Shown here: one piece after another, positions 1 through 58,777 of the stretch
Numbering within the stretch: the stretch's first letter is position 1
How the letters are laid out: the number at the start of each line of letters is the position of its first letter
DNA from: Deferribacterales bacterium UBA4806
GTDB lineage: Bacteria; Chrysiogenota; Deferribacteres; Deferribacterales; UBA228
DNA length: 58,777 bases
Direction of reading: 5' to 3'
NCBI GenBank assembly: GCA_002402635.1
Contig: DHGE01000167.1
Coordinates: 9,241 to 68,017 of the forward strand
Translations under genes and position numbers: made by a program
The notes under the pieces: model-generated
Databases searched by the model: none
Told to the model about the DNA's origin: nothing
What the model saw: only the letters and a program-made list of their open reading frames with translations

Positions 1-47
1 TTAGATCTTCTAAAGCTTTTTTTAAAATCAAATACTTCATAACTCAT
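1..47 (-). CDS. 5' end of an unidentified gene running off the left edge of the window
   Basis: A GGAGG Shine-Dalgarno (complement of 54-58) precedes ATG at 47, with an alternative ATG at 40 in another frame. Both frames stay open to position 1. Too short to identify. Confidence 0.4.
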   Translation of the reverse strand, partial: MSYEVFDFKKSFRRS

Positions 48-155
48 GTCAATCCTCCATATATTTATTATACTATATCAGTCTGACACAAAACTTTGAA
101 GGGTCTCCCTATGTTCTGAAAAAATTAAAATCTTATTTTTGAATTATATAGGCAA

Positions 156-1445
156 CTAATCACTATAGAAATCTTTAAAATCTAGAATCTTGCCATTCTT
201 ACTATACAACCTAAGTTGCCGAGTAAATATACTTTTTTGTATAAGAAGTTCTTTTAATTCATATGCAGAATACATTGGAAATAATTCATAAAGATAGGCA
301 ATAGCTGCGGCAATCATAGGTGTAGATATAGAGGTTCCATCAGTAATCCCATAACCATGCTCTCCATACACATAAGCAGTGGTTAAAATGCTTTCTCCTG
401 GGGCAAATAAATCTATAGTTTTAAATCCATAATTTGAGAATGATGATTTCTTTCCATTTGGTCCAATTGAACCTACTACAATTGATTCATCCAATTTATA
501 TGAAGCTGGATACAGGGGACGAAAATCAAGATTTCTATCTTCATTACCTGCAGCTATAATAGGGATAATATTTAAATCTCCAAATTGTGACAATAAATAT
601 TCCTCCAAATCCACCTTCTGTTCACCACCATATGACATATTAACAGCTACAATATTAACACCCCTCTTTTTCATCTCTATAATATAATCTAATGCTCTGA
701 ATACAGATGAATTTGGCATCCCAGTATCTGTTCCAGCTTTACAAATAAGCAATTTAACATTGCTTGGACCAATACCGGCAATACCAAGGCCATTATTCTT
801 TTTAGCAGAAATTATACCAGCCATAAAAGTGCCATGATTGGAACATTCACTAGCTTGAATACTCTGTTGGGAACATCCCATACAATCACTATTAATACCA
901 TTAATATCATCTATATAGCCATTTGAATCGTCATCTATACCATTATTAGGAATTTCCATTTTGTTTACCCAAAAGGAGTTCTTCAATTCTGGATGTTCTA
1001 AATCAACACCTGTATCAATTATAGCTATAACCACCTCTTCAAAAGGATTCAGCTGCTTATTATTATTTTTTATTTTATCCCAAAGATATGGAACCCCTAG
1101 AAAATCTATATACCATTGATCATATAAGAGTGGATCATTTGTGATAGTATAAAAAGGTCTCTTAATTTCATCAGTATATACTTGAATAATATTCTCTAAA
1201 TTTTTAATTTTCTTCAAAAAATTGTTTACATTTGATGTTTTAACAACAACAGAAACAAAAGGAGCATTCTTATAAATATAATGATCTTCAATATAAGAAA
1301 TATTATTAATAACCTTGTCTGCCTTGTCGTTAACTTTTAATAAAAATATTTTTTTATCAGCCCCTTCAAATGTATCTTTGCACTGGGCGAAAAGTAAATT
1401 ACTTAGAAATATAAAAAAAAGACTTATTAATAGTGCTTTTTTCAC
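156..1445 (-). CDS. Secreted S8 (subtilisin-family) serine protease
   Basis: N-terminal signal peptide; triad motifs IIDTG (Asp), NHGT (His), GTSISTP (Ser); AAGN oxyanion motif; NGIDDDxNGYIDD Ca-binding loop. GTG start. Confidence 0.93.
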   Translation of the reverse strand: MKKALLISLFFIFLSNLLFAQCKDTFEGADKKIFLLKVNDKADKVINNISYIEDHYIYKNAPFVSVVVKTSNVNNFLKKIKNLENIIQVYTDEIKRPFYTITNDPLLYDQWYIDFLGVPYLWDKIKNNNKQLNPFEEVVIAIIDTGVDLEHPELKNSFWVNKMEIPNNGIDDDSNGYIDDINGINSDCMGCSQQSIQASECSNHGTFMAGIISAKKNNGLGIAGIGPSNVKLLICKAGTDTGMPNSSVFRALDYIIEMKKRGVNIVAVNMSYGGEQKVDLEEYLLSQFGDLNIIPIIAAGNEDRNLDFRPLYPASYKLDESIVVGSIGPNGKKSSFSNYGFKTIDLFAPGESILTTAYVYGEHGYGITDGTSISTPMIAAAIAYLYELFPMYSAYELKELLIQKSIFTRQLRLYSKNGKILDFKDFYSD

Positions 1446-1451
1446 GGATAT

Positions 1452-1480
1452 ATTTTAGATTAAATTTGAAATAAAATCAA
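1452..1480 (-). promoter_or_regulatory. Sigma70-type promoter directly ahead of the S8 protease start (leaderless geometry)
   Basis: Minus strand reads TTGATT-17 nt-TAAAAT-6 nt-GTG, with no SD. Confidence 0.5.
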
Positions 1481-1484
1481 ATTA

Positions 1485-1811
1485 TTATATTTGCCTTCCA
1501 AATGCCCTCATAAACTCTTTTAGGAGGTATGGGTTATTTGCTCTTATTTTACCACTGACAAAATCTATGAAAGAAGGCTTATACTTTTCATACCATATTT
1601 TTTCTAATATTTCCCTCTTGATTTCGCAATGACAGTCTGGATTATCTATTGTTTTTCCATCTTCAACAGTAAACCCATTGCTATCAATGGTAACTGTCTT
1701 CTCTATTCCTTCAATATTAAAATAAAAGATCTTTTTCTCTTTAAAGACATTTTTTTTAAAATCTCTTTCAACTTCTGCAAATATTTTCTGAAAATTTTCT
1801 TGTTCGAGCAA
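1485..1811 (-). CDS. SCP2 (sterol carrier/lipid-binding) domain protein
   Basis: 108 aa with SCP2-like pattern (TVTIDSNGFTVEDG, PDCHCEI, FVSGKIRA). AGGAGG SD before TTG. Last gene of an acyl-CoA oxidation operon. Confidence 0.7.
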   Translation of the reverse strand: MLEQENFQKIFAEVERDFKKNVFKEKKIFYFNIEGIEKTVTIDSNGFTVEDGKTIDNPDCHCEIKREILEKIWYEKYKPSFIDFVSGKIRANNPYLLKEFMRAFGRQI

Positions 1812-1820
1812 TTGAGCCTC

Positions 1821-2738
1821 CTATTGATTTATCAGTTTTGTTAACTCTTTAATAACTTCATTTGCATCAGCAACTACCAATATATCTGCTATTTCAGCTA
1901 TTGGAGCATCCTTATCTGTATTGATAGCTATAATATAATTAGATTTTTTCATTCCAGCAAGGTGTTGTATTGAGCCAGATATACCACATGCAATATATAG
2001 TTTTGGTGAAACAGTTTGTCCAGTTAAACCAACCTGCCTTGAATAATCTAACCATCCAGCGTCAACTATTGGTCTACTAGCTCCTAATTCACCCTTCAAA
2101 TATTTTGCCAGTTCCTCTGCATTTTTGATATTCTCTTTTTTCCCTATTCCACGACCTACACTAACTATAATATCAGCTTTTGATAAATCAACCCCTAATG
2201 TTGCAGCTTCTTCATAAGAAATAAACTCTATAGGGCTTTTTGTAACCGCTAAGTCATAATCTACAATCTCACCAGTTTCTTTTCTATCAGGTTCATAAGA
2301 AAATGTCCCTGATTGAATTGTTAAAACTAATTTTTCTTTATCAGGCTTGATATGTGCATTTAACTTTCCGTTCATAACAGGTTTTATAAATTCTTCTCCA
2401 GCTATATCTATAACACCAGTGATTAAAGAAGCTCCAATATCATATGCAAGCCTTGGTGCAAGATCCCATCCATAAGAACTATGTAAAAAAACTATTTCAT
2501 TGTAATTATTCTTATTTACAAGGGCAGTAATTAACTCTTTATGAACTACAGGATTATATTCGTTATACTTATTACTATCTGCCAAATACAATTTCTCTTT
2601 TATATTCGGTGTTTCACCTTTATTTCCAACTGCAAACATTTCAAAAGTTTTATTATATTTTTTTGCATAGCCCACCAAATCATAGGCACTTTCAAAAAAT
2701 TTATTTTCTCTATATTCACCTATCAATAAGACTGACAT
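1821..2738 (-). CDS. etfA: Electron transfer flavoprotein alpha subunit
   Basis: VSVGRG, GASRP, QVGLTGQTVSPKLYIACGISGSIQHLAGM FAD-binding signature. Confidence 0.97.
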   Translation of the reverse strand: MSVLLIGEYRENKFFESAYDLVGYAKKYNKTFEMFAVGNKGETPNIKEKLYLADSNKYNEYNPVVHKELITALVNKNNYNEIVFLHSSYGWDLAPRLAYDIGASLITGVIDIAGEEFIKPVMNGKLNAHIKPDKEKLVLTIQSGTFSYEPDRKETGEIVDYDLAVTKSPIEFISYEEAATLGVDLSKADIIVSVGRGIGKKENIKNAEELAKYLKGELGASRPIVDAGWLDYSRQVGLTGQTVSPKLYIACGISGSIQHLAGMKKSNYIIAINTDKDAPIAEIADILVVADANEVIKELTKLINQ

Positions 2739-2758
2739 GTTTAACCTCCATATAATTT

Positions 2759-3526
2759 TTAGATTTTGCTTTTAATAATTTTTACAAGTTTAGGTGCTAT
2801 ATCACTAACTGAGCCTTCCAAAAACTCTGCTTTACTTTTCTTTTCTGGATAGTTCAATTTTGTTATTGTTATGTTGTTAGTTATTTTGTCAAAATCATTA
2901 ACATCGTACTCCTTTATTTCTTTCTTTTTGGCTTTCATTATATTTGGTAATGTTGGATATCTTGGTGTATTTAGCCCTAATTGACATGTTAACAGTAGAG
3001 GAAGTCTACATTTTAAAACCATCTTCTTACCACCTTCAAGCTCTCTCTTTACAGTAACAACATTGTTGTTATATTCAAATCCGATTATAGTTGTTATAGT
3101 GCTTATTCCTAGCAACTCTCCTAAAAACACACCTACCTGACAAGAACTTCTATCATTCGACTGCATACCAGTAAAAATAATATCATAGCCATGGTCTTTA
3201 ACGCATTCATGAATAATTGTAGCAATTCTAAAAGGGTCTTTACTGAATGCCTCATTATCCTTAATATAAATTCCCCTATCAATTCCCATTGCCAAAGCCT
3301 TTTTTATAACCTCCTTTACCCTCTCTGGACCAATAGAAAGAACTGTTATATCAACATCATCGGTACCTATTTTTTCTTTCAGTCTTACTGCTTCCTCAAT
3401 CGCATATTCATCGTATTCATTTAAACGAAAAGCAAGATCAGACTCAACAACCCAATTACCTTTTTCATTTAACTTGAATCTTGATTCAAGATCAGGAACC
3501 TGTTTTATACTTACTAAAATTTTCAT
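2759..3526 (-). CDS. etfB: Electron transfer flavoprotein beta subunit
   Basis: MKILVSIKQVPD, NEYDEYAIEEA, ALAMGID, NTPRYPTLPNIMKAKKK. Confidence 0.97.
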   Translation of the reverse strand: MKILVSIKQVPDLESRFKLNEKGNWVVESDLAFRLNEYDEYAIEEAVRLKEKIGTDDVDITVLSIGPERVKEVIKKALAMGIDRGIYIKDNEAFSKDPFRIATIIHECVKDHGYDIIFTGMQSNDRSSCQVGVFLGELLGISTITTIIGFEYNNNVVTVKRELEGGKKMVLKCRLPLLLTCQLGLNTPRYPTLPNIMKAKKKEIKEYDVNDFDKITNNITITKLNYPEKKSKAEFLEGSVSDIAPKLVKIIKSKI

Positions 3527-5523
3527 TAATGCCCCCTATTTTCTATATGTTCTTCAATTAATTCTGCTATATCTTTAGTTTTCAAAAGATGTTCATATTC
3601 AGCAATTTTTATTCCATCCTCAAACATTGTTAAACAAAAAGGACAATTAGAAACTATTATAGGTTGCCCAGTAGCCTTAGCCATTTCTATTCTTTTAACG
3701 CTTATTTTTTCACCTAATTTTTCATCAGCTATTATCCTACCACCTCCACCTCCACAGCAAAAACTTTCCAAATGGTGTTTTTCCATCTCCTTTAGATTAC
3801 CACCTAATAATTTTATAATGTTTCTTTGTTCTTCAAACAAATTATTGTATCGACCAACATAACATGAATCGTGATATGTACAATCAAAATTTTGTTTTTG
3901 TAAGTGAATTTTATTTTCTTTTATTAATTGACTAATATACTTTATATATGGGACTACTTCTGCAGTTAAGCCTAAATCTTTGTAATCCTTACTCAACGTG
4001 TTAAAACAATGTGGACATGTTGTAACTATTTTTTTAATGTTATATTTGTTTATATTTTCAATATTTTCTTTAGCAATCATTTGATATAAATATTCATTAC
4101 CTATTTTCCTTGCAGGATCACCACAACATTTTTCCTCTTTACCTAGCAAACCAACTTTAATATGTGCTGACTCACATATTTTTATAAAACTTTTAGCAAT
4201 TTTAATATTTCTTGGATCATAAGAGGCATAGCAGCCTACAAAATACATTATATCTACATTACTATCTTCAGACAGCAATGTAACACCTGAACCTTCAATC
4301 CACTTTTCCCTGTCAGCAAATGAATTACCAAAGGGATTTCCATTTACTTCTATATTGTTTATAGAGAGTTGAACTTCTTCACCTGGAAATTCTCCATCCA
4401 TTAGGACCAAATACCTTCTCATATCAATTATTTTCCTTATATGTTCAATATCTGCAGGACATGCCTCTTGGCAGGCCATACATGTCGTACATGACCATAT
4501 AGCATCTCTCCCAACAACATCTATCAATGAATTGTGTTCGGCAAAATTAAAGGATATTTTATTAATGTCATTAACGACTTTCATTGGAGATAAAGGCTTT
4601 TTGGTAGAATAGGCCGGACAGCTATCCTGGCATCTTTTACACTTAGTACACGCATCTGAATCAAATATATCCTTCCATGTATACTCTTTAATATCATTAA
4701 CCCCAAAGACTTCTCTACTTTCATCTTCAATATCGATTGTGGCTAATTTACCTTTTGGTCTATAATCTTTAAAAAAATAATTAGTTGGAGTTGTAAAAAT
4801 ATGCCTTAACTTCAAATAGGGAATTACTGAAATAAAGATTATAGAAAAAATAAAGTGAGCCCACCATACCAATTTATGACTGATTAATAAAGAATTCTCA
4901 GAAAGGGTGGTAAAAAAATTAGAGAACAACATACCAATTGGTGAGAATAATTTTAAATTGTTCTCTAAATTTATCTCTGTCTGAGCTATCCTTAATCCCT
5001 CAACTATGAACCCACTAAATAATATAATCAGTAATAGGGTATGTATTATTATATCATCTTTTGTCGTTTCTAAGCCATTAGGTTTTATAATAAACCTTCT
5101 AACTATAAATGTTAAAACAGCAACAATTGCAACAAAACCTGCTAAGTCCAAAGCTAGTGAGAAAAGTTTATAAAAGTTGCCTTTTAAAAATTTAAATCCA
5201 AATAAAGGATTTAAAATATCAGCCTGTATGAAAATCAGAGTAGTTCCTATAAAAAGAATTAAAAAAGACCAGAATAACAAAGCATGAATACTTCCTACAC
5301 TTAATACTTTTAATACCTTTCTTTGTAAAAAAAGATTACTCAAAAAATATTTGAGGCGTTGAAATATATTATCAAATCTATTTTCAGGTTTTCCTTTTTT
5401 ATAAACTTTATATCTTTTATAAAAACCATAAAAGAGTATTGAAATGGCAATAAAAGCAAATAAATACATTGGTATCAAAACAGAATGACCTACATTCCAG
5501 TAAATTTCTCTAGTACTAAACAT
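3526..5523 (-). CDS. Membrane Fe-S oxidoreductase (NarI-like heme-b domain + 2x[4Fe-4S] + two CCG domains); FadF-like, probable ETF:menaquinone oxidoreductase
   Basis: About five N-terminal TM helices with His residues; CTKCKRCQDSCP and CTTCMACQEACP ferredoxin motifs; CCG motifs (EKCCG..TCPHC; HDSC..CCGGGGG..NCPFC). Lies between the acyl-CoA dehydrogenase and etfBA. Confidence 0.88.
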   Translation of the reverse strand: MFSTREIYWNVGHSVLIPMYLFAFIAISILFYGFYKRYKVYKKGKPENRFDNIFQRLKYFLSNLFLQRKVLKVLSVGSIHALLFWSFLILFIGTTLIFIQADILNPLFGFKFLKGNFYKLFSLALDLAGFVAIVAVLTFIVRRFIIKPNGLETTKDDIIIHTLLLIILFSGFIVEGLRIAQTEINLENNLKLFSPIGMLFSNFFTTLSENSLLISHKLVWWAHFIFSIIFISVIPYLKLRHIFTTPTNYFFKDYRPKGKLATIDIEDESREVFGVNDIKEYTWKDIFDSDACTKCKRCQDSCPAYSTKKPLSPMKVVNDINKISFNFAEHNSLIDVVGRDAIWSCTTCMACQEACPADIEHIRKIIDMRRYLVLMDGEFPGEEVQLSINNIEVNGNPFGNSFADREKWIEGSGVTLLSEDSNVDIMYFVGCYASYDPRNIKIAKSFIKICESAHIKVGLLGKEEKCCGDPARKIGNEYLYQMIAKENIENINKYNIKKIVTTCPHCFNTLSKDYKDLGLTAEVVPYIKYISQLIKENKIHLQKQNFDCTYHDSCYVGRYNNLFEEQRNIIKLLGGNLKEMEKHHLESFCCGGGGGRIIADEKLGEKISVKRIEMAKATGQPIIVSNCPFCLTMFEDGIKIAEYEHLLKTKDIAELIEEHIENRGH

Positions 5524-5525
5524 AA

Positions 5526-6668
5526 TTAACCCTTAAAAAGCATATTCGATATCACTATTTTTTGTATTTCACTGGTTCCTTCATAAATCTCAGTTATTTT
5601 TGCATCTCTAAACATTCTCTCTATCTCATAATCACATATGTATCCATAACCCCCATGAATCTGAAGAGCTTCATTAGTTACGAACATTGCAGTGTTTGAA
5701 GCATAAAGTTTACACATAGCTGACTCCATAGCATTAGTTTTTCCGTTATCTTTAAGCCAACCAGCTTTATAAGTGATGAGCTTGGCAGTTTCAATCTTAG
5801 TTGCCATGTCCGCAAATTTAAATTGAATTGCTTGAAATTCTGATAGACTTTTACCAAACTGTTTTCTAATTTTAGCATATTCCTTAGCTTTATCAAATGC
5901 ACCCTCGGCTATTCCAAGAGCTTGCGCTGCTATACCAATTCTTCCACCATTTAAAGTGGCCATTGCAATCTTAAAACCATCTCCTTCTTTACCTAGTAGA
6001 TTCTCTTTAGGAACCTTCAAATTATTAATTGCAAAAGCTGTAGTAAATGTTCCACGAATTCCCATCTTATCTTCATTCTTTATAATCTCTACGCTATCAC
6101 TATTTAAATCTACTATAAAGGCAGATAACCCTTTATGTCTTAATGCTTTATCTTTAGTGGCAAACAATATACCTATTCCTTTATAACCCCCATTAGTAAT
6201 AAATATTTTTGAACCATTAATAAGATAATAATCATCTTTAACAATATATTCTGTGGATATTGCTGCTACATCACTGCCTGCGTCTGGTTCTGTAAGTAGA
6301 ATACAACCTATTTTTTCACCTGTTGCAAGCATACTCAAATACTTTGATTTTTGCTGTTCACTACCAAATTGATATATTGGATCACAACATAGAGAAGTGT
6401 GTGCTGAAATAAGAACGCCTGTGGCTGAACAAAATTTAGATAGCTCTTCAATAACTATTATATATGACATTATATCTAAACCAGCCCCACCATACTCTTC
6501 TGGTAAATAAACTCCAAAAAACCCTAATTCTTTTAATCGAATAATTATTTCATCAGCAATTTTATGTTGCTGATCATTTAGTTTAGAATATTTAGACAAT
6601 TCGTTTTTTGCAAAATCTCGGACTACTCCTTGCAACATTTTGTGATCTTCTGTTAATTCAAAATCCAT
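5526..6668 (-). CDS. Short-chain acyl-CoA (butyryl-CoA-type) dehydrogenase
   Basis: LTEPDAGSD, NGSKIFITNG, GGRIGIAAQALG, QIHGGYGY, IYEGTSEIQ motifs. Confidence 0.95.
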   Translation of the reverse strand: MDFELTEDHKMLQGVVRDFAKNELSKYSKLNDQQHKIADEIIIRLKELGFFGVYLPEEYGGAGLDIMSYIIVIEELSKFCSATGVLISAHTSLCCDPIYQFGSEQQKSKYLSMLATGEKIGCILLTEPDAGSDVAAISTEYIVKDDYYLINGSKIFITNGGYKGIGILFATKDKALRHKGLSAFIVDLNSDSVEIIKNEDKMGIRGTFTTAFAINNLKVPKENLLGKEGDGFKIAMATLNGGRIGIAAQALGIAEGAFDKAKEYAKIRKQFGKSLSEFQAIQFKFADMATKIETAKLITYKAGWLKDNGKTNAMESAMCKLYASNTAMFVTNEALQIHGGYGYICDYEIERMFRDAKITEIYEGTSEIQKIVISNMLFKG

Positions 6669-6677
6669 AATACACCT

Positions 6678-7460
6678 CTACATATTTTTAAATTCTGGCT
6701 TACGTTTTTCTAGAAAGGCCTTCATTCCTTCCTTTTGATCATTAGTAGAAAATAATTTTGCAAACAAATTACTCTCGTAATTTAAACCTTCATTTTTCCC
6801 CACATTTAAGCCATTGTTTATAGATTCCTTAGCTGCACTCAGAGCTAAAAATCCATTTGAAGATATTTTTTTAGCTAGTTCGAGTGTTATATCTATTAAT
6901 TTATCAGGTTCCACTATTTTATTTACTAGCCCTAAATTAAAAGCCTCAAGTGAATCTATAATTCTACCAGAGAATATTAATTCCTTTGCCAGATAAGGGC
7001 CTAAAGCTCTTGGTAAATTTTGAGTACCACCAAAACCAGGTATTATACCTAAAGTTACTTCAGGAAAACCAAATTTTGCATTTTTTGATGCAATTATTAT
7101 ATCTGCAGCAAGGGCAAGCTCGAAACCTCCACCTAAGGCATAACCGTTGACAGCTGATATAATTATCTTTGTGGAATTATCAATAAATTTTAATAGATTT
7201 GTACCTTTTTTTGCAAACTGATAAGCCTCTATAGTATTCAAATTAGCCATCTCATAAATATCTGCTCCAGCGACAAATGCCTTATCTCCAGCCCCTGTCA
7301 ATATAACAACTTTTATGTTTTTATCTTCTTCAATATTCTCAAACAGCATTAAGAGATTGTTAATAATTTCACCATTTAGAGCATTTAACTTTTCTACTCT
7401 ATTTATTTTGACAATAGCAGAAGTGCTTACCAATGATATATCTAAAAATTTATAGTCCAT
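6678..7460 (-). CDS. crt: Enoyl-CoA hydratase (crotonase)
   Basis: AFVAGADI, NGYALGGGFELA, PEVTLGIIPGFGGTQ with both catalytic Glu residues. Confidence 0.93.
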   Translation of the reverse strand: MDYKFLDISLVSTSAIVKINRVEKLNALNGEIINNLLMLFENIEEDKNIKVVILTGAGDKAFVAGADIYEMANLNTIEAYQFAKKGTNLLKFIDNSTKIIISAVNGYALGGGFELALAADIIIASKNAKFGFPEVTLGIIPGFGGTQNLPRALGPYLAKELIFSGRIIDSLEAFNLGLVNKIVEPDKLIDITLELAKKISSNGFLALSAAKESINNGLNVGKNEGLNYESNLFAKLFSTNDQKEGMKAFLEKRKPEFKNM

Positions 7461-7469
7461 ACAAGCTCC

Positions 7470-8327
7470 TTATTTTTTATAATTATAAAATCCTTTGCCA
7501 GATTTCTTGCCAAGATACCCTGCTTCTACCATCTTGATTAATAATGGACAGGGTCTAAATTTTGGATCTCTAAAATTATTGTACAATACTTCTAACACAT
7601 ATAAAACTGTATCAAGCCCTATAAAATCTGCCAATGTAAGCGGGCCCATCGGATGATTAGCTCCTAGCATCATTGTTTTATCTATATCTTCAACTGTGCC
7701 AATACCTTCATAATATGCAAATATGGCCTCATTTATCATAGGTATAAGTATTCTATTGGCAATAAATCCTGGATAATCCTTGGACACAGAAACTTCTTTA
7801 CCTAAATCTTTAGCCAAATCAACAACAAAAGAAAATGTTGCTTCATCAGTGGCTAATCCTCTTATAATCTCTACTAATTTCATCACGGGAACTGGATTCA
7901 TAAAATGCATACCAATCACCTTTTCTGGTCTCATTGTTGTTGATGCAATTTTGGTAATAGAAATTGACGAAGTATTTGTTGCCAAAATCGAATCTGCTGG
8001 CAATATTTTATCTAATCTCTTAAAGACATCTATTTTAATATCTTCCTTTTCAGAAGCCGCTTCAATAACTATTTTTACATCAGATAGTGCATCCATAGTA
8101 TTAACAATCTTAATTCTGTTTAGCACTTCGTCAATTTGCTCTTCCTTGATTATGCCTTTCTTTACCTGCCTCATTAAATTATTTTTTGTTGTTTCAATAG
8201 AATTTTTAAGTTGAATGTCTATTACATCATAAATCTTTGTCTCATATCCAGCCAGTGCGCAAACATGAGAAATACCTGTTCCCATCTGTCCTGAACCAAT
8301 TATACCTATTTTAAATTTCATATTCAC
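7470..8327 (-). CDS. hbd: 3-hydroxybutyryl-CoA dehydrogenase
   Basis: GSGQMGTG Rossmann motif, ATNTSS, GMHFMNP, HPMGPL. True start may be ATG at 8321. Confidence 0.95.
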   Translation of the reverse strand: MNMKFKIGIIGSGQMGTGISHVCALAGYETKIYDVIDIQLKNSIETTKNNLMRQVKKGIIKEEQIDEVLNRIKIVNTMDALSDVKIVIEAASEKEDIKIDVFKRLDKILPADSILATNTSSISITKIASTTMRPEKVIGMHFMNPVPVMKLVEIIRGLATDEATFSFVVDLAKDLGKEVSVSKDYPGFIANRILIPMINEAIFAYYEGIGTVEDIDKTMMLGANHPMGPLTLADFIGLDTVLYVLEVLYNNFRDPKFRPCPLLIKMVEAGYLGKKSGKGFYNYKK

Positions 8328-8362
8328 CTCTTATCTTTTAATAAATATGTAATAATGTTTTA

Positions 8363-8391
8363 TTTATAATATTACTTACATTTATAGTCAA
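8363..8391 (-). promoter_or_regulatory. Sigma70-type promoter of the hbd-crt-ACAD-etf operon
   Basis: Minus strand TTGACT-17 nt-TATAAA, overlapped by an imperfect ATGTAA(G)TAAT inverted repeat (possible operator). Confidence 0.55.
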
Positions 8392-8609
8392 GAGAATAAT
8401 CTAGTTTAATAAAATATATATATGACATATTTCAATTGAAAATTAATTATTAATTGTAATAATTATATTTATACTAACTTTTTATTTTATATTTAAATTT
8501 AATCATTATTTTATTCATATTTAAAACTAATAAGATTATATAAAAATTCCCTTTACAATTATTATTTTACTACAATAATATTTATTAAAACTTTCTATTG
8601 AGGGGGCCT

Positions 8610-9188
8610 ATGAAAGTTTATAAAAACGTAAAAGAGTTGTTTTTTGATCTAATTATTGAATTTGAAAAAAAATTAAAAATACATCTAAGTGAATATTCCA
8701 AAATATATCTAATGAAACTCCTAGAAGAGCTGGCAGAAGGAAATAATTATCTTAATAATATTATTAAAGAAGATAAACCTTTAATAGAAACTTTATTAGA
8801 GGCAGTTCATCAAAATATATTTGAAAAAATTAGAAATCTAAAAGCCTTAGGAGATCTATGCTTACTTTTTGGTGGACTCTATCCTGATTATATGACTAGA
8901 AAACTTGTCGACATAGATTATTTCATCAATATAGGTAAAAATTCATACAACCTTATATCAGATACCTATAAAAACTATACCACTAAATATGACCTCTATA
9001 TGCTTTATAGCAAACTAACTCAGGAATATTTAAAACTAATTAACATTTTAACTGAAATTTCAGATGAATTAAGCTTCCTTGACAGAGACAATCTATACAA
9101 ATCACTTAAAAGATGGGAAAGGACTGGAATTAAAAAATACTCTGAATTTATTAAATCTAATAATATTATACCTATTAACTACAATTAA
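8610..9188 (+). CDS. Uncharacterised, predicted helical protein
   Basis: Long ORF with GAGGGGG SD before ATG 8610 (ORF track starts at TTG 8598). Motif-like core LGDLCLLFGGLYP..RKLVDIDYFINIG. Followed by a terminator. Confidence 0.75.
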   Translation: MKVYKNVKELFFDLIIEFEKKLKIHLSEYSKIYLMKLLEELAEGNNYLNNIIKEDKPLIETLLEAVHQNIFEKIRNLKALGDLCLLFGGLYPDYMTRKLVDIDYFINIGKNSYNLISDTYKNYTTKYDLYMLYSKLTQEYLKLINILTEISDELSFLDRDNLYKSLKRWERTGIKKYSEFIKSNNIIPINYN

Positions 9189-9204
9189 TTTAAAAAATAT
9201 CAAT

Positions 9205-9232
9205 AAAAAAGGGGGCCAAAAGCCCCCTTTTT

Positions 9233-9233
<1 letters not shown>
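9205..9233. terminator. Bidirectional rho-independent terminator between the 8610 gene and groEL
   Basis: AAAAAAGGGGGC-CAAAA-GCCCCCTTTTTT hairpin with A/T tracts on both sides. Confidence 0.9.
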
Positions 9234-10885
<1,652 letters not shown>

Positions 10886-10905
10886 TTATATTATTAATTT
10901 AATTA

Positions 10906-11211
10906 TTATTCTAAAACTCCTAAAATGTCATCTTCCCTCATAATGAGAAATTCCTCATTGTTAATCTCAATTTCTGTTCCAGCATATTTGCTGAACAAAA
11001 TCTTATCTCCTGGTTTAACAGTTGGTGTTAATTTATTACCACTTTCCAACATTTTCCCTGGTCCAACTGCTATAACTTCTCCTCTCTGCGGCTTTTCCTT
11101 TGCAGTATCAGGAATTATAATTCCTGACTCTGTCTTTTCTTCAGCTTCGACCCTCTTCACTAAAACTCTGTCCTGCAAGGGTCTGATCTTCATTTTTTGA
11201 GCTACTGACAT
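10906..11211 (-). CDS. groS: Co-chaperonin GroES
   Basis: [29 protein letters not shown]. Confidence 0.99.
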
Positions 11212-11253
11212 AATTACCTCCTTTTATTAATTATTTTAATAATTCTGATTTTA

Positions 11254-11280
11254 TTAGCACTCCTCATCATTGAGTGCTAT
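11254..11280. promoter_or_regulatory. CIRCE element (HrcA operator) upstream of groES
   Basis: TTAGCACTC-N9-GAGTGCTAT, one mismatch from the CIRCE consensus. A TTGACA -35 lies on the minus strand at 11314-11319. Confidence 0.93.
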
Positions 11281-11342
11281 CATGTTCTATATATATAGAT
11301 ATTTAACTACTTTTGTCAATAAAAATTTTTTGAATTTGAAAA

Positions 11343-12452
11343 TTAATTGAGAATTGTTAATTCCTTAGTTGATTTAGTTAATATTTTAAATCTATCCTTT
11401 ACAAGAATATCATCTTCTATACGTATACCAATTTTATTATCAATATATATACCTGGTTCAATAGTAAAAATCATGCCATTCATCAATATATCATCATTTT
11501 CTGCTGTTATATAAGGTTCTTCGTGAATATCTAGACCTATACCATGTCCAGTTCTGTGGGTAAAACAATCTCCATAACCGTAACTCTCTATTAAATCTCT
11601 TGCAGCCAAGTCAATATCTTTTATAGTCACACCCTCTTTTACTGCCTCCACTGCTTTAAGTTGAGCCTCTTTTACAATATTATAAATCTTTTTTGCTTCA
11701 CTATCGGGTTCACCAATAAAAATTGTTCTTGTTATATCAGAACAATAGTTATTATAAATGGCACCAAAATCAAGAACAATAGAATCACCCCTTCTCGCAA
11801 TTCTATCAGTAGGTATATGATGGGGGTTGGATGCATTTTCTGAAATAGCAACTATTGTTTCAAATGAAGGTCCTCTTGATCCTAAAGTCTTCATCATATA
11901 ATCTATTAAAGCAGCAATTTCTATTTCACTTTTACCCGTTAATGATTCCTTACATAAATTTTTAAAGGTTTCATCCACTAAAAAAGCTGCTTTCATTATG
12001 TTTGATATTTCATCATTACTTTTTATCAGGCGACTTTTATTTATAAGAGAATCTATATAGAGTGTACTGTTAACTTTCATAATTTTTTTTATATTTTCAT
12101 ATACATAGCATGGTAGAGATTTTTCAACATATAAATTTATGCCTATACCAGGCAATATAATATCATTGAGACAACATTCAAAAATCGAAAAGGGATTTTC
12201 AACATCTGAATAAAAATAATATTTCTTATAATCCGTACAATCTAGTTCTTTCTCATATAGTTTTGAAGCAATTAAATATGTGTAATTGTTCTTAACATCA
12301 ATTAAATAAAAAAAAGGTCTCTCTAATGTCAATATAATATCAATCCCTGTTAGATAATATAAATTTTTCCCTGGAGTTAAAAGGATCAATGCGTTGTTAT
12401 CATTTATTTCATTTAATATTATTTCTTTACGAGTTAAATTCAAAATTATCAT
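11343..12452 (-). CDS. M24 family Xaa-Pro peptidase (aminopeptidase P/prolidase)
   Basis: PHH, DFGA..SDITRT, HRTGHGIGLDIHEEP, TIEPGIY, GIRIEDD metal-binding motifs; creatinase-like N-terminal domain. Confidence 0.93.
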   Translation of the reverse strand: MIILNLTRKEIILNEINDNNALILLTPGKNLYYLTGIDIILTLERPFFYLIDVKNNYTYLIASKLYEKELDCTDYKKYYFYSDVENPFSIFECCLNDIILPGIGINLYVEKSLPCYVYENIKKIMKVNSTLYIDSLINKSRLIKSNDEISNIMKAAFLVDETFKNLCKESLTGKSEIEIAALIDYMMKTLGSRGPSFETIVAISENASNPHHIPTDRIARRGDSIVLDFGAIYNNYCSDITRTIFIGEPDSEAKKIYNIVKEAQLKAVEAVKEGVTIKDIDLAARDLIESYGYGDCFTHRTGHGIGLDIHEEPYITAENDDILMNGMIFTIEPGIYIDNKIGIRIEDDILVKDRFKILTKSTKELTILN

Positions 12453-13416
12453 CTCCTTGAAAAAACTTTACAATCTCATCCTTATCAAAAATTTCTTGAA
12501 CTACTCCTTTATATCTCACTTCTTTTTTACCATCTTTTATTATTTTGCCAATCTCAAATACCTCTATACCATTATTTTTCAATACATCTTTTAAATCTTT
12601 TTTAGCAGTCGTAATTGCAAGTGTACCCGCAGTTATTAATCCTAAAGGATCAATGCCTAGAGAATCACATAATATTTTACACTCTGGTATTATAGGAAAA
12701 TAATCTATATCTATTGAAACATCTGATGCTTCAGCAATTTCATATAGTCCATTTATAAGACCACCTTCTGTTATATCATGCATAGCATTCGACATTGTTC
12801 TAGCAATTCTGGCTTCATCTAATACAGATAACTTGCTTTTATAGGAAATACATTTTTTATAAAATTCTAAACCATATTGTTCAATTATTTCTTTTGATTT
12901 TAATTCAGCAATTATTGAAGTGCCCTCCACACTAACACCCTTTGTCACTATTAATATATCTCCATCTTTTGCGTTAAAGGCTCCTCTTAGCTCCTCTTTC
13001 TTGCATTTCCCTACCATAAAACCGCAAATTACTGGGTTATTAACTATTTTATTAATTTCAGTATGGCCACCACCAAAATTAATCTTAAATTTTTCACATT
13101 CCTTTTTTATTTCATCCATAATGTCTTCAAAACTATTTTGTTCAAAACCAATTGGTAGTATTATTGTGCATAAAAAGAACCAGGGGTCTCCACCCATCGC
13201 TGCTATATCATTAACATTCACATTAACACAATATCCCCCTGATGCTACATAAGTAACCGGGTCTGATGTAACAACAATGAAATCATTGCCATTATCAAAA
13301 ACTGCACAATCTAAACCTATCCCTGGCCCTTTAATCAGCGTATTATCTGAAAAGGAGAATTTCTTTATAACACTTTCCAAAACACTATAGGGAAGCTTAC
13401 CTTCACCAATTATCAT
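12427..13416 (-). CDS. AIR synthase (PurM)-superfamily protein, HypE/ThiL-like
   Basis: GIGLDCAV, TSDP, VNDIAAMGG, GGHTE, MHDITEGG motifs. Confidence 0.85.
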   Translation of the reverse strand: MIIGEGKLPYSVLESVIKKFSFSDNTLIKGPGIGLDCAVFDNGNDFIVVTSDPVTYVASGGYCVNVNVNDIAAMGGDPWFFLCTIILPIGFEQNSFEDIMDEIKKECEKFKINFGGGHTEINKIVNNPVICGFMVGKCKKEELRGAFNAKDGDILIVTKGVSVEGTSIIAELKSKEIIEQYGLEFYKKCISYKSKLSVLDEARIARTMSNAMHDITEGGLINGLYEIAEASDVSIDIDYFPIIPECKILCDSLGIDPLGLITAGTLAITTAKKDLKDVLKNNGIEVFEIGKIIKDGKKEVRYKGVVQEIFDKDEIVKFFQGDDNFEFNS

Positions 13417-13509
13417 CGGTATACAAAAACTCCATCAACAATATATTTATCTATAGCATATATTATTTTCTAAAAAACTAATATGGCATCTTTCAGCACT
13501 TTAGAGAAA

Positions 13510-13549
13510 TTTGGTCAGAATTGCTAGGAAGTTAACAATTCTGACCAAA
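13510..13549 (-). terminator. Stem-loop, probable terminator, downstream of the PPi-type pfk
   Basis: Perfect 14-bp inverted repeat TTTGGTCAGAATTG..CAATTCTGACCAAA 3 nt after the stop; pyrimidine-rich tail on the minus strand. Confidence 0.75.
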
Positions 13550-13552
13550 CTA

Positions 13553-14587
13553 TTATCCAAAAAATAGTTTAGATATATTATATATTTCCATATCAACTGT
13601 TTTTAGCTCTTTTACAGCTTCATCGAGGGGCACTTCAATAATTTTATTACCAGATAATGCACACATACAACCAAATTTTGATTTTTTTATTAAATCATAA
13701 GCCTTAACCCCAAATCTAGTACCAAGGACTCTATCAAAGGCTGTAGGAGAACCTCCTCTTTGAATATGTCCAAGAACTGTAACTCTTACATCATATTTTA
13801 ACTTATTTTTCAATATTTCACCAAGTGCATTCCCTATTCCACCTAATTTTATATGACCAAATTCGTCTAACTCTTTTTCCTGAACATAATAAGTATCATC
13901 TTTAAAGGTAGCACCTTCAGCAACTACTATTATACTAAAATTTTTCCCTCTTTTATGTCTTTTTCTTATAGATTCTATAACTTCCTCAATATCTATTGGG
14001 ATTTCAGGAACTAGTATATAATCTGCTCCTCCAGCCATTCCACCATATGTTGCAATCCATCCTGCGTGCCTTCCCATAACTTCAACGACCATTATTCTGT
14101 TATGAGATTCCGCTGTTGTGTGTAACCTGTCAAGACATTCAGTAACTATATTGACAGCTGTATCAAATCCAAAGGTAAAATCTGTAGCAGAAAGATCATT
14201 ATCAATTGTTTTAGGAACTCCAACAACATTCAATTTCCTTTCTTTATATAGTTTGTTTGCAACCCCAAGGGTATCTTCACCTCCTATAGCCACTAAAGCA
14301 TCAAGACCTAATTCTTTAAAATTTTTTTCGATATTTGAAGGGCCATTTTCATCTTTGTATGGGTTCGTTCTTGATGTCCCTAAAATTGTGCCTCCTCTTG
14401 GTAAAATTCCTGAAATTTTCTGTAAGGTTAACTCCTCCACTTCCTTATTCAATAACCCTTTCCAGCCATACCTTATACCAACAACATTATCACCATTGTT
14501 TATAGCCTGCCTAACTACTGCTCTGATTACAGGGTTCAACCCTGGGCAATCTCCTCCACCAGTTAAAATACCTATCTTCATGCTCAC
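13553..14587 (-). CDS. pfp: Phosphofructokinase, group III, probably pyrophosphate-dependent
   Basis: TGGGDCPG, GGEDT (Asp at the donor-specificity position), PKTIDND, MGR, LGHIQRGG. Confidence 0.85.
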   Translation of the reverse strand: MSMKIGILTGGGDCPGLNPVIRAVVRQAINNGDNVVGIRYGWKGLLNKEVEELTLQKISGILPRGGTILGTSRTNPYKDENGPSNIEKNFKELGLDALVAIGGEDTLGVANKLYKERKLNVVGVPKTIDNDLSATDFTFGFDTAVNIVTECLDRLHTTAESHNRIMVVEVMGRHAGWIATYGGMAGGADYILVPEIPIDIEEVIESIRKRHKRGKNFSIIVVAEGATFKDDTYYVQEKELDEFGHIKLGGIGNALGEILKNKLKYDVRVTVLGHIQRGGSPTAFDRVLGTRFGVKAYDLIKKSKFGCMCALSGNKIIEVPLDEAVKELKTVDMEIYNISKLFFG

Positions 14588-14693
14588 CTCCTAATAGACC
14601 TATGTAAACATATTAAATCATTTTTGGATTAAAAACTTTTAAAATAATATATACTTTTTATATATAAGCAATAAAAAAATATAATACTATTTT

Positions 14694-17315
14694 CTAAGTT
14701 TTTGTTTTATTTTTGTAACTTTCTTTATCAGTTACTTGTGCTTTTAAAGCTCTTTCAGTGTCTGCTTTCCTTTCCATTATTGTTCTTTTAGCCTCATCTG
14801 GCAAATCCATTGATAATGCTTTGTCTGCAATATCTAATACATAGGGCTCAACTATTGTGGAAGGATATAAACCGTTAGTAATTGTTAAAGCTTCATCTGC
14901 TGTTCTATATTTCCATGCATACTCAATTGCCTCCCCATAAATTTCAGCAAAGGGTTTTAAAAGTTCATCCTGTCCTGTTACATAAAACCCATCAATTAAT
15001 GCTGACATATCATAATTATCAACTCCTTTATCTTCTAATATACTTTTCCATGTCCATAGTTTTTTTTCGTAATTAGGTAGTGCTGCTTTTGCAGTTAAAG
15101 CATATCTTTTTGTAAAATCATTTAGACTTTTTTGTAATTCACTGTCTATGAAAGCCTCATCAATTACACCTTTAGATGCTAGCTGTATAACAATTTGCCA
15201 CCTTTTATCCTCATCAAGATTTATACCATTAATATTTTTCTCACCATTTAAGATTTCATTTAGGTAATTTAAGGAACCTTGCGACTCAGCTGTATTGACA
15301 AATGTATTAAACCAGGATAATTTAATTTCACTATTTTTATTCGATTCCATTATATTTTTTGATTTATTATAAATCTTTTCGACGTATAGAGTTCTATTAT
15401 TCTTGCTAGCATATTGATTTAATACAGTAAGTGTTCTACTCAATAACGTTTGTAAAACAGTAGGATCTTCCTCTGCATCTATATGATTGAGTATTATATC
15501 TGTCCATTTCCCACTACTTAATTCGGCATCTCTAACTGCATCCCATAGAATGTTCCAACCCATTGTTCTAATCAAATCATCTTCTATTTGTGACAATGTA
15601 TTAATTGTATTGTTTAAACTTATGTTATCCAATTTTACTTTAGCATAAGCATAATCATCATAATTTGGCATAATAATATAGGGGGCTCTCCTTCTTTCCA
15701 ATGTATCAATTAATTGTTTATTATTAGAAATATTTACTTTCACCTTATCAACTAAGCTAATTGTATCATTTTTAAAATCCAAAAGTCCAACATCCATAGT
15801 TATATTTCTAAAAATGCCACTTGAATTGTCCTTTTCCTGCAATAGACTAACATTATTTAAACATTTGCCCATTTCACAATCTATATAATTTGTATTCAAC
15901 CTAACCTTATTAACGCCTGAAGTTTCAAGCCATTCATAACTCCAACTAGACAAGTCCTTGCCACTTGCAATTTCCAATTCTCCAATAAAATCAGATAATG
16001 TCGGGTTGGTATATGCATATTTTTGTAAGTAATTCTTTATGCCATTAAAAAAAGTATCCTCTCCGACTATAGCAACAAGCTGCTTTAATACAGAACCACC
16101 TTTGTTATATGTAATGGAATCAAAGGCTACCCTTGTTGCATTAGTATCAGGCACCTCCGATGAAATAGGATGGGTAGTAGGCATTTCATCCTGCACATAG
16201 GCACCATATTTTGTTTTTATGCTAAAAAGCGCCCACGCATTTTTAAATTCCGTCACATTTTCGATAGCAAATGGGGACATATATGTTGCAAGAGATTCAT
16301 TAAGCCATAAATCACTCCACCATTTCATTGTCACTAAATCGCCAAACCACATGTGACTCATTTCATGTAAAAAAACATCAGCTCTTGCAAATCTTCGAGC
16401 ATTTGTTACTTCAGTTCTAAATATATAAGCCTCATTATATGTTATACACCCAACGTTTTCCATGCCCCCTGCATTAAATCCAGGAACAAATATTTGATCA
16501 TATTTATCAAAAGGATAGGGTGTCTGTAATTTATTTTCATAAAAAGCAAGTCCATCTTTTGTTAATTTAAAAAGTTCATTATGATCTACGTACTTCAAGA
16601 GAGACCTTCTTGCATATATCCCAAGGTCTATATCTTTATATTTATCAGTAAATCCTTTATAATTACCCGCTACGATAGCTGTTAAATATGTTGATATTTT
16701 ATCGGTTTTTGCAAATTCCCATATGCCACTATTATACTCACCATTCATACTATCAGGTTTCTTTATTGGCTTGCTATTAGAAATTACAATAAACCCTTTA
16801 GGGGCATTAACCTTCATTTCAAAGGAAGCTTTAATATCTGGTTGGTCAAAACAGGCAAAAACCTTATGTGCATCAAATGGCTCAAATTGAGTATGCAGGT
16901 AAACCATTTTATCAACAGGATCAATAAATTTATGTAAACCTACACCAGTATTTTGATATTTGCACACTCCTTTAACTATTACTTTATTATGTGGTTTTAA
17001 GGGAGAAAGCAAAATTCTGTAATTATCGTAGTTATTAACTGATATTGTTTCGCCATTTAATTCAATACTTAAAATTTTATTCCCATCAAAGTTTAAAAAG
17101 GTCTCGTTGCCATTTTTTGCATCAAATTCAATTTCACTACTACATAAAAATGAATCTAAGCCATTATCTAAATCTAGATAAATCTTGTAACTAACATTTG
17201 AAACAGTCTCAGCACGCTCTAAAGCCTCTGAATATAATAGATTGTCATCAGAAAAGGAATTATCAACTAGCATAAACACTATAAATAAATATATAAAAAA
17301 CATTCTTATGATCAT
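14694..17315 (-). CDS. pepN: Aminopeptidase N (M1 family) with N-terminal signal peptide
   Basis: GGMEN, HEMSH-x18-E zinc motif, FDSITYNKG, ERAP1-like C-terminal domain; hydrophobic N-terminus. Confidence 0.93.
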   Translation of the reverse strand: MIIRMFFIYLFIVFMLVDNSFSDDNLLYSEALERAETVSNVSYKIYLDLDNGLDSFLCSSEIEFDAKNGNETFLNFDGNKILSIELNGETISVNNYDNYRILLSPLKPHNKVIVKGVCKYQNTGVGLHKFIDPVDKMVYLHTQFEPFDAHKVFACFDQPDIKASFEMKVNAPKGFIVISNSKPIKKPDSMNGEYNSGIWEFAKTDKISTYLTAIVAGNYKGFTDKYKDIDLGIYARRSLLKYVDHNELFKLTKDGLAFYENKLQTPYPFDKYDQIFVPGFNAGGMENVGCITYNEAYIFRTEVTNARRFARADVFLHEMSHMWFGDLVTMKWWSDLWLNESLATYMSPFAIENVTEFKNAWALFSIKTKYGAYVQDEMPTTHPISSEVPDTNATRVAFDSITYNKGGSVLKQLVAIVGEDTFFNGIKNYLQKYAYTNPTLSDFIGELEIASGKDLSSWSYEWLETSGVNKVRLNTNYIDCEMGKCLNNVSLLQEKDNSSGIFRNITMDVGLLDFKNDTISLVDKVKVNISNNKQLIDTLERRRAPYIIMPNYDDYAYAKVKLDNISLNNTINTLSQIEDDLIRTMGWNILWDAVRDAELSSGKWTDIILNHIDAEEDPTVLQTLLSRTLTVLNQYASKNNRTLYVEKIYNKSKNIMESNKNSEIKLSWFNTFVNTAESQGSLNYLNEILNGEKNINGINLDEDKRWQIVIQLASKGVIDEAFIDSELQKSLNDFTKRYALTAKAALPNYEKKLWTWKSILEDKGVDNYDMSALIDGFYVTGQDELLKPFAEIYGEAIEYAWKYRTADEALTITNGLYPSTIVEPYVLDIADKALSMDLPDEAKRTIMERKADTERALKAQVTDKESYKNKTKT

Positions 17316-17336
17316 ACATGTCTCCTCACCACATCA

Positions 17337-18167
17337 CTATTGCTTAATACCTTTATCTCGTTTTACAGGCATGGGTAAATATTCAACTGTTGGCAATTTT
17401 TTAACTGGTTGAGGAAATAGGTTCATCAAATCTAATATAATTCTTGGCATTTCAGATGAAACATTCAGTCCTAATGATTTTGCTTCTTCAAAAGTTATAG
17501 GGTAATCATGAGTCCACTTACCTTCTGTAAGTTTTTTTGCAATATTACTGGATTTTTCCTCATCAAAATTATCAATTAATAGATCGTGAATACTCTTTTC
17601 TACCTGTTTTAATGCCTTTTCACCAATATCAGCCATAATCAATGTATTATCATCAATTTCACTGATAGGTTTTTCTTTAACTACCTTTAATAGAGATACT
17701 GCTGGATATTTATCTATTTGTGGATCAACTGGACCAAGGACTGCAGTATCACACATAACTATTTCATCAGCTGCCAAAGCAATTAACGTCCCTCCACTCA
17801 TAGCATAGTGTGGTACAAAAACAGTAACCTTACCTTTATGTTTGTTTAATGCCATTGCAATCTGAAGGGAAGCTAAAACAAGGCCCCCTGGTGTATGAAT
17901 AATTATATCAATGGGTGTTTCATCGTCAGTTAATTGAATAGCTCTAATTATTTCCTCAGAGTCTTGTATATCAATGTACCTCATCAGTGGAAATCCAAGA
18001 AAATTCATGCTCTCCTGTCTGTGGACAAGTAATATTACCCTGGAGCCCCTTTCTTTCTGTAATTTTACAATTAACTTGCGTCTGGCGCCCTCTAACATTT
18101 TTTGCCTGAGCAAAGGCTGTAGTGCTAAGATGATTAAAAATATCCAGAAAATATCAAAAAAGTTCAT
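17337..18167 (-). CDS. SDH-family Clp-fold serine protease (DUF114-type), membrane anchored
   Basis: N-terminal TM; HTPGG, AMSGGT (Ser), LGPVDPQ (Asp), WTHDYPI (His). Confidence 0.88.
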   Translation of the reverse strand: MNFFDIFWIFLIILALQPLLRQKMLEGARRKLIVKLQKERGSRVILLVHRQESMNFLGFPLMRYIDIQDSEEIIRAIQLTDDETPIDIIIHTPGGLVLASLQIAMALNKHKGKVTVFVPHYAMSGGTLIALAADEIVMCDTAVLGPVDPQIDKYPAVSLLKVVKEKPISEIDDNTLIMADIGEKALKQVEKSIHDLLIDNFDEEKSSNIAKKLTEGKWTHDYPITFEEAKSLGLNVSSEMPRIILDLMNLFPQPVKKLPTVEYLPMPVKRDKGIKQ

Positions 18168-18245
18168 AGGTTCACCTCATAAAGATAGGCTATTTTATAC
18201 AATTATTTAATTAATAACAATCTGGTTTTGCACATCATTATTTTT

Positions 18246-19394
18246 TTAAGATTCATATCTAGTATTTAATTTGCTACCAATAAGGCCCATTCTATAATAA
18301 AGCAATAAATCTATAAAGTTTTTCTTATGAATAGGATTACTATCAAATTTAAAAAGATGACCACCACAATTACAATCTGAAGAACCAAAATTGATAACTT
18401 GCCTTTCTGCTATATTTTTAATATCCCTTGCAATAGTGCATTCTAAAACAATTTCACTTCTTATAGGAAGTGCATATAGAAGCCTTGCTTCTTTCAATAA
18501 ATAGTCTATATGCCAAAACAATTTTTTATTTTTTCTTTTATGTCTATTTATCCTCTGGTTGAGGTTTATCATAGCAGAACCTACATATATGTAATAGCCT
18601 ACTTCAAAGTAAATATAGCCAAGGTGCCCAATATTAATTTCTTTATTTTCATTTATATATATAATTAAAAGGTAACTACCGCTATTAACGAGTTTTCTTT
18701 TTAACATATCCCATGGGATGCTTAGATTTCGAACTTCAATTGATTTTTTTGAAATCATAAAATTTTGGATACTAATTGCCTTAACTATTATGTTATTCCT
18801 ATTTTTGTATAACGATTCAGCAAATTCAATATCTACATTAAATTCTGGTAGGAAAAAATTAGCTAATGGTGAGTAAACAACAAACAATATGGCCCCTTTA
18901 ATACCCTGTTTGTGTAATTCGGCAAGTTCTTCTACATGTCTTTTAGCTCTTTCTGAAGGTGCATCAGGAAACATTGCCAAATCGTTAAAAAATAGAGTAC
19001 ATGATTTTACTTCTAGTATTAATTTTTCTTTTCCCTTCTCCAGCAAAAAATCAAACCGGCTGTTATTAGCAGAAAACTCCTTCCTTTGAATAGTATAATC
19101 TTCCAAAAAGTCTATTTTTTTATTCTCTATTAAAGTTTTTGCAACTTTGTTATTATAATGAGTATCTAAAAGGACCATAGAATTCTTAGATTTAACAGCC
19201 ACCGCATGATATTGGAATCTTTTGAAGTCCCTCTTTTTTGTTAATAGGACTTCACTGCCATCTTGAAGTAGTTCCCATAACCTCCCTGGATTTGGAAGAT
19301 ATGCCTGCACAAACTTATCATTAACAGTGCATTCAATTACAAATCTGTTAATCCTTCTATGAAAGAAAGATGTAACTAAGTCTTTACTAATCAC
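18246..19394 (-). CDS. sfsA: SfsA PD-(D/E)xK nuclease fused to a C-terminal DUF123/GIY-YIG domain
   Basis: RINRF, PNPGRL, RFDF..LEVKSCTL, FPDAPSERAKRH (SfsA), then GSYLL..GYYIYVGSA..RINRH..WHIDYL..FGSSDCNC.HL (GIY-YIG-like). Confidence 0.88.
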   Translation of the reverse strand: MISKDLVTSFFHRRINRFVIECTVNDKFVQAYLPNPGRLWELLQDGSEVLLTKKRDFKRFQYHAVAVKSKNSMVLLDTHYNNKVAKTLIENKKIDFLEDYTIQRKEFSANNSRFDFLLEKGKEKLILEVKSCTLFFNDLAMFPDAPSERAKRHVEELAELHKQGIKGAILFVVYSPLANFFLPEFNVDIEFAESLYKNRNNIIVKAISIQNFMISKKSIEVRNLSIPWDMLKRKLVNSGSYLLIIYINENKEINIGHLGYIYFEVGYYIYVGSAMINLNQRINRHKRKNKKLFWHIDYLLKEARLLYALPIRSEIVLECTIARDIKNIAERQVINFGSSDCNCGGHLFKFDSNPIHKKNFIDLLLYYRMGLIGSKLNTRYES

Positions 19395-22120
19395 TGTGCA
19401 AAATCAGCATAGATTACATTAAATAACAATTTAAAGGTTGCATGGGGTTGCCCACGGTGTATGATATCAAAGGCTGTTAGGATAACATGTCCTTCCCCCA
19501 ATGGAACATCAAGTATTGCTGGTTTGCCTGCAATGATACTCTCGCCTTCCATCCACCCTGAAGCTAAAATCTCATCAGGATTGGATGGCCAAGTTGCTAA
19601 AACTTTAGGCCCCTTTTCTAACACTTCAAAGGTGGCACTATTCTTAAAATAACCATAGGTTTGACCAGCATATCCTGACAATAATGGATTATTTACTTTA
19701 TTGATTACTAAATTTAAAACAGAGCCTGGGCAATAAAACTCTTCCTCTGGGAGATTTTTAAGAATATTAATTACTGGAATCTTAAATCCTTCAATGGCTA
19801 AATCAGTTGCTTTATCAATTAACAATAAAGTACCCCCATCTTTTACAAAATTTTTGAGATTCTCTACACCTTTATTCCCTATTCCACCTATATATTTTTC
19901 TGGATAATTTTCTTCTTGTCCATTTAATATATTTTTATATGATTCACTTCCAAAAATAATAACATCATAGTGTTTCTTCAAATCTGGTAGCTTTAAACTA
20001 CTATTGTAAATTTTTTTATATTCAAATTCATTTGAATCAAGAACAAAACTTGTCCACCCTGTAGGGTAATTAGCATTATAACTCTCATATAACGCCACTC
20101 TTTTTTTACTTACAAAACTTAAAGTTAGGTGGTTTATATTTTCAAATCCATAAAAATTAATTGCTAATTCATGAGCTAACATTTCTAAATATTTATAATT
20201 GATCTTATCAGCAGGTACAACATATGAATTAGGTGGAAATATTTTATCTAATATTTTAACATTCTTTGTTGTCTTATATAGATTAATATCTTCTTTAAAC
20301 AGTCTATTAACTACAATTGCAAAATTGCTATCATCTGGAGTAAATATATACCCTCCATCATGGCCTGCTACACCAACAACTTGTCCCACAGGCTTTAGTC
20401 CAATTTTTTCTAGTTTCTTTAAAAACTTTATTCTTCTGTTCCGAGGAGTATCTTGGAATCTAGCAGATTTTTCTATTGTTGGCTCAATTTTCTCAAGTTC
20501 AGTCATCAAAAAAGCAGGGAAAGGCTGATTCAATTCTTTCGCTTTAATATCCATCTGTTCTAATAAGTTCCACGAAGCAATGTCATATGGAGCCTCAGGA
20601 GGTCCTCCTGGGTATAAAAATCTAGGCGGGTAGCTTTGCTTTTCTAAGAGAGCAAGTATATTTTGCCTTTGTGGGTGCGATAAAAATACAATAAATGAGT
20701 TTGGGGGGTAAGTTTCCCCTTCTACATTTAAAAGACTCTTGACTACATGCAGTTCTATACCCTGAAAATTTAATATCTCCATTAAAGTCAAAACTTTGCC
20801 TCTATCATTTTCATCTATATTAAATATATAACCATAGGGACTATTAGTTCTACCCAACTCTATTGCATCTACATTTCTTTCATAAAATCTTCTGATTAAA
20901 TCTTTTCTATATTTAATAGATACTTCAATAAGGGCCTTCAATGTTTCCCTTTCGTAAGTTGCTATATCAGAACTATGCCAAGTGCCTCCATTCCAGACAT
21001 CTGTGAAATTAATATATCTACCCTTAGTAGTTGGAATTCCCAATCTACCTATTAAATCATCAAAATTAACTTCAATTGGAGTAGCAATATTCACCCTTGC
21101 TGCTTCTGTTAAAATACCAATTTGGTTATGAAAATTTGGTGATGGTCTTAATCCCCCATGCCACCACATATCATAGATTCCATTTGTAACAATTCCTGGT
21201 AAATTGAATTCTGCTAGGTGAGATGAAACAGCTCCTCCTATTAATTCAATATCCCTTATGGTAGTAGAAGGTATCGCTGGATTCGCTGGATCATGAAAAG
21301 GAGGCACAAAAAATCTTGGCCCTGTTGGCCCCATTTCATGAATATCGTAAACAATAACTGGAAAAAGCCTTTTGAACAACTGGGTTGACCAGACTCTCGT
21401 TTCATTTAAATTATTCATAAAATAATCTCTGTTGTTGTCGTGGCCTGCATATTTTTGATATAAATATGGCGGTGTTGTGCCTTCTGATGGGCTTCCTAAA
21501 GTATCCCAATACCAATGTGTAACACTATCTAAGCCATCAGGATTGATTGTAACAGATATTACTAAAATAATTTTATCCATTACCTCTTCAATGTATTCAC
21601 GGTCCATATTCAATATTTCATATATAAATAATGGTGCCATTTGTGTTGCTGTTATTTCATTTGCATGTATAGACAAACCAACAAATAAAATTATTGGTTG
21701 GTTTTCTATTATTTTAAGTACCCTATCTTTAGGCAAATTTCTAGGATCGGCAATTTTTGATTGTTCTAACAGTATTGCTTCTAGATTGTTAATATTTTTT
21801 CGTGAGGAAAGAATAAGCTGATACATATCTTTACCTTCTGTTGAATAACCTACATGTTCCAACAATAGATTTTTTGAATTCTTTGCCAGATATTTATAAT
21901 ATTCTAAAAGCTGTCCATAATTTACTAAAACTCTATCTGCAGTTAATTGAAATCCAAAAAAATCATCTGGCGAAAGTATGTCTATTCTTTTTTGTAATAG
22001 ATTATAGGTAAAACCACCACTTCTTAAAAGATCAACATATTGAAATGAATAGGAATGAGAAGATAATATTGAAATAATAAAAGTTATAAAGATCAATTTC
22101 AAATATACAAATTTATTCAC
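19391..22120 (-). CDS. Secreted M14 zinc carboxypeptidase-family protein with C-terminal class-I glutamine-amidotransferase-like domain
   Basis: Signal peptide; IHANE (HxxE), NPDG, DNNRD, DIHEMG; C-terminal LKNFVKDGGTLL. Confidence 0.87.
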   Translation of the reverse strand: MNKFVYLKLIFITFIISILSSHSYSFQYVDLLRSGGFTYNLLQKRIDILSPDDFFGFQLTADRVLVNYGQLLEYYKYLAKNSKNLLLEHVGYSTEGKDMYQLILSSRKNINNLEAILLEQSKIADPRNLPKDRVLKIIENQPIILFVGLSIHANEITATQMAPLFIYEILNMDREYIEEVMDKIILVISVTINPDGLDSVTHWYWDTLGSPSEGTTPPYLYQKYAGHDNNRDYFMNNLNETRVWSTQLFKRLFPVIVYDIHEMGPTGPRFFVPPFHDPANPAIPSTTIRDIELIGGAVSSHLAEFNLPGIVTNGIYDMWWHGGLRPSPNFHNQIGILTEAARVNIATPIEVNFDDLIGRLGIPTTKGRYINFTDVWNGGTWHSSDIATYERETLKALIEVSIKYRKDLIRRFYERNVDAIELGRTNSPYGYIFNIDENDRGKVLTLMEILNFQGIELHVVKSLLNVEGETYPPNSFIVFLSHPQRQNILALLEKQSYPPRFLYPGGPPEAPYDIASWNLLEQMDIKAKELNQPFPAFLMTELEKIEPTIEKSARFQDTPRNRRIKFLKKLEKIGLKPVGQVVGVAGHDGGYIFTPDDSNFAIVVNRLFKEDINLYKTTKNVKILDKIFPPNSYVVPADKINYKYLEMLAHELAINFYGFENINHLTLSFVSKKRVALYESYNANYPTGWTSFVLDSNEFEYKKIYNSSLKLPDLKKHYDVIIFGSESYKNILNGQEENYPEKYIGGIGNKGVENLKNFVKDGGTLLLIDKATDLAIEGFKIPVINILKNLPEEEFYCPGSVLNLVINKVNNPLLSGYAGQTYGYFKNSATFEVLEKGPKVLATWPSNPDEILASGWMEGESIIAGKPAILDVPLGEGHVILTAFDIIHRGQPHATFKLLFNVIYADFAQ

Positions 22121-22128
22121 TAAAGTTA

Positions 22129-22157
22129 ATTATATTTTGTTATGTTTTAGTTTTCAA
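22129..22157 (-). promoter_or_regulatory. Sigma70 promoter directly ahead of the M14 gene (near-leaderless)
   Basis: Minus strand TTGAAA-17 nt-TATAAT-8 nt-GTG, no SD. Confidence 0.55.
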
Positions 22158-22201
22158 ACAATTTTTTATAAAATATTTCTATGTTAATAAAATAATTTTT
22201 T

Positions 22202-22828
22202 TTAATTTATTGGGAAAACAGCAAAAATAAATGCACTAAAAAAAGCATGAGATACAATATTAGCAACAACATCCTTTCTTAATAAATACTGTAAACCCCA
22301 GTATATACCTGCCACAAAGGCTGCCAATGTAAGCATTACATTACCAGAAAAAATATGCACTAATGCATATACAATACTGACCAGAAGAAAAGCTGGGAAA
22401 GCTCCAATATGCTTTGTAAAGCCTCCCTGCAGAAAAGCCCTCCAGAATATTTCCTCGCCTGGAGAGGTAACAAAAAAGAGTAATATGAATATAAAAACCT
22501 TACTACTGCCACTCCCCATTTCATAAATAAGTCCAACCTGATTATGAGACTCATCAACTATGTAGGGTGCAAGCATATTGCCCATATAAAAGACCATATA
22601 GAGAATAAATGCAGAAACTAATCCCTCTAAAACAGATTTATATGTAATTTTAAAGGGAATTCTTAAAAATAATAAGGCATATAATGTTACAATAATAATA
22701 GCAAAAGCTAATTTATACCAAAAAACACCTTCCTTCATGCCAAATGCACAATACCAACCAAGTGTAGCTAACACTATACCAATTAGTAATATTAATATAT
22801 TATTTTTTCTAAAAGTAAGGTTATACAT
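22202..22828 (-). CDS. CPBP (CAAX/Abi) family intramembrane metalloprotease
   Basis: EEIFWR, YALVH, SHAFF motifs in a multi-TM protein. Confidence 0.88.
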   Translation of the reverse strand: MYNLTFRKNNILILLIGIVLATLGWYCAFGMKEGVFWYKLAFAIIIVTLYALLFLRIPFKITYKSVLEGLVSAFILYMVFYMGNMLAPYIVDESHNQVGLIYEMGSGSSKVFIFILLFFVTSPGEEIFWRAFLQGGFTKHIGAFPAFLLVSIVYALVHIFSGNVMLTLAAFVAGIYWGLQYLLRKDVVANIVSHAFFSAFIFAVFPIN

Positions 22829-23682
22829 AACAACCCTCCATAAATATTAACAAGTTTTGCTGTAAGTGCATCTGCATTATCAGTAAAAGAATTTTTAAAC
22901 TTTTTCAATAATGTTATTGCAACTGGAATAGATAAAAAAACTATTATACCCACTGGTGAGACAATATTAAAAAGAATCATAAACAATGTATAAATATAAG
23001 TAAATCCAAGAAATAAAATAAAGATTTTTATATTTCTTTCTCCACTCTGTAACATCCCTATAGTTTTAATTTTTCTACTTTCATCATATTTTGTATCCCT
23101 TGCATTATTTGCAAATAATACCAAAGCAACCAGTAATCCTTGTGGGATTGAGATTAATAATGCATCTAAACTGAACATATCTCTCTGAACTATGTAGGCT
23201 CCACTAACCATAAGTGGTCCCCAGATAACGAAAACTGCCAATTCACCTAAAGCTCTATATTTAAGAGAAATAGGCTTGCCTGTATAAAATATACTAATCA
23301 GAAGGCCAATAATACATATATAAATGATTTTACTGGAAAAATATACTATAAGTATTACTCCACAAATAAAGGCTAGAAAATACATAATTAAAGATTCAAC
23401 TAAAACTTCATTTTTGCTTAAATAACCTCCAATAATTGGATGTGGTCTATAACGTGTTGTAGGGGCAATTTCAGTATCAACTTTATACTTTGTATCAAAG
23501 TAATCATTTAAAACATTTGTGGCACCATGGATTAAGATTCCACCAGATATTGTAATAATAAAAGCAATCAGCGAAAAACTCCCTGTTTTAAAAGCAACAA
23601 GGCTCCCTAGTAAAATAGAAATAAAAGTCATTGAATAAGACCATGGCCTAGTTGCTATAAAGTAAATTTTAATATCTTTCAT
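22792..23682 (-). CDS. menA: UbiA-family prenyltransferase, 1,4-dihydroxy-2-naphthoate octaprenyltransferase
   Basis: ATRPWS, NVLNDYFD..VD, LKYRALGE, NNARD..YD..IKT. Confidence 0.85.
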   Translation of the reverse strand: MKDIKIYFIATRPWSYSMTFISILLGSLVAFKTGSFSLIAFIITISGGILIHGATNVLNDYFDTKYKVDTEIAPTTRYRPHPIIGGYLSKNEVLVESLIMYFLAFICGVILIVYFSSKIIYICIIGLLISIFYTGKPISLKYRALGELAVFVIWGPLMVSGAYIVQRDMFSLDALLISIPQGLLVALVLFANNARDTKYDESRKIKTIGMLQSGERNIKIFILFLGFTYIYTLFMILFNIVSPVGIIVFLSIPVAITLLKKFKNSFTDNADALTAKLVNIYGGLLCITLLLEKIIY

Positions 23683-23709
23683 TTTAAAGATAAATGTATA
23701 CAGTAATTA

Positions 23710-25983
23710 TTATATTTCTACAATAGTAATTGCATCTCCACCCTCATCAATATGTGCTAGTCTATAACTTTTTATAAACCTGCTCATTTTTAAATATTCA
23801 TGTACTCCTTTTCTGAGAGCACCTGTACCTCTACCATGTATTATATAAAATTTATTAAACCCATCTAAAATCATTTTATCTATAAATTCGTCCAGTAATT
23901 CTCTGGCTTCATCAACTCTCTTACCAACTATATTTATCTCTGGTATATACTTATTAAAATCATCTTTAACAATCTTTACCTGTTTTTTTTCTTCACGAAC
24001 TATTGTGCCCAAGAGATCTCTTTGATCAATATTTATTTTTTTATTATCCAAATTAATCACTGCTTTACCTTCTTTTAATTCAATAATCTCAACTATTTTA
24101 CCTATTTTAGTTAATAATATTTTATCACCTACACTTACATTTTTTGGATACTCATGGGACTCTTTTAGTATATCTATTCTGGATTCAATTTGTTTAGAAG
24201 TTATCTCAATTTCATTTTTATTTATTTTTTTACCTTTTTTATAAAAATTTTTAGCCTTATTTAAATAATAATGAGCTTCTGACAATATTTTCTCTTCTCT
24301 TTCTTTTAAAAGCTTGTCAAAACTTTCCCACTTGTGATTAATATAATCATAAAGTCTTTTTATATTAATAAGAAGTTCATCTACAAAATTGAGTTTTTTC
24401 TGAAGACTTAATTGCATTTCCCTTATCTCATCCAAGGTTTTTTCTCGATCACTATAAATTTCATTATAAATATCTTCTGCTTTTCTCAAGAGACTTTCGG
24501 GAAATCCATATTTTCTTGCAATAATAAAAGGACTTGAATCACCACTAACACCCTCTATTAGCTTATATTTAGGCTTATTAGAATCATAATCATAATCAAC
24601 AGCAAAAACTCTTGCTTTTTTATTGAATATTCCTTCATTTTTTATTTCCTCATAATGTGTTGCAACAAGCACTTTACACCCTCTGGCAACAAGTTCTCTT
24701 ATGATACTCAAAGAAAGTGCAGCTCCTTTTCTTGGTTCCGTATTACTCCCTGGCTCGTCCATAATAATCAATGTATTTTTAGTGTAATATTTTAAAATGT
24801 CATTTAAATTCGAAATATGTGCTGTAAAAGAACTTAAATCCTTTAGTATAGATTGTTTATCGCCAATGTCACTCAACAAGTTTTCAAAATTTATCATTTC
24901 AGCATATTCGCATACTAGAGGTAAGCCACATTTTGCAATTAGACAACAAAGCCCTACTAATTTAATTGCTGCTGTTTTACCACCAGCATTAGGTCCAGTG
25001 ATAATGGATAAAGAAATTCCTTCATCCATAGTAAAATCTATCGGAATAGATTCATTTCTTTTGCTGAAATATATGATTGGATGATGAATATTTTTTAACA
25101 AAATTTTATCTGAAAATATTGGAAAATATGTTGGCATAGAACTATAAAATTTTCCTAATTCAATATAATACACAAATTCCTTATAGATATTAATTGAATT
25201 TTGAAAAACTTCATTATTCTTTTTAAATTCAGAATTTAGTTCCTCTATAATCTTCCGGATTTCCTCCTCTTCTTCCTTTTTGCATTCTCTATAGCTATTA
25301 TTAAGCTCAACAACTTCTATGGGCTCAACATAATAGGTTTGCCCACTTATTGATACATCCTGAACAAGACCATCTATATAATTTCTAAAATTAGATTTAC
25401 ATAAAATGAGATATCTGTTATAGCGTTCTGTTACAATATTATCATTAATAAAATATTTGCTATTTGGACTATATATAACCTTATTCAAAGTACTATTTAT
25501 TTCTTTCCTTAACTTGTGCAACTCTTTTCTGATCTTATATATATTATCATTAGCACTATCTTTTATATACCCTTCATCATCAAAAATCCTCTCTAAATCA
25601 TTATAGAAATCATCAAAAGTATCCATTGAGTGTATTAATTTAGATAACTCATCATATTTTTTTTCATCTTTAAAAATATTTTTGATTTCTTTGATATTTT
25701 TCAGAAAAGTTTTTATAATTAGAAAATCAGTATTTATAAGATAGTAAAAATTCTCTTTAATTTTAAGATATATTAAAAATGTTTTTTCATCATTATATAA
25801 TGAAAACTCGTAATGTCTTGTACAGTCTGAAGATTCTCTTAATAAATTCTGTTTGCGAGTAATAATTTCTAGACCACTTTCAGCTTTAATATCATTAAGA
25901 ACTTCTTTACTGAATGGAGAATTCACTTTATTTTTAATTATATCTATATAAGTATTAAATTCTACCGAATCGTAATCGAACAT
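23710..25983 (-). CDS. mutS2: MutS2 (ATPase + Smr domain)
   Basis: ITGPNAGGKT, DIGDKQSI..LSSFTAH, MDEPG, ATHY, coiled coil, C-terminal IIHGRGTGALR Smr domain. Confidence 0.95.
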   Translation of the reverse strand: MFDYDSVEFNTYIDIIKNKVNSPFSKEVLNDIKAESGLEIITRKQNLLRESSDCTRHYEFSLYNDEKTFLIYLKIKENFYYLINTDFLIIKTFLKNIKEIKNIFKDEKKYDELSKLIHSMDTFDDFYNDLERIFDDEGYIKDSANDNIYKIRKELHKLRKEINSTLNKVIYSPNSKYFINDNIVTERYNRYLILCKSNFRNYIDGLVQDVSISGQTYYVEPIEVVELNNSYRECKKEEEEEIRKIIEELNSEFKKNNEVFQNSINIYKEFVYYIELGKFYSSMPTYFPIFSDKILLKNIHHPIIYFSKRNESIPIDFTMDEGISLSIITGPNAGGKTAAIKLVGLCCLIAKCGLPLVCEYAEMINFENLLSDIGDKQSILKDLSSFTAHISNLNDILKYYTKNTLIIMDEPGSNTEPRKGAALSLSIIRELVARGCKVLVATHYEEIKNEGIFNKKARVFAVDYDYDSNKPKYKLIEGVSGDSSPFIIARKYGFPESLLRKAEDIYNEIYSDREKTLDEIREMQLSLQKKLNFVDELLINIKRLYDYINHKWESFDKLLKEREEKILSEAHYYLNKAKNFYKKGKKINKNEIEITSKQIESRIDILKESHEYPKNVSVGDKILLTKIGKIVEIIELKEGKAVINLDNKKINIDQRDLLGTIVREEKKQVKIVKDDFNKYIPEINIVGKRVDEARELLDEFIDKMILDGFNKFYIIHGRGTGALRKGVHEYLKMSRFIKSYRLAHIDEGGDAITIVEI

Positions 25984-26498
25984 TATATGAGCTGGTTGAA
26001 AGGATTTTCTTTATTTCCATTAGTAATTTTATTCAAATAGTCAAAGGCCTTAGGTGTTATTTCTAATAAATACTTTGTTACAGGAGCTTTCTCAATACTC
26101 TTTTTAAATGAAGAATCATTCTTTATATGAGCAAAAACCAAAGTTAATAAAATTCCAATAAGGATCCCCCCTTTAAAAACACCAAAGAGGAAGCCACCTG
26201 ATCTGTTTGCCCAACCAAGCCTTATGACTTTTAAAAATTTGCTTAAAATTTTAGCAATAATTATTATGATAATATATACAATTAAAAATGTAACCACATA
26301 GCTTATATATCTGGAATAATTTGACGAAATATTAAACTTCTGTAAAAAATTTGCTATATAATAGAAGTATTTATAGGAAACAAGAAATCCTAGAAATAAT
26401 CCACCTAGAGATAGAATCTCCATAATGAAGCCATTAAATAGACCTCTAATGCCAAAAATACCTAAAACGACTAGTATTATTATATCACTTAATTCCAT
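25983..26498 (-). CDS. cvpA: CvpA family membrane protein
   Basis: DIIIL..GIRGLFNGFIMEI, NRSGGFLFG; adjacent to mutS2. Confidence 0.9.
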   Translation of the reverse strand: MELSDIIILVVLGIFGIRGLFNGFIMEILSLGGLFLGFLVSYKYFYYIANFLQKFNISSNYSRYISYVVTFLIVYIIIIIIAKILSKFLKVIRLGWANRSGGFLFGVFKGGILIGILLTLVFAHIKNDSSFKKSIEKAPVTKYLLEITPKAFDYLNKITNGNKENPFNQLI

Positions 26499-26937
26499 CT
26501 ATAATTTCTTTAACCAACCTATTTACTTTTGAACCTTCCGCTCTATTTTTTATTTTTCCAATGACCTTTTTCATGATAACACCAAAATTCTTCTTTTTTG
26601 CTTCTTCCTCTTCGTCTATGGTTTCTCTAATTAATATTCTAATCTCCTCATCAGATAATTGTACTGGCAAATATTTTTCAATAACCTTTATTTCCTCTGT
26701 TTCCTTAACTACCAAGTCTTGTCTAGAACCTTTTTTATACATTTCAATTGATTCTTTTCTTTTTTTTATGGAAGAACTTATAATTTGCAGAACCTCCTCA
26801 TCAGAAAGCTCTTTTCTCTTATCTATCTCCGCATTCTTAATATCTGCCCTAAGTAATCTAATAGCATTGAGTGCTGCTTCGTTCTTTTCCTTCATATAAT
26901 GTTTTAAATCATTCATTATTTGCTCTTTTAAGCTCAT
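26485..26937 (-). CDS. yqeY: GatB/YqeY domain protein
   Basis: DLKHYMKEK, KKRKESIEMY..R.DL..E..E...YLP.QLS, GVIMK. Confidence 0.92.
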   Translation of the reverse strand: MSLKEQIMNDLKHYMKEKNEAALNAIRLLRADIKNAEIDKRKELSDEEVLQIISSSIKKRKESIEMYKKGSRQDLVVKETEEIKVIEKYLPVQLSDEEIRILIRETIDEEEEAKKKNFGVIMKKVIGKIKNRAEGSKVNRLVKEIIDGIK

Positions 26938-27449
26938 ATTGCCTCCTTATTTTTTCCCAAAAGCCTTGCAATTAAATATAAAACATCGGACAATCGATTT
27001 ATATATTGCAAAATATTTCCTGGGACTTCTTTTATATTTATGTTATAAGTTATAATTCTTCTTTCGTATCTACGACAAATTGTTCTACAAATATCAGCTT
27101 TGGCAGCCAATATATTTTCTGATGGTATAATAAATCCTTTAAGCTCACCACATTGAATTTCAAATTCATCAAAGATCTTATCAATTTCTTTTATTTCTTC
27201 ATCAGTTATAATAAAAGATTCCCTCTTATCTCCAATAGTTGCAAAAAAAGAATTAATTTTAAATATCTTTTTCTGCACATTTTCAATAACACTATAGTAT
27301 TGCGGAGTAGAATGCTTTAATTCACCTAAATGGCAGATAAATTCATCACCGGTGCCACATATTTCGCATATTATATGATCCTTGGGCACTCTCTCACCTG
27401 TATATATGCTTGTAAACCCTTTGTCACCTTTTCTCGTTGATATGCTCAT
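26934..27449 (-). CDS. pduO: PduO-type cob(I)alamin adenosyltransferase
   Basis: STRKGDKGFT, GTGDE, RTICRRYER, YINRLSD. Confidence 0.9.
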   Translation of the reverse strand: MSISTRKGDKGFTSIYTGERVPKDHIICEICGTGDEFICHLGELKHSTPQYYSVIENVQKKIFKINSFFATIGDKRESFIITDEEIKEIDKIFDEFEIQCGELKGFIIPSENILAAKADICRTICRRYERRIITYNINIKEVPGNILQYINRLSDVLYLIARLLGKNKEAI

Positions 27450-27452
27450 AAT

Positions 27453-28415
27453 CTACACATTTAACATTTTATTTATATCTAACATATCAAGTTCCAATTC
27501 TTTCTTCTTACTTATAGCTTCTTCTATAGGTATATAATAAAGCTTTGAACCTTTTAATGCAATCATCTTACCATATTCACCTTCAATTAATCCTTCAACA
27601 GCCTTGATCCCCATGGCTGTGGCAAGCATTCTATCAAAATATGTTGGGGAGCCTCCTCTTTGTAGATGTCCCAGTACTGTTATACGTGTATCTATATACC
27701 CCTTTTCTCTGAAAATTTTTGCAATACTACTAGCAGACCCAGCTCCTTCTGCCACAATAATAATACTTCTACTTTTACCCTCTTTATAACGTTGCTTCAC
27801 CATTTCAACAATTTCATCAATATTGATATTTTTTTCTGGAATAAAGGCATACTCTGCGCCACCAGCTATACTTGACATTAAAGCTAAATATCCACAATTT
27901 CTACCCATAACCTCTATTATAAATGTTCTGTCATGAGAAGAGGCTGTATCATTGATAATATCAATAGCATTTATTATGCGATTTAAAGCTGAATCAACAC
28001 CTATTGCAAAATCGGTTCCATATATATCATTATCTATTGAGCCAGGAATACCCATTACCTTTATGTTGTATTGCTTATACAGTATATTGGCACCAGTTAA
28101 TGAACCTTCACCACCTATAACTATCAAACCCTCAATGTTATTTCTATTTAATATATTAACTGCTTCAATTTGTCCTTCAGTTGTCATAAATTTCTTAGAA
28201 CGGGCACTCTTTAATATTGTGCCACCTCTTTGAATGATATTTGCCACATGTGCGCTTGTTAATTCAAAGATATCATCATTTATTAACCCTTCGTAACCAC
28301 GATTAATACCACATACTTTTATTCCTTTAGATATAGATGTCCTGACTATGCTCCTTATGCAGGCATTCATCCCTGGAGAATCACCACCACTTGTCATTAG
28401 TGCAATTTTTTTCAT
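27453..28415 (-). CDS. pfkA: ATP-dependent 6-phosphofructokinase
   Basis: TSGGDSPGMNA, GGEGS, PGSIDND, MGR, LGHLQRGG. A GAGGAG SD supports ATG at 28415 (ORF track starts at 28433). Confidence 0.95.
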   Translation of the reverse strand: MKKIALMTSGGDSPGMNACIRSIVRTSISKGIKVCGINRGYEGLINDDIFELTSAHVANIIQRGGTILKSARSKKFMTTEGQIEAVNILNRNNIEGLIVIGGEGSLTGANILYKQYNIKVMGIPGSIDNDIYGTDFAIGVDSALNRIINAIDIINDTASSHDRTFIIEVMGRNCGYLALMSSIAGGAEYAFIPEKNINIDEIVEMVKQRYKEGKSRSIIIVAEGAGSASSIAKIFREKGYIDTRITVLGHLQRGGSPTYFDRMLATAMGIKAVEGLIEGEYGKMIALKGSKLYYIPIEEAISKKKELELDMLDINKMLNV

Positions 28416-28425
28416 AAAAACTCCT

Positions 28426-29190
28426 CTATTCATTTAAAATTGACAACAATTCTTCATGTATTAATCCATTAGTTGCCACAATAAAACCTGAATCGACTTC
28501 ATGTTTTTCTCCATCAATGTCACTTATTTTCCCACCAGCCTCAGTTACAATAAGTTTGCCTGCTGCTACATCCCAGGGCTTGAGTCCTTTTTCATAAAAC
28601 CCCTCAAACACACCCATTGCTACATAGCATAGATCAAGTGCAGCAGAACCAATTCTTCTAATACCATGACTTGATTCTGATATTTTCTTTAAAATTTCAA
28701 CTAAATGTTTCCCCTCTTTTTGAATAACACCTGATGTAAAACCAGTCACAATTAATGACTCCTCCAATGCTTTTTTATTACTAACGCATAACCTCTTTCC
28801 GTTTAAAAAAGCACCTTCACCTTTACTGGCAACAAATAACTCCTTATAATATGGATTATATACAGCGGCCTCAATAGGCGATCCGTCATTATAAACAGCA
28901 ACAGAAATGGCAAAAAAAGGGAATTTATGATAATAATTGGTAGTTCCGTCTAAAGGATCAATATAAATAACACGACTAGCATCGACTAGCTTATTCTCAG
29001 TTTCTTCAGCCACAATTTTATACCCATTAAATATTTTCAACAATTCTTCTTTAAGGAAGGCCTCTGACTTTAGGTCAATTTCAGTAACAATATCAGATTT
29101 GCCTTTATAATTAGCCTTCACATCTCTGTGCAAACCTTCTAAAAGAATCTCTCCTGCTTTTACAATAACATCTACAAAATTTAAATTCAT
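28426..29190 (-). CDS. suhB: Inositol monophosphatase family protein
   Basis: IDPLDGTTNY, RRIGSAALDL, WDVAAG. Confidence 0.92.
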   Translation of the reverse strand: MNLNFVDVIVKAGEILLEGLHRDVKANYKGKSDIVTEIDLKSEAFLKEELLKIFNGYKIVAEETENKLVDASRVIYIDPLDGTTNYYHKFPFFAISVAVYNDGSPIEAAVYNPYYKELFVASKGEGAFLNGKRLCVSNKKALEESLIVTGFTSGVIQKEGKHLVEILKKISESSHGIRRIGSAALDLCYVAMGVFEGFYEKGLKPWDVAAGKLIVTEAGGKISDIDGEKHEVDSGFIVATNGLIHEELLSILNE

Positions 29191-29372
29191 TTAAAATCCT
29201 CCTTAGCATAAACATAATAGTCCTTTTTTAAAAAAAGTAAATTTCACTTTACATTTTTATTTTTTTACAAATTGAATCTAATCCGATGATATTGACAGTA
29301 AATATTCTTTATTAAAAAACAAATGCTTAAGTAATTTTTAAACACTAATCATATATTATTTATTTATAGGCT

Positions 29373-29837
29373 TTAATGCTTACGCTTGAGTTTGAAAAAA
29401 TCAGACAACAACTTTTCTAAATATGGCTCTCTATAACCATAACCATATTCAACACAGTGATTTAACCCTTTTATATCAAAAATTTGGGCTTTTGAGATCA
29501 CACCACCAAATTTATTTTCTCTAATACAAAAAAAAACTTTTTTTATTCTGTAATGCAGTATAGCTCCACAGCACATAATACAAGGCTCCATAGTTGTGTA
29601 TAAAATGCAGTTATTTAATCTCCAGTCACCCTTAAATTCAGCTGCCTTCTTTAGAGCAACTATTTCTGCATGCCTTAATGGATCAGAGAATTTCTCCTTT
29701 TCATTAAAACCATCTGCTACTATTTTATCATTTTCAACTATTAGACATCCAACAGGAACTTCTCCTAGTTGGGACGCTTTTTCTGCTAGTAAAATGGCTC
29801 TGTCTAAATAGTAGGAATCTTTATCTGTTATAACCAA
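29373..29837 (-). CDS. tadA: tRNA adenosine(34) deaminase
   Basis: GEVPVG, HAE, WRL, EPCIMC. Confidence 0.92.
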   Translation of the reverse strand: MVITDKDSYYLDRAILLAEKASQLGEVPVGCLIVENDKIVADGFNEKEKFSDPLRHAEIVALKKAAEFKGDWRLNNCILYTTMEPCIMCCGAILHYRIKKVFFCIRENKFGGVISKAQIFDIKGLNHCVEYGYGYREPYLEKLLSDFFKLKRKH

Positions 29838-29840
29838 TCT

Positions 29841-30572
29841 TTAAGATAGCTCCATTAATATTTTTATTATACCAATAAACACAATAGCAGCTGTCTCAGC
29901 TTTCAAAATTGATGAGGTAGGTGAAATTATTTGGAAACTCCTTTCTCTTAAGAATTCAACTTCTTCTTTTTCCAATCCCCCTTCTGGCCCAATAAAGAGA
30001 GAAATATCTTTTGCTCTAATTTTTGGGAGAGATTTATCAGCACATCCTTCAAAAAAAAGAAAATTCTCTTTATTTTCTACAACAATATCCTTCAAGTTTA
30101 CTGGTTCTGTAATTTCAGGAATATATTCTAATTCTGCTTGTAGCGCACCTTTAATAATGAGCTCGTTATATCTCCTCAATGTATTCATAGTGATACTACC
30201 ATTACACCTCTGTGTATATACTGGTATAAATCTAGTAACTCCCAATTCTCCGCTTTTTTCTAAGATATTGTCCATATATTCCCTTTTTAAAATCGCCTGA
30301 TATATTGTAAGTTTATAAAGCATCCCCTTAAGTAATCTCTCAGAATTTTTCCCAAGAATTATTTTACCTTTTTTGACATCTACAATTTTATATTCACCAA
30401 TATATTGTCTATTAAGTACATAGATATATTCATTATACTTCATTTTTAAAACATTTTTTAAATAATTATATAATTTACCTTCCACAACTATATTGGTATC
30501 TAAAGACCCTTCAATATAGATTCTTTTATTCGGCACAATCGACTGATTCAAAATTAAAACCTCCCTTTTCAT
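29841..30572 (-). CDS. rsmE: 16S rRNA m3U1498 methyltransferase
   Basis: EKSGELGV, FIGPEGG, ILKAETA SPOUT motifs. True start is probably somewhat downstream (TTG 30551 or GTG 30536). Confidence 0.88.
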   Translation of the reverse strand: MKREVLILNQSIVPNKRIYIEGSLDTNIVVEGKLYNYLKNVLKMKYNEYIYVLNRQYIGEYKIVDVKKGKIILGKNSERLLKGMLYKLTIYQAILKREYMDNILEKSGELGVTRFIPVYTQRCNGSITMNTLRRYNELIIKGALQAELEYIPEITEPVNLKDIVVENKENFLFFEGCADKSLPKIRAKDISLFIGPEGGLEKEEVEFLRERSFQIISPTSSILKAETAAIVFIGIIKILMELS

Positions 30573-31296
30573 CTATAATCATAGCACTTAAAGCATAACC
30601 ATATACACAACCTGTATCCAAATTTACACTTATTATATCTTTGCCATTTTTATTTATATAAGGTGTTTTATAATTATCTGTTAAACCTAAGGAACATAGT
30701 GGAGTATGCCCATGAATAATAATAAAATCATAATATTTCTTTTTTGAAAAATCACAATTTCTTGCCCATATATAAGGATATTTCTGCAGCTTTTGAGTAT
30801 CACTAAGATCTTCATACTGCTTTTCAGGGGGCTTATTAAAATTGTAAATCCCACAATGGCTGATTAAAAATTTTCTATCCCCCATTTTTATAACTACATA
30901 CTCCTTAAAACTATTAAAAAACTGCATATAATTATTAAAATAGGCTCTTATTTTTGTGTAACTTAATTGCATATGACTATTATTTTTTGTAAAATCAGAA
31001 CCCATAAAAGATTGCAGTGTGTATATACCTCCATTATCGAGCCAAAGACTATTATTATATCGCGATTCTCCATTTAGAAAATCCAACATCATATCTTCAT
31101 GATTGCCCAGTAGAAAATGTTTGTCGGAATCCAATTGTAATAAAGTATCTATTACTTCTTTAGAATATTGACCTCTATCTATTAAGTCTCCAACAAAATA
31201 AAAACTATTAACTCTAAATTTCTTAATAAGTACATTTAATAATTTATTTAAACTTTTATTACAGCCATGTACATCACCTATCACTGCTAATTGCAA
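30526..31296 (-). CDS. Calcineurin-like metallophosphoesterase (PPP/ApaH-like phosphatase)
   Basis: Intact GDVHG, GDLIDRG, GNHE, SHCG, HGHTP, DTGC motifs. Confidence 0.9.
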   Translation of the reverse strand: MQLAVIGDVHGCNKSLNKLLNVLIKKFRVNSFYFVGDLIDRGQYSKEVIDTLLQLDSDKHFLLGNHEDMMLDFLNGESRYNNSLWLDNGGIYTLQSFMGSDFTKNNSHMQLSYTKIRAYFNNYMQFFNSFKEYVVIKMGDRKFLISHCGIYNFNKPPEKQYEDLSDTQKLQKYPYIWARNCDFSKKKYYDFIIIHGHTPLCSLGLTDNYKTPYINKNGKDIISVNLDTGCVYGYALSAMIIDEKGGFNFESVDCAE

Positions 31297-32080
31297 AATT
31301 TATACCCCACCAATTATCTCTATATAACAAAGTATTTATTTTATAATTTCTTAGTTTCACACTACTTAAAAAATTTATAAGATCGTCTTTATAAAAACCA
31401 GATAAAATAATATAATAAGGAGCTATATCAATAAAATAATTCCATAAGTAAATTAATGTATCACACAATATATTAGCAACAATAATATTACATTTAATCT
31501 TTTTATAATTTTCTTCAATTGAACCAATATAAACATCTATGTTTTTACAATTATTATTTCTAATATTTTCTTTTATATTACTTATTGCGTTTTTATCAAT
31601 TTCACAGGCATAAATTTTTTTTGCACCTAATTTTTCAGCTAAGATTGATAAAATACCACTACCAGTTCCCACATCTAAGATTATTTGATTTTTACAGATA
31701 TTCTCCAGTAAAGAAGCTGCAATGTGAGTAGTTGGATGACTTCCAGTTCCAAAAGCCAATGATGGCTTTATGTAGATCTCATTTAAATTATCAAAGGTAA
31801 TGTCAACATCGTTTTTGAAAGCAATTCTTTCACAGAGAAGGCCTGGCTTTAAAAAATTTTTCCACTCTTCAAGCCAGTTAATTTCCTTAATATCTCTCTT
31901 TCTAAAGGAAACACCACTATTAAGAAACAATGCGTCCAGATCCTCATCACAATATATTTTAAATAAATTATGGTTATCAAAGCATTCCTCTACAATAGCT
32001 ATATTTCTACTTTCAAAAATTTTTATTAAGGTATCATTTAATGCATCAAAGGAATACTCAAAACAACCATTATTTAACAT
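31274..32080 (-). CDS. prmA: Ribosomal protein L11 methyltransferase
   Basis: WLEEWK, AFGTGSHPTT, LDVGTGSGILSI, VANIL, LSG. Start moved to ATG 32080, which overlaps the trmL stop. Confidence 0.9.
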   Translation of the reverse strand: MLNNGCFEYSFDALNDTLIKIFESRNIAIVEECFDNHNLFKIYCDEDLDALFLNSGVSFRKRDIKEINWLEEWKNFLKPGLLCERIAFKNDVDITFDNLNEIYIKPSLAFGTGSHPTTHIAASLLENICKNQIILDVGTGSGILSILAEKLGAKKIYACEIDKNAISNIKENIRNNNCKNIDVYIGSIEENYKKIKCNIIVANILCDTLIYLWNYFIDIAPYYIILSGFYKDDLINFLSSVKLRNYKINTLLYRDNWWGINFAISSDR

Positions 32081-32544
32081 AATCCATAAAATTTTTGTTT
32101 TGAAAGTAAAGAATATAATACAATGGATACAGAGTTCGCTAAATTCAAACATCTTGCTTCGTTAACCATAGGAATTCTATAAAGTTTATTAATGTAGTGC
32201 ATGTAAAAACATGGTGGTAACCCTTGAGTTTCATTTCCAAAGATTAAAAGAGTCTCTTTTTCACCATCTAAATTTATTTCAGTATATAATTTATTTCCAT
32301 TTTTAGATATAAAGTTATATTCATATATACTATTACTGTATTCATTGAAAAATGAAATTTTATCTTCTATGTATATAACTGACGCCATATCATGATAATC
32401 AAGCCCTGATCTTTTTAATAATTTGTTAGTTAAAGAAAACCCCAATGGGCCTACAAGTATTAATGTGATACCTGTGCAGGCACATAGCCTTATTATATTT
32501 CCTGTATTTTGTGGTATTTCAGGGCAAAGCAATACGATTTTCAT
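32074..32544 (-). CDS. trmL: tRNA (cytidine/uridine-34 2'-O)-methyltransferase
   Basis: PEIPQNTGNIIRLCA, KRSGLDY, FGNETQGLP, RIPM..RCLNLANSV. Confidence 0.93.
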   Translation of the reverse strand: MKIVLLCPEIPQNTGNIIRLCACTGITLILVGPLGFSLTNKLLKRSGLDYHDMASVIYIEDKISFFNEYSNSIYEYNFISKNGNKLYTEINLDGEKETLLIFGNETQGLPPCFYMHYINKLYRIPMVNEARCLNLANSVSIVLYSLLSKQKFYGLC

Positions 32545-32552
32545 TTAGATAA

Positions 32553-32936
32553 TTAAAGGTTACTTTTAGTCTTTAGATATTCTTTAATAGTACGTACAGG
32601 AAAGGTCACATTGTCGCAATCTCCCCATATCGATTCTAAATCATATAACTCTCTTTCATCCTTTCCCATTATATGCAATAAAATATCACCAAAATCAATT
32701 GAAACCCATCTTGATAACTTGTACCCTTCTATATGGTAGATTTTAGATCTCCAAGTTTTTGATTCTTTCATAATGTTATCAACCAAAGAGCTAATGTGAA
32801 CATCAGAAGTTCCAGTACATATAACTAAATAATCCGTTATAGAAGAAACCTTAGAAACATCAAAAATTAAAATATTTTCTGCCTTTTTTTCATCTAATAA
32901 ATAGAACAAATTTTTTAATATAGATTCCTCTTTCAT
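32553..32936 (-). CDS. rsfS: Ribosome silencing factor
   Basis: EKKAENI, DYLVICTG, WVSIDFGDILLHIM, YDLESIW; follows nadD. Confidence 0.93.
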   Translation of the reverse strand: MKEESILKNLFYLLDEKKAENILIFDVSKVSSITDYLVICTGTSDVHISSLVDNIMKESKTWRSKIYHIEGYKLSRWVSIDFGDILLHIMGKDERELYDLESIWGDCDNVTFPVRTIKEYLKTKSNL

Positions 32937-33571
32937 TAAACCTCCTGATATAACTTATTCTTACAAATATATTTATATACACTCTCAGTTAGAAAATCTG
33001 GCATCTTATTATCTTTTAATTTTTCCCTTATATTAGTACTAGATATTTCTATTTCATCCATTTTATATAATACTATTTTTCCATATAAGGCATTAGAGAA
33101 TTCACTCTTTTCAACTATTTTTTTCTTTAATTCTTCAGGTATTAAATTATACATAATTTTAAAGGGCATTTCTTTTCTATTAACTACAATAAAATTTGCC
33201 AAATTAAATAATTCATTCCAGTTTTCCCATTTATCTATTGTTGCAAATATATCGCTACCACATACAAAAGATATACTGTCATCTTTATAAATATTTCTGT
33301 AATGAATAAGCGTTTTATATGTATATGATACGCCCTTTCTTTTTAGCTCAACGTCCGAAACCTTAAAGTTATATTTAAGATTTTTTATAGCTAATTCTAC
33401 CATTTCAAATCTTTTTTCTGGAGGAGTTCCAAGACTTTTATGTGGTGGAATCTTAGATGGTATAAAAATAAATTCATCCAATGAAAAATCCTTATATACA
33501 TTAATAGCAAGTATTAGGTGTCCAATGTGTATTGGGTTAAAAGTACCTCCAAACAAGCCTATATATTTCAA
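32936..33571 (-). CDS. nadD: Nicotinate-nucleotide adenylyltransferase
   Basis: GGTFNPIHIGH, PPHK, SYT, ISSTNIR. Confidence 0.95.
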   Translation of the reverse strand: MKYIGLFGGTFNPIHIGHLILAINVYKDFSLDEFIFIPSKIPPHKSLGTPPEKRFEMVELAIKNLKYNFKVSDVELKRKGVSYTYKTLIHYRNIYKDDSISFVCGSDIFATIDKWENWNELFNLANFIVVNRKEMPFKIMYNLIPEELKKKIVEKSEFSNALYGKIVLYKMDEIEISSTNIREKLKDNKMPDFLTESVYKYICKNKLYQEV

Positions 33572-33572
33572 A

Positions 33573-34829
33573 TTAAGTCCTTATCTGACCATTGCCATAA
33601 ATAATATATTTATATGTTGTCAAATCTTCAAGCCCCATTGGTCCCCTGCAGTGTAATTTTTGAGTTGAAATTCCCATCTCAGATCCAAATCCAAATTCAA
33701 ATCCATCTGTAAATCTTGTTGATGCATTCACATAAACTGCTGCTGAATCGACATTGTTGACAAAAGCGTTGGCATTACTATAATTCTCTGTAATTATGCT
33801 ATCTGAGTGATGCGATCCATATCTATTAATATGTTCTATTGCTTCAAAAACATCTTTAACGATTTTTATGGAAACTTTTAAATCAAGGTACTCTGCGTAC
33901 CAATCATCTTCAATAGCCATTTCAATCCCATAAATTTTGTTCATTAATTCACAGCCAACAAGTTCCACCCCTGCATTTCTCAATGGCTGTAATATCTTCT
34001 GTACACTATCTTCATCAATATCAGAGTGAATTAACAAGCTCTCAATAGCATTGCATACTGAAGGTCTTTGAACTTTCGCATTATATACAATATTTGTTGC
34101 CTTTAAAATATCAGCAAATTTATCAATATAAACATGACACACGCCTTTATCATGTTTTACTATAGGAATAAGTGAATTCTCTTCAACAAAACTAATTAAA
34201 GATGTGCCCCCTCTTGGAATAACTAAATCAATAATGTTCTTTGCTTTTAATAAATCATAAATATATCTTCTTTCTGGATCATCTATATAACAAACGATTT
34301 CTTTACTCACATTGTTGCAACTTAAGGCATCCTTAATGATTCTGACAAAAGCCATATTGGTGTTTACAGCTTCTTTTCCACCGCGAAGAACAACTGCATT
34401 CCCAGATTTTATACATAGTGCAGCTGCATCAATTGTAACATTAGGTCTTGATTCATAAATTATGCAGATTACTCCAATTGGCACTCTTACTTTTAAAATT
34501 TTCAATCCATTTGGTCTTGTAAACCCCCTATCTACTTTCATCACAGGGTCATCTAATCTCAAGATATTTTCAAGTGAGTCTATAATACTATTAAGCCTTT
34601 GTTTGTTTAACATAAGTCTATCAATTAGAGGCTCAGCTAGATGGTTTTTTTTGGCTTTTTCTATATCTTTTTCATTTTCTGCTAATATTTCCTTAGATTT
34701 TTTATCAATAAGACCTGCAATATCCTTAATAATATTATTTTTTATTTGTGTAGATATAATGCTAAATTTTGAGGCTTCTCGTTTAATATTTAAAAGTTTA
34801 TCTTTCATTTTTTTCACTAATTCTATCAA
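33573..34829 (-). CDS. proA: Glutamate-5-semialdehyde dehydrogenase
   Basis: IYESRPNVT, IPRGG, CNAIE, NASTRFTDG, ISTQKLHCRGP. Start may be ATG at 34808. Confidence 0.96.
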   Translation of the reverse strand: MIELVKKMKDKLLNIKREASKFSIISTQIKNNIIKDIAGLIDKKSKEILAENEKDIEKAKKNHLAEPLIDRLMLNKQRLNSIIDSLENILRLDDPVMKVDRGFTRPNGLKILKVRVPIGVICIIYESRPNVTIDAAALCIKSGNAVVLRGGKEAVNTNMAFVRIIKDALSCNNVSKEIVCYIDDPERRYIYDLLKAKNIIDLVIPRGGTSLISFVEENSLIPIVKHDKGVCHVYIDKFADILKATNIVYNAKVQRPSVCNAIESLLIHSDIDEDSVQKILQPLRNAGVELVGCELMNKIYGIEMAIEDDWYAEYLDLKVSIKIVKDVFEAIEHINRYGSHHSDSIITENYSNANAFVNNVDSAAVYVNASTRFTDGFEFGFGSEMGISTQKLHCRGPMGLEDLTTYKYIIYGNGQIRT

Positions 34830-35952
34830 CAGTTACAATGAGATCATCTTTATGTATTACCTCGTCACTATATTTATAGCCTAATTTATCATAGATTTCA
34901 TTACTTTTTACACCAGCAATTTTAAAAACATCCTGTGAAGAGTATCTTACTTTTCCTCTAGCAATTTCAACTCCACCTTGACTTGTAACCACCACAACAT
35001 CTCCTATATTGAATCTACCATTAACAGAAATAATACCACCTGGCAATAAAGATTTATTGTCATCCACTATTGCTTTAACTGCACCATCATCAATAACAAT
35101 ACTCCCTTTAGTAATAGTCGCATAGGCAAGCCACATTTTGCTAAGTCTATGGTTTTTTCCAATACCACTAAAATAAGTACCTACATTTTCCCCACTTAAG
35201 AAACGTCTAATATTTGACAGGTCATTACCATTGATTATGCCAACATAACATCCAGCACTGAGTGCTTTTTTTGCTGCCATTATTTTAGATTTCATACCTC
35301 CTGATCCCAAAGGTGAAACAGTAGTCAATTCAATTTCCTTAAGTAGCGTATTTATTGATTCGACATTATCAATAAGCCTTGGATTTATAGATTTTTTAGG
35401 ATCTTCATAGTATACTCCATCAACATCAGACAATATTAGAAGCAAATCTGCTTCAATAAGACCTGCGACTAATGCACTTAGATTATCATTGTCACCGAAG
35501 GTTTCTACATACTTTAATTCATCTATAACAACAATGTCATTTTCATTAATGACAGGGACTATTCCCAACTTTAACATTTTTCTTAGGCTATATCTTACAT
35601 TTAAAAATCTTCGTCTATTTGCAAAATCGTCTTTTGTTACCAATACTTGCGCAACAGGAATTTTATATTTTTCAAAAGCTTGCTCATAAAGCCATATTAA
35701 TTTAGCTTGTCCCACTGCAGCACAAACCTGTTTATCTATAATATCCTTTGGTCTATCTGCATATCCTAGCGTTTTAAATCCTGCGGCAACAGCCCCTGAG
35801 GAGACTACAATAATATGAGGTATTTTCCCTTTAATAAATGACAAAACAGAGGCTATATTATTTATAAAAGCTTCATTAACACCTTTTTCATTGGCTAATA
35901 AAGAACTGCCAACCTTCACAACTAAAGTGTTAATATTCGGTAATTTTCTCAT
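34798..35952 (-). CDS. proB: Glutamate 5-kinase with PUA domain
   Basis: VVKVGSS, VSSGAV, NEND, FGDNDNLSA, GSGGM.SK, C-terminal PUA domain. Confidence 0.97.
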   Translation of the reverse strand: MRKLPNINTLVVKVGSSLLANEKGVNEAFINNIASVLSFIKGKIPHIIVVSSGAVAAGFKTLGYADRPKDIIDKQVCAAVGQAKLIWLYEQAFEKYKIPVAQVLVTKDDFANRRRFLNVRYSLRKMLKLGIVPVINENDIVVIDELKYVETFGDNDNLSALVAGLIEADLLLILSDVDGVYYEDPKKSINPRLIDNVESINTLLKEIELTTVSPLGSGGMKSKIMAAKKALSAGCYVGIINGNDLSNIRRFLSGENVGTYFSGIGKNHRLSKMWLAYATITKGSIVIDDGAVKAIVDDNKSLLPGGIISVNGRFNIGDVVVVTSQGGVEIARGKVRYSSQDVFKIAGVKSNEIYDKLGYKYSDEVIHKDDLIVTVDRISEKNER

Positions 35953-35961
35953 AGATTAATA

Positions 35962-36034
35962 CTGGGGCGCCAGGATTCGAACCTGGAAATGGCGGATCCA
36001 AAGTCCGCTGCCTTGCCAGTTTGGCTACGCCCCA
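35962..36034 (-). tRNA. tRNA-Gln(TTG), CCA not encoded
   Basis: TGGGGCG/CGCCCCA acceptor stem with U1-A72; anticodon arm GCGGA-CT-TTG-GA-TCCGC; T arm CCAGG-TTCGAAT-CCTGG. Discriminator G is followed by TAT. A TTGACA -35 lies upstream (36070-36075). Confidence 0.97.
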
Positions 36035-36090
36035 ATAGTTTTAAAGATAATGTATAATCTACAATAAAATGTCAAGAATTTTCTACCTTT

Positions 36091-36115
36091 TTACTTGATA
36101 TATCTACGCAGGTAA
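36091..36115. promoter_or_regulatory. Candidate Rrf2/IscR-type operator overlapping the rrf2 promoter
   Basis: 25-bp imperfect palindrome TTACTTG-N11-CAGGTAA containing a -35-like TTGATA. Confidence 0.45.
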
Positions 36116-36147
36116 TTATTATAAGTTAAAAAGAAAAGGTAATCTAT

Positions 36148-36550
36148 ATGAAAATTACGAACGCAACAGATTATGCAATAAGAGCAATAATATATATGGC
36201 ACAAAACAAAGAAAAAAAGTCCTTTATGCGTTCCGAATTATCCAAGGAATGTAGTATCCCTGATAGTTTTTTGGGTAAGATTTTACAAGCTTTAAAAAAA
36301 TCTGAAATTTTGACATCCAACAGAGGCAAATTTGGGGGTTACTCAATATCTAAAAATTTAGAAGATATTACTTTCTATGACATTATAACAGCAGTTGAGG
36401 GAAATATATATAAATGAATGTCTAAAAGATGATGAAATCTGTAATAAAACAAAGGAATGCACACTAAAAGCTGCTCTTAATGAAATAAATAAAGATTTAA
36501 TAAAAAATTTAAAAAATTATAATATTCAAAACTTGATTTTAAAATTTTAA
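36148..36550 (+). pseudogene. Rrf2-family Fe-S transcriptional regulator, frameshifted
   Basis: The wHTH part (TDYAIRA..FLGKILQAL..RGKFGGY..DIITAVEG) stops at TGA 36415-36417. The C-terminus NECLKDDEICNKTKECTLKAAL..LKNYNIQNL continues in another frame to TAA 36548-36550. The junction lies in an ATATATATA tract. Confidence 0.85.
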
Positions 36551-36552
36551 TC

Positions 36553-37842
36553 TTGTATAACTCTCTTATGAGCTTTATACCTTATTACAGTGATTTAGTT
36601 CATCCAGCTGTATTGATTTCATCAATTGCAATTTTCCATACTTTTATTGCACATTTTTCTATTGGAATGGGTTTGTATGTTATTATCTGTGAATATTTTG
36701 CTTACAAAAAAAACAATATGGTACTTTTGGAATACACAAAAAAAAATAGTTCTCTCATACTTTTCATAGCAACTGTGTTAGGGGCTTTGACAGGTGTGGG
36801 TATCTGGTTTGTTATATCTATTATTGCTCCATTTGCTACTTCAACATTAATACATAATTTTGTATGGTTCTGGGCAAGTGAATGGGTGTTCTTTGTAATA
36901 GAAATTGTTACTATTTTACTTTATTATTATTTATGGGGCAAAATTGAGAAAAAACTTCATTTAATTATAGGCATTATTTATTTTATAAGTGGTTATTGTA
37001 GCTTAATATTAATAAATGGCATTATCTCTTTTCAATTAACTCCAGGGAAATGGCTTGAGACAAAAAACGTATGGGATGGTTTTTTTAATCCATCATTTCT
37101 TCCTTCAACAATAGCACGAACAGGATTCTGTTTGATATTAGCGTCAATTTTCTCTACCCTTATTATTTCTTTCTTAAAAAATAGTGATATAAAAAAATAC
37201 ACTGGGAGAATATCAACAATATTTATTGTTGTAGGTGCACTCTTCTGCATTGTGGGCACATATCTGTGGGTGCAATCAATACCTGAAAATGTTAGATCTC
37301 AATTATCTGGTGGAAACACCACATTAACACATTTCTTCCATTATTATATAATTACGGGGGTTATCCTCATTGCGTTATCAATTATACTAGAACTTATCTT
37401 CTATAAATATTTTAATATTGTCTTTTCAATAATATTGTTATGCGTAGGGATGACTGCCTTTTCGTATTTTGAATTTACCAGAGAAAGAGTGAGAAAACCT
37501 TTTCTAGTAAGAGACTACGTATATGCCAATGGCATACCTCTGGACAAAATAGATGAAATAAACACAACTGGCATACTAGAGTATACAAATGTAATTTTAA
37601 AAAGAAAAGAACTGACAGATGTACAAAAGGGTGAATTAATATATACATCAGAATGCTATAGCTGCCACAGCATAAATGGCTTTAACAACCTCAGAAGCAA
37701 ACTAGAGGGGTTAAAGGCAGAAGATATATTCTATGTTATTGATGGTATAGGCTATAACCCCTTAATGCCACCTTTTGTTGGAATTGAGTCAGAAAAGAAA
37801 TATTTAGCTGAATTTTTACAGGACAGGTTATCAAATAAATGA
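36553..37842 (+). CDS. Cytochrome bd subunit I (CydA)-superfamily membrane protein with C-terminal cytochrome c domain
   Basis: About nine TM helices; HTFIAH, GALTGVGIWF, SEWVFFVIE, FEFTRERVRKP (CydA-like); C-terminal CYSCH with distal MPPF; no recognisable Q-loop. Confidence 0.8.
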   Translation: MYNSLMSFIPYYSDLVHPAVLISSIAIFHTFIAHFSIGMGLYVIICEYFAYKKNNMVLLEYTKKNSSLILFIATVLGALTGVGIWFVISIIAPFATSTLIHNFVWFWASEWVFFVIEIVTILLYYYLWGKIEKKLHLIIGIIYFISGYCSLILINGIISFQLTPGKWLETKNVWDGFFNPSFLPSTIARTGFCLILASIFSTLIISFLKNSDIKKYTGRISTIFIVVGALFCIVGTYLWVQSIPENVRSQLSGGNTTLTHFFHYYIITGVILIALSIILELIFYKYFNIVFSIILLCVGMTAFSYFEFTRERVRKPFLVRDYVYANGIPLDKIDEINTTGILEYTNVILKRKELTDVQKGELIYTSECYSCHSINGFNNLRSKLEGLKAEDIFYVIDGIGYNPLMPPFVGIESEKKYLAEFLQDRLSNK

Positions 37843-37855
37843 ATGTTAGAGTGAT

Positions 37856-38929
37856 ATGTTAAATACTATAGCCGTTGTGCCTAATTATACAGAAATGTTA
37901 ACAGCGCCTGCTGTAATTTTTCAATTTCTCTATGTATTCACTTTTTTATTACATATAATATTTGTCAATCTGACACTTGGAGGCATTTTTTCTATCCTAT
38001 TATGCAAATATATATATAAAACATATAATGATAGTGTATATAATTCAATTGCCCATGATCTATCATTTATTAATACCTATAATATTTCACTAACAGTTAC
38101 AACAGCTATAGCACCATTACTTTTTATTCAGATTTTATATGACAAATTCTTTTATTCATCATCAATAATTATTGCCTATTACTGGTTATCTATTATATTT
38201 GCCATTATTATTGCCTATTATTTTAATTATATATACAAATATAAACTCTTTTATTTAAAATTCAGAATAGCTGGCGGCACAATATTTATGGTTATAGTAT
38301 TTATACTATTTTTGTATACTACCTTTATGCTCGTTTCTAATACTCTTCTATCAGTAAACCCAGAAATATGGAAGGAACAATATAAAAATATAAATTTTCT
38401 TAATATTCCTACTATTATCCCTAGATATTTACACTTTTTGATAGGATCTATAGCCTTAAATGGTATATTCATATGCATCTACTCAAAAGCTAGGAAATCT
38501 CTTAATGAAAATATAAAAACAAAAATGTTTATACTCGGCAAAAATATGTTTATATACGCCACACTACTTCAATTTATTGTGGGCTTCTGGTTTTTATTCT
38601 CCCATAAAAAAATGATATGGCTAAATATTGTTCAAGGCTATGGTTTGATTTTAATTATTTTAACTGTTCTTTTTTCTTTATATATTATTTATTTGTTTAT
38701 AAAAAATGGTTCTCTTTTATTAATAACTATTTTTGGCATTCTAACACTGATTCTTATGGTAATTTTAAGAAGGCTCACAGAAGTCTATTATTTAGAGCCT
38801 TACTTAAAAAATCTTAAATTTGTGTCACATTACCAATTTTCTGCTCTTGCAATGTTTTTAATACTATTTATTATAATGTTAGTATTATTTGCTTACCTGT
38901 TTAAATGCATTCATAAAAATAGAATTTAG
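37856..38929 (+). CDS. Partner multi-TM subunit of the bd-superfamily oxidoreductase
   Basis: About nine TM helices with FLLHIIFVN, APLLFIQILY, PRYLHFL; 13 nt downstream of the CydA-like gene. Confidence 0.7.
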   Translation: MLNTIAVVPNYTEMLTAPAVIFQFLYVFTFLLHIIFVNLTLGGIFSILLCKYIYKTYNDSVYNSIAHDLSFINTYNISLTVTTAIAPLLFIQILYDKFFYSSSIIIAYYWLSIIFAIIIAYYFNYIYKYKLFYLKFRIAGGTIFMVIVFILFLYTTFMLVSNTLLSVNPEIWKEQYKNINFLNIPTIIPRYLHFLIGSIALNGIFICIYSKARKSLNENIKTKMFILGKNMFIYATLLQFIVGFWFLFSHKKMIWLNIVQGYGLILIILTVLFSLYIIYLFIKNGSLLLITIFGILTLILMVILRRLTEVYYLEPYLKNLKFVSHYQFSALAMFLILFIIMLVLFAYLFKCIHKNRI

Positions 38930-38938
38930 GAGCTTATA

Positions 38939-39898
38939 TTGTCAGCTATTTATATCAGAGAAAAAGATGTGTCTAATATTTTAAATATAGATAAAGCTAT
39001 AGAATTGGTCGAAGAGGCTTTTAAGGGCTATTCTGAAGGTACGTGTTATAACATGCCCAGAAGACGGCTGCGCATAAAGAAGGGTGCCCTTCATTTGCTA
39101 CCAGGTGCTATTCCCTATAAAGAAGTATTTGGTTATAAAGCCTATACATCCTTTAAAAATGGTGTAATATTCAAAGTTTTTCTTCATTCGGCTGAAACTG
39201 GAGAACTGTTAGCTATCATAGAAGCAAATGAACTTGGAAGATTAAGAACTGCTGCTGCAAGTGCTGTGGCAACAAAATATTTGGCAAAAAAAGAAGCAAA
39301 AAAACACTTAATATTTGGTGCTGGATATCAAGCTGAAATGCAGCTAATAGCAGTAAACAAGGTAAGAAATATAGAAGAAATTTACGTTATTAATAGAAAT
39401 TCTGAAAAGGGAGAAAATTTTGTAAATAAAATGAAAGCTATCTTAAACATAAAAATTGAAAGAAACTCTGACTACAGAGCTTTCTTAAATAAAAGTGACA
39501 TTGTAACCACAATTACAACATCATCAAATCCACTTTTTTTAGCAGATGATTTTAATGGATGTGGTGTGCATATTAACGCTGCTGGCTCAAATAGTTTAAT
39601 TAGAAGAGAACTCCCAGAAAAAACAATTGAAAGAGCAAATATTTTGGCAGTTGATTCAAAGGATATAGCAGAACTAGAATGTGGTGATATATTGCCATCT
39701 CTAGAGAAGGGAAGAATACATTTCAATGAAATAGTTGAATTAGGTGACATAATATCGGGAAAAGTTAAAAGCAGAACTGATGATAGCGAGCTTACAATAT
39801 TTGAATCACATGGTATGGGCATACAAGATATTATTTGTGCCCATTATATTTATGAAAAGTCATTAGAACTAAAGGCCTATGAAAAGCTACCATTTTAA
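38939..39898 (+). CDS. Ornithine cyclodeaminase/mu-crystallin family protein
   Basis: GYK, RLRTAAASAVAT, FGAGYQA, HINAAGS, FESHGMGIQD. AGGAG SD before TTG. Confidence 0.9.
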   Translation: MSAIYIREKDVSNILNIDKAIELVEEAFKGYSEGTCYNMPRRRLRIKKGALHLLPGAIPYKEVFGYKAYTSFKNGVIFKVFLHSAETGELLAIIEANELGRLRTAAASAVATKYLAKKEAKKHLIFGAGYQAEMQLIAVNKVRNIEEIYVINRNSEKGENFVNKMKAILNIKIERNSDYRAFLNKSDIVTTITTSSNPLFLADDFNGCGVHINAAGSNSLIRRELPEKTIERANILAVDSKDIAELECGDILPSLEKGRIHFNEIVELGDIISGKVKSRTDDSELTIFESHGMGIQDIICAHYIYEKSLELKAYEKLPF

Positions 39899-39936
39899 AT
39901 AAACCAATTTATATCTTAAATAGGATTATTTTTATC

Positions 39937-39964
39937 TTGATAAATTTATAATTAAATTTATAAT
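39937..39964 (+). promoter_or_regulatory. Sigma70 promoter of nrdJ containing a 12-bp tandem repeat
   Basis: TTGATA-16 nt-TATAAT; TAAATTTATAAT occurs twice (39941-39952 and 39953-39964). Confidence 0.5.
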
Positions 39965-39989
39965 GTATTATCCATGGAGGGTGCTTTTA

Positions 39990-42278
39990 ATGAATGAAGT
40001 TATTAATTCTATAAAATATGTAGATATAGAACCTGAAATTGCGGCAAATGCTAATATTGTCTTAAAGAAAAGATATCTTAAAAAAGACGAAAAGGGCAAC
40101 ATTATAGAAACACCTAAAGAAATGTTTCAAAGGGTGGCTTCAAATATTGCTCAAGCTGAACTAATCTATAATAAAAATACAAATATAGAAGTAATTGCAA
40201 ATAGCTTTTTTGAAATTATGGCTACATTCAAATTTCTCCCAAATTCACCAACGCTAATGAATGCTGGTAAAGAACTACAACAACTATCTGCTTGTTTTGT
40301 TTTACCTATTGAAGATTCATTAGATAAGATATTTGAAGCCGTTAAATATACGGCCTTAATACATAAATCTGGAGGAGGAACTGGATTTTCATTTTCAAGA
40401 CTTAGACCAAAAGAAGACGTAGTTAAAAGTACCAAAGGAGTTTCATCAGGCCCAGTTTCTTTTATGACTGTTTTTGATTCAGCAACAGAAACAATCAAGC
40501 AAGGTGGTACACGTAGAGGTGCTAATATGGGAATCTTGCGTGTAGATCACCCTGATATAATGGAGTTTGTTCATGCTAAAAAAGACCATAATAAATTAAA
40601 TAACTTTAATTTATCTGTTGCAATAACAGATAAATTTATGGAAGCATATTTTAATAATAAAACATATGAGTTAATTAATCCAAGAACTAAACAAATTACA
40701 GGAACATTAAACGCGAAAGATGTATTTAATGAAATGGTAAAACTTGCATGGGAAGGTGGAGATCCTGGAGTTATCTTTATTGATAAAATAAATCAAAAAA
40801 ATCCAACTCCAGAATTTGAAATTGAAAGTACAAACCCCTGCGGTGAACAGCCATTGCTGCCATATGAATCATGTAATTTAGGATCATTAAATCTGAAAAA
40901 GTTTATAAAAGATAAAAAAATCCTCTGGGATGACTTAAAAAATACTATAAACATAGCTGTCAGATTTTTAGATAATGTTATAGATATGAACAGGTATCCA
41001 ATTGATATTATCGATAAGGTAACAAAAGAAAACAGAAAAATAGGTTTAGGGGTCATGGGTTGGGCGGATATGTTAGCACTCCTTGAAATTCCTTATAATT
41101 CCGAAGAAGCAATATCTTTAGCCGAGAAAATCATGAGTTTTATACAAAATGAATCAAAGGTAGCCTCGTCAAAATTAGCTGAAGAAAGGGGAAATTTCCC
41201 AAATTTTGACAAAAGCATTTATAAACTTCAAGGCTACAAAAACATGCGAAATGCAACTACAACTACAATTGCACCAACTGGGACTATATCTATTATTGCC
41301 AATTGTTCAAGTGGAATTGAGCCTTACTTTGCCCTTGCCTTTTACAGAAATGTTCTGGACAATGATAAACTTGTTGAGATCAACGAAATATTTAAAGGCG
41401 TAGCAGAAAAAGAAGGTTTTTATGACAACAACTTTTTAGAAGAAGTAGCAACAAAAGGAAGTATTGCACACATAAAAAATATACCAGATAAGTGGAAAAG
41501 GATATTTATAGTTTCCCATGAAATAAAGCCAGATTGGCATGTAAAGATGCAAGCAACTTTTCAAAAATATACAGACAATGCTGTAAGTAAAACTGTAAAC
41601 TTTCCGAATTCAGCCACTATAGAGGATATAAGAAAAGTTTATTTGCTTTCATATAAACTTGAATGTAAAGGAATTACAATATATAGAGATGGTAGCCGCT
41701 CCGAACAGGTTATCAATATTGGTACAGATATTAAAACGAGAGAAACAGTGGAGATACCTACTTTCAAACCAAAACCTCGTCCCAAAGTACTTGTTGGAAG
41801 AACTATTGAAATGGTCACAGGTTGTGGAAAACTTTATGTGACTATCAATTTAGACGAGACAGGAAAACCATTTGAAGTTTTTACCAGTATTGGTAAGGCT
41901 GGTGGATGCGCTCAAAGTCAATGTGAAGCTATAGGGCGCTTAATATCAATTATATTAAGAAGTGGTGGACAGCCGGAAACAGTTATAAAGCAATTAAAGG
42001 GAATCTCCTGTCATATGAAATATGGTTTTGGACCACATCAAGTATTAAGTTGTGCCGATGCTGTTGCTAAAGCTATAGAAATAACAATATCAGAACCTGT
42101 TGATATAAAAACACCGGTAAAAAGCACAGTAACAATTGATAAATTAATCGATGAAATTGAAGAAAAAAAAGAAGATAAAAAAGTGCATAATGGTGCATGC
42201 CCTGAGTGTGGTGCCCCAATAACTTATATAGAAGGCTGCGATGTGTGTTTTTCCTGTGGGTATTCTCATTGCAACTAA
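39990..42278 (+). CDS. nrdJ: Adenosylcobalamin-dependent (class II) ribonucleotide reductase with C-terminal TSCPD and Zn-ribbon domains
   Basis: PNSPTLMN, SACFV, QGGTRRGANM, TNPCGEQPL..CNLGS, TIAPTGTIS, TGCGKLYV, CPEC..CFSCGYSHC. GGAGG SD supports ATG 39990 (ORF track starts at 39963). Confidence 0.95.
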   Translation: MNEVINSIKYVDIEPEIAANANIVLKKRYLKKDEKGNIIETPKEMFQRVASNIAQAELIYNKNTNIEVIANSFFEIMATFKFLPNSPTLMNAGKELQQLSACFVLPIEDSLDKIFEAVKYTALIHKSGGGTGFSFSRLRPKEDVVKSTKGVSSGPVSFMTVFDSATETIKQGGTRRGANMGILRVDHPDIMEFVHAKKDHNKLNNFNLSVAITDKFMEAYFNNKTYELINPRTKQITGTLNAKDVFNEMVKLAWEGGDPGVIFIDKINQKNPTPEFEIESTNPCGEQPLLPYESCNLGSLNLKKFIKDKKILWDDLKNTINIAVRFLDNVIDMNRYPIDIIDKVTKENRKIGLGVMGWADMLALLEIPYNSEEAISLAEKIMSFIQNESKVASSKLAEERGNFPNFDKSIYKLQGYKNMRNATTTTIAPTGTISIIANCSSGIEPYFALAFYRNVLDNDKLVEINEIFKGVAEKEGFYDNNFLEEVATKGSIAHIKNIPDKWKRIFIVSHEIKPDWHVKMQATFQKYTDNAVSKTVNFPNSATIEDIRKVYLLSYKLECKGITIYRDGSRSEQVINIGTDIKTRETVEIPTFKPKPRPKVLVGRTIEMVTGCGKLYVTINLDETGKPFEVFTSIGKAGGCAQSQCEAIGRLISIILRSGGQPETVIKQLKGISCHMKYGFGPHQVLSCADAVAKAIEITISEPVDIKTPVKSTVTIDKLIDEIEEKKEDKKVHNGACPECGAPITYIEGCDVCFSCGYSHCN

Positions 42279-42321
42279 TTATTCGTGAATATACAGAAAA
42301 TTCTATATATTTTTTATGATT

Positions 42322-43977
42322 TTATTCACCTTTTCCGTTTTTAACGTCTTCTAAAGCTGTTTTTCTTAGTTTATAATGTTGCTTTTTACCAGTAGCCGTT
42401 CTGGGTAATTCATCAACAAAAATATAATAACGTGGTCTTTCCTGTGGAGAAATCATCGGATTGCTATTAACATATTTACGTAGCTCATCTATAGTTAAAG
42501 AATTGTCTTTTTTTACAATATATGCAACAAGTATCTTACCGCGCTTTGTGTCATTAGCCCCAACTATTGCTGAATCAAGAATTTTTGGATGTCTATTGAT
42601 TATCTCTTCAATTTGAGCAGGATAAATATTATTGCCACCAACGATAATCATATCGTCTTTTCTTGCTCTTATTGTTATATACTGATCCTGATCCCATGTA
42701 GCTAAATCTCCAGGATAAAACCAATCTCCCTTTATTCTAGTTTTCATTTCCTCTTCATTATTAAAGTAAAATAAGGTTCCCTTTATTGTTTTAACAGCTA
42801 TTTCACCAACTTCTTTATCGTCCATTGCAACTAATTCATCTGGATCTGCCAGTCTGTCCTGATATACCTTTACAATTCTAACGTCGTCATCTATCGCAGC
42901 TCTACCCGTTTGTCCTGCTCTTTCCGGTAAATCATAGGGTGTTAGAATTTCATTGAGTAAAGTTTCACTTGTTCCACAGGCATTATATATTTTATTGGTA
43001 AATACCTTTATAAGTTCCGTACAGAGGTCTCTCTCAAGAGGAGCTCCCATACTTAAAATAATTTCCAGTGAATCAACATTCTTATGTAACTTTTTCTGCT
43101 CCTCTAAAAGAGCATAAAACATTGTGGGAACTCCCACAACAACAGATACTTTATATTTCTCTATATACTCTAATGCACTGCGTGGATGAAAATATTTTAT
43201 AGATACGCAACATCCCCCTAAATAAAATGTGGGATTTGGCCCACCAACATACAACCCTCCTCTATGAAACCAAGGTGATATATTCATTAATACATCATGA
43301 ATATCATACTTCAGGTGCATTATTAAATCATGGGAAGCCAATACTTCATTAATATTATTTATTGGAAAACCTTTGGGTATTCCAGTAGTGCCTGAAGTAT
43401 AAAGTCTCGTAACTTCATCATAAGCATTAAATTCGATATCCACTTCTGGTTCACTCTCTGATGCATTACTTACAAATTCTTCATATCTGATAAAAGGATA
43501 CTTCAATTGTTGAGTATCATCGGCATCAACTATAATTACTTTTTTTGGTTTAAAGGTTGATAGATTAATTGCTTCAACTACAACATTAATAAGGGAAATA
43601 TCTACAAATAAGATAACAGGTTTGCTTTCATCTATAATATAGCTGACTTCGCCTGGTGCCATTTTAAAGTTTATAGGGCAATTTATGCATCCTATTTTTT
43701 GTGTTGCAAGATAAATAAATGCGAATTCAGGGCAGTTCATAAGCATATATAAAACCAGATCGTTACCTTTCAAATCTTCTTTTAACATAGCATTTGAAAG
43801 TTTATTAACTTCATAATTAAGATCTCTATAAGTATAAAAGGTATTTTTATTAGCATTAATCAAAGCTTTCCTGTTGGGGAAACGAAATACATTCCTTTTA
43901 AACCCTTCAATATAAATACAATTTCTTTCAAATAAACTTCTATATTTCTCAACGTCATAAGTAAAGGGTCTTCTCAT
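42322..43977 (-). CDS. AMP-dependent acyl-CoA synthetase (class I adenylate-forming enzyme)
   Basis: YTSGTTGIPKG, GTSE, GDL, RKDDMIIVGG, LPRTATGK. Confidence 0.92.
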   Translation of the reverse strand: MRRPFTYDVEKYRSLFERNCIYIEGFKRNVFRFPNRKALINANKNTFYTYRDLNYEVNKLSNAMLKEDLKGNDLVLYMLMNCPEFAFIYLATQKIGCINCPINFKMAPGEVSYIIDESKPVILFVDISLINVVVEAINLSTFKPKKVIIVDADDTQQLKYPFIRYEEFVSNASESEPEVDIEFNAYDEVTRLYTSGTTGIPKGFPINNINEVLASHDLIMHLKYDIHDVLMNISPWFHRGGLYVGGPNPTFYLGGCCVSIKYFHPRSALEYIEKYKVSVVVGVPTMFYALLEEQKKLHKNVDSLEIILSMGAPLERDLCTELIKVFTNKIYNACGTSETLLNEILTPYDLPERAGQTGRAAIDDDVRIVKVYQDRLADPDELVAMDDKEVGEIAVKTIKGTLFYFNNEEEMKTRIKGDWFYPGDLATWDQDQYITIRARKDDMIIVGGNNIYPAQIEEIINRHPKILDSAIVGANDTKRGKILVAYIVKKDNSLTIDELRKYVNSNPMISPQERPRYYIFVDELPRTATGKKQHYKLRKTALEDVKNGKGE

Positions 43978-43979
43978 TT

Positions 43980-45242
43980 TTATTCTCTATACCTTTTTAA
44001 AATTATTGATGCATTAACGCCACCAAAACCAAAAGAATTTGACAATACGACATTTACTTCCTTCTTTCTAGCTTTATGTGGAACATAATCGAGATCACAT
44101 TCAGGATCTGGATTATCTAAATTAATTGTTGGTGGTATAATACCATCAATTATAGTCATAGCTGAAAATATGGCTTCAACCAATCCCGATGCTGCTAATA
44201 AATGACCCGTCATAGACTTATTTGAGGATATTGGTATTTTATATGAATAATCACCAAATAATTTTTTTATAGCCTGTGTTTCTATAAGATCATTTATTTG
44301 TGTTGATGTGCCATGAGCATTTATATAATCAACCTCTTTTAATTTAACTTTGCTATCAATTATTGCATTTTCCATACATTTAACAATTGCAATTCCATCA
44401 GGATTTGGTGCAATTGAATGTGATGAATCAGTTGTTGCTCCAAAACCGCAAACTTCTGCATATATTTTTGCATTTCTTTTTTTTGCATAATCCAAGGTCT
44501 CAAGCAACACGGCACCAGAACCTTCAGAAATGACAAACCCAGACCTATCTCTATCAAAAGGCCTACTAGCTTTTTCAGGGCAATCGTTCCATTTTACATC
44601 AGCAATTGCCGTTAAATTTCCTAACCCTGCTATAACAGTTGGAATAATTCCTGATTCCGATGCTACCACAAGAGCTGCATCTATTTCACCATTTTGTATC
44701 ATCCGTAACCCCAGTCCAATGGCTTTTGTCCCTGAGGCACATGCTTCCTGCAAGAAATGTTGAGGGCCTTTAAATTCATACTTAACTGCAGTATCGCCGG
44801 CAATAACATTAGATGCTAAATTTAAAATTAAAAAAGGTGTGATTTTATTTACCTTATCTTCAAAATAAAGTTTACAGTTTTCTTCAAATAAACGATAAGC
44901 GCCAATACAACTTGAACCAATTACGGATAATTTATAAATATCTCTATCCATTTTTTCAAAAAAACTATCCTTCATACATGTATCTGCAGCTGCCATAAAA
45001 AGGTGCTGCATTCTATCTGTTCGTCTTATAAATTTTTTAGTAAAATACTGTTCAGGATTAAAGTTTTTTACAAGCCCAGCAATTTTATGCTTAATCTTAG
45101 ATGTATCACAACAATCGATTACACTTATTCCAGAGAGTCCTCTGCATAAGTTATTCCAGCTTTCCTCCAAATTCAAACCTAAGGGAGTAATTGCTGACAT
45201 ACCGGTTATAACTACTCTTCTATTTTTCATCATATCTCCCAT
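43980..45242 (-). CDS. fabF: Beta-ketoacyl-ACP synthase II (FabF-like paralog)
   Basis: RRVVITG, EACASG (Cys), AHGTST and GHLL (His/His), SRPFDRDRSGFV, NSFGFGG. Confidence 0.9.
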   Translation of the reverse strand: MGDMMKNRRVVITGMSAITPLGLNLEESWNNLCRGLSGISVIDCCDTSKIKHKIAGLVKNFNPEQYFTKKFIRRTDRMQHLFMAAADTCMKDSFFEKMDRDIYKLSVIGSSCIGAYRLFEENCKLYFEDKVNKITPFLILNLASNVIAGDTAVKYEFKGPQHFLQEACASGTKAIGLGLRMIQNGEIDAALVVASESGIIPTVIAGLGNLTAIADVKWNDCPEKASRPFDRDRSGFVISEGSGAVLLETLDYAKKRNAKIYAEVCGFGATTDSSHSIAPNPDGIAIVKCMENAIIDSKVKLKEVDYINAHGTSTQINDLIETQAIKKLFGDYSYKIPISSNKSMTGHLLAASGLVEAIFSAMTIIDGIIPPTINLDNPDPECDLDYVPHKARKKEVNVVLSNSFGFGGVNASIILKRYRE

Positions 45243-45296
45243 TTATCTCAAATGAGGATTTTATAAAAAATTAATTTTTTATCAACTGAAAATATT

Positions 45297-45965
45297 CTAT
45301 CTGCTCTCTTTTGTTTGATTTATCAACAATGATTTATTATCCTTTAATATATTTGCATTTATATCTATAGGCTCTCCTATAAAATATTCAATATGATTAA
45401 AAGGTAAAAGAAATTTATACTTATCCCATCTTTTTTTTATTATATATTTATGAAGAACTTTAACATTTATTGGCACTATTTTTCTATTTAAGAATTGAGC
45501 TAATTTAAAAACCAACAACTTAGGTTGATAAATTGGTCCCATCGGACCATCCAAAGCTAAAGCTAGATCATATTCATTTTTTAGAAATTTTCTCATTTTA
45601 AAAATCAAATTCCCTTGAACAGGAACATCTGGTAGCCGAAAGGTTAAATAATTATAATGCTTGCAAGTAAAATCAATATAGTTGCCTCTAATATTTTCTG
45701 TTGTTATAATGACAAATTTTACATCATCTTTTATCTTTTTCATTAATGGATATAAAGCAAATGTGTCTCCATGCCAGTACCCGAATATATATTTTTCTTT
45801 ATTAATAGATAATAAATCCGCTCTACCCTTTATTGTTATTTTACTTGTATAGTATACCAACTCTACATAAGTTATGAGCATTCTAGATAGTATATAATTA
45901 AAAAACCTTCTAAACTTATATATTCTTTTCCTTATCATATATGAGCTTAGCATAAAGTTTAGCAA
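45297..45965 (-). CDS. DUF374 / lysophospholipid acyltransferase-family protein
   Basis: YWHG, LALDGPMGP, RWDKYKFLLPF, GEPI motifs. Confidence 0.8.
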   Translation of the reverse strand: MLNFMLSSYMIRKRIYKFRRFFNYILSRMLITYVELVYYTSKITIKGRADLLSINKEKYIFGYWHGDTFALYPLMKKIKDDVKFVIITTENIRGNYIDFTCKHYNYLTFRLPDVPVQGNLIFKMRKFLKNEYDLALALDGPMGPIYQPKLLVFKLAQFLNRKIVPINVKVLHKYIIKKRWDKYKFLLPFNHIEYFIGEPIDINANILKDNKSLLINQTKESR

Positions 45966-48150
45966 CTTTTTCCGCTATACTTTCAAGAGTGTATTTTTTT
46001 GAATATTTGTATGCATTCTTAGATAACTCATTATGCAACGAACTATTCTCCAAAATAAATTTAATTTTCAATGCCCAATCATTAATATTTTCACTAGTCT
46101 TATAGCCATTATATTCATTAATTATAATATCATCAATTCCACTAGATCTAACAGCAACTACAGGGTTTTCTCCAGCCATTGCTTCTAATAATACTAATCC
46201 CTGTGTTTCTGTTGTTGAAGCAAAAACAAATATATCAGAAAACTTATAATATTTACATAGTTCAGAAGGATCAACTGCTCCTAAGAAAACAACATCTCCT
46301 TTAAGATCTTTTAAATTTACATAATTTTCAATAGATTTCCTCTCCTCTCCATCGCCAATTATTAACAAGGTAAATGGAGTTTTCATAATTTTCTTTAAAT
46401 AGGCTATTCCATCAATTAGGAAATATAAATTTTTTTCTTTAGATAATCTTGACACTGTTATTAGAATAAATTTTCTTTCATTAGATCTATACTTATTGTT
46501 TAAATGTAAGATATCGGATTCATTAATATTTCTATATAAATCAAAATCAATGCCAGTCGGAATTACTTCTATTTGTGTTCTAATTCCAATATTCCTTAAA
46601 TAATCTTTTGCAGCAAGAGTGGGAGCAATTATTAGATCGCATTGTTCCCCAAATTTTTTTATTATAAAATGAGACAATATATTTTTAAATATCCTGCTAT
46701 TTATTGGAACATAATGAGCATATTTTTCTAATCTTGTGTGATAAGTCAAAACTAAAGGACAGTTATAAATTTTTGCTAGTCTCAAGCCTTTTTTTCCCAT
46801 CCAAAAAGGATGATGTACGTGAACAATTTGAATATTTTTATTTTCAAATATCTTTCTTATGCGTGGAGCAAAAATATTTACAATTGGTATATTATGAAAT
46901 TTTTTATAATAACCAATGCTATTTAATCTTATGACTTCTATATCCTTTTCATCAGTATATTTGCCTTTAAATAAAGGAGCAAAAATAATTGGGTTTTCTC
47001 CTAGTTTTTTCAAACCCTTAGCCAACCTATAAATAGCAACAGGGACACCACCAATAAATGGAAAATAATTATTTGTGAACATTGCTATATTTAGAGGTCT
47101 ATAAATATCTAATTGGTCATAGTTAAAAGAGTAATCTTGATAATATTCAACATCATCATTTATTTTATAATAAAAATAGATACCTATAATAAACAAAATT
47201 GAAATAATAATAAAAAAATTAATAAAACCAACATAAAATAAAGAGTGGATTTGAAACCATAAATTTTCAATTTGTCTTATAAAGTAACTAGTATATTTAT
47301 ATGCTATATTTATTTTATTTATATTAAATTGACCATCTTCATTTATAGAGACTTTAATATAATGGTAATAGTTATCATCTTCATCTAATATAAATCCTCC
47401 TGCTCCTCCAGATATGTAATATTTCACTCCTTTGATAGTTCTTTCATCATATAAGCCAAGATTTGATGCAAAGACAGCGCTGACTTTAAATTGTGAGAAA
47501 AGGTCTATCAAATAACTTCTAAAATTTTCATCTTCAAGAATATAATCCTCTACATCTATAGGGAAACTAATGTTTTCTGGTTTATACAAGGGTTTATTCA
47601 TAAAGATAAATTTATTTTTTCTAAAATTATTATCTTTCAATTCATCATAAATCCACTTTTTGACATACAATGGAGTTGTTGTTCCAGTGGTATCTAGAAA
47701 TAAAAATAGATTATCATTTTTAACAAAGGAAAATAGCAACGGTCCAAAATGTCTATAATAATTTGAAATATTACCCATTGTGCACTCATTTACACCAATA
47801 ACATTAAGCAATGGTGGATTTAATAATTTTATACTTTTATAAAGCAACCTAAATTTATCTTCTCCACTGCTCACAACTGCATTGCCAAGGGAAACTATAA
47901 AATCTAGATTTTCTTTGTTTAACAATGGAATTATTTTTTTTTCAAAGATGCTTATAGAATTTTTAATGTTTCCAATTACTGCAAAATTAACATTATGTGC
48001 TTTAACTTTTTCTATTTTAGCAACATTTTTTATATTAATCGCAACATAAGTATCTTCCAAAAAATAAAGATAAAATTTATAAAATATAAAAATTGAAAGG
48101 AAAAAAATATCAATAAACAACAATACTTTAAATTTATAATTCTTCATCAA
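45916..48150 (-). CDS. Membrane protein: degenerate metallophosphoesterase domain between two TM helices, fused to a GT4 glycosyltransferase (diacylglycerol glucosyltransferase-like)
   Basis: TM1; MPE fold with GNIKN, LGNAV, GVNE, MNKP and ASNLG replacing the canonical motifs, SGGAGG retained; TM2; then IAMFTNNYFPFIGGV, HVHHPF, TYHT, IPTGID, SRLSKEKN, ETQGLVLLE. Confidence 0.88.
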   Translation of the reverse strand: MMKNYKFKVLLFIDIFFLSIFIFYKFYLYFLEDTYVAINIKNVAKIEKVKAHNVNFAVIGNIKNSISIFEKKIIPLLNKENLDFIVSLGNAVVSSGEDKFRLLYKSIKLLNPPLLNVIGVNECTMGNISNYYRHFGPLLFSFVKNDNLFLFLDTTGTTTPLYVKKWIYDELKDNNFRKNKFIFMNKPLYKPENISFPIDVEDYILEDENFRSYLIDLFSQFKVSAVFASNLGLYDERTIKGVKYYISGGAGGFILDEDDNYYHYIKVSINEDGQFNINKINIAYKYTSYFIRQIENLWFQIHSLFYVGFINFFIIISILFIIGIYFYYKINDDVEYYQDYSFNYDQLDIYRPLNIAMFTNNYFPFIGGVPVAIYRLAKGLKKLGENPIIFAPLFKGKYTDEKDIEVIRLNSIGYYKKFHNIPIVNIFAPRIRKIFENKNIQIVHVHHPFWMGKKGLRLAKIYNCPLVLTYHTRLEKYAHYVPINSRIFKNILSHFIIKKFGEQCDLIIAPTLAAKDYLRNIGIRTQIEVIPTGIDFDLYRNINESDILHLNNKYRSNERKFILITVSRLSKEKNLYFLIDGIAYLKKIMKTPFTLLIIGDGEERKSIENYVNLKDLKGDVVFLGAVDPSELCKYYKFSDIFVFASTTETQGLVLLEAMAGENPVVAVRSSGIDDIIINEYNGYKTSENINDWALKIKFILENSSLHNELSKNAYKYSKKYTLESIAEKVAKLYAKLIYDKEKNI

Positions 48151-49235
48151 TTTTTTTTAATTACAAAATTTTTTATTATACCATAATAAAAAATAAACAT
48201 TCCTATTATCATTCCAATATATATTGTAAAAAACCTCCAGGCAGCTGTTAATATAACTATATCATTACGATTTATAAATGAAGAAAAGATGTAAGAATAG
48301 GCTCCTTCTGCTATACCAGTTGATCCTGGAGTCGGAGCAAAATACATAATGAAGGTTATTATTATTTGATAACTAATTATGGTGCTAACAGGTATACTAT
48401 ATCCTAGACTTTTAATTAAAATAATAGAGAAAGTAAAAGAAGAGAACAAGAAAAGTGCAGAAAATATTACCGAAAGAATAGTATAATGTGGAGTTGTTTT
48501 AATAAAATCAAGCATACTATAAGTATAGATTGAGACTTCTCTTAAAAAAAAAGTTGAAACTTTTTTAAAATGTTTTCTTGATATGAGTTTTTTCTTTCTT
48601 AATTTTCTTAAAATAAAATAAATTGACTTTTTGAATAAACGCGATTTATACACTGTAAAAATAATTATAATAATATAAATAAATGTAACAATTACAGTAT
48701 AAATAACAAAGCTAAGGTGATATGGAATGTACTTGAAATTTTTCTCCATTATTATTGTAATTGGTACAGCTATTATAAAGAAAACAATGGTTATAGCTGT
48801 TCTAATTGTTGTTGCTGCTGTTGCATCACCTATGTTTACACCATATTTATTTAAATAATATATTTGAATAAACCCTCCTCCTGCAGCAGAGGGAGTTATA
48901 TTTGAAACAAATACATTTAAAAAAGTAATCTTCATTACTAATTTTACTGGGATTGTTATGTTTAAGCTTTTAAGGATAAAATAAAATCGAAAACAATCAA
49001 AAGCAAAATACATGAACAAACATATAAAAAGCCATATTACAGTTTTACCTTCAAAAAAACGATAGAAATTTAGATCAGCTCCACCTACTATTTTATAAAT
49101 AGCTATGATTGATAAAAGTGAAAATATAAAGGTTATAATAGCTAATAAGGAATAGTATTTAAGCCTCTTATATGTAATCTTTTCCTTTATCTTCTCACTT
49201 TCAAGTTTTTCAATATTTCGTACATATTTAGCCAT
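48147..49235 (-). CDS. Lysylphosphatidylglycerol-synthase TM-like (UPF0104, flippase-like) membrane protein
   Basis: Multi-TM; NITPSAAGG, PTPGSTGIAE, WRFFTIY motifs. ATGA overlap with the GT4 gene. Confidence 0.88.
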   Translation of the reverse strand: MAKYVRNIEKLESEKIKEKITYKRLKYYSLLAIITFIFSLLSIIAIYKIVGGADLNFYRFFEGKTVIWLFICLFMYFAFDCFRFYFILKSLNITIPVKLVMKITFLNVFVSNITPSAAGGGFIQIYYLNKYGVNIGDATAATTIRTAITIVFFIIAVPITIIMEKNFKYIPYHLSFVIYTVIVTFIYIIIIIFTVYKSRLFKKSIYFILRKLRKKKLISRKHFKKVSTFFLREVSIYTYSMLDFIKTTPHYTILSVIFSALFLFSSFTFSIILIKSLGYSIPVSTIISYQIIITFIMYFAPTPGSTGIAEGAYSYIFSSFINRNDIVILTAAWRFFTIYIGMIIGMFIFYYGIIKNFVIKKN

Positions 49236-49265
49236 GACTATTTTTAATAAACGTTATTTAATAAA

Positions 49266-49293
49266 TTGACAACAATAAAATTAAATTTATAAT
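49266..49293 (+). promoter_or_regulatory. Consensus sigma70 promoter, leaderless geometry
   Basis: TTGACA-16 nt-TATAAT-6 nt-ATG (49300), no SD. Confidence 0.65.
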
Positions 49294-49299
49294 TTAACC

Positions 49300-49893
49300 A
49301 TGAAAATTAATATTTTTACTATATTAATCATATTATCTTTAATACTGACAAACTGCGCAGATTACAGGCAGAGAAATAGTGTTAGAAGATCATTTGATTC
49401 TGCTGAAAATATGGGCAGAAGAATAGAGAATATGAATAGATATAACTATGATACATATAGTAAAATTAATAACTTTTTTTATATTTTAGATGATTTTTAT
49501 AACACAACACACTATGCAAAGGAAAGTTTAAAATACTCCACAAACACCATTACCCAGAATAAAATAAAAGGGATCGCCGCATATTTTACACTAAATGATC
49601 CATACCCAAACGATAAAAAAGACATTAGCTATTGCGAAAGTGTAAGTAATTTTTTTACAAAAGTTATTGAACTAAAAAATCAGAACATACCAGAAAGCAG
49701 AATTAAAGTAATAATACAAAATGAATATAACAGTAAAACCACAAATGAAGATAGTGCATTTTATAAAAAAAGACAGGAAGTTGCCAATATAACAATTAAT
49801 AAAATATATAAAACAATAGGAAAAACTGATCCCTCAGCTGCAAAAGTTGCTTTTAAACAAGGTTGCCTTGAAGTAGAGCTCAAAGAATTATAA
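49300..49893 (+). CDS. Hypothetical lipoprotein
   Basis: Signal peptide ending in LTNC lipobox; two further Cys; no recognised family. Confidence 0.7.
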   Translation: MKINIFTILIILSLILTNCADYRQRNSVRRSFDSAENMGRRIENMNRYNYDTYSKINNFFYILDDFYNTTHYAKESLKYSTNTITQNKIKGIAAYFTLNDPYPNDKKDISYCESVSNFFTKVIELKNQNIPESRIKVIIQNEYNSKTTNEDSAFYKKRQEVANITINKIYKTIGKTDPSAAKVAFKQGCLEVELKEL

Positions 49894-50637
49894 TACTTTT
49901 AAAAATTTTGTTATTACTTTACTGACCTGTTCAGGTTGGTCCCACAACACCATGTGTCCTGCCTTCTCTAATAAAATTAACTGAGAATTCTTTATATTTT
50001 TATGTAAGTGTTTTGAATATTCTGGGGGTGTTATTACATCATTTTCCCCACACATAATACATGTTTTTACAGATATTCTATAAAGCTTATCAATAATATT
50101 AAAGTTATTACATGCTAAGAGATCATTATATCTAACCATATAATGTGTTTTGTAATATTCTGTCTCAATTTTTTTGATAATATTAAAAGGTGTAACTTTT
50201 GAATAAGCATGTTCATAAAAAATACCATTATTCTTAACTAATTGAAGCATTTCAATTGGAATTATAAATTTTGCTCCAGTACTTATTAAAATTAACCCCC
50301 TTAATTTACTTTGAAATTTTAGAGCATATTGCAAACCTATAGCACCGCCCATAGAATGGCCTGCCAAAACAAAATCTTTCAGCCCCAGTTCAATAACAAC
50401 ACTTTCAATAAAATCTGCATAGCCTTCAATTGACCTAAATCCATCTCCTGGAGATTTACCGTGGCCTGGTAAATCTATAACAATCTGATAAAATCCATCA
50501 AATTTTTTATATGTAATATACTCCCATAGACTTCCTGTTGCACCAGCTCCATGTATAAAGATAATAGGTAAAACACCATTCCTTTTATTATATTCCATTA
50601 TATATATTTTATTTAAACCTATATAACAGCAACTCAT
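49888..50637 (-). CDS. Alpha/beta hydrolase
   Basis: FIHGAG, DLPGHG, GHSMGG nucleophile elbow, GEND, AGH. Confidence 0.92.
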   Translation of the reverse strand: MSCCYIGLNKIYIMEYNKRNGVLPIIFIHGAGATGSLWEYITYKKFDGFYQIVIDLPGHGKSPGDGFRSIEGYADFIESVVIELGLKDFVLAGHSMGGAIGLQYALKFQSKLRGLILISTGAKFIIPIEMLQLVKNNGIFYEHAYSKVTPFNIIKKIETEYYKTHYMVRYNDLLACNNFNIIDKLYRISVKTCIMCGENDVITPPEYSKHLHKNIKNSQLILLEKAGHMVLWDQPEQVSKVITKFLKVL

Positions 50638-50810
50638 ATTATTTTTTAAGGTAATTCATAGTTTATGTATAATATTATTAGTTTTATTCTTTTTATAATA
50701 TACTTTTATAAGATAAAGTCAATAATTTTTCTAATATTTGAATATTACTTGATTTTATTTAATTTAAAATTTATATAATAAAATATGATTTTAAAAATAG
50801 AGAGGTTTTT

Positions 50811-52289
50811 TTGAGAAACAGAGACAGCTGGGCTACAAGAATCGGTTTAATTTTTGCCATGTCTGGCGCTGCAATTGGGCTTGGCAATTTTGTAAGGTTC
50901 CCAGCTCAAATTGCCAAATCAGGATCTGGTGGTAGTTTCATGCTCCCCTACTTAATAGCTTTAATAATTCTTGGAATACCTTTATTGTGGATCGAATGGG
51001 CTTTGGGAAGACATGGTGGTAAATATGGCCATGGTACATTACCTCTTATTTTTCACAAAATAGCAAAAAATAGTCTTTTAAAGTATCTAGGCGTTTTGGG
51101 TATTGCAATCCCTGTTTTTATAGCCTCTTATTATACTTGGGTTGCCTCCTGGGGAATAAGTTATTCATTTTTTTCTTTATTTAATATATACGAAGGTGCT
51201 GACAAAGTTGAGTTTTTAAAAAGCTTTACAGGCGGATCAAAAACATATTTCCCATCAATTGCTTATTCAATGATATCATATATTATAATCCTCTTCCTTC
51301 TATATTATGTTATGTCAAAGGATATAAAAAAAGGTATAGAGAAATATGTAAAAATATTTATGCCTATACTATTTATATTTGGATTAATATTAGTTGTAAG
51401 AGTTCTTTTGTTGGGCAAAGGCATACTACCTGGATTAGCTTACATATGGAAACCAAATTTTGCAGGTTTACTTAATTGGCATATATGGATATTAGCTGCA
51501 GGGCAAATATTCTTAACACTATCTATAGGACAAGGACAGATGCCAGTTTATGCAAGCTATCTGTCAGACGAAGACGACATCTCACTAGGACCCATGACCC
51601 AAGCTAGCATAAATGAATTTGCCGAAGTAATAATTGGTGCAACCATTTCAATACCTATTATTTTTTATTTTTTCCAAAACTTAAAACCTGAACATGCTCA
51701 AGGATTCAATTTAGCTTTTATAGCAATGCCTATGGTTATGGAAAAAATGCCCTTTGGCAATTTTTTTGGAGCTATTTGGTTTTTTCTATTATTTTTAGCA
51801 GGAATTACCACATTGTTTGCTCTACTTCAACCTGCTGTTAGCTTTTTACAAGACAATTTTAATACTCCAAAATATAAAGCCTCTTTAATTGTTGTATCAA
51901 CTGTTTTCCTTCTCTCTATACCTCCAATTTTGTGGTACCATAAAGGAGTATTCGATGATGTAGATTTCTGGATGGGCTCACTTTTACTAATTGTTATTAG
52001 TCTATTAGAAGTATATGTTTTCGCTTGGATTTTAGGGATTGAAAAAGGCTTTGATGAACTCAACAAGGGTGCAAAATGGAAAATCCCTAATTTTTATAAA
52101 TATATTATTAAATATGTTACACCTCTATTTCTAATATTTCTTCTTATCATGTGGACAATTACTGATTTGCCAAACTATATAAAAAATATTAATATCTATA
52201 TCTGGATTGAAAGAGCACTGATAGTACTGGTATTAGTTATATTATGCATTCTAACATCAATAGCAACAAAAGAATCAAATAAAACTTAA
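50811..52289 (+). CDS. Sodium-dependent NSS-family (LeuT-like) amino-acid transporter
   Basis: WATRIGLIFAMSGAAIGLGNFVRFP, GGSFMLPY, AAGQIFLTLS; about 12 TM helices. GAGG SD before TTG. Confidence 0.93.
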   Translation: MRNRDSWATRIGLIFAMSGAAIGLGNFVRFPAQIAKSGSGGSFMLPYLIALIILGIPLLWIEWALGRHGGKYGHGTLPLIFHKIAKNSLLKYLGVLGIAIPVFIASYYTWVASWGISYSFFSLFNIYEGADKVEFLKSFTGGSKTYFPSIAYSMISYIIILFLLYYVMSKDIKKGIEKYVKIFMPILFIFGLILVVRVLLLGKGILPGLAYIWKPNFAGLLNWHIWILAAGQIFLTLSIGQGQMPVYASYLSDEDDISLGPMTQASINEFAEVIIGATISIPIIFYFFQNLKPEHAQGFNLAFIAMPMVMEKMPFGNFFGAIWFFLLFLAGITTLFALLQPAVSFLQDNFNTPKYKASLIVVSTVFLLSIPPILWYHKGVFDDVDFWMGSLLLIVISLLEVYVFAWILGIEKGFDELNKGAKWKIPNFYKYIIKYVTPLFLIFLLIMWTITDLPNYIKNINIYIWIERALIVLVLVILCILTSIATKESNKT

Positions 52290-55159
52290 AATAAACCCTC
52301 TATAAATTTATCAATTTTTTTCTTTAAAGGCACAATTTCCTTTTGTAATTTTCTCCCAAGAGTCTTCTCTATGTAGGACTTGTAATCGATATTTTGCTTA
52401 GGATTTTTAATGGGGCCTTTGTAATGAATTAACAGTTCTTTATTTAATATGTCAGTATATAACACATTACTATTTTCTTTAGATGAATTATCAAAAGTAG
52501 GTCTCAATAAACTTAAATACATATTATAATCTATATAATTCTCAGGCACATTAACTAAACCATCTCCTCTTATTCTAAAAATTGGAGAGTGTATCAACAA
52601 ATCATTATTATAAAATATGCCATTAACAACATTTATATTAGCTTTGACACCAGAATAATCCTGCAATGTTCTATTAAATGCAAAATCATCCTGTCCAATA
52701 AGACTAAATATATTTCTTAAAATAAACCCTATATTTAGACCGTTCAATGTGCCTTTGTGAATATTAACAAATATTTTTCCATTTAATTTATTCAGCAATT
52801 CATTAATATCATTTCCAGAGCTTTGTAGCTCAATATCTAAGTCTCCAAGACCTGTAAAAACTGGCTTATCTACAAGATCAACAATTAACTTATCCATAGT
52901 TACTTCAGCTACCTTACCATTCAATCCAAAAGATGGATCAATTTCCTCTGTATTAATATGTAATAAGCCTTTTAATTTACCATTATAAAACAGGGCGTTA
53001 ACATCTAATGTATAATTATGATTTTCACCACCACCATTCAATTTTATCTTATCTATTGTTAATTTATTAAATACCAGTTTATTAATCGCTAATTCTGCAT
53101 TAATTTTTAAATTGTTTGCTACTGGCTTCTTATTATTTAAATTATTTTTTTTGGAACTATCATTTTCTAAGATATCATTATTTACTGTATTAACAACACT
53201 GTATAAACCCATAATATCATTAACATTAATGTAATCTGCAGTTACAGATAAATTTAATATGTATGGTCTCCTAAAATTACTCTCCAGGTTCCATTCTAAA
53301 TGAGAATTCTTGTATGTGAACAAACCATTTTTAAAAACAACCCGATTATCTTTAAAGTGTATATCAAAATCAGCTTTTGCAGCTAATGTGTTATTACTAT
53401 TTTTTGCTTCTGATGCACCAGTAAAAAAGGCTATGTCACCTAAATTTATATTGCATGAGAAGGAACCTCTTACTCTTTTTAAAATATCTATAGCATTACT
53501 ATTTAATATGAAATTAATATGTGATTTATTAAAATTTATATTCAGGGCTTCAATGCTTATATCACCATTATTATTAATATTTCCTTTTAATATTATACTG
53601 AAAGTCTTATCATTAACAATAGTACTAAAAGTAATTTTTTTAAATAGAAGCAAACCTCTATTATACATTAATGAAAACTCTAAAGAAGGTTTATTTAATG
53701 TTTCAAATGTTTTAATATCTTTTTTAAACAGTTCTTTCAATGATATCATATTTGCAAAAGCTTTAAGGTTTAAAATAGATTCGCCTGCTTTATTTCTTTT
53801 GAAAGTTATATGCGTATTAAATAGTGTTTCATTATGTTGCAATTTCAAATCGTTTAAAAATTGTCCATCTTCCAACGTGGTGTGTAAAGTCAGATTATTC
53901 AATGTCCTGTTATCAATGATTAACTGTTTTACCGATAAATTACCGTCAAGAGCAAATCTATCAATGTTAATTTCCTTAATTTTATCTACATATGCAAGAA
54001 AACTCATAAAATCATGAGGACTGTATTTATGATCCTCTTTTTTCTCTTTTACCGGTTTTTTAGATAGTTTATTAACTTTTATTTTATCTACATTTATGTA
54101 ATATTTTATATCTATTTTGTTTGTAAACGCAATTTCTGCGCTGCCTAAACTCTTTAAAGTACCATAAATCAATGAAAGGTCTGACAACTTTAATTTTTTA
54201 TCTTGATAATCAATATTTCCAGACAATTTTAAGTCTTTATTATTATACACATAATTTAATTGTGTGTTGCCTGTAATACTATAATTGCCATCCTTTGAAT
54301 TAATTTCAATATTTGCAAGTGCCTTAAAGGTATCATAACTTATATTAATATTCTTAATATTAGAAACTCCTGACCTGAAATTTAAACTGCCTGAAAAAGA
54401 GCAATAAATATTATTTAACTGATTACCTTCTATTTTTATATTACTTATTTTTAACTCATTATTTAATAAACTAATAGTTTCCAAGCCCTTTTTTAAAGTT
54501 CCATTAGCTCTAATTGAACTTGTATTTTTATTAAATATTACATCTGTTGAGAAACTATATTGCACTGCTTCTTTTTTACCCAGGTTATTCATATCAATAT
54601 TAAGATTCTTTAATGTTATAAATTGTTTATTTTTGTAATTCTTTACACTTATCACACCCTTCTCAACATTAATATTATCAATGAAGATCTCCAAACTTTT
54701 AAATCTTTTATTCTCATTCAAATTTTGGTCAACTTTAGATTTATTGCCCTCAATTTTTTTTATTAAATCCATCCAGTTATCTGTACCATTGTCAAGAGTG
54801 ATTAAGTTGAACTCTGGTTGAATTAATGATATATTTTTTATTGATACCACTTTTTCTCTAATAAGTTTGACAAGATCTAAAGATATATTAATTTTACCAA
54901 TTTTAATAAAATATTTATCTTCAAAAGCAGAAGGATTATAAATTCCTATTTTATCTATATCCAAAGAAAAAAAGGGATATAAAGAAAGTCCTAAATCACC
55001 TACAATTTCAACTTTTCTATCTATCTGTTCAGAAATAAGATTTTCTATATCAGTTTTATATTTAGAAAGATCAAAAAACAATATAAAACCAATTATCAAT
55101 AATATTACACAAAAAGATAATATTGAAATTGAAATTGTAAGATATTTTATAACTTTCAC
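52286..55159 (-). CDS. AsmA-family protein, extended
   Basis: N-terminal TM; FDLSKYK..I...ISEQIDRKVEIVGDL, G.DNW.DL; beta-rich body; C-terminal NNDL.I.SP.FRIRGDG..IDY. Confidence 0.85.
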   Translation of the reverse strand: MKVIKYLTISISILSFCVILLIIGFILFFDLSKYKTDIENLISEQIDRKVEIVGDLGLSLYPFFSLDIDKIGIYNPSAFEDKYFIKIGKINISLDLVKLIREKVVSIKNISLIQPEFNLITLDNGTDNWMDLIKKIEGNKSKVDQNLNENKRFKSLEIFIDNINVEKGVISVKNYKNKQFITLKNLNIDMNNLGKKEAVQYSFSTDVIFNKNTSSIRANGTLKKGLETISLLNNELKISNIKIEGNQLNNIYCSFSGSLNFRSGVSNIKNINISYDTFKALANIEINSKDGNYSITGNTQLNYVYNNKDLKLSGNIDYQDKKLKLSDLSLIYGTLKSLGSAEIAFTNKIDIKYYINVDKIKVNKLSKKPVKEKKEDHKYSPHDFMSFLAYVDKIKEINIDRFALDGNLSVKQLIIDNRTLNNLTLHTTLEDGQFLNDLKLQHNETLFNTHITFKRNKAGESILNLKAFANMISLKELFKKDIKTFETLNKPSLEFSLMYNRGLLLFKKITFSTIVNDKTFSIILKGNINNNGDISIEALNINFNKSHINFILNSNAIDILKRVRGSFSCNINLGDIAFFTGASEAKNSNNTLAAKADFDIHFKDNRVVFKNGLFTYKNSHLEWNLESNFRRPYILNLSVTADYINVNDIMGLYSVVNTVNNDILENDSSKKNNLNNKKPVANNLKINAELAINKLVFNKLTIDKIKLNGGGENHNYTLDVNALFYNGKLKGLLHINTEEIDPSFGLNGKVAEVTMDKLIVDLVDKPVFTGLGDLDIELQSSGNDINELLNKLNGKIFVNIHKGTLNGLNIGFILRNIFSLIGQDDFAFNRTLQDYSGVKANINVVNGIFYNNDLLIHSPIFRIRGDGLVNVPENYIDYNMYLSLLRPTFDNSSKENSNVLYTDILNKELLIHYKGPIKNPKQNIDYKSYIEKTLGRKLQKEIVPLKKKIDKFIEGLF

Positions 55160-55168
55160 TTTATAATA

Positions 55169-55781
55169 TTAACCTTTTAATAATTTTGCTATTTTTGCTA
55201 CGTGTGCACCCTGAAATTTAGCAATTTCATATTCATTTGTTGAGGGTTGTCTTGATCCATCAACTCCTGCTAAAGTAGAAGCTCCATAGGGACTTCCTCC
55301 AGTGATCTCCTTCATTTCAGCTAAACCGTGAGTATGGAACTCCCACTACTATCATACCATGATGAAGCAAAACTGTTAAAAACGTAAAAATAGTAGTCTC
55401 CTGCCCACCATGCTGCGTTGCAGTGGAAGTAAAAACACTTCCCACTTTATTTATAAGAGCGCCTTTTGCCCATAGTTGCCCTGTCTGGTCAATAAAATTT
55501 TTCATCTGTGAGCACATATTCCCAAATCTAGTGGGTGTACCAAAAATAATTGCATCTGCCTCAGTAAGTTGATGGGCACTTATGATTGGGATATGAGCAA
55601 ATTTTTGTCTAGATTCATAAGCCCCCGTTTTTTCTAATACATCAAGAGGCACTAATTCAGGAACTTGAAATATTTTAACCTCTACACCTTCAACATTTCT
55701 AGATCCTTCGGCAATATATGTCGCAAGCTCATAAGTATGACCATACATACTATAAAATACTACATAAACCTTTACATTCAT
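55169..55781 (-). pseudogene. wrbA: NAD(P)H:quinone oxidoreductase WrbA, frameshifted
   Basis: [24 protein letters not shown], then VPYS-RFS-stop at 55317. The canonical C-terminus [32 protein letters not shown] continues in another frame to TAA at 55169. Confidence 0.88.
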
Positions 55782-55879
55782 TAACGCCCCCTATTCTAAC
55801 TATATGAATAATATAGTATTACTTTGTAACTATATAAAAAACTAGAACTTAATATAAAGTTACATCATTTCTATATATA

Positions 55880-55908
55880 TTGCAAATTATTAATAATATT
55901 ATTAAACT
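55880..55908 (+). promoter_or_regulatory. Sigma70-type promoter of rtcB, leaderless geometry
   Basis: TTGCAA-17 nt-TAAACT-6 nt-ATG (55915), no SD. Confidence 0.5.
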
Positions 55909-55914
55909 AGATAT

Positions 55915-57375
55915 ATGAATAATATTAAAGAAGAAAACCTTAAAAGAATTTCAGAATATATATATGAAATACCAGTGGATAAAAACTATGGAATGAAGGT
56001 AAAGGGTTTAATCTATGCCTCAGATAAAATAATAAAAAATGTTATAGATGATGGTAGTCTAACACAGATTAAAAATGCTGCCTGCCTTCCAGGAATTGTT
56101 AAAGCCTCTATCGCAATGCCAGATATACATTTTGGATATGGATTACCTATAGGTGGAATAGTTGCTACTGATATAGAAAATGGTGGAGTAATAACTCCTG
56201 GAGGCGTAGGATTTGATATAAATTGTGGGGTAAGATTGATTGTATTTGATATTTTACAAAAAGATTTAAAAGAAAATACTGAACTTTTAGCTAAAAGTTT
56301 GTTTACAGAGATCCCTAGTGGAATTGGCGAAGGAGGCAACATCTCTTTAGATAATAAGGAGCTTAAGAGAGTTTTAACCAATGGGGCCCATTGGGCTATT
56401 GAAAAAGGATATGGCTTCCCAAATAATTTAGAAAAGATAGAATCTAATGGAGTATTAGCTAATGCGAATCCAGATATTGTATCTTTTAGAGCCTTAGAAA
56501 GGGGTTCTAATCAAGTTGGAACATTAGGCAGTGGTAATCATTTCTTAGAACTAGGATATATTGAAACAATATTTAATACAGACATTGCTGAAAAGTGGCA
56601 GCTAAAAAAGGATAATGTTACACTACTTATCCACTCAGGTTCACGAGGATTGGGCCATCAGATATGTACAGATTTTTTAAGAATATTTGAACAAACTATA
56701 AAAAAATATAATATAACTGTTCCAGATAGACAACTTGCATGCTCGCCATATAACTCTAAGGAAAGTCAAGAATATTTAGCAGCACTCGCTGGAGCTGCAA
56801 ATTACGCCTGGGCTAATAGAGAAGTACTTGGGTACTTAGCGATAAATGTTATACTTAATGTTTTAAATATATCAAGTGATTATGCCAGGCCAAGACTTAT
56901 ATATGACTTAGCCCATAATATTGTTAAAATTGAAGAATTCTTCATAAATAAAAATATAAAGAAATTAGCAGTACACAGAAAAGGAGCAACAAGAGCTTTA
57001 CCAGCAAATCATAAAGATTTGCCACAAATATATAAAGAAACAGGACAACCTGTGATTATTCCAGGAGATATGGGACGATACTCTTTTCTCCTTGTAGGTT
57101 CTAATAGTGCAACAGAATTGAGTTTTAACTCTGCTTGCCACGGCGCAGGCAGAGTTAAAAGCAGGCACAGAGCAATTATTGATGCACAAAATAGGAATAT
57201 TGCTAATGAATTAAAATCAAAAGGTATAATAGCCATTGGAAGAGGTAAGAAAACCTTGAGAGAAGAAATGCCAGATGCCTATAAGGATGTTGATGAAGTT
57301 GTAGAAGTCGTTGATTCACTAAATATAGCAAAAAAAGTGGCTAAAATAAGGCCCATGGCCGTTATTAAAGGTTGA
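55915..57375 (+). CDS. rtcB: RtcB RNA ligase
   Basis: MPDIH.GYG.PIGG, GFDINCG, GTLGSGNHF, HSGSRG, AHN, HRKGAT, PGDMG, HGAGR, AYKD. Confidence 0.97.
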   Translation: MNNIKEENLKRISEYIYEIPVDKNYGMKVKGLIYASDKIIKNVIDDGSLTQIKNAACLPGIVKASIAMPDIHFGYGLPIGGIVATDIENGGVITPGGVGFDINCGVRLIVFDILQKDLKENTELLAKSLFTEIPSGIGEGGNISLDNKELKRVLTNGAHWAIEKGYGFPNNLEKIESNGVLANANPDIVSFRALERGSNQVGTLGSGNHFLELGYIETIFNTDIAEKWQLKKDNVTLLIHSGSRGLGHQICTDFLRIFEQTIKKYNITVPDRQLACSPYNSKESQEYLAALAGAANYAWANREVLGYLAINVILNVLNISSDYARPRLIYDLAHNIVKIEEFFINKNIKKLAVHRKGATRALPANHKDLPQIYKETGQPVIIPGDMGRYSFLLVGSNSATELSFNSACHGAGRVKSRHRAIIDAQNRNIANELKSKGIIAIGRGKKTLREEMPDAYKDVDEVVEVVDSLNIAKKVAKIRPMAVIKG

Positions 57376-57379
57376 AAAA

Positions 57380-57700
57380 ATGAAAAAAGAAAAATGGATG
57401 CTTATTGACAATATTGAAAAAGAAGACTTTCTGACCTGGGAAGAAGCCTCACTTTCAGATAGGGATAATAACAATATTGATATCTTTATAAAAAAGAAAA
57501 ATAGACATATCAATGCTAAAATTATTAAGAAAAATAACCAGACAAAAGTAATGGAATTACAACTTAATAATGATGAAACGTTCTATCTCGTTGATTTTCT
57601 GGTTCTCGATAAATTTTTCGAAGATAATCATATAATATTTGCCAACAGAACAGGGCTGCACAAAGAGATTAGAAGATACATCTATTACAGCTTTAATTGA
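57380..57700 (+). CDS. Hypothetical protein, probably co-transcribed with rtcB
   Basis: 106-aa ORF starting 4 nt after the rtcB stop; no recognised motif. Confidence 0.65.
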   Translation: MKKEKWMLIDNIEKEDFLTWEEASLSDRDNNNIDIFIKKKNRHINAKIIKKNNQTKVMELQLNNDETFYLVDFLVLDKFFEDNHIIFANRTGLHKEIRRYIYYSFN

Positions 57701-57714
57701 TTTTTTACATTTAA

Positions 57715-57742
57715 TTGAAAATATCCTTAAATATGCTATAAT
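57715..57742 (+). promoter_or_regulatory. Sigma70 promoter with extended -10, leaderless geometry
   Basis: TTGAAA-16 nt-TATAAT with TG immediately upstream (TGcTATAAT), then 6 nt to ATG (57749), no SD. Confidence 0.6.
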
Positions 57743-57748
57743 AAATAT

Positions 57749-58084
57749 ATGGAAGCAAAGATAAAGATTTTGTATATTTTAGTGCTTTTAATGTTCACTG
57801 TTATTACGCCTCTTTATGGCCAAACGCCTATAATGACAGGTGGTGGGGTAAATGAATATTATGCTATTATGTATAGTGCAGAACGTGGAGAATTTGTGAA
57901 AGTTGCTATTAATGAAATAAATGAAAGGGGCCCTTGGGAAGTTTACCCTCAATGCGTTCCTATTGGTGCGAACAGCCGCTATTTTATATTCTATTCACCT
58001 GGAGAAGGAGAACTTTTTAAAGTTAATATAGATAGTATGAATGAAGCCTCTTCATGGGCGTTTCCTTCTTTCTTTAATCAGTAA
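57749..58084 (+). CDS. Small exported protein made of two ~40-aa repeats
   Basis: Signal peptide, then YSAERGEFVKVAINEINERGPW and YSPGEGELFKVNIDSMNEASSW with a 40-residue period. Confidence 0.7.
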   Translation: MEAKIKILYILVLLMFTVITPLYGQTPIMTGGGVNEYYAIMYSAERGEFVKVAINEINERGPWEVYPQCVPIGANSRYFIFYSPGEGELFKVNIDSMNEASSWAFPSFFNQ

Positions 58085-58136
58085 TAGAAAAATAAAAACG
58101 TTGCCAATAATGTAATTTCTCAATAATATATAATCT

Positions 58137-58777
58137 ATGAATTTTGAAGAATTTCTTTACTCTGATCAACTAATCGTCTTTGATGGTGCAATGGGCACTT
58201 CTATCCAGAACTATAATAGCAACAATATAAAATGGGATGGTTATGAAGGGTGCAATGAATACTTAAACTTAAGTAATCCTGATATTATTTATGACATCCA
58301 CTGTTCCTTTTTAGAAGCAGGTGCGGACATTATTGAAACAAATACTTTTGGTGCAAATGAAATAATATTAAAAGAATACAATCTGGAAAAAGAATGTTAT
58401 AATATAAATAAAAAAGCTATAGAAATAGCAAAGTCTGCAGCACAAAAATACAATAAGTATGTAGCAGCTTCAATTGGGCCAACAAGCAAGCTACCAAGCC
58501 TTTTGCAGGTTTCTTTTGAAGAGCTTTGTATCGCCTACAGAGAACAGATCAGAGCTTTTATAGATTCAGCAGTGGATTTAATTATTATTGAAACATGTCA
58601 AGATTTACTACAGGTAAAAACAGCTCTTTTTTCAATATTTGAAAGTTTATATTCACACAAATTAGATATTCCTGTCATGCTTTCTATTTCATTACAAGAA
58701 AATGGAAATATGTTACTGGGCTCCAATATAGATGCAATAATAGCTTTAGCTGAAAATTATCCTATACATTCTTTAGG
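58137..58777 (+). CDS. metH: Homocysteine S-methyltransferase domain, probably cobalamin-dependent methionine synthase (5' part, truncated by the window)
   Basis: Manual translation: MNFEEF..VFDGAMGT..GCNEYLNL..IHCSFLEAGADIIETNTFGA..ASIGPTSKLPSL..IETCQDLLQVK. Not in the ORF track. Confidence 0.88.
   Translation, partial: MNFEEFLYSDQLIVFDGAMGTSIQNYNSNNIKWDGYEGCNEYLNLSNPDIIYDIHCSFLEAGADIIETNTFGANEIILKEYNLEKECYNINKKAIEIAKSAAQKYNKYVAASIGPTSKLPSLLQVSFEELCIAYREQIRAFIDSAVDLIIIETCQDLLQVKTALFSIFESLYSHKLDIPVMLSISLQENGNMLLGSNIDAIIALAENYPIHSL

Follow-up and report, generated by a model that had tools for sequence, protein, structure and literature searches.

The first three of five co-directional genes of Deferribacterales bacterium UBA4806 probably form a membrane glycolipid cassette, which combines a GT4 glycosyltransferase, a flippase, third-chain acylation and an outward-facing regulatory domain, with a separate FabF-ligase pair next to it. 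The stretch of DNA that was analysed (58,777 nucleotides of contig DHGE01000167.1) is referred to as the window. Judged by sequence comparison, the core appears to be a mobile two-gene cassette of a UPF0104 protein and a membrane-bound fusion protein, with a DUF374 protein as an optional third member. In the mechanism we propose, the cytoplasmic GT4 domain would put a hexose on diacylglycerol (DAG), the UPF0104 protein would flip the glycolipid product across the membrane and a third acyl chain on it would come from the DUF374 paralogue. A phosphoesterase-fold domain of the fusion that lacks its metal ligands may serve as an outward-facing binding domain which tunes the transferase, and the fusion would have arisen once and spread as a cassette. 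In the literature searched, which lay mostly outside subscription journals, we found no description of the fusion or of the cassette.

An earlier note had described the five reading frames with their overlaps and gaps, and this layout is real; all genes lie on the minus strand. Core gene 1 (48147–49235, 362 aa, PF03706) encodes the UPF0104/LPG_synthase_TM flippase-like protein. It overlaps by 1 nt (TGATG), or by 4 nt if the fusion starts at a TTG at 48150, with core gene 2 (45916–48147, 743 aa from the ATG), a fusion in the order TM helix, disarmed metallophosphoesterase, TM helix and GT4 domain. An overlap of 23 nt leads to the optional third gene (45297–45938, 213 aa), which encodes a DUF374/LpxJ-family acyltransferase paralogue. 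After a 54-nt gap (45243–45296) follow the genes for a FabF-like KAS II (43980–45242) and, 2 nt further on, an ANL acyl-CoA/acyl-ACP ligase (42322–43977). The gap is a likely boundary between two units. A promoter and terminator scan detected no terminator-like site within it and a 10/12 sigma-70-like site at 45285–45258, which taken alone is weak, since the region holds 60 such sites versus 55 expected. GC3 (0.17–0.22) does not separate the first three genes from the FabF-ligase pair. The alpha/beta hydrolase and AsmA genes that had been pointed out nearby are present, and at the place of the proposed lipoprotein there is a 197-aa ORF with no credible family match; a Pfam scan added an SNF symporter. 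AsmA, hydrolase and lipoprotein did not hold up as conserved neighbours of the fusion and were rejected as cassette members, since the neighbourhood survey gave one weak hydrolase match and nothing else.

We found 398 homologues of the fusion protein. Its N-terminal domain (approximately residues 53–280, 47308–47991) had no match in a Pfam scan, whereas a profile search found purple acid phosphatase (E 2e-7), Foldseek the beta-sandwich phosphoesterase fold of Rv0805, GpdQ and PAP (E ~1e-12), and Atlas features a metallophosphoesterase fold (0.94). Scanning genomes with one sequence of this domain gave no match, whereas an alignment as query recovered loci. The domain is flanked by two TM helices. 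TM1 (residues 8–26, 48070–48126) was placed by hydropathy and charge with the N-terminus predicted inside; TM2 (residues 303–321, 47185–47241) is preceded by a helix (288–303) in the AF2 model (pLDDT 83.7). The two-TM pattern recurs in 113 of 119 full-length homologues, and among 116 homologues the mean net charge of the TM1 flanks is +2.8 before and -1.0 after the helix. For the flippase and the first 326 residues of the fusion, a complex prediction scored 0.00, with the mark at 0.32, and was counted neither for nor against an interaction.

The window protein keeps none of the seven metal ligands of the PF00149 di-metal set (D, GD, GNH, H and HxH): N60, N89, V119, N120, N184, N229 and G231 replace D, D, N, H, H, H and H. 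Among 78 fused copies, 45 retain 0/7 ligands, 30 retain 1/7 and three retain 2/7. The intact set was found in 0 of 18 GT-bearing proteins versus 106 of 132 others (150 representatives), and N60 and N89 in 91% of 45 dereplicated fused copies versus 0% of 111 intact relatives. Fused phosphoesterase domains form one clade (SH-aLRT 99), and their mean identity across fused copies is 48%, versus 53% for the GT. The periplasmic domain postulated earlier recurs across phyla, is predicted to be extracytoplasmic and is catalytically disarmed. It has the same fold as Rv0805, GpdQ and purple acid phosphatase, but differs from them by the loss of all seven ligands, the two flanking TM helices and the attached GT. 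PlcP has the metallophosphoesterase fold as well; a PlcP-like supply of DAG by the fused domain was rejected because the metal ligands are lost.

Since both metal aspartates are fixed as isosteric Asn across phyla, the metal site looks repurposed, likely for an outward-facing sensor. The same fixation argues against a mere anchor or scaffold that would serve folding or hold the flippase, with neither ligand nor signalling, a reading we regard as improbable. TM helices alone would suffice for anchoring, and N63, S64, S86, E96, E121 and H262 are conserved at 89–100%; what favours a scaffold is that the majority of the conserved positions belong to the shared fold and that several former ligand positions (119, 184 and 231) vary. 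We consider it very unlikely that the domain acts on the flipped lipid outside the membrane through a newly acquired activity that needs no metal, in the position of the hexSDF deacetylase. Invariant E121 and near-invariant H262, N60 and N89 could form a catalytic site, and the tailoring enzyme of hexSDF has been proposed to act after flipping (PMC10128005). However, E/D121 and H262 occur just as often in intact relatives and are thus inherited, no new invariant nucleophile stands out, and intact paralogues already adjoin the cassette in two loci (L023 and L078), with another, taken as intact, in genome G142. A sensor that signals via the two TM helices on binding a ligand is a serious candidate, the likeliest ligand being a lipid phosphate head group similar to what the intact relatives take as substrate, albeit at somewhat less than even chances. 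The sensor role is drawn from the conservation of the domain and from one kinase fusion (P0180), in which a separately degenerate copy forms the N-terminal domain of a PAS/histidine kinase.

The GT domain (GT-B, residues 353–741, 45925–47091) has the GT4 fold, the EX7E motif and the UDP-binding Arg/Lys, and its catalytic residues H470, R567, K572, E647 and E655 are all kept in 48 of 48 aligned members. Its best family is the alpha-monoglucosyl-DAG synthase NF049988, which presumably includes Acholeplasma Mgs and Listeria LafA, with 197 bits versus a cut-off of 400 bits; BshA reached 109, IagA/BgsA 95 and GpgS (GlcN_PG_synth) 92 bits. In all 48 members NF049988 was the closest family and the only NCBIfam family at E<1e-40. 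The fusion thus shares the intact GT4 motifs of that family, but the NF049988 model comprises a GT domain only, to which the fusion adds the N-terminal membrane and phosphoesterase part. Acceptor and donor of GT4 enzymes are not readable from sequence; DAG or glycosyl-DAG is a likely acceptor, while for UDP-glucose as donor the chances are even.

With the same cassette, the GT might instead modify a phospholipid (PG or cardiolipin, like GpgS) or a lipid-phosphate carrier, which we consider unlikely. GpgS, a GT4 paired with a UPF0104 protein, uses PG (PMC12713373), and the parent family of the phosphoesterase domain occurs beside PAP2, BacA and DedA-PAP2 genes, which have been linked to undecaprenyl-phosphate recycling (10.1101/2023.01.04.522824). 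In 80 metagenome loci of this intact family, PAP2 is nearby in 13, LssY_C in 10 and DedA in nine, and none has a UPF0104 gene; most loci are without a lipid gene, with many contigs being short. One parent-family domain is fused to DedA (P0190) and two genes lie beside GT28 and UPF0104 (L099 and L101). By such neighbourhoods, the parent family appears lipid-linked. Against a phospholipid or carrier as acceptor stand the 92 bits for GlcN_PG_synth versus 197 for the DAG glucosyltransferase model, the lack of a deacetylase recurring beside the fusion, and the 22 bits that a substitute DedA (see below) reached on the UptA model, far below the cut-off of 250. A DAG-type acceptor is our preferred reading.

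The pairing of a glycolipid synthase with a flippase, as the earlier note had read the first two genes, recurs across phyla. The window flippase-like protein scores 117 bits on PF03706 (cut-off 33) and 99 on TIGR00374 (cut-off 43). It is polytopic with seven hydrophobic segments, LPG_synthase_TM was the only Pfam family found, and no MprF synthase domain was detected by Pfam/NCBIfam profile scans. Among the best 80 of 596 fusion loci, a set rich in Marinobacter, a UPF0104 gene adjoins the fusion in 58, a small DedA gene in 13 and neither in nine, five of which are cut by the contig end. Upstream DNA is available for 75 loci, and in 71 of these a gene of one flippase family or the other adjoins the fusion (58 UPF0104, 13 small DedA); the other four count against strict coupling. 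Flippase-fusion junctions measured 30 nt or less in 43 of 44 cases. The DedA gene is on the opposite strand from the fusion in 10 of 13 loci, and its distribution requires three changes on the tree. Since a Pfam scan found both DedA and a divergent UPF0104 gene in one locus (L082), mutual exclusion is limited to 12 of 13. A second flippase family stands in for UPF0104. Small DedA replacing UPF0104 in about three lineages is independent support for glycolipid flipping by UPF0104 proteins, and we think it likely that the partner, of either family, moves the product between leaflets. For GpgF and HexF, loss is reported to leave product still and flipping is unproven (PMC12713373, PMC10128005).

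The DUF374 acyltransferase also recurs with the fusion across phyla, in line with its earlier description as a partner gene, although it is present at seven and absent from 73 of the best 80 of 596 fusion loci. The window protein stays below the Pfam DUF374 cut-off (19.6 versus 26.8 bits), whereas a homologue in locus L019 passes it (32 bits) and the alignment keeps the family motifs. A PDB sequence search with the DUF374 alignment returned no more than PlsC (E 0.42) and a single implausible match; mycobacterial PatA is a structural analogue of DUF374/LpxJ proteins. Residues W60, H61, D86, D132, W172 and D173 are critical in Rickettsia LpxJ, a lipid A late acyltransferase with which the W-H, DGPxG and WD motifs are shared (PMC6148475). 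The window protein keeps five of these six (W55, H56, D130, W171 and D172) and has Arg84 at the D86 position, by an equivalence drawn via LpxJ-like copies of related genomes and a motif in the primer table of PMC6148475. This exchange separates the paralogues: R-G was found in 10 of 10 fusion-linked copies, D-G in 8 of 8 housekeeping copies. Unlike LpxJ, the linked protein is a second copy in genome G000, whose housekeeping copy lies elsewhere, on contig C51, and it occurs in Clostridia without an LpxC match. Among 399 Clostridia genomes, DUF374 was found in exactly the three with the fusion, one of them being the search centre; in three such genomes of unstated completeness (G041-G043) it is the sole copy and no LpxC match was obtained. 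Since it co-occurs with the fusion in Clostridia without an LpxC match, the DUF374 paralogue probably acylates the glycolipid rather than lipid A.

The two remaining genes had been included in a self-contained five-gene pathway, in which a special acyl chain, activated by the ligase and elongated by FabF, would be passed on to the glycolipid by DUF374. This is now very improbable. FabF itself matches KAS II by its triad (C168, H310 and H347) and its scores on NF005589 (488 bits, cut-off 387) and TIGR03150 (493.4, just below the cut-off of 493.75). In favour of the pathway, the five genes run in one direction at short distances, in the phylum of the window the pair occurs in five of six fusion genomes while 0 of 62 others have the ligase ortholog, and a Parasporobacterium (G043) has both fusion and pair. 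However, these five genomes of the phylum represent just two families and do not count as independent cases. FabF is at none of the best 80 of 596 fusion loci and distant ligase paralogues are at just two. In two further sets of fusion-bearing genomes, the ligase ortholog was found in 0 of 50 and in 1 of 5, and six ligase-bearing Clostridia are not among the three fusion-bearing ones. In the congener G001, asmA, fabF and ligase lie next to each other, and the cassette is on other contigs; the pair also lies away from the fusion locus in G003, G017, G024 and G043, and G001, G003, G017 and G024 have no linked-type DUF374. Conversely, G010, a closed genome, carries the cassette but lacks the pair, and plasmids carry the two-gene cassette with none of DUF374, FabF and ligase. 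In G000 (64% complete), a scan for ACP motifs gave no match. With FabF missing from all 80 loci and the pair placed after asmA in G001, FabF and ligase are a separate neighbouring gene pair.

The cassette is a variant of gpgSDF/hexSDF-type operons. The operons gpgSDF of Pseudomonas aeruginosa (PMC12713373) and hexSDF of Clostridioides difficile (PMC10128005) likewise co-encode a lipid GT and a UPF0104/MprF-like flippase, with a third gene that tailors the product. Unlike in both, the GT of the cassette is integral, with two TM helices, and carries the disarmed phosphoesterase domain, an LpxJ-like acyltransferase takes the place of the third gene, and DedA can replace the flippase. No deacetylase gene was found in the window region or among the recurring fusion-locus neighbours scanned. 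Similar to the cassette, a phosphoesterase gene lies beside a glycolipid GT in the PlcP-Agt phosphate-starvation remodelling of marine bacteria (PMC4796936), but PlcP is an active, separate and Pho-regulated phospholipase, while the cassette domain is fused, has lost its metal ligands and is predicted to face the opposite side of the membrane. In a Pho-box scan, 9 of 41 upstream regions reached 10/14 matches versus 5 of 41 in one shuffle each, which is no clear excess.

Fusion-bearing genera are mostly from salt-water, hypersaline or anaerobic habitats, and the cassette occurs in Marinobacter, Halomonas and Idiomarina, also on plasmids. A bolder reading, possible if doubtful, is a receptor-like glycosyltransferase. 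Its outer domain, a dead lipid phosphatase, would bind a lipid-phosphate head group or some other cue from the envelope and, across two TM helices, turn on glycolipid synthesis inside. The product would leave through one or the other of two unrelated flippase families, and in some lineages an LpxJ-family enzyme recruited from lipid A synthesis would give it a third tail, even in bacteria without LPS. As a small testable cassette, the system bears on whether UPF0104 proteins flip glycolipids, on the role of DUF374/LpxJ proteins where lipid A is absent and on the control of a lipid synthase by an extracytoplasmic pseudo-enzyme domain. Its presence in culturable genera and on plasmids makes it a possible source of glycolipids that have gone unassigned in salt-adapted bacteria.

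All five open reading frames that the earlier note had joined into one glycolipid pathway are present, in the same places and on the minus strand. Family searches identified an LPG_synthase_TM/UPF0104 flippase-like protein (362 aa, 48147-49235), a TM-phosphoesterase-TM-GT4 fusion (743 aa, 45916-48147), a FabF (43980-45242) and an ANL ligase (42322-43977). The DUF374-like protein between fusion and FabF (213 aa, 45297-45938) matched Pfam below the cut-off, unlike its homologue at L019 (Ilyobacter), which lies above it. The UPF0104 and fusion genes overlap at TGATG and the fusion and DUF374 genes by 23 nt, while FabF follows DUF374 after 54 nt and the ligase follows FabF after 2 nt. In the 64-nt space between the flippase gene and a divergent gene for a 197-aa lipoprotein-like protein, a perfect TTGACA-16-TATAAT site (49266-49293, plus strand) is oriented toward the latter. 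Further off in the window, a minus-strand ORF at 55317-55781, presumably a WrbA-like flavodoxin, has only 154 aa versus about 200 aa for its homologues in L083 and L084 and may be truncated or frameshifted. Two polytopic membrane proteins at 36553-38929 (plus strand), the first with a CxxCH cytochrome c motif at its end, look similar to a cytochrome bd-like pair.

An alignment scan returned 596 stretches, and neighbours were counted in the best 80 loci, which cover seven named phyla (Pseudomonadota, 55 loci). The gene adjoining the fusion was UPF0104 in 58 of these 80, a small DedA/VTT gene in 13 and neither in 9. Five of these nine loci end no more than 40 nt upstream, which leaves 75 that can be scored, and 71 of them have a neighbour from a flippase family. 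The flippase-fusion junction was 30 nt or less in 43 of 44 measured. Twelve of the 13 DedA loci hold no UPF0104 gene in the available DNA (L082 carries both), the DedA gene is on the opposite strand in 10 of 13, and the DedA label requires three changes on the fusion tree. By motif, we take these small DedAs to be of the COG0398 type; they match UptA poorly. COG0398-type DedAs have been termed putative phospholipid scramblases (10.1101/2023.01.04.522824). A conjugative Sulfitobacter plasmid carries the UPF0104 and fusion genes but none of the other three, and so does a stretch between IS elements in Pseudosulfitobacter. The cassette of flippase-like and fusion genes is real; gene linkage, domain order and residue states are directly observed. 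At one locus (L096:12564-13694, genome G010) an IS transposase lies between the two genes, and in a Halanaerobium genome (L026:5835-7960) the fusion comes after a tandem pair of UPF0104 genes.

FabF and the ligase, which the earlier note had counted as members with less certainty than the first three genes, do not belong. FabF was found in none of the best 80 of 596 fusion loci (66 with at least 3 kb downstream), and a ligase in two only, as paralogues at 24-26%. The FabF-ligase pair itself is conserved in the congener G001 and in genomes G003, G017, G024 and G043, every time apart from the fusion locus. In the congener the pair (70% and 66%) lies immediately behind asmA; in the window six genes, the cassette included, separate asmA from fabF, and the five-gene run is therefore a juxtaposition of two units. 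FabF and the ligase (window 42322-45242; loci L112, L113, L224, L225 and L235) form a conserved two-gene unit of their own, which perhaps takes up fatty acids from outside and elongates them. In the window's phylum five of the six fusion genomes have the pair, and of 62 other genomes none has the ligase ortholog; a loose functional link with the cassette would fit this, but the genomes behind the contrast represent two families. A search of 50 further fusion genomes, drawn from the 80, gave the ortholog in none; it was found in 1 of 5 others and in 6 of 401 Clostridia, none of these six bearing the fusion or a FabF within 1.5 kb; we consider such a link highly improbable. Elsewhere the congener carries another FabF of more typical kind, and right behind its ligase lies an LPG_synthase_C gene, which encodes the MprF synthase domain alone (L123:8787-9674). 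In Idiomarina only (L036, L037, L046, L089), the fusion is followed at about 2-8 kb by a cluster presumably encoding acyl carrier, acyltransferase-like and GT2-like proteins, of which a KAS may lie past the end of the flanking sequence.

Hydropathy places the TM segments of the fusion at residues 8-26 and 303-321. Given these two segments, a pattern shared by 113 of 119 full-length homologues, and the positive charge ahead of TM1, the N-terminus is predicted to lie inside, residues about 30-300 outside and the GT inside; an AF2 model (pLDDT 83.7, pTM 0.58) is consistent with the helices and domains. The C-terminal domain is GT-B/GT4, with H470, R567, K572, E647 and E655 all kept in 48 of 48 aligned members. 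In RefSeq the fusion bears just the name 'glycosyltransferase'. The alpha-monoglucosyl-DAG synthase family NF049988 is the sole NCBIfam family with E<1e-40 in all 48, although the window fusion scores 197 bits against a cut-off of 400 bits.

The N-terminal domain has a calcineurin-like phosphoesterase fold and, as had been claimed, is a pseudo-phosphoesterase. All seven metal ligands (D, D, N, H, H, H, H) are present in five unfused TM-domain-TM relatives and none in the window fusion; among 78 fused copies (excluding L002-L004, two of which duplicate L096 and L097), 45 keep none, 30 one and 3 two. Asn occupies both aspartate positions in 91% of 45 fused copies dereplicated at 70% identity, versus 0% of 111 intact relatives. 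The best 150 of 10,385 representatives include 18 with a GT, of which none is intact, 17 are disarmed and one is too partial for scoring; the 132 without comprise 106 intact, 9 intermediate and 17 disarmed, the last mostly short and resembling pieces of the fusion, with P0200 a complete stand-alone protein. Mean pairwise identity is 48% for the phosphoesterase domain and 53% for the GT, and a tree places all 34 fused domains tested in a single clade (SH-aLRT 99, ligand columns kept). Ligand loss, near-GT conservation and the single clade thus indicate, at the sequence level, one fusion event with catalysis lost and the domain then maintained by selection.

Near intact relatives in metagenomes (best 80 of 411 loci, many on short contigs) we found PAP2 in 13, LssY_C in 10, DedA in 9, GT28 and GT4 in 1 each and UPF0104 in 0. 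Genomes G008 and G025 carry an unfused counterpart (L099:7635-12926 and L101:7351-10485), in which a GT28 (MGDG synthase-like), an intact phosphoesterase and UPF0104 form one run; in G008 a DedA-PAP2-LssY_C gene lies immediately upstream, whereas in G025 it is some 8 kb off. In L099 a patatin gene follows the run and a two-component system adjoins. Representative P0190 joins a DedA/VTT domain to an intact copy, analogous to DedA-PAP2 fusions, and in P0180, a single record, an independently degenerate copy (3/7 ligands), flanked by TM segments, forms the N-terminal part of a PAS-HisKA-REC kinase. From the PAP2, LssY_C and DedA contexts, a minority of loci, and this one kinase we infer that the parent family is a membrane lipid-phosphate hydrolase, of which a disarmed copy can act as a sensing domain. 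Stand-alone paralogues adjoin the cassette in three genomes (L023:5830-7317, L078:5867-6895, L220:9534-11030), the first two with intact motifs.

DUF374 is an optional third member, present in 7 of the best 80 fusion loci. The order flippase-fusion-DUF374, flagged earlier for a search, recurs in L016 (Clostridium), L019 and genome G263, and also in G142, where a contig break interrupts it. Of 399 scored Clostridia genomes (two further ones unscored), three hold the fusion and the same three DUF374, one being the search centre; the congener has the cassette and gave no DUF374 match. DUF374 corresponds to LpxJ, a lipid A acyltransferase with six critical residues (PMC6148475). Fusion-linked copies retain five of these, with Arg at the D86 position in 10 of 10, versus a D86 equivalent in 8 of 8 housekeeping copies; the two groups split at 100/99 (housekeeping set from one order only). 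Genomes G041-G043 have one DUF374 each, and LpxC gave no match in these three, whose completeness is not given. The window's genome has its own housekeeping DUF374 on contig C51, followed by a gene that by motif we take to be WaaA-like. A sole DUF374 without LpxC, the change of D86 to Arg and the separate housekeeping copy make an acceptor other than lipid A likely for the linked protein, and the cassette glycolipid is the simplest candidate. PatA acylates a mannose of a glycolipid. A likeness of LpxJ to PatA is remarked on in the LpxJ report (PMC6148475).

In the scheme we propose, the GT likely makes alpha-hexosyl-DAG in the inner leaflet, the UPF0104 or DedA protein likely carries it outward, and the DUF374 paralogue, where present, likely acylates the sugar; a lipid-phosphate head group is the likely ligand of the outer domain, and the latter likely tunes the GT. 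We regard the scheme as a whole, of which we infer every chemical step, as rather probable; the sensor step taken alone is put forward tentatively, at somewhat under even chances. The systems gpgSDF (PMC12713373) and hexSDF (PMC10128005, PMC11898633) work similarly, but both include a deacetylase absent from the cassette, and both leave flipping unproven; plcP-agt (PMC4796936) resembles the cassette in part only. No description of the fusion was found in the literature searched (partial coverage, main texts). New here are the substitution by DedA, the recognition of an LpxJ paralogue as the third member, the context of the parent family and the removal of FabF and the ligase from the cassette.
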